Numbered from the stretch's first letter, positions 1 to 40,002 are shown. The stretch is DNA of 40,002 bases from Elusimicrobiota bacterium (GCA_037137395.1 JBAXKK010000014.1:1-40002), one strand, 5' to 3'. Program-made: numbers and translations. The notes: a model not told the origin generated them from the letters alone.

Positions 1-1
1 C

Positions 2-985
<984 letters not shown>

Positions 986-1009
986 AGCGGCCGCGGATAG
1001 CAATCAATT

Positions 1010-1041
1010 AAAAAGGCCCGGAATAAATTCCGGGCCTTTTT
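1010..1041. terminator. Bidirectional intrinsic terminator between convergent genes
   Basis: AAAAAGGCCCGGAAT-AA-ATTCCGGGCCTTTTT hairpin with A/T tracts on both sides. Confidence 0.88.
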
Positions 1042-1078
1042 GTTTGTTGTGAAAACTCGCTAACTCCCCCAATTCCTT

Positions 1079-1765
1079 CTATTTCTCGTCTTTATTCTCG
1101 GTGAACATGCCTTTAATGATGCCATGGGCGATATCTTTAGCGCCCAAGCCGACCGCGATGGCGAAGGCCAGTCCCAGCGAGGCGAATAAAATATTCAGAC
1201 TGGAGCGTATAATCTTCATCTCGATTCCCAGTTGCTCCACAGCGGCTATGGCGGTGAAGACAAGAATTACAAAATTCACTATTTTGGAAAGAGATCTCCC
1301 GCCCCGAAGGTTATTAGCCGTAGCTGAATTGGTCACGACATCAGCCATGAACTTCGCGAACATAAGGCCGCCGAAAGCGATAAAGATGGCCGCCACTATC
1401 TTGGGAATAAAAATTAAAATAAAGCGTTCCATTATGGCAGAGATGACACTGAGATTAAGGATGTTGGCCGCCGTGACAAAAAACACCATAATAAGCGCCC
1501 AATAAACGACGAAGCCCAGAATGGCGGAAGGCGAGCGGCCGAAACCGCAGCGCATCATAATCTCATTTATGCCTATCTGGCTGGTGTATGAATCAAGTTT
1601 TATTTTCCGAAGGAACTGCTCCAAGAGGGAACTAAAGGCCCTGGCGAGAAACAAGCCGAAGACGATGAATATCAGGGCTGCTATAAGGGCCGGGATGTGG
1701 GTGACGAAATTGGCCCATACCTGCAAAACGGTGTTTGTAAAAAGGTCAGACGTGTCTCTGAGCAT
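1079..1765 (-). CDS. CmpX-like / small mechanosensitive channel-associated TM-helix membrane protein
   Basis: Multiple TM segments; 'FVTHIPALIAALI' and 'FIPKIVAAIFI' repeats; C-terminal 'LAFAIAVGLGAKDIA'; GGAGG RBS. Confidence 0.75.
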   Translation of the reverse strand: MLRDTSDLFTNTVLQVWANFVTHIPALIAALIFIVFGLFLARAFSSLLEQFLRKIKLDSYTSQIGINEIMMRCGFGRSPSAILGFVVYWALIMVFFVTAANILNLSVISAIMERFILIFIPKIVAAIFIAFGGLMFAKFMADVVTNSATANNLRGGRSLSKIVNFVILVFTAIAAVEQLGIEMKIIRSSLNILFASLGLAFAIAVGLGAKDIAHGIIKGMFTENKDEK

Positions 1766-1862
1766 ATTGCCTCCAGGTTACCTAATGACTCTATTTTATT
1801 ACTTCTGAAACCGGCATGCAAACGCCAAAGTCCCCGGCGCTTCGCGCCAAAAACGCCGCAAA

Positions 1863-1943
1863 CCATATGCTTTAGGCCATACGCAGAAAAATTAAGTAAC
1901 TCCTTAAAGCGAATGGCCAATGGCGAACGGCTAACGGCAGCCG
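1863..1943. repeat. 7-bp-period inverted repeat array (copy 1)
   Basis: Left arm ccatatg-ctttagg-ccatacg; right arm gcgaatg-gccaatg-gcgaacg-gctaacg-gcagccg; similar to 21151-21223. Confidence 0.65.
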
Positions 1944-1964
1944 TTGTTCTGCAAACGGCATTCT

Positions 1965-2492
1965 TTACAGCGTTGACTTACTTTTAACGGGGTCCGCCGG
2001 AATCAATTTTATCAGCCGGTTTTTTTTCGGCGTAAATATCGGGGCCTTGTGCTCATCCTCCGCCTTTATCGGGACCGGCCGGACCGTGTCGGAAGGTATA
2101 TCGGCCGGCGCGTCCCGCATGAGTTCCGCCTTCCCGGTCTTAGGGGAGAGGTCATCCTTAATGGCCTTTTTCAGAAGGACTTTCGATCCTTCACGGTAAA
2201 GCGGGTCGTTGACATTGTTGAAATCGTCAAACTCGGTATAGCCCCTGCCGTCAACTTTACCTTTCGGTTTTTTAACTTCGGAAGCAGCGGCGCCGGTATT
2301 GGAATAATTTTTTTCAGCAACCGGGGATGATACTGCGGACGCGTCCCGTACCTTTTCTCCGGGCATCAATCCTTCCCTTTGACCGGAGGGCGTCACTGTC
2401 AGTAGACTGGGATCTCCGGCAGCAAAAGTGCAAAATGGAAAAACAAAAAACGGAGTGAAATAAAAAGCCGCTATCTTGAGGTGTCTTTTCAT
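1965..2492 (-). CDS. Hypothetical exported protein
   Basis: Signal-peptide-like N-terminus (MKRHLKIAAFYFTPFFVFPFCTFA-AG); GGAG RBS; Lys/Pro-rich body. Confidence 0.65.
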   Translation of the reverse strand: MKRHLKIAAFYFTPFFVFPFCTFAAGDPSLLTVTPSGQREGLMPGEKVRDASAVSSPVAEKNYSNTGAAASEVKKPKGKVDGRGYTEFDDFNNVNDPLYREGSKVLLKKAIKDDLSPKTGKAELMRDAPADIPSDTVRPVPIKAEDEHKAPIFTPKKNRLIKLIPADPVKSKSTL

Positions 2493-2614
2493 AATAGTAA
2501 TTTCTCCAAGCGTTATATCACCGGCTACTTTTATAGTATCGCTTAAAAAAAGGCGGGACGTAAGTGGCTAACGGCCCTGGATTTACTAGGCCTTTCGGGC
2601 ATCGGGAGAGCAGC

Positions 2615-2762
2615 AGCAGCTCAGCAGCTTAGATGCAAGGCGAGCTAGCAACCTGGAGGCAAAGCAAGCCGGCAATTTAGCTAAACCGCTTTACATCCAG
2701 ACGGCTTTACCTCTAGATGGCTTTACATCCAGACTGCTTTGCCTCTAAGCTTCTTTGCCTCT
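2615..2762. repeat. Palindromic 8-bp-module array (copy 1)
   Basis: 8 modules + AGCT centre (2679-2682) + 10 inverted modules (ttacatcc/agacggct/ttacctct...). Confidence 0.85.
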
Positions 2763-3886
2763 ATTATTTCCTGATAGAGCGCGAGGTGGTCACGGGCCGG
2801 CTTCTCCCAGGAAAGGACTGCGGCCAGTTCGGCTCCCCGGCCGGAGATACTATCCCTGAAAGCCGGATCCCAAAGGCGATCGGACATATCGGAGATAGCC
2901 CGCGTATCCCAGGGACATTCAAGTATAAAAGCGTTCTCGCCGTCCTTGAAAAATTCGCTTACCCCCGCGTATTTGGTGGTAATTATTGCAAGCCCCATCG
3001 CCATCGCCTCAAGCGCCGCCAGGCCAAAAGTATCCATGGGTGTAGGATTTATAAAAACGTCTCCCGCGCTGTAAAGATCGCGTATATCGGACCACTCATT
3101 TTTGCAGATTAGCCTTAGCCCCAGTTCGCCTGCCAGAGCTGAGAATTTCTCCCCGTGAAAAGGACCGGACGCTATGAGAACGCTTTTTTTACCGCACCGG
3201 GCGGCGGCAATACCCTTAATGGCGAATTCAAGCCCTTTCCAGGAATCGCCTATATAAACAAACGCCAGTTCGTCGGAGGATAGGGATAGCAGCGCGCGCG
3301 CTGATGAGCGGCGGGCCATGCGCCAGGCCGGGGAAAACCGCGAAGAGTCAACCCCGTGCCGTATTATCCTTATCCGGTCATGAGCGACACCATATATTCG
3401 GGCTATCTCACCGGCGGAACGCGCGGAAAAAGCCACCGCGCTTTTATAGCGCTCCGACGCAAAACGCTTCCTCTCTATAAAAGTACGTAGGAACCTGTTT
3501 TTGGTGCGCAGGCGCGGCCGGTCTACCGTGAAAGGCACAAGCGACATCTTTTCCACCTCCACCGGCTGCGGGTCGTTATGCATTACGATAACATCCTGCC
3601 AGACGGTCAACAGATGGCTGACAACCAGATCATGACTGCTGTTAAGAAACGGCAGAAGAGCCCCAAAAGGCGTGGCCCAGATCCGGTTGGATCCCCTCAG
3701 GCAGGGGAACCGGTGCAGAAAAACGTTCGGAGGCAGATTCCGCTTATCTTCTTCCGACAGGAGCAGGCGGGAAGCGTAAATATGGGTTTCATGTCCCAAC
3801 GCGGAAAACTCCCTGGCATGCGACAAAACCACCCGCGATACACCGTTGTTAATTGAAAGCGCGTGCAGGATCAGGGCGAGGTTCAT
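2723..3886 (-). CDS. Glycosyltransferase family 4 (GT-B)
   Basis: NGVSRVV N-terminal loop; 'IRHGVD'; KG motif; 'DTFGLAALEAMAMGLAII'. Confidence 0.9.
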   Translation of the reverse strand: MNLALILHALSINNGVSRVVLSHAREFSALGHETHIYASRLLLSEEDKRNLPPNVFLHRFPCLRGSNRIWATPFGALLPFLNSSHDLVVSHLLTVWQDVIVMHNDPQPVEVEKMSLVPFTVDRPRLRTKNRFLRTFIERKRFASERYKSAVAFSARSAGEIARIYGVAHDRIRIIRHGVDSSRFSPAWRMARRSSARALLSLSSDELAFVYIGDSWKGLEFAIKGIAAARCGKKSVLIASGPFHGEKFSALAGELGLRLICKNEWSDIRDLYSAGDVFINPTPMDTFGLAALEAMAMGLAIITTKYAGVSEFFKDGENAFILECPWDTRAISDMSDRLWDPAFRDSISGRGAELAAVLSWEKPARDHLALYQEIIEAKKLRGKAVWM

Positions 3887-4608
3887 CGGATAGATATCTT
3901 CCCCGCCTGACGCAGGCGTAAGGCAAAATTTAAAAGCCCGCTTTTTCCGCTGACAATGCGGCGCGGGACGGCGAAGAGATCCCCGTCCCCCTCCTCCGTG
4001 GCAAAGCCTATTTTATAGCCGGCTTCGGCCAGAGCGCGCTTGGCCTCAGGGTTATAAGCCCCGTAAGGGTAGGCGAACCATGAGACTTCTGAGCCCAGCG
4101 CCGACTCCAGCTCTTTTTTAGAGAGTAAAGCCTCGTCCTTCAGCGAGAGGCCGTCCAGATCTTTAAAATTCCGGTGGGAAACTCCATGCGAGCCTATCAC
4201 CCAGCCCGCGTCCCTGAGCTTTTTCAGCCCGGACGGCTCAAGCAGCCTGTTGGGAGAATCAGCGGATTCTCCGTCCCAGAAAGCGCTGCGGCCGAAACCG
4301 GACGAAATCATAAACACCGCGGCCGAAAAACCTTTCTTTTCCAAAACCGGCAGCGCCCGGGTCAGAACGCTTTCAAAAGCATCGTCAAAAGTTATAAGAA
4401 ACGGCTTTTTAGGTAGCTTATACTCCAGGCCCAGTCTGGCCTTAAGGTATTGCGCGGGATCCGCGGTTTTGTACCCCATAAGGGCCATCAAATCCATCTG
4501 CCTCTCAAAATTGGAGGGCGTGACGCAGGTGTTTGGATTGGCGTCATATTCAGAGGGGCCGGCTATCTTATGGTAGACCAGCACCGGAATCCTGGGGAAG
4601 TTGCTCAT
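3883..4608 (-). CDS. Polysaccharide deacetylase (NodB/IcaB-like); start at 4608 or 4617
   Basis: 'PVLVYH', 'ITFDD', 'GSHGVSH', 'FAYPYG'; ATGA overlap with the GT4 gene. Confidence 0.9.
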   Translation of the reverse strand: MSNFPRIPVLVYHKIAGPSEYDANPNTCVTPSNFERQMDLMALMGYKTADPAQYLKARLGLEYKLPKKPFLITFDDAFESVLTRALPVLEKKGFSAAVFMISSGFGRSAFWDGESADSPNRLLEPSGLKKLRDAGWVIGSHGVSHRNFKDLDGLSLKDEALLSKKELESALGSEVSWFAYPYGAYNPEAKRALAEAGYKIGFATEEGDGDLFAVPRRIVSGKSGLLNFALRLRQAGKISIR

Positions 4609-4657
4609 TAAGTTCAATTATCCTTTTTTTGGGCGCTGATTTCAACGTTGATTTTGA

Positions 4658-4686
4658 TTGCAAAAAAATGTTTGTTTTGCTAACAT
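4658..4686 (+). promoter_or_regulatory. Sigma70 promoter for rplU-rpmA
   Basis: TTGCAA-17 bp-TAACAT with extended TGn; ATG only 9 nt after the -10. Confidence 0.6.
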
Positions 4687-4695
4687 ATACATACT

Positions 4696-5007
4696 ATGTA
4701 CGCAATAATCGAAACAGGCGGTAAGCAGTATTGGGTAATCCCCGGCGAAATTTTGCAGGTAGAAAGGCTCACGGCTAAAGCTGGCGAGGAAGTGACTTTC
4801 AAGGCTTTGTGGACCGCGTCGCAGGAAGAAAAAGGCGCGATTACAGGCAAGTCTCCCTCGGCTAAAGTAACGGCCAAAGTCGTAAGACACCTTAGAGGCG
4901 ACAAAATTATCGTTTTCAGAAAACGTCCCAAAAAGGCCTATGAGAAAAGCTCGGGCCATCGTCAGGAACTGACTGAACTTCAGGTAAAAGAAATTCAGTT
5001 ATCCTGA
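4696..5007 (+). CDS. rplU: 50S ribosomal protein L21
   Basis: [12 protein letters not shown]...GHRQ motifs; synteny with rpmA and obg. Confidence 0.98.
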
Positions 5008-5047
5008 ACAATCAGTCGCGCACAACGCAACAACGAGGTTTTTAATT

Positions 5048-5311
5048 ATGGCAGGAACAAAATCCCAAGGTTCATCAACTAACGGAAGAGACAGTCACGG
5101 GCAGCGCCTTGGCGTCAAGCGCTACGGCAGCCAGAATGTCAAAGCCGGCGAAGTGCTGGTAAGACAGCGGGGCACTAAATTTTTGCCCGACCTCAATGTG
5201 GGAATCGGTTCCGACGACACACTCTTCTCCAAAGTGACGGGCGTGGTTAAATTCGAGTGGGCAAAGCGCAACAAGAAGCAGATAAGCGTTTATCCTCAGG
5301 TCGCAAAATAA
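5048..5311 (+). CDS. rpmA: 50S ribosomal protein L27
   Basis: [25 protein letters not shown]. Confidence 0.98.
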
Positions 5312-5326
5312 ACCCCGCCGCTATTT

Positions 5327-5358
5327 AAAAACCTCCTAAATCAATTAGGAGGTTTTTT
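5327..5358 (+). terminator. Intrinsic terminator after rpmA
   Basis: AAAAACCTCCTAA-ATCAA-TTAGGAGGTTTTTT. Confidence 0.8.
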
Positions 5359-5380
5359 ATTACAAAGAAGAGCTTTACTT

Positions 5381-6742
5381 ATGCAAAAACAAGGACATTC
5401 CGAGCGCACTGATTTCGTCGATACCGCCAGGGTCTATTTACGGGCGGGAAAAGGCGGCGACGGCTGCGCCTCCTTCCGCAGAGAAAAATTCGTGCCTTAT
5501 GGCGGACCCAACGGCGGGAACGGCGGCAAGGGCGGAGACATATATTTCGAGGCTTCCACCAATATCACAACGCTGCACGAAATAGCCAACCACCCCCATA
5601 TCAGAGCCACTGAAGGCGGACCCGGCCAGAGCAAGCACATGAGCGGCCTTAAGGGCGCGGACATATTAATGTACGTGCCGTGCGGCACCCTCGTAAAATT
5701 TGAAGGACGCGTGGTAGCGGACCTAAAATCCCATGGTGACAGATTCCTCGCCGCCCGCGGAGGACGCGGAGGGCGCGGAAATACCTCTTTTAAGACTAAG
5801 TTCAACACCGCTCCAAAGATCTCGGAAAATGGTGAGCCGGGACAGGAATTCACGGCCGATCTGGAACTGAGCGTTCTGGCGGATGTCGGGCTGGTGGGCT
5901 TTCCCAACGCCGGCAAATCCACCCTGCTATCAACCATCTCCGCCGCAAGGCCGAAGATCGCGGCCTATCCCTTCACCACGCTCAGCCCCCATCTGGGCAT
6001 AGTGTCCCACAAGGGCAAGAGCTTTGCCGCAGCCGACATACCCGGCCTTATAGAGGGTGCGCACGAGGGTAAGGGCCTGGGAGACCTATTTTTAAAACAT
6101 GTTCTCAGAACCAAGATGCTGATACACCTGGTGGACCCGGCAGGTTTCGGTAAATTCAAGCCCGTAGACTCGGTGGCGGTAATCGCCAAAGAGCTTAAGA
6201 CTTATCATCCCGAACTGGCAAAGAAACAACGCATCATAGCGGTCACAAAAGCCGATCTTCCCGAAGCGAAAAAAGTTCACGTGGCTCTCGTAAAAAAATA
6301 CAAAAAACACCCTGTATTCCTTATCTCCGCGGCCACCGGGCTCGGGGTCACCAGTCTATTGGACTACGTAATAGCCCTCCTGCCCAAAATAAAGGAACCG
6401 GTAGTCTATAAACCGGAATTGGACCTGGACGCGACCGCCCTGCACAAGCCGGTAAAAGAAGGCTTCACAATAAGCATGGCTGAGGACGGATTGATGGAGG
6501 CCAACAGCGACACTCTGACCACCATCATCGCCATGACCAACTTTAACCAGCCCGACTCGATCAACCGCCTGAGGCGGATCTTTAAGCTTATCGGCCTGGA
6601 CAAGGCCCTTAAGAAAGCGGGAGTGCTGCCCGGAGACCAGATAAGGATAGCCGGCAAGAACTTTGAGTGGTCCGAGCACCAGATTACCCCCCCACACAAA
6701 CGCTCCAAATTCGCCTATAAGTATCAGACCAAGGCCGGCTAA
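5381..6742 (+). CDS. obgE: GTPase ObgE/CgtA with C-terminal OCT domain
   Basis: Gly-rich Obg fold (FRREKFVPYGGPNGGNGGKGG); GFPNAGKS, YPFTT, DIPG, TKAD motifs. Confidence 0.97.
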   Translation: MQKQGHSERTDFVDTARVYLRAGKGGDGCASFRREKFVPYGGPNGGNGGKGGDIYFEASTNITTLHEIANHPHIRATEGGPGQSKHMSGLKGADILMYVPCGTLVKFEGRVVADLKSHGDRFLAARGGRGGRGNTSFKTKFNTAPKISENGEPGQEFTADLELSVLADVGLVGFPNAGKSTLLSTISAARPKIAAYPFTTLSPHLGIVSHKGKSFAAADIPGLIEGAHEGKGLGDLFLKHVLRTKMLIHLVDPAGFGKFKPVDSVAVIAKELKTYHPELAKKQRIIAVTKADLPEAKKVHVALVKKYKKHPVFLISAATGLGVTSLLDYVIALLPKIKEPVVYKPELDLDATALHKPVKEGFTISMAEDGLMEANSDTLTTIIAMTNFNQPDSINRLRRIFKLIGLDKALKKAGVLPGDQIRIAGKNFEWSEHQITPPHKRSKFAYKYQTKAG

Positions 6743-6757
6743 CCAGGAAAAAGACAT

Positions 6758-6794
6758 AAAAAAACCGCGCTTTTTATATAAGCGCGGTTTTTTT
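6758..6794. terminator. Bidirectional intrinsic terminator
   Basis: AAAAAAACCGCGCTT...AAGCGCGGTTTTTTT between convergent genes. Confidence 0.88.
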
Positions 6795-6805
6795 ATTCGT
6801 AAATA

Positions 6806-7309
6806 TCAAAAAACGGTTTCCCAATCTCTGTTCGTGAGGAAGAATTCCACCCTGCGGTTCAGGGCCCGGCCCCGATCCGAGGTGTCCTCCGTGATGCGGC
6901 GGGTGTGCCCGAACCCGTAAACCTTAATATAATCCGGATAGATACCCTTAGCGGCTAAATACTGTTTCACGGAGCCCGCCCTCTCAAGAGAAAGCCTTTC
7001 ATTCCACTCGTCGCCGCCGGTATCATCCGTATGCCCCTCAACTATAAGCTTAAGCTTGGGATGGCGCAGGAGGATTTGAGCGACGCGGTCAAGGAGGTCG
7101 AAAGAACTTCTAAGGAGCCTAGAGGAACCGAGCTCAAATTCCACGGGCGGAATGGCCCGGGAAGCGACCATATCCTGAATGGATTGCATTTCCAACGCGG
7201 CTCGCCGCTCTTCCTCAATCAGCAGTTCGCCCTTGTGCGCGGCGCAGGAGCAAAGGATAAAGACGGATGATATAACTGCGGCCGCGAGTTTCATGTTTTC
7301 TCTTTTCAT
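6806..7309 (-). CDS. OmpA/Pal-family peptidoglycan-binding lipoprotein
   Basis: Lipobox-like LCSC; 'EGHTD..G..EWNERLSLERA'; 'RALNRRVEF'. Confidence 0.9.
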   Translation of the reverse strand: MKRENMKLAAAVISSVFILCSCAAHKGELLIEEERRAALEMQSIQDMVASRAIPPVEFELGSSRLLRSSFDLLDRVAQILLRHPKLKLIVEGHTDDTGGDEWNERLSLERAGSVKQYLAAKGIYPDYIKVYGFGHTRRITEDTSDRGRALNRRVEFFLTNRDWETVF

Positions 7310-7310
7310 A

Positions 7311-8366
7311 TTATCTGCCTGATATCGCCACTATCAGGGTCTCCCTCCTGAAGCGGTAGCCCCTGGTAAAAGCGGTATTGCTAAGAATCAGCTGGGGAGT
7401 GCGCGCTATGGTGGAGTAGATCCTGCTTCTTTTTATCTTTGGACAGCATGACGGATCAAGAAGGTTCGCTTTCGCTATTTCCTGCAGAGTATCCATGGCC
7501 CAGTAGATTGGCCAGATAAAAGCGGCCCGCAGAGCCATCTCCGTCTTGGGAATAGAAGCCAGAAATTCCTCGCTCAAATCCAGTTGATCCACGGCCCAGC
7601 ATATCCACTTATAAACCACAGGGCGCAGACGATTCATTTTCGCGGGATCAAGCAGATCTCCGGGTGTAAGATCCACGCTATCGAGATCCGTCCGGGGCAG
7701 ATAGCAGCGGCCTATACGCAAATCGGCGGACATGTCCTTCAAAATATTAGTTATCTGGAGGGCAGAGCCGATAAGTCCGGCGTCTCGCTCCGAAGGAAAC
7801 TTGCCGAAATTGATATTATTACGGCGGATGGTTTCACGATAGAGCCTGGACCAGAAAATTCCGGGTTCCCCGCCGATAAGGACACAATATTTTTTAAGAT
7901 CGTCATCTGTTTTTAGCGCGACCACGCCGCCGCTGCCAAAAGCGTCAAGATCAATCTCCATCCCCTTAGCCACGCCGTCCACCAGCGCCTTAAGAGGGGC
8001 CAGCTCCGACTCGGAAAAAGCGGCGTAAAGGGCGGCTATTTTTTCAAATTTAAAAAGCAGTTTTTTTTCTTTCTGATTGGAAATACTCTGCGCCGCCTGC
8101 TTTATCCGGCCGCCCAGCGCCCAGGCGTTATTTTTGTTCTCAAGGCCCCTGAACAGGGACAGCATCTCACGCTTGCCGCCGGCGTCCAGAGCGGGACAAT
8201 CCGTCACGGTATCCATGGTGCGGGCGACAAGATACCCCATCGCCATAGAGGTCTTCAACGGCTCCGGCAGGATTTTTATACTGAGATAAAGTGTCCGGGA
8301 AACGCCTTTAAGGATATTCTTGAGGTCTGCTGAAAAAACGACTTTATGATCTTTCATCATATACAT
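7311..8366 (-). CDS. Squalene/phytoene synthase family protein
   Basis: 'GVSRT', 'ARTMDTVTD', 'LQITNILKDMSADLRIGRCYLP'. Confidence 0.85.
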   Translation of the reverse strand: MYMMKDHKVVFSADLKNILKGVSRTLYLSIKILPEPLKTSMAMGYLVARTMDTVTDCPALDAGGKREMLSLFRGLENKNNAWALGGRIKQAAQSISNQKEKKLLFKFEKIAALYAAFSESELAPLKALVDGVAKGMEIDLDAFGSGGVVALKTDDDLKKYCVLIGGEPGIFWSRLYRETIRRNNINFGKFPSERDAGLIGSALQITNILKDMSADLRIGRCYLPRTDLDSVDLTPGDLLDPAKMNRLRPVVYKWICWAVDQLDLSEEFLASIPKTEMALRAAFIWPIYWAMDTLQEIAKANLLDPSCCPKIKRSRIYSTIARTPQLILSNTAFTRGYRFRRETLIVAISGR

Positions 8367-8367
8367 T

Positions 8368-9480
8368 TTACAATATAAGTTTCCCTAACACGCGGTGGCC
8401 GCGGGCGCCGGTCGCTGAAGGGCAATGGTTTACCCGTCCGTGAAGAGCCAGCCACCCCATAAGCGCGAAACAGGCCGGCTCTTTCGCCAGCGGATGAATA
8501 TCGTAGGCGGCTACGCTTTCTATTTTCACTCCGGGCAGTTCCAATGCAATATTGCGCATAAGCACAGGATTCAGCGCGCCTCCTCCGCTGACTATGATTT
8601 TTCCGGTTCTGGCCGGAGCATATTTTCTGAAAGCCAGGGCGACGGATGCGGCGGTAAACAGGTTAAGGGTCGCCACCGTGTCGTTTAAATTATCAGAATG
8701 TATCTGACCAAAGTGTTTTTTGAGGAGCACGCCTGAAAAAGCGTCCCGGTCCAGCGACTTGGGCGGCCTGAGCGCGAAGAACGGCAGTTTAAGAAGTTTT
8801 TCAACCTTTGCGCGACCAGCCTTCCCAGCCGCGGCCAGAAGCCCATCTTTATCATAAGCCATTTTCCCGGCGGTAGCCGTAGCCACGGCAGTATCCATTA
8901 GAGAGTTGCCGGGGCCGGTGTCAAAGCCTGAAGTTTTTACGCCTTTCCCCACAAACGCAATATTACCCACTCCGCCTATATTCTGCAGTGCAACCGGTTT
9001 GCCCCCCCCGAATAAATACTCATCCATGAAGGGGATGAGCGGGGCGCCTTCCCCTCCGGCCGCGATATCTGCCGGTCTGAAATCCGAAACCACCGGCCGT
9101 CGGGTCTCTTCGGCTATGAACGCAGATTCGCCTATCTGCAAGGTATTTCCCTTCACACCGGGTCGATGATAGACAGTCTGACCATGCGAACCAATGACCG
9201 CGATATTTTTATACGCGGTTTTATGTTCCAGACAAAAACGCCTGATCATCCCGGCCCAAAGGCGGCCCAGTTCGAAATCAAGTCCGGAAAGTTCCGCAGC
9301 GCGCATATTCTTGGCTGCCAGTATCCGATCCTGCAGGCCGGCGGCGTAAGCATAAGTTTTGCAGGCCATAACTTTCAAGGCTCCACCGTCCTTCCCGACA
9401 GAACACAAAGCTATCGAAAGCCCGTCCGCAGAAGTCCCGGACATCAGACCCAATATTTTAATCCTTTTCCTTATTTTCAT
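8368..9480 (-). CDS. anmK: Anhydro-N-acetylmuramic acid kinase; start at 9480 or 9492
   Basis: GLMSGTSADG, GSHGQT, DFRPADIAAGGEGAPL, NIGGVGN, DTGPGN. Confidence 0.95.
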   Translation of the reverse strand: MKIRKRIKILGLMSGTSADGLSIALCSVGKDGGALKVMACKTYAYAAGLQDRILAAKNMRAAELSGLDFELGRLWAGMIRRFCLEHKTAYKNIAVIGSHGQTVYHRPGVKGNTLQIGESAFIAEETRRPVVSDFRPADIAAGGEGAPLIPFMDEYLFGGGKPVALQNIGGVGNIAFVGKGVKTSGFDTGPGNSLMDTAVATATAGKMAYDKDGLLAAAGKAGRAKVEKLLKLPFFALRPPKSLDRDAFSGVLLKKHFGQIHSDNLNDTVATLNLFTAASVALAFRKYAPARTGKIIVSGGGALNPVLMRNIALELPGVKIESVAAYDIHPLAKEPACFALMGWLALHGRVNHCPSATGARGHRVLGKLIL

Positions 9481-9506
9481 AATATGAACCAAATCGTCAA
9501 GGGATC

Positions 9507-9606
9507 AGCAATTTAGAGGCAAAGCAGTCTGGATGTAAAGCGATTTAACCAAATTGCTGAATTGCTGTGCTCCTAGACTGCTAGATCGCTTTACATCTAA
9601 GTTGCT
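9507..9606. repeat. Palindromic 8-bp-module array (copy 2)
   Basis: 5 modules + AACC centre (9547-9550) + 7 inverted modules. Confidence 0.8.
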
Positions 9607-10537
9607 AACCCTCTAGTGTATCATACAGCCATGTGCTCAGATAGCGCTCGCCGCTGTCCGGCAGAAGGACCACAATAACCTTACCTGCGGCTTCCGGCCG
9701 GGCGGCCACCAGAGCCGCGGCGTACATGGCGGCCCCGCCTGAGATTCCAACGCATATCCCTTCTTCGGCCATCAGGCGCCTGGCCATACGCCCGGCCTCA
9801 TCGTCACGAACCCGGATAATTTCGTCTATATTCTCTCTCTTGAGCACGGACGGAACAAACCCCGCACCTATGCCCTGTATTTTGTGCGGCCCCGCCGGTT
9901 CCCCTGAGAGGACAGATGAGGTAAATGGTTCCACGGCGACTATCGTGACCCCGGGCCTGCGCTTTTTCAGGACTTCCGAAACTCCGGTGATAGTCCCGCC
10001 GGTCCCTACGCCGGCCACAAAATAATCTATCGCGCCTTCAGTGTCCTTCCAAATCTCCTCAGCCGTAGTCTTCTTGTGTATCTCCGGATTGGCCGGGTTT
10101 TCAAACTGCTGGGGCATGAAAGCGCCGGGATTGGCAGCCATAAGCTCACCAGCTTTTGCTATAGCCCCTTTCATACCATCGGCCCCGGAGGTAAGAACCA
10201 ATTCCGCGCCAAAGGCCTTAAGTATTTTGCGCCTTTCCACGCTCATAGTCTCCGGCATGGTCAGTATAAGCCTATAGCCGCGCACCGCGCAGATAAAAGC
10301 CAGGCCTATGCCGGTATTGCCGCTGGTGGGCTCGATGATAAGGCTTTTTTCCTTTATTACCCCGCTAAGGCTCGCCGCGTCCAGCATCGCAAGGGCGATG
10401 CGGTCTTTAACGCTGGACATCGGATTAAAATATTCAAGCTTAGCCAGAACCATGCCAGGGCCGGCACCTGCCACGCGGTTTATCCTGACCAGAGGAGTGT
10501 TACCGATAAGATCCGTTATGTTTTCAGCGTATTTCAT
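9605..10537 (-). CDS. cysK: Cysteine synthase A
   Basis: IGNTPLV, SVKDRIA (PLP Lys), [31 protein letters not shown]. Confidence 0.97.
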
Positions 10538-10569
10538 ATATTGGAAAATTATAAATTCGGAAACATAGC

Positions 10570-10781
10570 AGAGGCAAAGCAGTTTAGATGTAAAGCCATC
10601 TAGGGGTAAAGCCGTCTAGAGGTAAAGCCGTCTGGATGTAAAACGGTTTAGCTAAATTCCCGGCCTGCTTTGCCTCTAAATCGCTAGATCGCTTTACCTC
10701 TAGGTTGCCGGCCTGCTCTGCCTCTAGACTGCTTTACATCCAAGTTGCTGACTGGCTTTGCCTCCAGACTGCTAGTTTGCC
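10570..10781. repeat. Palindromic 8-bp-module array (copy 3, longest)
   Basis: 10 modules + AGCT centre (10650-10653) + 16 inverted modules, in strict 8-bp register. Confidence 0.88.
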
Positions 10782-11389
10782 AGCTTTTTCTTGAGTTCAT
10801 CCACTTCGGCGCGCAGAACTTTTATTTCCTCACCACAGACGTCAAAAAGTTTATTATGATCAAGTTGGGCCGCTTCCCCGATACCGCCGTCCCTGGCCTT
10901 GGCGGGAATACCGAAAACAGTGGTATCGCGGGGGACATCTTTCAGCACCACCGAGCCCGCGCCGATACGGGCGTGATCTCCGATGACGATGGCTCCCAAA
11001 ACTATAGCCCCTGCTCCTATCACTACATTGTTACCTATGGTTGGATGTCTTTTCTTTTTCTCCAGAGAGGTGCCGCCCATTACCACTCCCTGATACATCA
11101 GCACATCGTCCCCTATCTCAGTCGTCTCGCCTATAACAACCCCCATGCCGTGATCTATGAAAAAGCGTCTGCCGATCGTAGCGCCGGGGTGTATCTCAAT
11201 ACCCGTCAGAGCACGGCCAATCTGAGAGAGAAGCCGCGCCGGCAACCGTAGTCCCAGTGTCCAGAGGCGGTGCGAAACGCGGTGCAGCCATACCGCGTGA
11301 AGGCCGGGATAACAGGTAAGCACCTCCAGGAAGCTGCGCGCTGCGGGGTCCTCAGTGAATACCGTCTGAATGTCTTCAATTATACGCAT
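10772..11389 (-). CDS. cysE: Serine O-acetyltransferase
   Basis: [35 protein letters not shown] hexapeptide repeats; adjacent to cysK. Confidence 0.96.
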
Positions 11390-11394
11390 GGTTT

Positions 11395-11931
11395 TTATTT
11401 CTTTTTGTAAATACCGGTTAGCGCGGCCTTGGCTAGAGTATGGTCCTTAAGAAATTCATCAAGCGGAGCCGGGGCGTCGTTAAATCTGGCAATATCTAAG
11501 GCGTATAGCGTAAAAACGTAGCGGTAAGAAGCTCCTGAAGGCGGACAGGGTCCGGAGTAGCCTGAAGTCGTAAAGTCATTCTTAAGTTCCCTGGAATTGG
11601 GCGGGAATTTGGTGTTTCTCTCAACCCCGCTTATCGTAGCCGGGATATCTACAACCGCCCAATGAAGAAAATCGCCGCTTGCCGAGTCCGGGGATCGCAT
11701 GGTCAGGATAAAGCTCTTCACGCCTGAAGGGACGCCGCTCCACTTCAGGGCCGGAGAAATATTAATTCCATCGCAAGCAAAGGCCCGCGGCATAATATTA
11801 TTATCCCTGAAATCAGCGGAGGACAGAACAAACTCCGCCTCAGGTCCGGCGGGGGGCGGGACCGCATGTTTGTAAAGGCCGCAGGCTCCCAGAAAAAACA
11901 GGATGAAAACAGGAATGATATTGTTTTTCAC
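11395..11931 (-). CDS. YbhB/YbcL (PEBP/Raf kinase inhibitor-like) lipoprotein
   Basis: Lipobox LGAC; '[12 protein letters not shown]', 'FLHW', 'YSGPCPP', 'YVFTLYALD'; GTG start with GGAG RBS. Confidence 0.88.
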
Positions 11932-12033
11932 ACCTACTCCTTATGTGAACAGCAAGGTTAGTTTGATGCGACAAAATTATTATATAATTTTTACATAGGG
12001 CGAATTGCTAAATTACCCAAGAGGTGAACTCTA

Positions 12034-12978
12034 ATGACCAAAAAGGATTTTTTAAGAGTCGCGGATTATACCAAAGACGAGATTAAAGAGATTTTTGATC
12101 TGACCGGGAAGATAAAGACCCGCCAGAAAAAGGGCGATCCCGCCAAACCGCTTGAAGGCAAAACGCTGGGGATGATATTCCAGAAATCCTCCACCAGGAC
12201 CCGCGTGTCTTTTGAGGTCGGCATGTACCAACTGGGCGGCTACCCGCTGTTCCTCAGCGCCAACGACCTCCAGCTCAAGCGCGGCGAGACCATAGCCGAT
12301 ACCGCAAAAGTCCTCTCCCGCATGCTCGACGCCATCATGATCAGAACCTACGCGCACAGCGAAGTGGAAGAGCTGGCAAAGCACGCCACCATCCCCGTGA
12401 TCAACGGGCTTACCGACTCCCATCATCCATGCCAGATCATGGCCGACATCTATACCATCATGGAACACAAAAAAAGCGTAAAAGGTCTGACCGTGGCCTG
12501 GGTCGGAGACGGCAACAACGTGCTCCACTCCTGGATCGAAGGCGCCCCGCTCACCGGCATGAATCTCCGGATGGCGGTTCCCCCCGGCTACGAACCGGAC
12601 AAGGATATATTAAAATTCGGCGTGGAACTCGCAAAAAAGGAAGGCACGCAGATGCTTCTGACCAACGACCCTGTTGAGGCCGTGAAAGGCGCGGATGTAA
12701 TCTATACGGATGTCTGGGTCAGCATGGGCCAGGACGCGGAAAAAGAAAAGAAGCTTCGCGATTTTAAAGGGTTCCAGATAAACGGCGACCTGATGAAGCA
12801 CGCCGACAAGGATTATGTCTTCATGCACTGCCTGCCCGCGCACCGCGGCGAGGAAGTGTCGGAGGAAATAATAGACGGGCCTCACTCTATAATTTTCGAC
12901 GAGGCTGAAAACCGCATGCATGTGCAGAAGGCTATACTTGTCGCGCACATGCTGAGGGGTAAAGCTGTAAAGATCTGA
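12034..12978 (+). CDS. argF: Ornithine carbamoyltransferase
   Basis: [26 protein letters not shown] motifs. Confidence 0.96.
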
Positions 12979-12996
12979 TTCCCTCTTAAAAATGAC

Positions 12997-13031
12997 AAAA
13001 AGGCCGGTCGCGTAAAGCGGCCGGCCTTTTT
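12997..13031. terminator. Bidirectional intrinsic terminator
   Basis: AAAAAGGCCGGTCGC-GTAAA-GCGGCCGGCCTTTTT. Confidence 0.88.
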
Positions 13032-13040
13032 ATTATGGAG

Positions 13041-14030
13041 TTATTTAAGCCTGAAGATGTCCAGGACCCCATCCGCCAACTTGAAACCGACAGTGCGGTC
13101 TAATTCAGGGTAGATCACGCCGGAAGGCGTTATATCAGAAGACTCAAGCAGATAAGACTTGGCCCCCATTTCCACCGGGAAGGGCAGCAGGATCACCCGT
13201 TGTTTATCAGAGAATTTAGCGTCAGACTTGCCCTGCGCCAAAACCTCGTCCCCGTATACAAGTTTATATAACCTGCCCAGTTTAACATCCGCGCCTTTAC
13301 TTGCAACTACCTCACTTAGATTCATCAGGGTAGACTCCAGCACCTTATTGTTACCGCTTTTTATCTCAAGGCGGCTATTTTCAGGTGAGCCGGGGTTTAC
13401 ATAAACCTTGGTCATGAATTGTTCCCCGTTGATATCCACGGTCTTTGAGCCGTGCATTATAATCCCGTAATTGGCCACATCCATTACCCTTATAAAACTG
13501 GACTCGCCATTGGCGGATGTAAGGATGATGAAAATTTTTTCCTTATCATCGCACTTAGCGGCCCCCCCGGGGCAGTTGGAAGATTTATTACCGCTTAAAT
13601 GAATAACCGCGCCTTTAGCTGTCTTGAATTTCAAATCGGAGTAGAGATACCTGTTAAGCATCTCTGTAACCTTCAGCGAATAGAGCGTCTCGCCGACGGC
13701 AGATTCTGAAACCGGAGAAAGCGACTTGGAGTATCCTGTATCTATGGGTGAGGATTCGGGACTCTTGTACATATTGTCCAGATATTTAAAAAACTCATCG
13801 GCCTGCTCTTTATCGCCGCCGACATCAACCGCCTGCGGAGCAGGAAGCTCCGGGGCGGAATCCGCGCTTACGCTCCCGAACTCTTCCGAACTGAGAGTCT
13901 CCAGCGCGGAAATATCCCGCGGCGCGTCCCTGAAATCCGGCGCTCTATTGCCGGTGAACCTGTGCCCGGAAACGAACCACGCCACCGGTATCATAAGTAA
14001 TATTGCAGCCAAACCGGTTCTGGTTTTCAT
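13041..14030 (-). CDS. Hypothetical exported/membrane-anchored protein
   Basis: N-terminal hydrophobic segment; GAGG RBS; consensus promoter upstream; no family recognised. Confidence 0.75.
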   Translation of the reverse strand: MKTRTGLAAILLMIPVAWFVSGHRFTGNRAPDFRDAPRDISALETLSSEEFGSVSADSAPELPAPQAVDVGGDKEQADEFFKYLDNMYKSPESSPIDTGYSKSLSPVSESAVGETLYSLKVTEMLNRYLYSDLKFKTAKGAVIHLSGNKSSNCPGGAAKCDDKEKIFIILTSANGESSFIRVMDVANYGIIMHGSKTVDINGEQFMTKVYVNPGSPENSRLEIKSGNNKVLESTLMNLSEVVASKGADVKLGRLYKLVYGDEVLAQGKSDAKFSDKQRVILLPFPVEMGAKSYLLESSDITPSGVIYPELDRTVGFKLADGVLDIFRLK

Positions 14031-14092
14031 AAGGATCCTCTCATAGTAACATTCGGCGTTTCATCCGCGCGCTGTAAAACGAACTTAAATAG

Positions 14093-14121
14093 AGTATACG
14101 GCGGCGGGATAATATTGTCAA
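14093..14121 (-). promoter_or_regulatory. Near-consensus sigma70 promoter
   Basis: Minus strand TTGACA-17 bp-TATACT upstream of 14030. Confidence 0.75.
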
Positions 14122-14224
14122 GAGTCTTTTGGATATTTTTTTGGGTATTATCGTTTAGATATCTTGTTCGTTATGGGTAGCGGCGCCGGCTGCGTTACTC
14201 AAATCATAACATAGCAGCAAGCTG

Positions 14225-15514
14225 CTAACGGTTGACCGACTTAAAACCTAAAAAGCAGAGCGCAAGTTCACAGGCGTTTGCCGGCCTGACCCCGGGATTT
14301 TCCTTTACCAGCCTTAACAGAGGCGCGAGAGAAAAAAATCTCAGGATCCCCGACAGGAGCAGCAAAGGGATAAACGAACTCCCCCCGAAAGACGGTAAGG
14401 CATCATAAAGCCACCCCCCGGTCATCGCGCCGCCGAATTGGGCAAGACCGCTTACAAAACAGAAATAGGCGTTAATCCCGGTCCGAAGTCTTGGCTCTGC
14501 CGCCTCATATATAAAATTATTAATCCCTATCAGGTACGCGCCCCAGATGATACCGGAATACACCTCAACAAGGGAGAGATACACGAAGCTACTGTTAAAA
14601 GTCCAGAGAATGGGTACCGTTGGGATAAGAAAAAACGCCGCTTTAAGTATCTTCACGCTGCCAAAAATATCGGCCATACGGCCCCAGCGCTTCATGAGAA
14701 GGTAGGTCATGAGCGGCCCTATCGTAGTTATTAAAGTGTACCGAAAATAGTCATATTTTAATTCGGCCAGCACATAAACGCTGAAGTACGGCGCCGTCAG
14801 ATAAGTGGCCGCAAGGAGCATGAACGCCGACATGAACATGGCTGAAACCCGGTTGTTGCGGTAATCAAGTATCCTCAGCAGGTCGGGGGTCACGCTTTTG
14901 GGCATATGAAAACTGGTCCCGGGCTCATACATTTTCCCGACATAATAAAAAGAAATTAGCCGGAAGACTGCCGCCAGGGAGAAAATGATGACAAAGCCGC
15001 GCAGACTCCCGGCACCGCACAGGCTTAGAATACCGGAGGCCGCAAAACTTCCAGCGAAAAAGGTAAAACCTACCAGTTGCGAACGGACACCAAAAAATTC
15101 CCCCCGCTTTGACGCCGGGATATACTCGCCCATTAACGCGGCCCAGGGCGGGCCGGACATCGCGCCGCTAAGGGTGTACAGAGTGACGGTAATAATAAAA
15201 AAATACAGCCCATAAGGCAGGGGCAGAAACGCGCTGACAGCTCCGGCGCCGGCGGCCACGGCCTGAACCAGGACATCGGCCAATATCGCCCGGCGGCAGC
15301 TCCCCAGCCGCGCCACAAACCGCTCATTAACTATCTGGGAAAGGGAGCCGATAAGGGCGGGCACGGAACGCAGGAAGCCTATGGCGGGCATGGACGCCCC
15401 AAGCGCCATGGCAAAAGGGACGATATACGGTTCAACAAAACCCGTCATAAGGGCCCAGAATCCCCCGTCTTTCACCGATGCCTGAACGCTGCGCCTTGCA
15501 TATTCTCTTCGCAT
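14225..15514 (-). CDS. MFS transporter
   Basis: About 12 TM segments; 'IPASKRGEFFG' and 'WGRMADIFG' MFS loop motifs. Confidence 0.88.
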   Translation of the reverse strand: MRREYARRSVQASVKDGGFWALMTGFVEPYIVPFAMALGASMPAIGFLRSVPALIGSLSQIVNERFVARLGSCRRAILADVLVQAVAAGAGAVSAFLPLPYGLYFFIITVTLYTLSGAMSGPPWAALMGEYIPASKRGEFFGVRSQLVGFTFFAGSFAASGILSLCGAGSLRGFVIIFSLAAVFRLISFYYVGKMYEPGTSFHMPKSVTPDLLRILDYRNNRVSAMFMSAFMLLAATYLTAPYFSVYVLAELKYDYFRYTLITTIGPLMTYLLMKRWGRMADIFGSVKILKAAFFLIPTVPILWTFNSSFVYLSLVEVYSGIIWGAYLIGINNFIYEAAEPRLRTGINAYFCFVSGLAQFGGAMTGGWLYDALPSFGGSSFIPLLLLSGILRFFSLAPLLRLVKENPGVRPANACELALCFLGFKSVNR

Positions 15515-15599
15515 GATATAAATCAGTATATAAAGTAATAAGGTAGAAAGTTATGCTTTCATGAACTACAGCCATGAGGTAATTCATTAACGAAAATGG

Positions 15600-15633
15600 A
15601 ACAGGCCGGATACGGAAAGTATCCCGGCCTGTT
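15600..15633 (-). terminator. Probable terminator hairpin after the PAS protein gene
   Basis: AACAGGCCGGATAC-GGAAA-GTATCCCGGCCTGTT. Confidence 0.6.
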
Positions 15634-15658
15634 TCCCACTGAGAATAGCGGCACTAAG

Positions 15659-17026
15659 TTATTTCTTTTTGGAGGATTTAAACCAGTCCTCCTTGCCGTA
15701 CAACTCCTTTGCGCATTTTTCACAGATGCCGTGCGTGAACCTGGCGTCGGACCGTTTCTCTATATAAGTTTCCACCTGCTCCCGATATCCCTTGTCATTG
15801 CGGATGTTTTTGCATCTGGCGCATATTGGCACCAGGCCCTGTAAAGTTTTCAGTTCACGCGTCGCGTCTTCAAGCTTCAATCGTTCGGAAATATCCCTGG
15901 CCGCGGAAAGCAGGAATTCCCTCTCTCCAACCCGTACGAAAGTGACATTGACCTCAACCGGAAAAACAGAGCCGTCACGCCGCTTATGACCGCCAGTAAA
16001 AAGAATTGAACCTTTTACGCGCGCCTTTTTCACAAAAGCTTCCCACTCTTTACTGTCCGCGATTTTAACCTGCACTTCAAAAATCCGCATCCGCAACAGG
16101 GCTCTACGCGAATACCCCAGCCGCCGGCAGGCCGTCTGGTTGAAATCCAGGAAAGAGCCGTCCTTGGGATCGACTACATAAAGGGCGTCGTTGGAGTTTT
16201 CCATAAGCGCCCGAAAAAGTTTCAGACTCGCGTTGGCTTTTTCAAGCTCGGTAAGATCGTGAATGACGCCTACCAATATATCGTTTGAATCCGCGTCCCT
16301 GAAAACGCGCTTAGTCGTCACAATTGTGTGAACTTTTCCGGCCGAATCTGTAAACAATTCCTCGTTCGTGTTTACCCTGCGGCCTTTAAAAACCAGCTCG
16401 TCCTTTTTCCAGAAGATCTCAGCCTGCTCTTTGGGGAAAAAGTCGTAATCGCTTTTCCCAAGCAGTCGCGCGCGCGGCTGCCCCATGAATGTGCAGTAAG
16501 CGTCATTTAGCATTATCCAACGGTGTTTGTGATCCTTGACAAATATCGGAGAGCCGATGGTATTGATGATATTCTCAAGCTTAAGCGCGACCGTTGAAAA
16601 GTTGTCCTGAGTTTTTTTAAGAAGGGTTATATCTTCCAGCAGCATTCCCAAACAGGCGTCAGGCAACGGGAAAACATTACATAAATACCACGCCCCCGGC
16701 CGGCCTTTTGATTCGTGAAAAAATTCATCTATCTTAAAACCGCGCCCGCTCCTGGCCACATCGACATATTTTTTGAGCAATCCCCGTTTGACCAGGTCCG
16801 GGAAAATATTATTAATGGAGCGGCCCTTCATTCCGGCTGCTTTTATGCCAACTATGGCCTCCCCGGCCGGATTTACTTTTATCAGCCGCAGGCCGTCGGC
16901 ATTGCGCCGGTTTTCCAACCTGTAAATATACAGGCCCATTTTGCTGGCATTGCACACCATCTCATAAAGACCGGCCGGAACCGGCAGAGTCTTGCCGGAA
17001 TTAGCGCCTCGCAGATTTTTTTGCAT
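15659..17026 (-). CDS. Multi-PAS sensor protein with C-terminal CxxC...HGICxxC putative metal-binding domain
   Basis: Three PAS-like repeats; C-terminus 'VPICARCKNIRNDKGY...FTHGICEKC'; start 17026 follows a G-rich RBS (ORF open to 17083). Confidence 0.82.
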   Translation of the reverse strand: MQKNLRGANSGKTLPVPAGLYEMVCNASKMGLYIYRLENRRNADGLRLIKVNPAGEAIVGIKAAGMKGRSINNIFPDLVKRGLLKKYVDVARSGRGFKIDEFFHESKGRPGAWYLCNVFPLPDACLGMLLEDITLLKKTQDNFSTVALKLENIINTIGSPIFVKDHKHRWIMLNDAYCTFMGQPRARLLGKSDYDFFPKEQAEIFWKKDELVFKGRRVNTNEELFTDSAGKVHTIVTTKRVFRDADSNDILVGVIHDLTELEKANASLKLFRALMENSNDALYVVDPKDGSFLDFNQTACRRLGYSRRALLRMRIFEVQVKIADSKEWEAFVKKARVKGSILFTGGHKRRDGSVFPVEVNVTFVRVGEREFLLSAARDISERLKLEDATRELKTLQGLVPICARCKNIRNDKGYREQVETYIEKRSDARFTHGICEKCAKELYGKEDWFKSSKKK

Positions 17027-17154
17027 ATCCCCCCCCGTTCTGACCACTGACTTTATTGTATATTTGGAAGACTCACAGTTCAAGTTAAATTTGCATCAGG
17101 GCCGCCGCACCGATTTATAAAAGGGAAGTCCAAATAGCCTGCCGCATCGGGAAC

Positions 17155-17186
17155 AAAAATACCCGTCCGTCAAGGTCGGGTATTTT
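17155..17186 (-). terminator. Intrinsic terminator after the response regulator
   Basis: AAAATACCCG...CGGGTATTTT inverted repeat. Confidence 0.7.
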
Positions 17187-17204
17187 GCAAAGCAGACGCG
17201 GATA

Positions 17205-17642
17205 TTACTCCTGTTTTTTAGGACTTTTTTTCTTCACTCTCCACGGCCTGTCTCCCCGTGTATCGTGATGTTCCTTCTGCTCGCTGCCCATTATGGCATT
17301 CACGACTATATCCCTAATTTTCTGTATCTCAAATGGTTTGGTCAGATAGCCGGACGCGCCCATCTTAAGGGTCTTAAGCGCCACATCAAGGTCCTCTTCG
17401 CCGGTCAGCATCCAGATAACGGGGCTGAGGCCCGCATCCTTCACCATCCGCAGAACATCCAAGCCGGACAGGCCTGGCATCTTGATATCTAGAAAAACCA
17501 GCGCGGGGCGCTCTCGTTTTATTATTTCAAGGGCGTCCATACCTTCCGCCGTAGTAAATACCTGGTAGGAGCGCGAAAAAGCCTCTTTAATGACAAACCG
17601 CACGCTCTCTTCGTCATCGACTATCAAAATTTTGTGCTGCAT
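17205..17642 (-). CDS. Stand-alone response regulator (receiver domain)
   Basis: ILIVDDE, FLDIKMP, LTG, YLTKPF. Confidence 0.93.
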   Translation of the reverse strand: MQHKILIVDDEESVRFVIKEAFSRSYQVFTTAEGMDALEIIKRERPALVFLDIKMPGLSGLDVLRMVKDAGLSPVIWMLTGEEDLDVALKTLKMGASGYLTKPFEIQKIRDIVVNAIMGSEQKEHHDTRGDRPWRVKKKSPKKQE

Positions 17643-17782
17643 TTCTCCCTCGCGTGTAAAGTCCAGAATGTGTTTTATAAAATCTGTAATTTAGTCACAA
17701 TTTATGCCCTGCAGACCAGTTGAAAAAGGGGTTATCCCCCGATATATTGTGTTAAGCAAATATGGGGGATAACCTTAAATAT

Positions 17783-17811
17783 AGTATACAAGAACTCCGT
17801 ATTACCGGCAA
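17783..17811 (-). promoter_or_regulatory. Sigma70 promoter upstream of the response regulator leader
   Basis: Minus strand TTGCCG-17 bp-TATACT. Confidence 0.6.
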
Positions 17812-17895
17812 GGGCATTTTTTGCGGCCGGCCGGGGCCGCCATTTCGACATAAAAAATGCCGCCAGACGCGTAGGTGCAATGACACGCGCTCAGG

Positions 17896-19251
17896 TTAAT
17901 CCTTGAGTATGTTTATTGATCGCCAGCGTCCGGCGTTGAACCTTAGCCCGAAAACAGCGGCCAGAAGAATCATGTAGATCAGGGCCCACATCCAGACAGC
18001 CATGAGCCCAGAGTGAGTTATGTTCACCAGGTAATAAATGCCGGGCACGAATAAAAGCCAGGCCATGGCGCTTCCGGTTATCATCTGGAACCGCGTGTCA
18101 CCGGCCCCCCTGAGGGCATCCACGAATACTATGCCTATGGCGTCGAAAAGAATGAAGAAAGCCAGTACTTTCATAAGCGGGCGGCTCGCAGCGAGGATAG
18201 GAGCGAATTCAGCCGAATCCGGACTGCCGAAAATATTAACAAAAAAACCCGGGAAAGCGAAAAATAAAAAACCTATGGCCAACACATACAAGACCGCCAG
18301 TTTGACGGCGTTCCAGGTCACTTTTACCGAGATATCCGGCCGCTTTTTTCCGATATAACGTCCAACCAGCGTGAGATTGGCCAAGCCAAGGCCTATAACC
18401 GGCATGAAGGCTATCATATTGATGGAAGCTATGATATTATTAGCCGCGAGCGAATACTTGTCCATATTTCCCACCATAAAAATGAAAACGCCGAATGACG
18501 CGATATCCAGAAAAAACCCCACACCGTTAGGCGCGCCGAATTTTATCAGCCTTTTAAAAAGACCCCGGTGCACGCCAACCAGCCGCGTGGTGCGATAAAC
18601 CCGGCGGTTCTCATCGGAAAATATGATGGCCAGATAAATAGCCATAACGCAGGCCTGGCCTATTACCGCCGCCCAGGCCGCGCCTCTTATTCCAAGTTCC
18701 GGCGCCGGGCCGTTTCCAAAAATGAGCAGCCAGGATAGCAGAACGCAAACGGCGTTGCCGGCCATATTGGCGGCCATAGTTACCTTAGTGCGCCCGCGTC
18801 CGGTGAAAAAAGCGGCGAGGGCGGTATTCACTACGACCAGCACACCGCCGCCATTTAATATGGTGAAGTACTGTTTTTCCAGTAGTTTCACTGAGGCGGG
18901 ATGACCGGAAGCGTCTATCAGATAAAGCCCGGCCGGAGTCAGCGCCAGGAGAATCAGGCCGGAGATAAGCCCCAGCCAAACTCCCTGCCATACGGCAACA
19001 GTGACGCTGGCGGCCTTCCCCTTTCCGTGATACTGGGAAACAAAAGCGTTGGTGTAGGAGGCTGTACCCATGAAAAAACAAATCAGGGTAAAGCTCAGGA
19101 TACCGGCGGGAACGCAGGCGGCCAGAGTATCGGCGCTGTATCGGGACAGGAAAATACGGCTGATGAACTGCATTACGGTGTGCGAGGCGGTGGAAAGAAC
19201 AAGAGGATAAGCGACGCCTAAAAGCTCGCCTATCCCCCCTTCCTCTTTCAC
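17896..19251 (-). CDS. MATE family efflux transporter
   Basis: About 12 TM segments; 'LLIFGNGPAPELGIRGAAWA', 'ALRGAGDTRF'. Confidence 0.92.
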   Translation of the reverse strand: MKEEGGIGELLGVAYPLVLSTASHTVMQFISRIFLSRYSADTLAACVPAGILSFTLICFFMGTASYTNAFVSQYHGKGKAASVTVAVWQGVWLGLISGLILLALTPAGLYLIDASGHPASVKLLEKQYFTILNGGGVLVVVNTALAAFFTGRGRTKVTMAANMAGNAVCVLLSWLLIFGNGPAPELGIRGAAWAAVIGQACVMAIYLAIIFSDENRRVYRTTRLVGVHRGLFKRLIKFGAPNGVGFFLDIASFGVFIFMVGNMDKYSLAANNIIASINMIAFMPVIGLGLANLTLVGRYIGKKRPDISVKVTWNAVKLAVLYVLAIGFLFFAFPGFFVNIFGSPDSAEFAPILAASRPLMKVLAFFILFDAIGIVFVDALRGAGDTRFQMITGSAMAWLLFVPGIYYLVNITHSGLMAVWMWALIYMILLAAVFGLRFNAGRWRSINILKD

Positions 19252-19270
19252 TAAAAGTTTCGATCCAGGC

Positions 19271-21109
19271 TTAGACGTATTCCTTCTCGCCTCTCTTGCG
19301 TAATGAATGATCCAGCACTTTTTTGCGCAGGCGCAGTGATTTAGGAGTCACTTCCACGAACTCATCTTCTTCCACATACTCTATAGCCTGCTCAAGGCTC
19401 ATATTGAGCGGCGGCGTAAGGGTTATAGACATATCGGAAGTGGAAGAGCGCATATTAGTCTGCTTCTTCTCCTTACAGGGATTCACCACGAGATCGTTGG
19501 ACCGGCAATGCTCGCCCACAACCTGGCCAGAGTAGACGTCCTGGTTTGGGTTCACGAACATGATGCCATGATCCTGAAGTCCGTTAAGCGCGTAACCGGC
19601 GGTCTTTCCCGACTCTTTGGCGATGAACACGCCGTTACGCTTCGGGGGTTGGAACCCGCCCTCGGGCATAAAGCCGTGGAAGTTATGATGCATCAGACCG
19701 GAACCCTTGGTCAATGTCATAAACTCGGATTTGAAGCCGATAAGCGCTCTCGAGGAAACGACATATTCAAAGCGTACGCGTCCGTCGTCACAGACCTTCA
19801 TGTCTTTCATCTGTGCGCCTCTGCGGCCCAGCGCCTCCATCGTGACGCCCTGGAACTCGGTGGGGGCGTCCGCTATCAGGTATTCCACCGGCTCCACGGT
19901 TACGCCGTTCTCCTGATGCGTGATGACAGCCATCTTGGAAACGCAAAGTTCATACCCTTCCCGGCGCATAGTTTCGATAAGTATGGAGAGATGCAGTTCG
20001 CCGCGGCCTGAAACCTTAAAACCGGCCTGACCGGGGATGTCTTCCACTTTAAGACCCACATTTATCTGCTGCTCGCGGTAAAGCCTCTCGCGGAGCTGCG
20101 TGATGGTCACGAATTTTCCGTCCCGGCCGGAAAAAGGCCCGTCGTTGGCGTAAAACTCCATGGAAAGAGTCGGCAGTTCTATCTCAAGCCCCGGCAGGAC
20201 ACCGGGATCCGCAGCGCTTGAAACAGTGTCTCCGACTTCTATGCCCTCGAGACCGGCCATGGCCACGATATCTCCCGAACGCGCCGTCTGCACAGGCACA
20301 CGCGTAAGACCCTTGAACCCCATGAGCTGTACCACCTTGCGCGTGACCGGTTTAGATATAGGCGAAGCAAGTGATATCATAGCTCCCGTGGAAATCGTGC
20401 CCTGAAAAATACGTCCTATGCCTATGCGCCCGGTGTAGGAACTGTAATCCAGCATAGTCACCAGCATCCGCAGCGGTTCGGAATCCTTGTCCAGCGGGCC
20501 GGGCACATACTTTATGATGGTCTCAAAAAGATAAGATAGGTCATTTGTCTTGATCTTATAGTCCTTAGAGGCCCAACCGTCGCGGCCCACGGCGTAAACG
20601 GTAGGGAAATCCAACTGGTAATCGCTGGCGCCCAGCTCCATAAAAAGCGAAAAGACCTTATCCAGCGTGGCGTGCGGATCGCAATTGGGCCGGTCCACCT
20701 TGTTTACAACTACGATGGGCCTTATGCCCAGAGCCAGAGCTTTCTTAAGCACGAAGCGGGTCTGAGGCATTGGCCCGTCCAGCGCGTCCACCAGCAGCAG
20801 GACGCCGTCCACCATGCGCAGCACGCGCTCAACCTCGCTGCCGAAGTCGGCGTGGCCGGGCGTATCCACTATATGAATAGCCGTATCTTTGTATTTGACC
20901 GCGGTATTTTTTGAAAGGATGGTGATGCCGCGCTCGCGTTCCAGATCGTTGGAGTCCATGATACACTCGCGCGCCTCGCCGCTTTTGTCCTTAAAAGCGC
21001 CCGTCTGCCTGAGCATTGCGTCCAGCATGGTAGTCTTACCGTGGTCGACGTGGGCGATGATGGCGATGTTCCGCAGGTCTTGCCTGCGCTTTGCGTTATC
21101 TTGTTGCAT
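19271..21109 (-). CDS. typA: Translational GTPase TypA/BipA
   Basis: [52 protein letters not shown]. Confidence 0.97.
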
Positions 21110-21150
21110 GTATTAGTGGTTCTCCTTAAAAATCAGCATAGATGTTATTG

Positions 21151-21223
21151 CAATAAGCCGTATGCTTTAGGCCATAAGCTTTTAAGGATTTTCCTTATAG
21201 CCTACGGCATATGGCTTATGGCT
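21151..21223. repeat. 7-bp-period inverted repeat array (copy 2)
   Basis: caataag-ccgtatg-ctttagg-ccataag ... cttatag-cctacgg-catatgg-cttatgg; overlaps the ABC-F stop codon. Confidence 0.7.
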
Positions 21224-23033
21224 GCTGGGAACTTTCACCCAGCGTCTTCAACTCTTCCAGAGCCGCGGCCACCTTGGCTTCAAGGGCGTGTATTTTATCG
21301 CCCAACTCTTTAACCTGCTGATAATCCGAATAAATTTCAGGCGAGGACATTTTGGCGGCCAGCGTCTCAATAGTTTTCCGGGAATAGGCTATGTCTTTTT
21401 TAAGCGTATCTCCCCGGCGTGAACGCTTGCGCGCCTCCGCCTCCTGACGCTTCTTCTCTTCCCAGGCCGCCGTGTCAGCGCGTGCTTCTGAAGGTTTGGT
21501 CCCCTCTCCGGAAGGGGCGGCAGCGGCCATTTCCGCCTGCATGGTCATCTGACGGTGACGGAAGTAATCGTAGTTGCCGGGATAGACGGTGGTCTTCCCT
21601 TTTTCTACGTGCACCACGGAGTCGGCCAGGGCGTTTATGAAATACAAATCGTGGCTGATAAAGCAAAGCGTGCCCTCGAATTCTTTCAGCGCTCCGATAA
21701 GCGCGTCCACGCTGGGCATATCGAGATGCGTGGTGGGCTCGTCCATCAATATGACGTTCGGCGGATCCAGCAGCAGCTTCACCAGCATGAGCCGGCTTTT
21801 TTCTCCGCCGCTGAGCACGGCCGTTTTCTTGTAAACATTGTCTCCCGGGAACAGGAAGGTTCCAAGCACGGTCCTCACTGTAAGCTCAGGGTTCATCCTG
21901 TCGTTATCCATGGCTTCCTGCAAAACGGTGTGCCGCGGCTCGAGTATGCCTTCCCGGTGCTGAGAAAAATATCCGGTCTTGACGTTCAGCCCGGGGATAC
22001 GCTCGCCGGAATCCGGCTCAATCACGCCAGCGAGCATCTTCAGCAGCGTGGATTTACCGGCGCCGTTATGGCCTACAAAAGCCATTTTCTGACCGCGGTA
22101 AAGCTCAAAGTTGAAATTCTCATAAACTCGTATGGGCTCGTGGCCGGGAACATTGTAAATTTTGCTTATATCCTTCAGCTCCAGGACCTTTGTTCCGGTC
22201 CGGCCGGGCTGCGGAAAGCGTATCTTGACCGTTTTGTTGTCCTCCGGCACCTGCACCAGCTCAAGCTTGTCAAGCCGCTTTATCATGCTCTGCACGCGGG
22301 ACGCGGTTGAAACGCGCGCCCTGTTGCGGAAGATGAAGTCTTTCATCTGGGCGATATCGTCCTGCTGCTGCTTCCATTGTGAAACGACCTTGTCTTTCTC
22401 CGACTGGCGCTGAGTGAGAAAATGTTCGTAATCCCCGTAATAGGCGCGCAGGGTTTTATCCTGAACGGAAATAATAGCGTTGCAGACGGTATTGATAAAA
22501 GAACGGTCATGTGAAATGACGAAAACCGCGCCCTGATAAGCCGCCAGATAATCCTGCAGCCACAATAGCGCGTCAAGGTCCAGATGATTTGTGGGCTCGT
22601 CCAGAAGCAGCAGGTCCGGTTTTTTTACCAGAAGCCTGGCCATCGCCACTCGCATAGCCCAGCCGCCGGAGAGCGTATTAACATGCCTGCCGAAATCGGA
22701 AACTTTGAACCCCAGACCCATCAGAACAGCCTTGGCTTCTGCGCCCTTGCGGCCGTCAAAATCCTCCGCGCCGTCCAGGGTTTCATCCACTACCGTGCGC
22801 GTAGTTGTAGGGGCGTTCTCCTGCGGCAAATACCCTACGACAACGTTCTTCTTAAACTGTATTTCTCCGTCGTCCGCCTCTTCTTCGCGAAGCATCATCT
22901 TAAAAAGCGTGGACTTTCCGGAACCGTTGGGCCCGACCAGCGCGAAACGCTCGCCTTCGTTTATCTGGAGAGAAGCCCCCTCGAACAGGGATTGGGAAGA
23001 AAATGATTTATATATATTCTTGATGGTTATCAT
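21216..23033 (-). CDS. ABC-F family ATPase with C-terminal coiled coil (Uup/YheS-like)
   Basis: Two NBDs (GPNGSGKS/LSGGW/LLLDEPTNHLD; GHNGAGKS/LSGGE/MDEPTTHLD); no TM segments. Confidence 0.93.
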   Translation of the reverse strand: MITIKNIYKSFSSQSLFEGASLQINEGERFALVGPNGSGKSTLFKMMLREEEADDGEIQFKKNVVVGYLPQENAPTTTRTVVDETLDGAEDFDGRKGAEAKAVLMGLGFKVSDFGRHVNTLSGGWAMRVAMARLLVKKPDLLLLDEPTNHLDLDALLWLQDYLAAYQGAVFVISHDRSFINTVCNAIISVQDKTLRAYYGDYEHFLTQRQSEKDKVVSQWKQQQDDIAQMKDFIFRNRARVSTASRVQSMIKRLDKLELVQVPEDNKTVKIRFPQPGRTGTKVLELKDISKIYNVPGHEPIRVYENFNFELYRGQKMAFVGHNGAGKSTLLKMLAGVIEPDSGERIPGLNVKTGYFSQHREGILEPRHTVLQEAMDNDRMNPELTVRTVLGTFLFPGDNVYKKTAVLSGGEKSRLMLVKLLLDPPNVILMDEPTTHLDMPSVDALIGALKEFEGTLCFISHDLYFINALADSVVHVEKGKTTVYPGNYDYFRHRQMTMQAEMAAAAPSGEGTKPSEARADTAAWEEKKRQEAEARKRSRRGDTLKKDIAYSRKTIETLAAKMSSPEIYSDYQQVKELGDKIHALEAKVAAALEELKTLGESSQQP

Positions 23034-23211
23034 AGTGAAACATTCCGCGGCATAATGCCGCGATAATATACTTTGGCCCGCATATTTTTTACAGCCTTGG
23101 GGATAAATACTATCCGGGAAACATGCGCTAGGAAGCTGGCAGGGCGGACTGCTTCGGCGATGCTATAGTGCCACGAACATATTTTAGCATTTCCACCGCC
23201 CCGCGCAAAGC

Positions 23212-23246
23212 AAAAACCCGGCCCCTCATTTACGGGACCGGGCTTT
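23212..23246 (-). terminator. Intrinsic terminator after the rlmI-like gene
   Basis: Minus strand AAAGCCCGGTCCC...GGGGCCGGGTTTTT. Confidence 0.72.
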
Positions 23247-23263
23247 ATGCGCTAAAGTTATTA

Positions 23264-24430
23264 TCAGTAAACCCGGGCCCAGACGGCTTTAAGGTATTCG
23301 CCTTCCGGATAGTCGGAAGAAACAGGATGGTCGGCTCCGGCGCCGGACTTTCTAAAGACATGCGCGCGCCGCCCAGCGTTGGTGGCAGCACCGCGCACGA
23401 TAAAGGAAAATTCGTCCATCGAGACCATACCGCTGCACGAGCAGGTCACGAATATCCCCCCCTCAGCCACCAGGGAGAGCGCGAGGCGGTTGAAATCTCT
23501 GTATTTGAAAATTCCGTATTCGCGGTCTTCCCGCGAAGCCACGAGCTTGTAGGGGTCCAGGATGACCATGTCATATTTTTTGCTGTTCTGGAACATCTGG
23601 CGCATGTAGGGAAAAGCGTCGGAGCAGACGGCGTCTATCTTGACTCCGTTTATGTTCGCGTTGCGCTTTGAAAGTTCCACAGCTTCGGCGTCCAGTTCCA
23701 CGCAGGTCACGTCCTTGGCTCCGCCCAGTTTCATGGCGTAGATGCCGAATCCGCCCGTATAGGAACAGATGTCCAGAACGCTGCGGCCTTCCGCCAACGA
23801 GGACGCGTAAAGCCGGTTGTCACGCTGGTCGCAGAAAAAGCCCGTCTTATGGCCGCCGGCCAGATCCACCTCGAACATCACGCCATTCTCGGTAACGCGG
23901 ACCTTCTTGCCCGGACCGGTTTGCGGCTTGAGCGTAAACCCCTCCATCGTTTCAGTGTAAGAGCTGGCGCGGTGGTGAAAAACAGCTTTTGGGAAATGCT
24001 CCCGGAAGGCGGCCTCAAGAAAAGAAGCCAGCCGGTACATGGCGAAAGAATAGAATTCCAGCACGATATTGTCGCCGTACATATCCACGACCAGCCCGGG
24101 CAGACCGTCGCCGTAGTCATGAACAAGACGGCAGGCGTTGGTGGTTTTATCCAGCTTCAGAACTTTATGCCGGAAATCCACGGCGCGGCCCACCTGTCTT
24201 TTTATGAAAGCCGTAAGGTCGAAAGTGTCGGGGTTTTCCCTGGTAAAGATGCGCAGCGCGATCTGGCTACGGGGATTATAAAGCCCCACGCCGTAGGGCT
24301 GGCCGTTTTTATTATAAACGGCGACGATCTCGCCGGCGGACGCGCCCTCAACGGAGCCTATCATCCGCCTGAAAGCGTTAGGCCCGGCGGGGGCGTAGGC
24401 AAGTTTCACTTTAGGTAATGGTCTATTCAT
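23264..24430 (-). CDS. rlmI: RlmI/RlmK-like class I SAM-dependent 23S rRNA methyltransferase
   Basis: GDGLPGLVVD, GHKTGFFCDQRDNR, CSYTGGF, ILDP, DHP..YPEGEYLK. Confidence 0.85.
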   Translation of the reverse strand: MNRPLPKVKLAYAPAGPNAFRRMIGSVEGASAGEIVAVYNKNGQPYGVGLYNPRSQIALRIFTRENPDTFDLTAFIKRQVGRAVDFRHKVLKLDKTTNACRLVHDYGDGLPGLVVDMYGDNIVLEFYSFAMYRLASFLEAAFREHFPKAVFHHRASSYTETMEGFTLKPQTGPGKKVRVTENGVMFEVDLAGGHKTGFFCDQRDNRLYASSLAEGRSVLDICSYTGGFGIYAMKLGGAKDVTCVELDAEAVELSKRNANINGVKIDAVCSDAFPYMRQMFQNSKKYDMVILDPYKLVASREDREYGIFKYRDFNRLALSLVAEGGIFVTCSCSGMVSMDEFSFIVRGAATNAGRRAHVFRKSGAGADHPVSSDYPEGEYLKAVWARVY

Positions 24431-24491
24431 GGTTTATGTAAAGATAAAATAGCAATTTACGAGACACTTATAAAGGCAGGCAAAATAGGAT

Positions 24492-26453
24492 TTATTTTTT
24501 TAGCGGGATATGGAAGAAGAACCGCGAACCGACTCCGAGCTGGGATTCTATACCCATCTCGCCGCCGTGCATCTGGACGATCTCACGCGCTATCTTAAGA
24601 CCCAGACCGAAGCCAGCCTTACGCATCTTTTGGGCCTCCGCGGTCTGAAAGAAGCGCTCCCATATGCGGGGCAGGTCCTCTTTGGAGATACCTATGCCCG
24701 TATCCATTACGCTGACGATAACCCTGTCCGGGGCTGACTCCACCCGTATGGTCACCTGCCCCTCCGGCTTGGTGTACTGAATGGCGTTGGTGCAGAGGTT
24801 CTGTATCACCTGACCGATGCGGACATGGTCACCGGCCAGCAGAGGCAGTGACGGCGGAAGTTCCACGGCAAAATTGATCTTGCGCTGATGGGCCACTATC
24901 TCGATGCGAGAGCGCACTTCACTGACCACGGAAAGCAGGTCCAAAGTCCCGATTTCTACGCGCAGCTTGCCGGATTCTATCGCCGCCAGGTCCACCAGAT
25001 CGGAGATCAGGAGATTTAATGTCTTAGCGGCGGAATGGATGTTGGAGGCGTATTTAAGCTCGGAGGGCAGGCTTGTGAGCTTGAAGCTTAAGACCTCGGC
25101 GTAGCCCAGTATGGCGGTCAGAGGATTCTTAACATCATGCGCGACCATGGCGAAAAACTTCGTCTGAAAACCATTGACCTGTGCCAGTTTCCGGTTGAAC
25201 TCCTGAACCTCCTGCAAGAGGCGCGCGTTTTCCAGGAGGAGAAAGCGCCGCTCCAGCGCCCGCTCCACCGAGAAGACCAGGCGCGAGGCCTCAACGGGTT
25301 TCAAGAGCGCGTCGTCGAGCCCCAGCTCCACGACCTGGCTGACCCCCTGGAGCGCGGCCTGAAGGGGATAGCGGTCCACCATAAATATGATGCGCAGGTC
25401 AGGGTCCCGTTCGCGCAGTTTCTGGGCAAGCTCAGCCCCTGAGTGTTGTGCGAAGGTGATCGCGGTGCCGATGACCGCGAGATGGAACGCCCCCTTTTCG
25501 CAGAGCTTCAAAGCTTCCTCTCCGTCCATGGAGGTCGTGACATCATAACCCGCGCCCATTAAAGCCATGCCAAGGGAGGCCAGCGTAGGTTTGAAATTAT
25601 CCAGCAGGATAATGCGTTCCTTCTCCTTCTCTCCGGAACGGGCGGCTCCGCCTTCGCTGCTGTCGATCAGTATTCCCGCGATACGCCCGGCCTGCTCTCT
25701 AGGAAGGGCCACGATGTGCCCCCCATTGAGCGCCTGAATCGCGTATCGCGCCGTATCCACGCCCGATATGGTGTAGCAAACGGCTTCCGGGATTGCGGCT
25801 CGGATATTGGAGTCCATAGCGTCGGCATCCTCAAGGGTACCGGTGAACATAGCAACAACCACTTTGCTTAGGGACAGAATAGTCTCGGGCGCGGCTTCCT
25901 CACCGACGCCAAGCCGCGACCATAAGCTTTTAGGTTGCTTGGACAGGGAAGCGGCGCGGACACGGGCCTCGTTTTGTTTGTAGATGAACTCGGTTAAACC
26001 CTGGGTGGATTCCAGGAACACAGACTGGACTCCAGCCGCGTGGAAGGCGCTCTGCACGGCTCCGGTCATAAATAAAGTCTGATCGGCCAGGATGGCGACC
26101 GGACGGTCAGTGGCCCTGATCTGGTCCGCGAAACCCGCGGGCAGCGGCCAGACTATGCGGCGCAGAGGTGAGGGAGAGGTCGGAGCGTTGCTGGTGATCG
26201 TCTCCAGCGTAAAGAAGCGGACCTTGGGATATTGTTTGCTCAAAGCCAGCAGGGCCTCACGCTCGGTAGCGGGGATCCGGCCGAAATCCATAACCAGGGT
26301 GGAGTAATCTCCGGCGGCGAGCTGGGCGGCGGCGTAACTCAGCGACGGCACGCAGAAGAGCTCAAAGCCCCGTCCCGACATGGACGGCGTCATCTCGTCA
26401 AGAAGAGTCTTCTCGGTAGTAACAACCAGCACACTGCCTTTGAGATCGGGCAT
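24492..26453 (-). CDS. Cytoplasmic hybrid histidine kinase with N-terminal receiver-like domains
   Basis: H-box AHDVKNPL; N-box QNLCTNAIQY; G1 DTGIGI; F-box ERFFQ; G2 GFGLGL; no TM segments. Confidence 0.92.
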   Translation of the reverse strand: MPDLKGSVLVVTTEKTLLDEMTPSMSGRGFELFCVPSLSYAAAQLAAGDYSTLVMDFGRIPATEREALLALSKQYPKVRFFTLETITSNAPTSPSPLRRIVWPLPAGFADQIRATDRPVAILADQTLFMTGAVQSAFHAAGVQSVFLESTQGLTEFIYKQNEARVRAASLSKQPKSLWSRLGVGEEAAPETILSLSKVVVAMFTGTLEDADAMDSNIRAAIPEAVCYTISGVDTARYAIQALNGGHIVALPREQAGRIAGILIDSSEGGAARSGEKEKERIILLDNFKPTLASLGMALMGAGYDVTTSMDGEEALKLCEKGAFHLAVIGTAITFAQHSGAELAQKLRERDPDLRIIFMVDRYPLQAALQGVSQVVELGLDDALLKPVEASRLVFSVERALERRFLLLENARLLQEVQEFNRKLAQVNGFQTKFFAMVAHDVKNPLTAILGYAEVLSFKLTSLPSELKYASNIHSAAKTLNLLISDLVDLAAIESGKLRVEIGTLDLLSVVSEVRSRIEIVAHQRKINFAVELPPSLPLLAGDHVRIGQVIQNLCTNAIQYTKPEGQVTIRVESAPDRVIVSVMDTGIGISKEDLPRIWERFFQTAEAQKMRKAGFGLGLKIAREIVQMHGGEMGIESQLGVGSRFFFHIPLKK

Positions 26454-26574
26454 TAAACATTCTCCACGATAACACAGGCCAAGGGCGGGCGGCAGGTCAG
26501 ATCTGTTGGAAACTTAAGAGCGATATTTCAGGTTCTCCTCTGGAAGAATTTGCCGTTGCGAAGCGACTTTGTAT

Positions 26575-27279
26575 TTATTTGCAGCAAAGTATAGATGCAG
26601 GAGTGCCGCATGGCCGCATACATGGCCCCAAGCAGTAGGTACTCCCGGTTTGATCCCAGAACATTCCATAATATGAGTCGAGAGTCCAGCCTCTGCAGTC
26701 GTGAATAATAGCCCCACCTGCCCCGCCCGCGGAAGCTGAAAAAGTAAACGCGGAATACCAACCGGAAGCGGTGGGCTTGTCGTTTACAAAATCGGAAACT
26801 ACACACATTCTACTGCCAGTGTATTGGCTCTTACACTTGGCATCCCCACCGGCATAACCACCCACGGCGGCGCCGGCGTATACAGCTGTTGTCGCGCCCA
26901 CAAATTTCGAACCATTCATACTGATCCAGCTGTTACCATCCCAGTATTCAATCTGGTCGTAAGTAAGATCGTATATTACGGAACCCCTGGGCGGAAAGCC
27001 CATGGCATCCCTTTGCGTTTTGCTCATCCTGGGCGGCAAAAAACCACTGGTAGTAGATTGAATATCCAACTTTGCCTGCGGGCTTGTGGAACCTATGCCG
27101 ACATTGCCGCCGTCCCTGGCGAGCAAAGTCAGACCGGTGGTTAAAATGCTGGCGTAACCGCCGTAAGGCGCGGGATAATAGGTGGTCATAGTCAAGGTTT
27201 CGGAACTCAAAAATCCAGGAGACCAGCAGACCAGACCGACTGCCAGAAGAAAAACAATTTTTCTCTTGACCATTCGCAT
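26575..27279 (-). CDS. Exported adhesin-like protein (TTYYPAPYG N-terminal motif, GNVGIG repeat, Cys-rich lectin-like C-terminus); start uncertain (27273/27279/27309)
   Basis: Signal peptide MVKRKIVFLLAVGLVC; 'GNVGIGSTSPQAKLDI'; 'GFLPPRMSKTQRDA'; 'GGYAGGDAKC...ILCCK'. Confidence 0.7.
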   Translation of the reverse strand: MRMVKRKIVFLLAVGLVCWSPGFLSSETLTMTTYYPAPYGGYASILTTGLTLLARDGGNVGIGSTSPQAKLDIQSTTSGFLPPRMSKTQRDAMGFPPRGSVIYDLTYDQIEYWDGNSWISMNGSKFVGATTAVYAGAAVGGYAGGDAKCKSQYTGSRMCVVSDFVNDKPTASGWYSAFTFSASAGGAGGAIIHDCRGWTLDSYYGMFWDQTGSTYCLGPCMRPCGTPASILCCK

Positions 27280-27478
27280 CTGACAGGTTGTGTTATTCTC
27301 TTTTTCCATAGACCTTGTATCTGCAGCTCTTACTCTTTGGCGCACAAGCATTTGCGACGGCACTTGATGTGGAATATTGCCCTCTATACCGACAAAATTA
27401 TAGCACACCAGAGCGGTATTATCAATTTGGGTTTACAGGTTACGGGTTTTATAGATAAACTATATGTGAAACTCAATT

Positions 27479-27898
27479 ATGAAACACAAAGAAAGAGAAA
27501 AACCAGTTACAACCGGCAAACAAGATCATATCGTTGAAGATGCGCTGGAAAATTTTCGCGACGAGCTAAAGAAAAAAGCTACCGGCTCTGAAATCGGTAA
27601 TGAAGTCCCCGAATCCTCGCCAACAGTCGAACGCGAAGATCTTCAATTCCAGGCCTCGCCAGGCTTGGTCGCGCTGTTAAAATTCCTGGTCAAAGTCTCC
27701 CCGCCGCCTAAACCACGCGCGGTAATACCGGTGGACGCGGACACCCCCTCCTCGGAACCCGAAAACGAACCTGAAACCGGCCCCGACCTCCCGGAATCCG
27801 GAGCGATACATCCATCTTCTTCCGCCTGGATTATCTGGCTGACAATTATAGGCCTTGCCATTTTTTATCTGATCGATTCAGGAGTGTTGAACAAATGA
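27479..27898 (+). CDS. Hypothetical protein with C-terminal TM anchor
   Basis: Acidic/Pro-rich body, terminal TM segment; ATGA overlap with adenosine deaminase. Confidence 0.65.
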   Translation: MKHKEREKPVTTGKQDHIVEDALENFRDELKKKATGSEIGNEVPESSPTVEREDLQFQASPGLVALLKFLVKVSPPPKPRAVIPVDADTPSSEPENEPETGPDLPESGAIHPSSSAWIIWLTIIGLAIFYLIDSGVLNK

Positions 27899-28926
27899 TA
27901 GAGCAGGATATCGCTATTAAATCTATGCCAAAGGTGGAATTGCACCGGCATCTTGAAGGCTGCGTGCGCATCCCCACCATAATCAGGACCGCTCTAAGGC
28001 ATAAGATTAAGCTCCCTACTTTTAATGAGCATGAATTGTCTAAAATAGCCAAGCTCAGCGGCCCGATGGGTTCTCTGGCGGAAGTTTTGGGAATGTTTGA
28101 AATAGCGCAATCTGTTTTTGTCTCTTACGGAGCGGTGGAGGAAATAACGCGCCAGGCGCTGGAGGACGCGCATAAAAAAGAGAACATCCGGCTTTTAGAG
28201 CTCAGATACAGCCCCGATTTTATGCTGAAAGGCAAAGATCTGGATTGGCAGAAGACCTTGGAGGTCATACTTGCCACAGCCAGGTCTTTTCAGAAGAAAT
28301 ATCCCATTTTCACCGGAGTGATAATCATAGCGTCCAGATCTTACGGCATGGATTCGGTGCTTAAAACGATAGATTTCGCGGTGCAGAACAAAAGCATTAT
28401 CGCCGGCTTCGATTTCGCCGACGACGAAATAAACTATCCCGCCTCCCTTTACGCCGACGCGGTTAAAAAACTCCACGAAGCCGGGATCCCGCTCACCGTG
28501 CATTCGGGCGAGGACGGCAAATTCAGCCAGGTCCTTGACGTCATAAATTTTCTTAGCCCGCGGCGCATAGGCCACGGAGTTAAAGCCATAGAGGACCTCT
28601 CGGGCAAAACCCTTGAATTGATAAAAGAGAAAGGCATCACCATAGAGTCAAACCCTTACAGCAATTATCTCACCCGCGCCGTGGAAAGGCTGGAAAACCA
28701 CCCGCTCAAGAAATTCATAGACGCGGGCCTAAGCGTCTCTATAGGCGCGGACGACCCGGAGATACTGGACACGGACCTTAACAAGGAATACCGCCTGGCC
28801 GTTGACAAGATAGGCCTATCGATGGCCGACCTTGCCTACGCGAACAAATGCGCCCTCAAAGCCTCTTTCCTCCCCCCCGACATGAAACAGGAAGCCGCTA
28901 AGTGGTTTACGCCCCAGCCGGATTGA
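27895..28926 (+). CDS. add: Adenosine deaminase family protein
   Basis: PKVELHRHLEG, ELRYSP, TVHSGE, RRIGHG, ADDP. Confidence 0.9.
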   Translation: MIEQDIAIKSMPKVELHRHLEGCVRIPTIIRTALRHKIKLPTFNEHELSKIAKLSGPMGSLAEVLGMFEIAQSVFVSYGAVEEITRQALEDAHKKENIRLLELRYSPDFMLKGKDLDWQKTLEVILATARSFQKKYPIFTGVIIIASRSYGMDSVLKTIDFAVQNKSIIAGFDFADDEINYPASLYADAVKKLHEAGIPLTVHSGEDGKFSQVLDVINFLSPRRIGHGVKAIEDLSGKTLELIKEKGITIESNPYSNYLTRAVERLENHPLKKFIDAGLSVSIGADDPEILDTDLNKEYRLAVDKIGLSMADLAYANKCALKASFLPPDMKQEAAKWFTPQPD

Positions 28927-28967
28927 AGTGTGCCGTATAAACTTCCAGCTTCAGAACCTTATTAATA

Positions 28968-30182
28968 CTATACAACCCCATACATCGCGCAGGAAAAAAC
29001 ATCGGGATCGTACCAGCCGCCGGATAGTATCTTTGCTCTGGCCCGGCAGCCGCCCATGCATTTGCTGAAGTGTACGCAGGCCGCGCACTTCGCCAGCTTG
29101 CGCCAATCAAGTGCGACCGGGATTGCGCCGCCTTCCTGGTATTCCCGATATATTGTCTCCAGCGGTTTGTCGGCCAAGTTCCCCATACTCTCGCCGAGGT
29201 TCTGAAAATAATGGCAAGCGTAGATCCGACCGTCCGCCGCTATGAAGCACTGCCCTAGTCCGGCCTTGCAGCTGAAATTGCCGATGCCGGCGAGCTTAGA
29301 GAGAACGTCTACGTTTTCGCCTGGGGCGGGTATGAGGCCCCTGCTGAAGAGGTCCCTGGTCCTGGCCGGCGACAGCGCCAGTTCCGTAGAATACTTGGCT
29401 TTGCCTATCGGAGAGACGGAAGAGAATCTTATTCCGGAGGCTCCGAGTTCGCCGAGACAGAAATCCTTAAATTCTTCGACTCGCCCTGCGGTGCTTTCCT
29501 GAACCATGGCCGTTATGGAGACCGGGACTTTGCGGGAAACGAGGAGTTTTATCCCGTTCACCGCTCTTATGAAGGCTCCGCGCCCGCGGATAGCGTCATG
29601 AATTCCCTCGAAGAAATCCAGACTAACCGCGACAACGGCCACCCCGGACTCTTTCAGCATGGCGGCAGTCTCTTCCGTGACAAGGGTGGCGTTGGTCATC
29701 AGGTTGACACGCATTTGTCTCACCCGCGCCTGGCTGAGCGCCTCGGGCAACAACGGATTCAGCAGCGGCTCCCCACCGTTGATCGTCAGGGTCGTAGGCT
29801 CCAGGGCGTCGATCCCGGCGAATACCTTTTCGAGAATTTCCCGGCTCATGTCCTTTTGGGAGAGCGCGGCGAAGCAGTGGGCGCAGCGCAGGTTGCAGCG
29901 GCCTGAGAACTCCAAGTCCACCGAGGAGAGCAGGCTCTTATCCCTGATCACGATGCGGCGGTCCTCTTCCCGGCCGCTGTCTTCGCCGGCTATGCCTTTT
30001 GCTGCCAGCTTGTCGTAGATGAATTTCTCTTTTTCCGTCATTTCGGCCGGCGAACAGCGCTTGGCCATACTCTCGAGAACCGTCACAGCCTCGGCGTTCA
30101 ACCTGACCTTATAGCCGCTGGCCGTATGATGGAGCCAGATGTCGTTTTGTAAATGTTTTATTACGCAATTCTTGATTAACAT
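28968..30182 (-). CDS. Radical SAM/SPASM peptide maturase with probable N-terminal RRE
   Basis: CNLRCAHC; GGEPLL; SPASM cysteines CKAGLGQC..YAC..CAAC..CMGGCRARA..DPDVFSC; about 70-aa N-terminal extension. Confidence 0.9.
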   Translation of the reverse strand: MLIKNCVIKHLQNDIWLHHTASGYKVRLNAEAVTVLESMAKRCSPAEMTEKEKFIYDKLAAKGIAGEDSGREEDRRIVIRDKSLLSSVDLEFSGRCNLRCAHCFAALSQKDMSREILEKVFAGIDALEPTTLTINGGEPLLNPLLPEALSQARVRQMRVNLMTNATLVTEETAAMLKESGVAVVAVSLDFFEGIHDAIRGRGAFIRAVNGIKLLVSRKVPVSITAMVQESTAGRVEEFKDFCLGELGASGIRFSSVSPIGKAKYSTELALSPARTRDLFSRGLIPAPGENVDVLSKLAGIGNFSCKAGLGQCFIAADGRIYACHYFQNLGESMGNLADKPLETIYREYQEGGAIPVALDWRKLAKCAACVHFSKCMGGCRARAKILSGGWYDPDVFSCAMYGVV

Positions 30183-30204
30183 GATGAATAAGATTTAATA
30201 TATG

Positions 30205-30262
30205 GGAGGGCAGCCCCTGCACGTCCGTGTATTAGCGCCGACAAATGCAGAGGCTGCTCCTC
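30205..30262 (-). other. Intergenic stem-loop between precursor and maturase
   Basis: Minus strand GCAGCCTCTGCA...TGCAGGGGCTGC (12 bp, one G-U); no U-tract. Confidence 0.7.
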
Positions 30263-30280
30263 TTTTTACTTCCGCTTCAC

Positions 30281-30376
30281 TTAGTCGGGCTGGTGGGAGC
30301 AGTCCCCGCCGTCACCGATGCAGTGCTGTACGCTCACTACTGCAACCGCTACTTCATTGTGTTCTTCGAACAGCAT
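30281..30376 (-). CDS. Putative RiPP precursor peptide, 31 aa: MLFEEHNEVAVAVVSVQHCIGDGGDCSHQPD
   Basis: Hand-translated (below the ORF-track cutoff); RBS GGAGGT 5 nt before ATG; TAA stop; directly upstream of the rSAM/SPASM gene. Confidence 0.8.
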   Translation of the reverse strand: MLFEEHNEVAVAVVSVQHCIGDGGDCSHQPD

Positions 30377-30403
30377 TTTCTACCTCCATTACTATCACTT
30401 CTC

Positions 30404-30426
30404 CCGGGCCTAATGATCCGGCCCGG
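30404..30426 (-). other. Stem-loop between the YHS gene and the precursor
   Basis: CCGGGCC-9 nt-GGCCCGG; no U-tract in the minus direction. Confidence 0.55.
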
Positions 30427-30437
30427 AAATTTTGGGG

Positions 30438-30911
30438 CTACTTCTTTTCAACCAGATCCATACCGCACTTGGGGCATTTGCCTGGTTTGTCGCCCTGATA
30501 GTCGCCCATGGGGCAGACATATACTTTAGCCTGGGTTTCCTGTTTCTTTTGCAAAAACTTTTCAGGATTTTCCAGGAAAGGCTTCTTACAGCCGGGGCAG
30601 CAGAAGTAATAGACCTTGCCCTTATAGGAGGCCGAGAGGGTTTTGGCGGTTACTTTAAAGATGTTCCCCATCACGGGGCAAACCGCTTCCGTCCCCACTT
30701 CCTCTTTAGTTACCTTGCGCATGGTCGCCTTGACGAGCTTCTCCTTACCACCGGCTTCCACCACCGATTTCTGCATCGTATGGGTGCTGTCCATTTTCCC
30801 CATCTTCATCTGCCGGCAATCATCCCCCTTATTGCCGCATTCTTCAGCAAAAGCCGGAGAGCAGGCGAATACCAGCGCGAACGCGCACAACAGTTTTAAT
30901 TTCATGTTCAT
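30438..30911 (-). CDS. Exported YHS-domain protein with C-terminal heavy-metal-binding domain
   Basis: Signal peptide; 'CPVMG...YKGKVYYFCCPGCKKPF..NPEKF'; 'YVCPM..DKPGKCPKCGMDLV'; Met-rich linker. Confidence 0.9.
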   Translation of the reverse strand: MNMKLKLLCAFALVFACSPAFAEECGNKGDDCRQMKMGKMDSTHTMQKSVVEAGGKEKLVKATMRKVTKEEVGTEAVCPVMGNIFKVTAKTLSASYKGKVYYFCCPGCKKPFLENPEKFLQKKQETQAKVYVCPMGDYQGDKPGKCPKCGMDLVEKK

Positions 30912-31013
30912 TGTATCCTCTTTGCTATTTTATGCCCTAAAGCCCGGCAGTGATCTTATTGAGTTTTACGAGCGGGGTTCCGCCTACGGCGCCAAGAATG
31001 GAATTTAAGACTT

Positions 31014-34000
31014 TCATGATCTGTCCTCCGGTGTTAAACGGAAGTTATTCCTTTTCATTTTCCACAGGTAGTACACGGCCGGATAGACCAGCAGTTCCAG
31101 CGCGAAGCTGGAGGCGAGGCCGCCTATCATGGGCGCGGCTATGCGCTTCATCAGGTCGGAACCTGTGCCAAGCGACCACATTATTGGAATAAGGCCCATG
31201 AAAGCCGCCGCCACCGTCATCATCTTCGGGCGCACCCGCTTTACCGCGCCGTAAATAATAGCTTCTTTAAGGTCGTCGGGATTGTTCATGCGCCCCCTCT
31301 TTTTCATGTCGTCATATGAAAGATCCAGGAACAGCAGCATGAACACACCGGTCTCGGCATCCAGGCCCATCAAGGCTATCATGCCCACCCATACAGCGAT
31401 AGAGACATTGTAACCGAGGAAGTATAAGAGCCATATCGCCCCGATCAACGAGAACGGCACGGCCATCAGGACTATAAAAGTCTTTGTCGCGGATTTGGTG
31501 TTCATGTAGAGAAGTATGAAGATTATAAACAGCGTAAGCGGCAGCACTATCTTGAGCCTTTCCCTTACGCGGATCATGTTCTCATACTGGCCGCTCCATT
31601 CGAGCGAATAGCCGGCCGGGAGTTTAAGATTGGACAGTACATGCTCCTTAGCATTCTTAACATACGTGCCTACGTCTATTCCCTCTATATCCACGTAAAC
31701 GTAGCCTGACAACAGACCATTCTCATCGCGGATCATGGCAGGACCCTGCCGCATCTCGATCTCGGCTATCTGCGCCAGCGGCACGTTTATACCACCCTCG
31801 GTGGTAACAAGGACCCTGCCGAGCTTGCTCAGGTCGTCGCGGAACTCACGGGCGTAGCGTACGTTTATAGAATATCTTTCCCTGCCTTCCACGGTTGTGG
31901 AAACCGGATCGCCGCCTATGGCGGACATCACCGACATCTGGGCTTCCCGCACCGAGAGACCATATCGGGCCAACTGGTCCCGCTTAAGCGTAAAGTCCAG
32001 GAAATAGCCGCCCGCGGTGCGTTCCGCGAACGCGCTTCTGGTGCCTTTGACATGGGATACAAGTTGTTCAACTTCCACTCCTATTTTCTGGATCTGCGCA
32101 AGATCTGCGCCGTAGATCTTTATCCCTACCGGTGTACGTATGCCGGTGGAAAGCATGTCTATCCTGGCCTTTATCGGCATAGTCCAGGCGTTGGAAACTC
32201 CGGGAAACCTCATCTTTGAGTCGATATCGGTAATAAGATCGTCCCACGTCAACTTGTCATACCAGATATGGCTGAGTATTTTACGCAGGAAATCCGGCGC
32301 CCAGGAAGAATACCAGCGGGGTTTGGCGCGCCAATCCTCGTGAGGTTTCAGTACGACCGTGGTTTCCATCATGGAGAAAGGTGCCGGGTCAGTGGAGGTT
32401 TCCGCGCGCCCGGCCTTACCGAACACCCGTTCCACTTCGGGGATGCTTTTAAGTATACGGTCCTGGAGCTGCAGCAGCTTCTGCGCTTCGGTAACCGAAA
32501 GTCCCGGCAGAGTGGTAGGCATGTATAAAATAGTCCCTTCGTTCAGGGGCGGCATAAATTCCGAGCCCAGCTTCAGGTAGACCGGGATGGTTAAAAGGAT
32601 AAGCAGGACCGCGAAACTAATGGTCTTCACCGGATGGTCCAACACAAATTTGCAGACCGGTTCGTAGATCGCGAACAACCTTTTGCTTATAGGGTGTTTT
32701 TCTTCAGGGTAATAGGTGCCGACCGTCGCGGTGTTCACTACTTTTCCGAACCAGCGCGGTTTGATGTTGAATGGTTCCATGCGGGCGAACATCATGCGCA
32801 GCGCCGGGTCCAGGGTCACGGCCAATATGGCCGCCATGAACATGGAAAGATTCTTGGTATAGGCCAGAGGCTTGAATAACCAGCCTTCCTGGTCCACCAA
32901 CGTGAAGATGGGCAGAAAAGCCACGGCTATGACCAGAAGCGAGAAGAATACGGATGGGCCCACTTCCTGCAGGGCTTCCAGGCGTACCGCGTGGAAATCC
33001 CCTTTACGCCCCCCGCTTTGCCATAGCTCCAGCTTTTTATAGGCGTTTTCCACTTCCACTATCGCCCCGTCCACCAAAACACCTATGGATATGGCGATGC
33101 CGGACAGGGACATTATGTTGGAAGAAATGCCCATAAAGAACATGGGGATAAATGCCAGGAATACTGAAACCGGGATGGTCACTATAGGAATTATCGCCGA
33201 GGGCACGTGCCAGAGGAAAAGAAGGATCACAAGACTGACGATGATCATTTCCTCGGTCAGCTGGCGTTTAAGGGTCGCTATGGCCTTGTGTATCAGATCC
33301 GACCGGTCATAGGTAGTAACCAGTTCCACGCCTTCGGGAAAGGAGGGTTTTACCTGCTCTATTTTTTCCTTTACTCTTTGTATGACATCCAGAGCGTTTT
33401 CTTTATGGCGGATTATAACTATGCCGCCTACCGCGTCCCCCTCACCGTCGAGGTCCGATATACCACGCCTTATCTCCGGCCCGACCTCCACTTTGGCGAT
33501 GCTCTTGATAAGCACCGGTGTGCCGTTTAAGTCGCGAGCCACAACTATGTTTTCGATATCCGCCACCGAGCGCGCATAACCCTTGCCGCGTATCATGTAT
33601 TCCGCGCCCGAAAACTCTATCAACCGGCCGCCCACATCGCTATTGCCGCCCTTGACCGCGTTCAGTACCTTTTCCAGCGGTATATTGTAGGCAGCCATGG
33701 CGTTTGGATTCAGGTTTACCTGATACTGCTTCTGAAATCCGCCGATGGACGCTACTTCAGCCACGCCCGGCACCGACTGCAAATGGAATTTAAGATTCCA
33801 ATCCTGAAAGGAACGTAATTCGGAAAGATCGTGCCTGCCGCTTTTATCCACTAGGGCGTATTGGTATACCCAGCCGACACTGGTGGCGTCGGGACCTATT
33901 TCCGTTTTGACACCTTCCGGCAGCCGGCCCTGTATCTTGTTCAGATATTCAAGCACGCGCGCCCTGGCCCAATAGATATCCGTGCCGTCCTGAAAGATTA

Positions 34001-34280
34001 CATAGACATATGAAAAGCCGAAGTCGGAGAACCCGCGTATGGTCTTTACTTTCGGGACGCCCAGCAGCGAAGTAATGATCGGGTATGTGACCTGATCCTC
34101 CATGATGTCCGGAGAGCGGTCCCATCGGGAATAAATTATAACCTGCGTGTCGGAAAGGTCGGGGATGGCGTCCAGCGAGATGTTCTTTACGCAATAGTAA
34201 GCGCCGACCATGGCCGCCATGGCGAAAATAATAATCAATGCCCTGTTGTGGGCGGAAAAAGCGATGATCTTTTTTATCAT
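31014..34280 (-). CDS. cusA: CusA/CzcA-family heavy-metal RND efflux pump
   Basis: DAIPDLSDTQVII, GPDATSVGWVYQY, GSEFMPPLNEG, TDPAPFSMMET, RVRPKMMT; 1088 aa. Confidence 0.95.
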   Translation of the reverse strand: MIKKIIAFSAHNRALIIIFAMAAMVGAYYCVKNISLDAIPDLSDTQVIIYSRWDRSPDIMEDQVTYPIITSLLGVPKVKTIRGFSDFGFSYVYVIFQDGTDIYWARARVLEYLNKIQGRLPEGVKTEIGPDATSVGWVYQYALVDKSGRHDLSELRSFQDWNLKFHLQSVPGVAEVASIGGFQKQYQVNLNPNAMAAYNIPLEKVLNAVKGGNSDVGGRLIEFSGAEYMIRGKGYARSVADIENIVVARDLNGTPVLIKSIAKVEVGPEIRRGISDLDGEGDAVGGIVIIRHKENALDVIQRVKEKIEQVKPSFPEGVELVTTYDRSDLIHKAIATLKRQLTEEMIIVSLVILLFLWHVPSAIIPIVTIPVSVFLAFIPMFFMGISSNIMSLSGIAISIGVLVDGAIVEVENAYKKLELWQSGGRKGDFHAVRLEALQEVGPSVFFSLLVIAVAFLPIFTLVDQEGWLFKPLAYTKNLSMFMAAILAVTLDPALRMMFARMEPFNIKPRWFGKVVNTATVGTYYPEEKHPISKRLFAIYEPVCKFVLDHPVKTISFAVLLILLTIPVYLKLGSEFMPPLNEGTILYMPTTLPGLSVTEAQKLLQLQDRILKSIPEVERVFGKAGRAETSTDPAPFSMMETTVVLKPHEDWRAKPRWYSSWAPDFLRKILSHIWYDKLTWDDLITDIDSKMRFPGVSNAWTMPIKARIDMLSTGIRTPVGIKIYGADLAQIQKIGVEVEQLVSHVKGTRSAFAERTAGGYFLDFTLKRDQLARYGLSVREAQMSVMSAIGGDPVSTTVEGRERYSINVRYAREFRDDLSKLGRVLVTTEGGINVPLAQIAEIEMRQGPAMIRDENGLLSGYVYVDIEGIDVGTYVKNAKEHVLSNLKLPAGYSLEWSGQYENMIRVRERLKIVLPLTLFIIFILLYMNTKSATKTFIVLMAVPFSLIGAIWLLYFLGYNVSIAVWVGMIALMGLDAETGVFMLLFLDLSYDDMKKRGRMNNPDDLKEAIIYGAVKRVRPKMMTVAAAFMGLIPIMWSLGTGSDLMKRIAAPMIGGLASSFALELLVYPAVYYLWKMKRNNFRLTPEDRS

Positions 34281-34284
34281 GGCA

Positions 34285-35448
34285 TTATTCCGTTACCGAC
34301 GCCTTGAGCCTGGCTTCCGAGTCTATAAGGAAATTGGCGGAAGTCACAACGAGGTCGCCAGCTTTTATGCCGGATAAGATTTCGATGTAATCATCCCCTT
34401 CAAAACCGGTTTTAACCGCCCGCGGTTCTATCACGTCGCCATTTTTATCCACAAAAACCAGTTTGCGTGATCCTGTACTGACCACGGCATCAGAGGGAAC
34501 AGCCAAGCGTGAGCCGATCGTCACTTTTATCTTTATCTCGGCGTACATCTCGGGCTTCAGCATATTGTCGGTGTTATCCACCTCCGCCCTGACCCGCAAC
34601 GTGCGCGTTTCGGCGGAAAGGATAGAGTCCACAGCCTTTATAACGCCGCGAAATACCTTGCCGGGGTAAGCGGGCGTCGTCGCCTCTATTTCCTGCCCCG
34701 GCTTTATAAGACTTATCTCATACTCGTATATCTGCGCATAAAGCCAGGCCTTAGCGCCGGGCAGAAGCAGGTTGAGGTGTGTCTCGCCATTCCGGCTTAA
34801 CTCGCCTATCTGCTCATCTGAAAACCCAGACTGCCTCAGGCGCAGCTCCGACGCCCGGATAAGGGCTTCAGCTCTTTCACGCACCTCCGGCCATGCGCTG
34901 TCCTTAACTTTATCCCTGGCCACAAGGGCTTCCTTATATTCTGAGATGGATTGGTAGAGGTTCGCATCATACGCGACCTTGCCGGAACTCAAGATAGTAT
35001 GGGTCAGCGTTCTATAGGCCGCCCGGACGGTCTTAACGCCGATGAGTTGTCTTTTAGCCTCGTCCATCCTGATAGGAGCTCTGCCGTCCACTTCTTTAGC
35101 CCCGCCCTCAAGTTCGTATACCGGCACATAATCCATCCCCATTTCGTCTTTCATGGGAGTTTTGGACGTTACCGACGCATCCATGGGGCTGCGGTAGAAT
35201 TTTATTTTCTTTTCGCCCGGCTGAGCGGCCGGAGAGGGGCTCTCTTCGGTTTTGACCAGGTTCATCCCGCAGATCGGGCATTCGCCCGGTTTATCCGACA
35301 CATAGGTGGGATGCATCGGGCAATGATACATGCCTTTATGCTGGCCGACTTCTGACCTGCCGTGCCCGCGATAATGCCTTATACTTATGGGGACAGCCGC
35401 CAGAAGCAGGATGCCCAGACTTATCAAAACAATTTTTTTAGTTTTCAT
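34285..35448 (-). CDS. cusB: CusB-like periplasmic adaptor with N-terminal heavy-metal-binding domains
   Basis: YHCPMHP..DKPGECPICGMNLV; FYRSPMD..KDEMGMDYVP; LKPEMY; SANFLIDSEA. Confidence 0.92.
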   Translation of the reverse strand: MKTKKIVLISLGILLLAAVPISIRHYRGHGRSEVGQHKGMYHCPMHPTYVSDKPGECPICGMNLVKTEESPSPAAQPGEKKIKFYRSPMDASVTSKTPMKDEMGMDYVPVYELEGGAKEVDGRAPIRMDEAKRQLIGVKTVRAAYRTLTHTILSSGKVAYDANLYQSISEYKEALVARDKVKDSAWPEVRERAEALIRASELRLRQSGFSDEQIGELSRNGETHLNLLLPGAKAWLYAQIYEYEISLIKPGQEIEATTPAYPGKVFRGVIKAVDSILSAETRTLRVRAEVDNTDNMLKPEMYAEIKIKVTIGSRLAVPSDAVVSTGSRKLVFVDKNGDVIEPRAVKTGFEGDDYIEILSGIKAGDLVVTSANFLIDSEARLKASVTE

Positions 35449-35493
35449 TTCATTTCCTGTTTTAACTGAATCGGCCGTCTGCCGGGGCCCCTG

Positions 35494-36825
35494 TTACTGT
35501 ACCTGCGCAGGCATTGTGCCGCTTCGCTCCACCCCGGTCAGCTGCTCAACCCTGGCAAGCCAAGTCTGGTAGTCCACGACATAGCGGTAATAATCCATTC
35601 TGAGATCCAGCAGCGTCCGCTGCGCGTCCAGCAGATCCATGAAATCAGCTTTCTCGGCCTGATAGCCGCTCTGCGCTATTTTCAACGCTTCCTCAGCCTG
35701 AGGTATAACGCTGCCACGGTAAAGCTCCACCAGCCGCAAGCTGCTGCGCGCTTTTATATCCGCTTCCCTTAAAGATGACGCCAGCTCGTTTTGCGCGGCC
35801 TTATATTCGGCCTGCGCCATTTCCTTTTCCACACCGGCTTCTTTCACCATCGCTTTCTGTTTGGAAAACCAGAGCGGCACTGTCAGGCCAAGGGCAACAT
35901 CGTAAGTGTTTGAGATCTCCTGGCCGGGCATCTTCCTTTTCCTGTAAAGCAGCATAAAGTCCGGCAGATACTCCGCTTTTGAAAGCGTAAGTCTGCGTTC
36001 GGCCTGACTGACTTTAAGGGAATAGGCTTTCAGACCGGGATTGGAAATAAGAGCCCCGGCTTTCAATTTCCCGTAATCATCACCGGGGTGAGACGGCTCC
36101 AATTCCTGCGGCTCCGGCAAAACGGACAGCGTGTCCCGGTCCATTAACGCGTTCAACATGGCTTTAGCGGTTTCTTTTTCCTGTGTGACCGTTACCAGCA
36201 TGTTAAGCGTTCGGGAAAGTTCAACATGGGCTTTTATCGCGTCGCTTTGCGAAGCGCTTCCGACCGAATATTTGGTCTCTGCTATCTTTGAGAACCCGCG
36301 CAGGATATCAACGGTTTCATTATAGATCTGCTCTGCCTTGGAAGCCATGTAATACTCATAGAAAAGAGACTTTGCTTTGGCGGTCAGTTCCCTCTCTTTA
36401 GCCTCGTAAAGAGCCGAATAAAAAACATGTTCGTCTTTGGCAATATTCTTGCGCAGCAGGAGTTTATACGGGTTATCTATTTCCTGACTGATCGCGATAT
36501 TCCTTTCGCCCGCATCATTAAAAAAATTTTTGCCGGAAGGCGTATACATCCGCTCAAATTCGATAACCGGGTCCTTAAGGATATACGCCTGCTTTATCCG
36601 GGCCTTATATACGGCGGAGACGGCTTTGGCAGCCTTAAGTTCAGGGTTCTTCTCACGAACCTCAGCAATAACCTGTGCCAGGCTAAGTGTAGTGGCGGCA
36701 ACGGCCATGGATGTGGATGATGCTTGTACCTGCGGCAGTAAGCCATCCGGCTTGGAGGATCCGTCCTGCGCTCCGGCCGCGGCACATATCCCTGATATCA
36801 ACATAACTATCGTACCTGTCTTCAT
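35494..36825 (-). CDS. TolC/CusC-family outer membrane efflux protein; start likely 36825
   Basis: Signal peptide MKTGTIVMLISGICAAAGA; OEP repeats 'NPELKA', 'YLPDF', 'LTVPLW', 'DLLDAQRTL'. Confidence 0.9.
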   Translation of the reverse strand: MKTGTIVMLISGICAAAGAQDGSSKPDGLLPQVQASSTSMAVAATTLSLAQVIAEVREKNPELKAAKAVSAVYKARIKQAYILKDPVIEFERMYTPSGKNFFNDAGERNIAISQEIDNPYKLLLRKNIAKDEHVFYSALYEAKERELTAKAKSLFYEYYMASKAEQIYNETVDILRGFSKIAETKYSVGSASQSDAIKAHVELSRTLNMLVTVTQEKETAKAMLNALMDRDTLSVLPEPQELEPSHPGDDYGKLKAGALISNPGLKAYSLKVSQAERRLTLSKAEYLPDFMLLYRKRKMPGQEISNTYDVALGLTVPLWFSKQKAMVKEAGVEKEMAQAEYKAAQNELASSLREADIKARSSLRLVELYRGSVIPQAEEALKIAQSGYQAEKADFMDLLDAQRTLLDLRMDYYRYVVDYQTWLARVEQLTGVERSGTMPAQVQ

Positions 36826-36871
36826 AAGTTTTCCCGCGTTTACCGCTTTATACTTTGCGTTTGCAATACTT

Positions 36872-37126
36872 TTATTTAGCCAGTTTGGAAGCCAGGTCAT
36901 TAAGCATGGGCATATGGTACAGAAAAACGCCGGTCACCACTGCCAGGTAGGCCAGGGCGGCGACTATCGCGGCTTTGGCCAATTTTTGCCCGCGCGCGGT
37001 AATGGCGGGGTCTTTAAGCGCCATAACGCCAAGGATCACGGCCAAGGCGGCCTTTTCCACGCCGAACAAGTGCACGAAAGAAAGGACGGCGAGTGCGAGG
37101 GCCGCGCCGGCGAGTTTAGTGGACAT
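36872..37126 (-). CDS. Small membrane protein (about 3 TM)
   Basis: Hydrophobic 84 aa; overlaps the anti-sigma stop; in operon orientation. Confidence 0.7.
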   Translation of the reverse strand: MSTKLAGAALALAVLSFVHLFGVEKAALAVILGVMALKDPAITARGQKLAKAAIVAALAYLAVVTGVFLYHMPMLNDLASKLAK

Positions 37127-37712
37127 TGCTTTTTTCCCCCATATTTTTCATATTCATATCGTCCCCGGCTCCGTCCCGCTTTTGCATTTTTTCCATCTGG
37201 CAGTTTTTGCAGGGGCAGATGCTTTTCTTGCCCGCTTCATGCATACACAGGCACATATATTTGTCGCATTCGCCACAGAGCCGGGCCAGCGCCACCGGAT
37301 TTATGATACTGGCGGGCTCCGCGAACTGCGCCACTATTTTGCGCGCCAGCTCGCGGCGCATGCCATTCTCCATTGCATTGATATTGAAAGCAAAAGTGAA
37401 AAGATTTAACAGTATGAAAGACACCATCACGGCCATAGCGGGCACCGGCACGCGCAGGAAGCGGCGTAAAGCGACCCCGTAACGATCCACCGTGCGGGCG
37501 GAAGCCGCCACTCTTGCGGCAAAAAACGGCGAAGGCTCAACGGCGGGAAGCTGCCTTATCCCGGCATCTATCGCGGCCAGGTTTTTCAGTTCGCCGGCGC
37601 AGAAGGTGCAGGCGGCTAAGTGTTCTTTTACCACGGCCAGGTCCTGATATTCCAATTCTCCGTCCATGTAGGCGGAAAGTTTCGCTGATATTTTACATCG
37701 ATCGTCGGTCAT
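37116..37712 (-). CDS. Zinc-finger (ZAS) anti-sigma factor with Cys/Met-rich C-terminal domain; start 37712 (or 37730)
   Basis: LSAYMDGEL..HLAACTFC (HxxxCxxC); single TM; CGECDKYMCLCMH..CPCKNC tail; GAGG RBS before 37712. Confidence 0.88.
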   Translation of the reverse strand: MTDDRCKISAKLSAYMDGELEYQDLAVVKEHLAACTFCAGELKNLAAIDAGIRQLPAVEPSPFFAARVAASARTVDRYGVALRRFLRVPVPAMAVMVSFILLNLFTFAFNINAMENGMRRELARKIVAQFAEPASIINPVALARLCGECDKYMCLCMHEAGKKSICPCKNCQMEKMQKRDGAGDDMNMKNMGEKSNVH

Positions 37713-37732
37713 AAAACAGCCTCTGATCATTT

Positions 37733-37759
37733 AAACGCGGATCCATCCAAAAACTTGCG
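37733..37759 (-). promoter_or_regulatory. Putative ECF-sigma-dependent promoter
   Basis: Minus strand CGCAAG-15 bp-GCGTTT in the sigma/anti-sigma gap; a CGT -10 core is typical of ECF promoters. Confidence 0.4.
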
Positions 37760-37836
37760 GTGTGAATGTCCTGAATGGGCAGGCCCATAGTCAAAGTACA
37801 ATGACCGGGAATGGGATAATTGACCGGAGAGGGTAG

Positions 37837-38430
37837 CTAACTATGGGGATCAAAACGGTTCTTCAGATTTTGGCGGGCCCTGAACAGAAGGGACTCGACC
37901 GAAGGCACGGAGACATCCAGTATCCCCGCTATTTCGTGATAGGAACGGTTTTCGTACACTTTGAGGATAATTGCGGCACGCTGGTTTTCCGGCAGTTCCG
38001 CGAGCGCCGCCTCAACCGAACGTTTGGTTTCCAGACGCTCGCGCAGAAGATCGGCAGAAAGGTCCGACGGGTCAGCAACCTGCCGGCTCAGTGTGTCGCC
38101 GGCGTCGTTCTCCGAGGCCTCGTCAAGGCTCACGAACGCGGCGCCCCCCGCCCTGACCTTCCTGCGCCTTATGCGGTCCACGCAGAGATTGTAGGCTATA
38201 CGGTAAAGGTAAGTGGAAAATTTAGCCCGCTCCCGCAGACCGGCTGCGGCGCCCGCCACTTTCAAAAAAACTTCCTGGGCAATATCCTCCGCTTCGGTCC
38301 TTTCCGGTATTATACGGTATACAAAATTGATCAGCGGTTTTTCCCAGCGCGCCACTACGGCGGCAAAGGCGCTTTCATCTCCGTCCGAGAAAAGCTGTAA
38401 AAGCTCAAATTCATTTTCAGTGGCGCTCAC
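37837..38430 (-). CDS. ECF RNA polymerase sigma factor (SigW/RpoE-like)
   Basis: GDESAF, AEDIAQEVF, FSTYLYRIAYN, LPENQR..SYHEIA..SVESLLFRAR. Confidence 0.94.
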   Translation of the reverse strand: MSATENEFELLQLFSDGDESAFAAVVARWEKPLINFVYRIIPERTEAEDIAQEVFLKVAGAAAGLRERAKFSTYLYRIAYNLCVDRIRRRKVRAGGAAFVSLDEASENDAGDTLSRQVADPSDLSADLLRERLETKRSVEAALAELPENQRAAIILKVYENRSYHEIAGILDVSVPSVESLLFRARQNLKNRFDPHS

Positions 38431-38490
38431 GGAACTATTTTAGTATAAATAGTCCACAGGTATCAGGTTTATTTAGGGTTATAATTAGCT

Positions 38491-38615
38491 GGGGCGAAGG
38501 CTGCGCCAAACCTCAAATGTACGGTGTTTATTCCAAGGTGAACCCGGTGGAACGGACTGGATCGACAGCATAGTGAAATAACCGGCCATTTAATATATCG
38601 GCAGCCGAGCGTCCT
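38491..38615 (+). ncRNA. Candidate rod-shaped structured ncRNA (6S-like; family not established)
   Basis: TATAAT at 38480-38485; nested pairings GGGGCG/CGTCCT, GGCTGC/GCAGCC, AAATG/CATTT, TTATT/AATAA, CCGGT/ACTGG with a central bubble. Confidence 0.45.
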
Positions 38616-38678
38616 ATTTTAGTAGAATATCATCTAAGTAGAAAAACCTCTTGCCATCAAAGTAAGGGGTGCGGCAGA

Positions 38679-38750
38679 CGGGGCATAGTGAAATGGTTCT
38701 CACGCGTGCTTTGGGAGCATGAATTCCAGGTTCGATCCCTGGTGCCCCGA
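38679..38750 (+). tRNA. tRNA-Pro (anticodon UGG), CCA not encoded
   Basis: Acceptor CGGGGCA/TGCCCCG + A73; D-stem GTGA/TCAC; anticodon arm CGTGC-TTTGGGA-GCATG; T-arm CCAGG-TTCGATC-CCTGG. Confidence 0.9.
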
Positions 38751-38784
38751 TATCCAGACTATAACTTTCATCCGAAACTGCCCT

Positions 38785-39504
38785 ATGTGGAAAAAAAGAT
38801 ATCTCCTTGCATTGGCATTGGCCGGGACCTTATGCGTTCAGACCTCGTACTCCGCTGAAAAATGGGAAATAAAGCGCTCAAATTATTATCTCACCGGCCA
38901 ACAGCAGCAATTACTTGAACTCACCCCGCCCCCGGTCGCCGGTTCCGCTGAGGATATGGCGGATCTGGCGACGCTGCGCGAATGGCAGGAAAAGAGAACT
39001 GACGCGCAATGCGCCAGAGCGAACGCCGAAGCTCACGCCGATTATTCCATATTATTCGATAACATAAGCCCTTTTCCCGAGCCGTTGCCGGCCGCGGCCG
39101 CCGCGGCGCTCAAACGCGTAAAAGCTGAAACCGACAGCATAGCATGGATCGTCAAAGACAGATTCAAGCGGCCGCGCCCGTTTAATCGCGACAGCAGCCT
39201 GGAACCCTGCCTGGGCAGAATAGGCGGCCTGGCCTATCCAAGCGGACACGCCACTATTTCCAGAATATACGCGTTGATCCTCTCCGACCTGGTTCCGGAA
39301 CACCGGTCGGAATTCATGACACGCGCCGACGAAGTGGCATTATACCGCGTCATCGGCGGCGTGCACCACCCCACGGATATAGAGGCCGGTAAAAAGCTGG
39401 CTGATACCATTTATCCCCTGTACCTGAAAAGCGTGGCGTTCCGGGCCGACATGAACACTCTGCGCGGTTATCTTATCCGTACTCTGGTCGCCGCCACGAA
39501 GTAA
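38785..39504 (+). CDS. Class A non-specific acid phosphatase (PAP2 family), exported
   Basis: Signal peptide MWKKRYLLALALAG; KxxxxRPRP, YPSGH, RVIGGVHHPTD; start moved from 38719 because that start overlaps the tRNA. Confidence 0.9.
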   Translation: MWKKRYLLALALAGTLCVQTSYSAEKWEIKRSNYYLTGQQQQLLELTPPPVAGSAEDMADLATLREWQEKRTDAQCARANAEAHADYSILFDNISPFPEPLPAAAAAALKRVKAETDSIAWIVKDRFKRPRPFNRDSSLEPCLGRIGGLAYPSGHATISRIYALILSDLVPEHRSEFMTRADEVALYRVIGGVHHPTDIEAGKKLADTIYPLYLKSVAFRADMNTLRGYLIRTLVAATK

Positions 39505-39564
39505 ACAAACGGCCATATCCAAAGGCCGCTGCGCCACGTATGACCGCTTCTTTATCCCTTTCCT

Positions 39565-39594
39565 TTGTCAAAACGCCGCTTTAAAATATATAAT
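39565..39594 (+). promoter_or_regulatory. Sigma70 promoter for tRNA-Gln
   Basis: TTGTCA-18 bp-TATAAT. Confidence 0.6.
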
Positions 39595-39635
39595 AGTGGA
39601 ACATTCCGCAAAAGCAGTCGGCAGAAAATATTTAT

Positions 39636-39706
39636 TCCGGGATAGTGTAACGGTAGCACGAGAGACTCTGAATCTCTTTGTCTAGGTTCGAATCCTAGTC
39701 CCGGAG
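39636..39706 (+). tRNA. tRNA-Gln (anticodon CUG), CCA not encoded
   Basis: Acceptor TCCGGGA/TCCCGGA; anticodon arm AGAGA-CTCTGAA-TCTCT; T-arm CTAGG-TTCGAAT-CCTAG. Confidence 0.96.
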
Positions 39707-39718
39707 TTTGCTAATTTT

Positions 39719-39742
39719 AAAACCCCCACCAGGGGGTTTTTT
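39719..39742 (+). terminator. Intrinsic terminator after tRNA-Gln
   Basis: AAAACCCCC-ACCA-GGGGGTTTTTT. Confidence 0.75.
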
Positions 39743-40002
39743 ATTGGCAAACTCCGGGACTCCACAGTCGGACCTTGCGAAACCCGAAGGGTTTTGCAAG
39801 GTTCGGGAGCGACTTTACATCTCGCGTTGCAGGGACGAAGCTGCGCGTAGCGCACATCCTAGTCCAGGCCCGCAAGGGCCTCTTTCAGAAGTTCATTTGC
39901 TGACTGTAAAACAAGTTGTTAGTAAATAGTCATTTAGTCATCAGCGTCGGGCTTGTCCCAGATTTAGTTGAAAGGTCTATTGAGGCGGGACAATTCATTA
40001 TA

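Follow-up and report, generated by a model that had tools for sequence, protein, structure and literature searches.

A 31-codon open reading frame (ORF) and the neighbouring gene for a radical SAM/SPASM enzyme, both within a 40,002-nucleotide stretch of Elusimicrobiota DNA (hereafter the window), behave as an RRE-dependent radical SAM/SPASM RiPP system, yet the pair falls outside every named family against which it was tried. The peptide is almost certainly the substrate of the enzyme. We read the two genes as the core of an unnamed RiPP system in which cysteine thioether chemistry would give a metal-binding product; taken whole, this reading is tentative, nearly as apt to be right as wrong. 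There is a fair chance that the pair represents new chemistry or a new copper-binding class. The features concerned are as follows.

28968..30182 (-): radical SAM/SPASM maturase, 404 aa, with an RRE at about residues 1-68, a TIM barrel with CxxxCxxC and a seven-Cys SPASM domain
30200..30262, approximate (-): strong hairpin, which covaries, lying between the stop of the peptide gene and the start of the enzyme gene
30281..30376 (-): precursor peptide gene, 31 aa, with the leader at about residues 1-15 and a core holding His18, Cys19 and Cys26
30382..30387 (-): ribosome-binding site GGAGGT, 5 nt ahead of the peptide ATG
30396..30428, approximate (-): conserved GC-rich hairpin 5′ of the peptide gene, with eight pairs and weak covariation
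30438..30911 (-): YHS/TRASH protein with a heavy-metal-binding domain (HMBD), directly upstream of the pair
30937..31017 (-): 26-codon remnant resembling the N-terminus of a CBS/CysK-like gene that is intact in the island of many relatives
31014-34280 (-): CusA/CzcA-family RND pump
34285-35448 (-): CusB-like adaptor with HMBD
35494-36900 (-): TolC-like channel
37116..38430 (-): zinc-finger anti-sigma factor and ECF sigma factor, at the head of the island
38679-38750 (+): tRNA-Pro, just past the island
39635-39707 (+): tRNA-Gln, beside the island, with a PAP2 gene lying between the two tRNAs

Since the longest ORF call for the PAP2 gene overlaps tRNA-Pro, its true start must lie later.

The precursor peptide and its family

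The peptide ORF was first picked out from the sequence alone, and every element of that description holds: it runs on the minus strand from 30376 to 30281, begins at an ATG placed 5 nt after GGAGGT, and ends 98 bp short of the maturase start at 30182. By themselves these features are weak proof, because short ORFs (20-50 aa) preceded by a GGAGG ribosome-binding site number 111 in the genome that contains the window, and nine of these have at least two Cys and a His. The ORF is a genuine gene by virtue of its conservation beside homologs of the enzyme and of the purifying selection on the peptide (pN 0.141 vs. pS 0.468, a ratio of about 0.3, over codons 2-19 of 21 distinct sequences). The GGAGGT site is invariant across all 16 aligned upstream regions.

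Loci were sampled from GTDB genomes and metagenomes, and 30 stretches were examined for peptide, enzyme and neighbours; setting aside two with a peptide and no enzyme, and one duplicate enzyme locus (the longer stretch was counted), leaves 27 enzyme loci. A homologous peptide adjoins the enzyme at 25 of these, so that the small conserved ORF sought near homologs of the radical SAM gene is indeed present; at the other two (L014 and L027) the 5′ part of the enzyme is missing. Most peptide genes lie 50-340 bp upstream of the enzyme gene. At L122 the peptide gene is downstream, at L170 it is 1.3 kb upstream with XdhC-like genes between, and at L177 it is divergent, at a distance of 4 kb; a second, convergent copy is present at three loci. 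With a DNA pattern for the leader, 21 matches were obtained in 15 of 80 family genomes, 19 of them peptides, against a single match for the reversed control pattern. A leader-like match on contig C55 of the window's genome was dropped, as it has no ribosome-binding site and lies within another reading frame. An NCBIfam scan of 14 peptides at E 0.5 returned no match, and an ESM Atlas search with a tandem peptide no usable one. One peptide gene (L175:9701) occurs without an enzyme in an 18-kb stretch, within a Cus/CBS/MoeZ island; the same genome holds peptide and enzyme on a different contig.

The 41 distinct peptides collected are 23-49 residues long; the collecting script demanded at least two Cys, and unfiltered scans for family members with fewer returned none. 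Comparison across the family supports the proposed leader, MLFEE...VAVAVVS. The core is another matter. The proposed HC-x6-CSH describes only one subtype (of 41 peptides, 10 have x6 and 9 have His at C2+2), and the Asp/Gly acceptors suggested with it are not fixed: the commonest candidate is Gly at C1+4, in 30 of 41, no position is invariant, and two peptides stop at the second Cys (C2). What is conserved is a pair of Cys in each unit, at a distance of 2-9 residues, with a His beside or between them. The first core Cys (C1) is residue 19 in 38 peptides, residue 20 in two and residue 18 in one, and the gap to C2 is 2 (five peptides), 3 (one), 4 (23), 6 (ten), 7 (one) or 9 (one). His stands immediately before C1 in 36, at C1+3 in four and at C1+1 in one; it is thus beside or between the two Cys in all 41 peptides and all 23 distinct core types, where an assumed frequency of 2.2% would predict about 2.7 of 23, the cores sharing ancestry. 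Asp or Glu occupies C2+1 in 25 peptides, Gly precedes C2 in 23, tandem cores occur in 11, and the C-termini are not conserved. Past residue 14 only one of the 41 has Trp, Phe or Tyr, and His is essentially the sole aromatic residue of the core.

The hairpin that follows the peptide stop folds with a z score of -4.6. In 20 aligned sequences 97% of its cells are paired, as against 40-48% when it is slid, and both sides change at 8 of 17 pairs; the shuffle test is inflated by relatedness. From this pattern it seems likely that the hairpin stabilises the peptide mRNA or attenuates read-through. A search of Rfam found the two tRNAs significant and nothing else, and a sigma-70 promoter scan gave matches at chance level.

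The maturase

The enzyme carries the CxxxCxxC motif (C96, C100 and C103) and a full SPASM set (C305, C323, C366, C369, C375, C379 and C398), as had been proposed, and it matches Pfam PF04055 and PF13186. Both the motif and the seven-Cys SPASM set are present in 72 of 75 proteins of its own clade (clade 1) and in all 34 of a sister clade (clade 2). The closest source-named relatives are from Elusimicrobiota; the family amounts to some 73 close clusters and two at 35-38% identity, after which the score falls from 220 to 119 bits, and it occurs in 11 of the 401 phylum genomes sampled. The sister clade has the same N-terminal domain, and its sources include Myxococcaceae, Deltaproteobacteria and Riflebacteria. 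In a FastTree phylogeny of 55 proteins, support is 1.0 and 0.998 for the two clades, 0.969 for the group that they form with four further proteins, and a weak 0.669 for the node that unites both clades. The sole sampled locus that resembles the sister clade (L028, 33% identity) begins inside the enzyme gene. ESM Atlas returned only generic radical SAM/SPASM clusters for the maturase, and a plasmid search no match at E 1e-20. A frameshifted sister-clade record (P0152) continues into sequence rich in Met, Gly and His, which hints weakly at a metal-binding neighbour in that clade.

The AlphaFold model of the whole maturase has a pLDDT of 92.7, and the N-terminal domain folded alone 79.5. Its first 70 or so residues form three strands and then helices, and the resemblance to an RRE suggested by the sequence-only reading is borne out at the level of fold. 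Among the best VIA matches are lasso B1 (Z 6.4, rmsd 2.6, 67 aligned), TigE (Z 6.4, rmsd 4.2, 76 aligned), TbiB1 (Z 6.0, rmsd 3.1, 68 aligned), the PbtF RRE (Z 5.8, rmsd 2.5, 68 aligned) and CteB (Z 5.1, rmsd 3.6, 66 aligned); five of the six best are RREs, at middling Z scores of 5.1-6.4, and RRE matches extend to MibB, MccB and PqqD (Z down to 4.3) with a few unrelated winged-helix proteins interleaved. Foldseek found no match for the RRE domain alone at E≤0.001, TbiB1 ranking first, and a Pfam scan of the maturase gave no PqqD match. The best match of the whole model is SkfB (Z 27.0, rmsd 4.5, 328 aligned), CteB and anSME being tied next at 25.7.

When peptide and enzyme were modelled together the complex scored 0.66, against 0.01 for the best control; the mark applied to such scores is reached by 116 of 157 solved pairs and 2 of 215 mismatched pairs, and run agreement was at least 37%, with partner pLDDT at least 43. 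The predicted complex docks the leader on the RRE, peptide residues 2-6 pairing with strand 3 (24-29), and peptide residues 19-22 contact maturase residues 307, 323-325 and 379; the confident active-site contacts include Cys19 and not His18. As similar complexes have already been solved, the model speaks for likeness and not for binding, and its score may have been memorised by the predictor from RRE-leader and CteB/SuiB complexes of known structure.

The SPASM cysteine spacing (18, and 3-6-4-19) is identical to that of CteB (C344/362/413 and C400/403/409/432). The available text of PMC10177961 and PMC6231123 describes auxiliary cluster I (AuxI) of CteB as having three Cys ligands and an open site, and assigns to AuxI the contact between substrate Cys/Se and Fe in PapB and Tte1186. 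Position 312 holds Cys in 67 of 72 clade-1 enzymes, where it could act as a fourth AuxI ligand, but Leu or Val in 34 of 34 sister-clade enzymes. The six catalytic-site residues, defined according to the available part of PMC10288494, are F, N, M, S, H and Y, with no good match among four references. On the catalytic-site-proximity profile, as far as the available text of Precord 2023 gives it and with four references only, clade 1 scores 0.18 to StsB and SkfB and 0.37 to CteB (0.18-0.37 across StsB, SkfB, CteB and anSME), and clade 2 scores 0.52 to SkfB.

The metal-stress island

The pair closes a same-strand run of genes for an ECF sigma factor, an anti-sigma factor, TolC-like, CusB-like and CusA-like proteins and the YHS/HMBD protein. 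Copper or heavy-metal export genes lie within 8 kb of the enzyme at 18 of the 27 loci, and CBS, CGL or MoeZ genes are nearby at 16; in the window's genome, 3.7% of the sequence is that near copper/heavy-metal genes and 1.9% that near CBS/CGL/MoeZ. Neither kind is present at four loci, and nine have no copper gene within 8 kb, some of these being on short DNA stretches. The loci are related, and the neighbour counts are not independent. Two copper gene sets occur beside the pair, CusCBA with HMBD and CsoR with SO_0444/CopZ; at L124, L126 and L171 the pair comes after csoR and the SO_0444/CopZ exporter. A TAC...GGTA inverted repeat overlaps the csoR promoter in the upstream regions at L124:12317, L126:7586 and L016:820, and resembles a CsoR operator.

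At 12 control MoeZ loci the pair was found in none and Cus genes in six. The window's genome has kept the pair; island-type CBS-CGL-MoeZ genes were not found there, only the 26-codon CBS/CysK-like remnant (31017-30937), which points to a deletion on the way to this genome. As a passenger of the metal-stress island, the pair is optional. MoeZ, CBS and CGL were considered as required tailoring enzymes and rejected: they are present without the pair, island-type copies were not found in the window's genome, and the peptide C-termini are unconserved. At L132, L137, L138, L139, L145, L118 and L142 a CusCBA-type pump is accompanied by genes for cystathionine beta-synthase, gamma-lyase and a ThiF-rhodanese (MoeZ-like) protein, a coupling that recurs in Elusimicrobiales whether the peptide pair is there or not; it may represent a sulfide/cysteine arm of copper defence.

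None of the window ORFs scanned matched a peptidase family, five of them having no family match of any kind, which agrees with the earlier remark that no peptidase is encoded nearby. TldD/PmbA-like genes are found elsewhere in the same genome. Neighbouring proteases were set aside as dedicated leader peptidases since subtilase, trypsin, PepO and TldD vary by locus, and the subtilase and trypsin genes are on the strand opposite to the pair. Across the loci there is no recurring gene for a dedicated exporter, peptidase or immunity protein. Three recurring island proteins have no Pfam or NCBIfam match at the thresholds used (L005:2429-3148, 240 aa; L002:2727-2930, 68 aa; window 36875-37126, 84 aa), nor does a 277-aa ORF at window 26575-27408 (-), which has a TMTTYYPAPYG segment and a Cys-rich C-terminus.

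Likely chemistry and relation to known systems

We suspect that the RRE takes up peptide residues 2-6 as an added beta-strand, as in the model, and that this docking would put Cys19 at AuxI, where the presence of only three protein Cys, judged from the spacing shared with CteB, would leave an open iron. A SAM-derived radical would then oxidise the core, most likely to one or two Cys thioether crosslinks; our leading guess is a sactionine from C1 to the alpha-carbon at C1+4, often Gly. The compact product, rich in His, Cys and acidic residues, would most likely bind copper or another soft metal, and the modified peptide would be an optional add-on to the metal-stress island. Because there is no evident signal sequence and no conserved dedicated peptidase or exporter, the product is probably cytoplasmic.

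These steps differ in strength. That the chemistry is directed at Cys seems probable. The thioether itself has an even chance: it is the prior for this architecture, and a sactionine, being independent of the side chain, suits variable cores, while the lack of an invariant acceptor, the Cys gap of 2-9 and the two peptides of 41 that end at C2 count against it. The copper- or metal-binding role, suggested by gene context and ligand composition, could go either way, given that 9 of 27 loci are without copper genes and that CBS/CGL/MoeZ genes are adjacent almost as often (16 of 27). The metal site of CusF is Met2His, and it is speculation that two thioethers and a His would resemble it.

Named families offer partial likenesses. 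The maturase falls below every NCBIfam cut-off among the best 25 of the 74 families listed, with a top score of 101 bits against a cut-off of 500, and the core matches none of SCIFF, freyrasin, mycofactocin, PQQ or His-Xaa-Ser, as the first reading of the sequence had supposed. CteB/Tte1186 (SCIFF) and PapB (freyrasin) share with it an RRE, a radical SAM domain, a seven-Cys SPASM domain and a Cys-containing precursor nearby. The SCIFF maturase model is absent from the best 25 of 74 NCBIfam families, and on the PapB model (NF047865) the enzyme scores 79.4 against a cut-off of 340. Ranthipeptide precursors have six Cys or C-x3-D, whereas here there are two Cys per unit and C-x3-[DE] occurs in 7 of 41; residues 2-3 of the catalytic site are F,T in ranthipeptide maturases and N,M here. 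SkfB is the top PDB match in sequence and structure but has a Twitch domain in place of SPASM. StsB is the only one of the NCBIfam models listed that matches from the N-terminal domain onward (residues 22-383), and StsA and BlaA have Cys-Gly links, to be compared with the Gly at C1+4 in 30 of 41 peptides; yet the scores for StsB (87.7 vs. 625) and AlbA (55.3 vs. 850) are below cut-off, and the nested hairpin of the SkfB, AlbA, StsB and BlaB sactipeptides, with donors and acceptors in opposite halves, is absent here. MftC scores 98.2 against 265, and the C-terminal Val-Tyr of mycofactocin is found in none of the 41 peptides. The PQQ precursor has a Glu-x3-Tyr core motif; PqqE scores 71.5 against 381, and the core Tyr is absent. 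Precursors of the His-Xaa-Ser system carry H-x-S repeats, and here a single H-x-S is present in 2 of 41.

Each Cys might instead be oxidised at its C-beta in the manner of SbtM, giving two thiooxazole- or thioamide-type groups in an O2-independent analogue of methanobactin or bufferin, with His as an extra ligand. We think this unlikely, but it is viable because no acceptor is fixed. SbtM is likewise a SPASM radical SAM enzyme that acts on Cys of a neighbouring peptide and requires no acceptor residue, which fits two Cys at a variable gap and peptides that terminate in Cys, and the setting in a copper island is what such a product would lead one to expect. The available text of PMC9204691 has SbtM making a thio(seleno)oxazole with a -4 Da shift, and that of PMC11626156 has bufferins chelating Cu via two thiooxazoles. 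Against this, the maturase scores below 55.3 bits on the SbtM model TIGR04082, which does not figure among the best 25 families (cut-off 350; model length 516 vs. 404 aa). The SbtA motif GG(U/C)G, in which Gly precedes the modified residue (GGUG), has no counterpart: GCGG/SGCG is found in 0 of 41 peptides, there is no selenocysteine codon, and His precedes C1 in 36 of 41 and Gly precedes C2 in 23. No SbtM homolog above cut-off was found in 301 phylum genomes and one other genome.

Methanobactin precursors are short, and the spacing of their two modified Cys varies. Methanobactins and bufferins are Cys-modified, copper-linked RiPPs, and both traits are predicted for the present system; as far as the available accounts go, bufferin operons are under ECF sigma/anti-sigma control, and the island of the window is also headed by such a pair. 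Their maturase is, however, an MNIO (DUF692) and not a radical SAM enzyme, a scan of window ORFs and of the neighbour families that recur found no MNIO/DUF692, and bufferin precursors have a Sec signal peptide, of which none is evident here.

It is rather improbable that the product is a thioether RiPP whose role has nothing to do with metals (a signal, an antimicrobial, or sulfur/redox sensing with CBS-CGL-MoeZ) and which is simply carried in a mobile stress island. This reading would account for the nine loci of 27 without copper neighbours and the 16 with CBS/CGL/MoeZ, for islands that occur without the pair, and for its patchy spread (11 of 401 phylum genomes) and the tRNA gene at the island border. 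But His and two Cys are retained even where the His shifts, as expected of a ligand set, the copper link is seen repeatedly, in more than one family and with differing sets of genes, the window's genome retains the pair without island-type CBS-CGL-MoeZ, and a dedicated gene for an exporter, peptidase or immunity protein does not recur.

Distinctly improbable is a crosslink from the His imidazole to an aliphatic carbon (a cyclophane- or dynobactin-type C-C or C-N bond), with the Cys left free as ligands or in a disulfide. His is in all 41 cores, and SPASM cyclophane and crosslinking enzymes are structurally close to the whole maturase model (ChlB, Z 25.3; SuiB, Z 24.7). The His position moves, however (before C1 in 36, C1+3 in four, C1+1 in one), which makes such a bond less likely; AuxI of the SuiB/anSME type is, in the available descriptions, fully ligated, whereas no fourth Cys is common to both clades here; and the model places Cys19 and not His18 in confident active-site contacts. 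That the peptide is no substrate and the enzyme works instead on a neighbouring protein, or on a cofactor or other small molecule in the manner of AhbC/D or NirJ, is very improbable indeed, for although its best NCBIfam scores (best 25 of 74 families) are for NirJ2 and AhbD at about 101 bits, these are one fifth of the 500-bit cut-offs, the non-peptide SPASM enzymes checked all fall short (AhbD 101 vs. 500, AhbC 97 vs. 650, anSME 68 vs. 349), and the RRE fold, strict co-occurrence and modelled leader binding favour a peptide.

A broader proposal is that the thioether system preferred above, or its thiooxazole counterpart, belongs to a new O2-independent class of copper-binding RiPPs in which two Cys, converted to thiooxazole/thioamide or bis-thioether, and a mobile His chelate Cu(I). 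We regard this as possible, if on balance doubtful. If true, Elusimicrobiota would have a radical-SAM counterpart of methanobactin and bufferin with a precursor of 23-49 residues; Myxococcota, among other lineages, would have the sister clade of the enzyme, and a peptide with tandem cores would offer two sites for metal. In the literature searched, copper-binding RiPPs are made by O2-dependent MNIO or lanthipeptide enzymes, and none made by a radical SAM enzyme was found there; the available text of PMC10989515 states that MbnBC requires O2. Neither the peptide motifs nor a RiPP combining a radical SAM enzyme, precursor, copper and CusA was found in the literature, of which supplements, subscription papers or the RiPP-RaS atlas may list one, and a term search of the spreadsheet of Precord 2023, with its 14,550 rows for enzymes and 3,422 for precursors, gave no match to this family. 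With 41 natural substrate variants, the two-gene system is directly testable in E. coli. A maturase that accepts Cys gaps of 2-9 and tandem cores would serve as a tool for macrocyclisation or heterocyclisation, and PapB, in the available text of PMC10739248, illustrates that such enzymes can be highly tolerant. A natural-product pathway would also be added to a mostly uncultured phylum.

The same genome holds a candidate second RiPP pair, proposed from its gene arrangement on contig C44. The gene at 16767-16672 (-), which has a GGAGG ribosome-binding site and a GC-rich hairpin, encodes a 31-aa peptide with three C-terminal Cys; 90 bp after it comes a 469-aa ORF (16581-15172, -) with an RRE-like start and a weak radical-SAM match, and downstream lie a probable MFS transporter gene and a second radical SAM gene (11790-10543).
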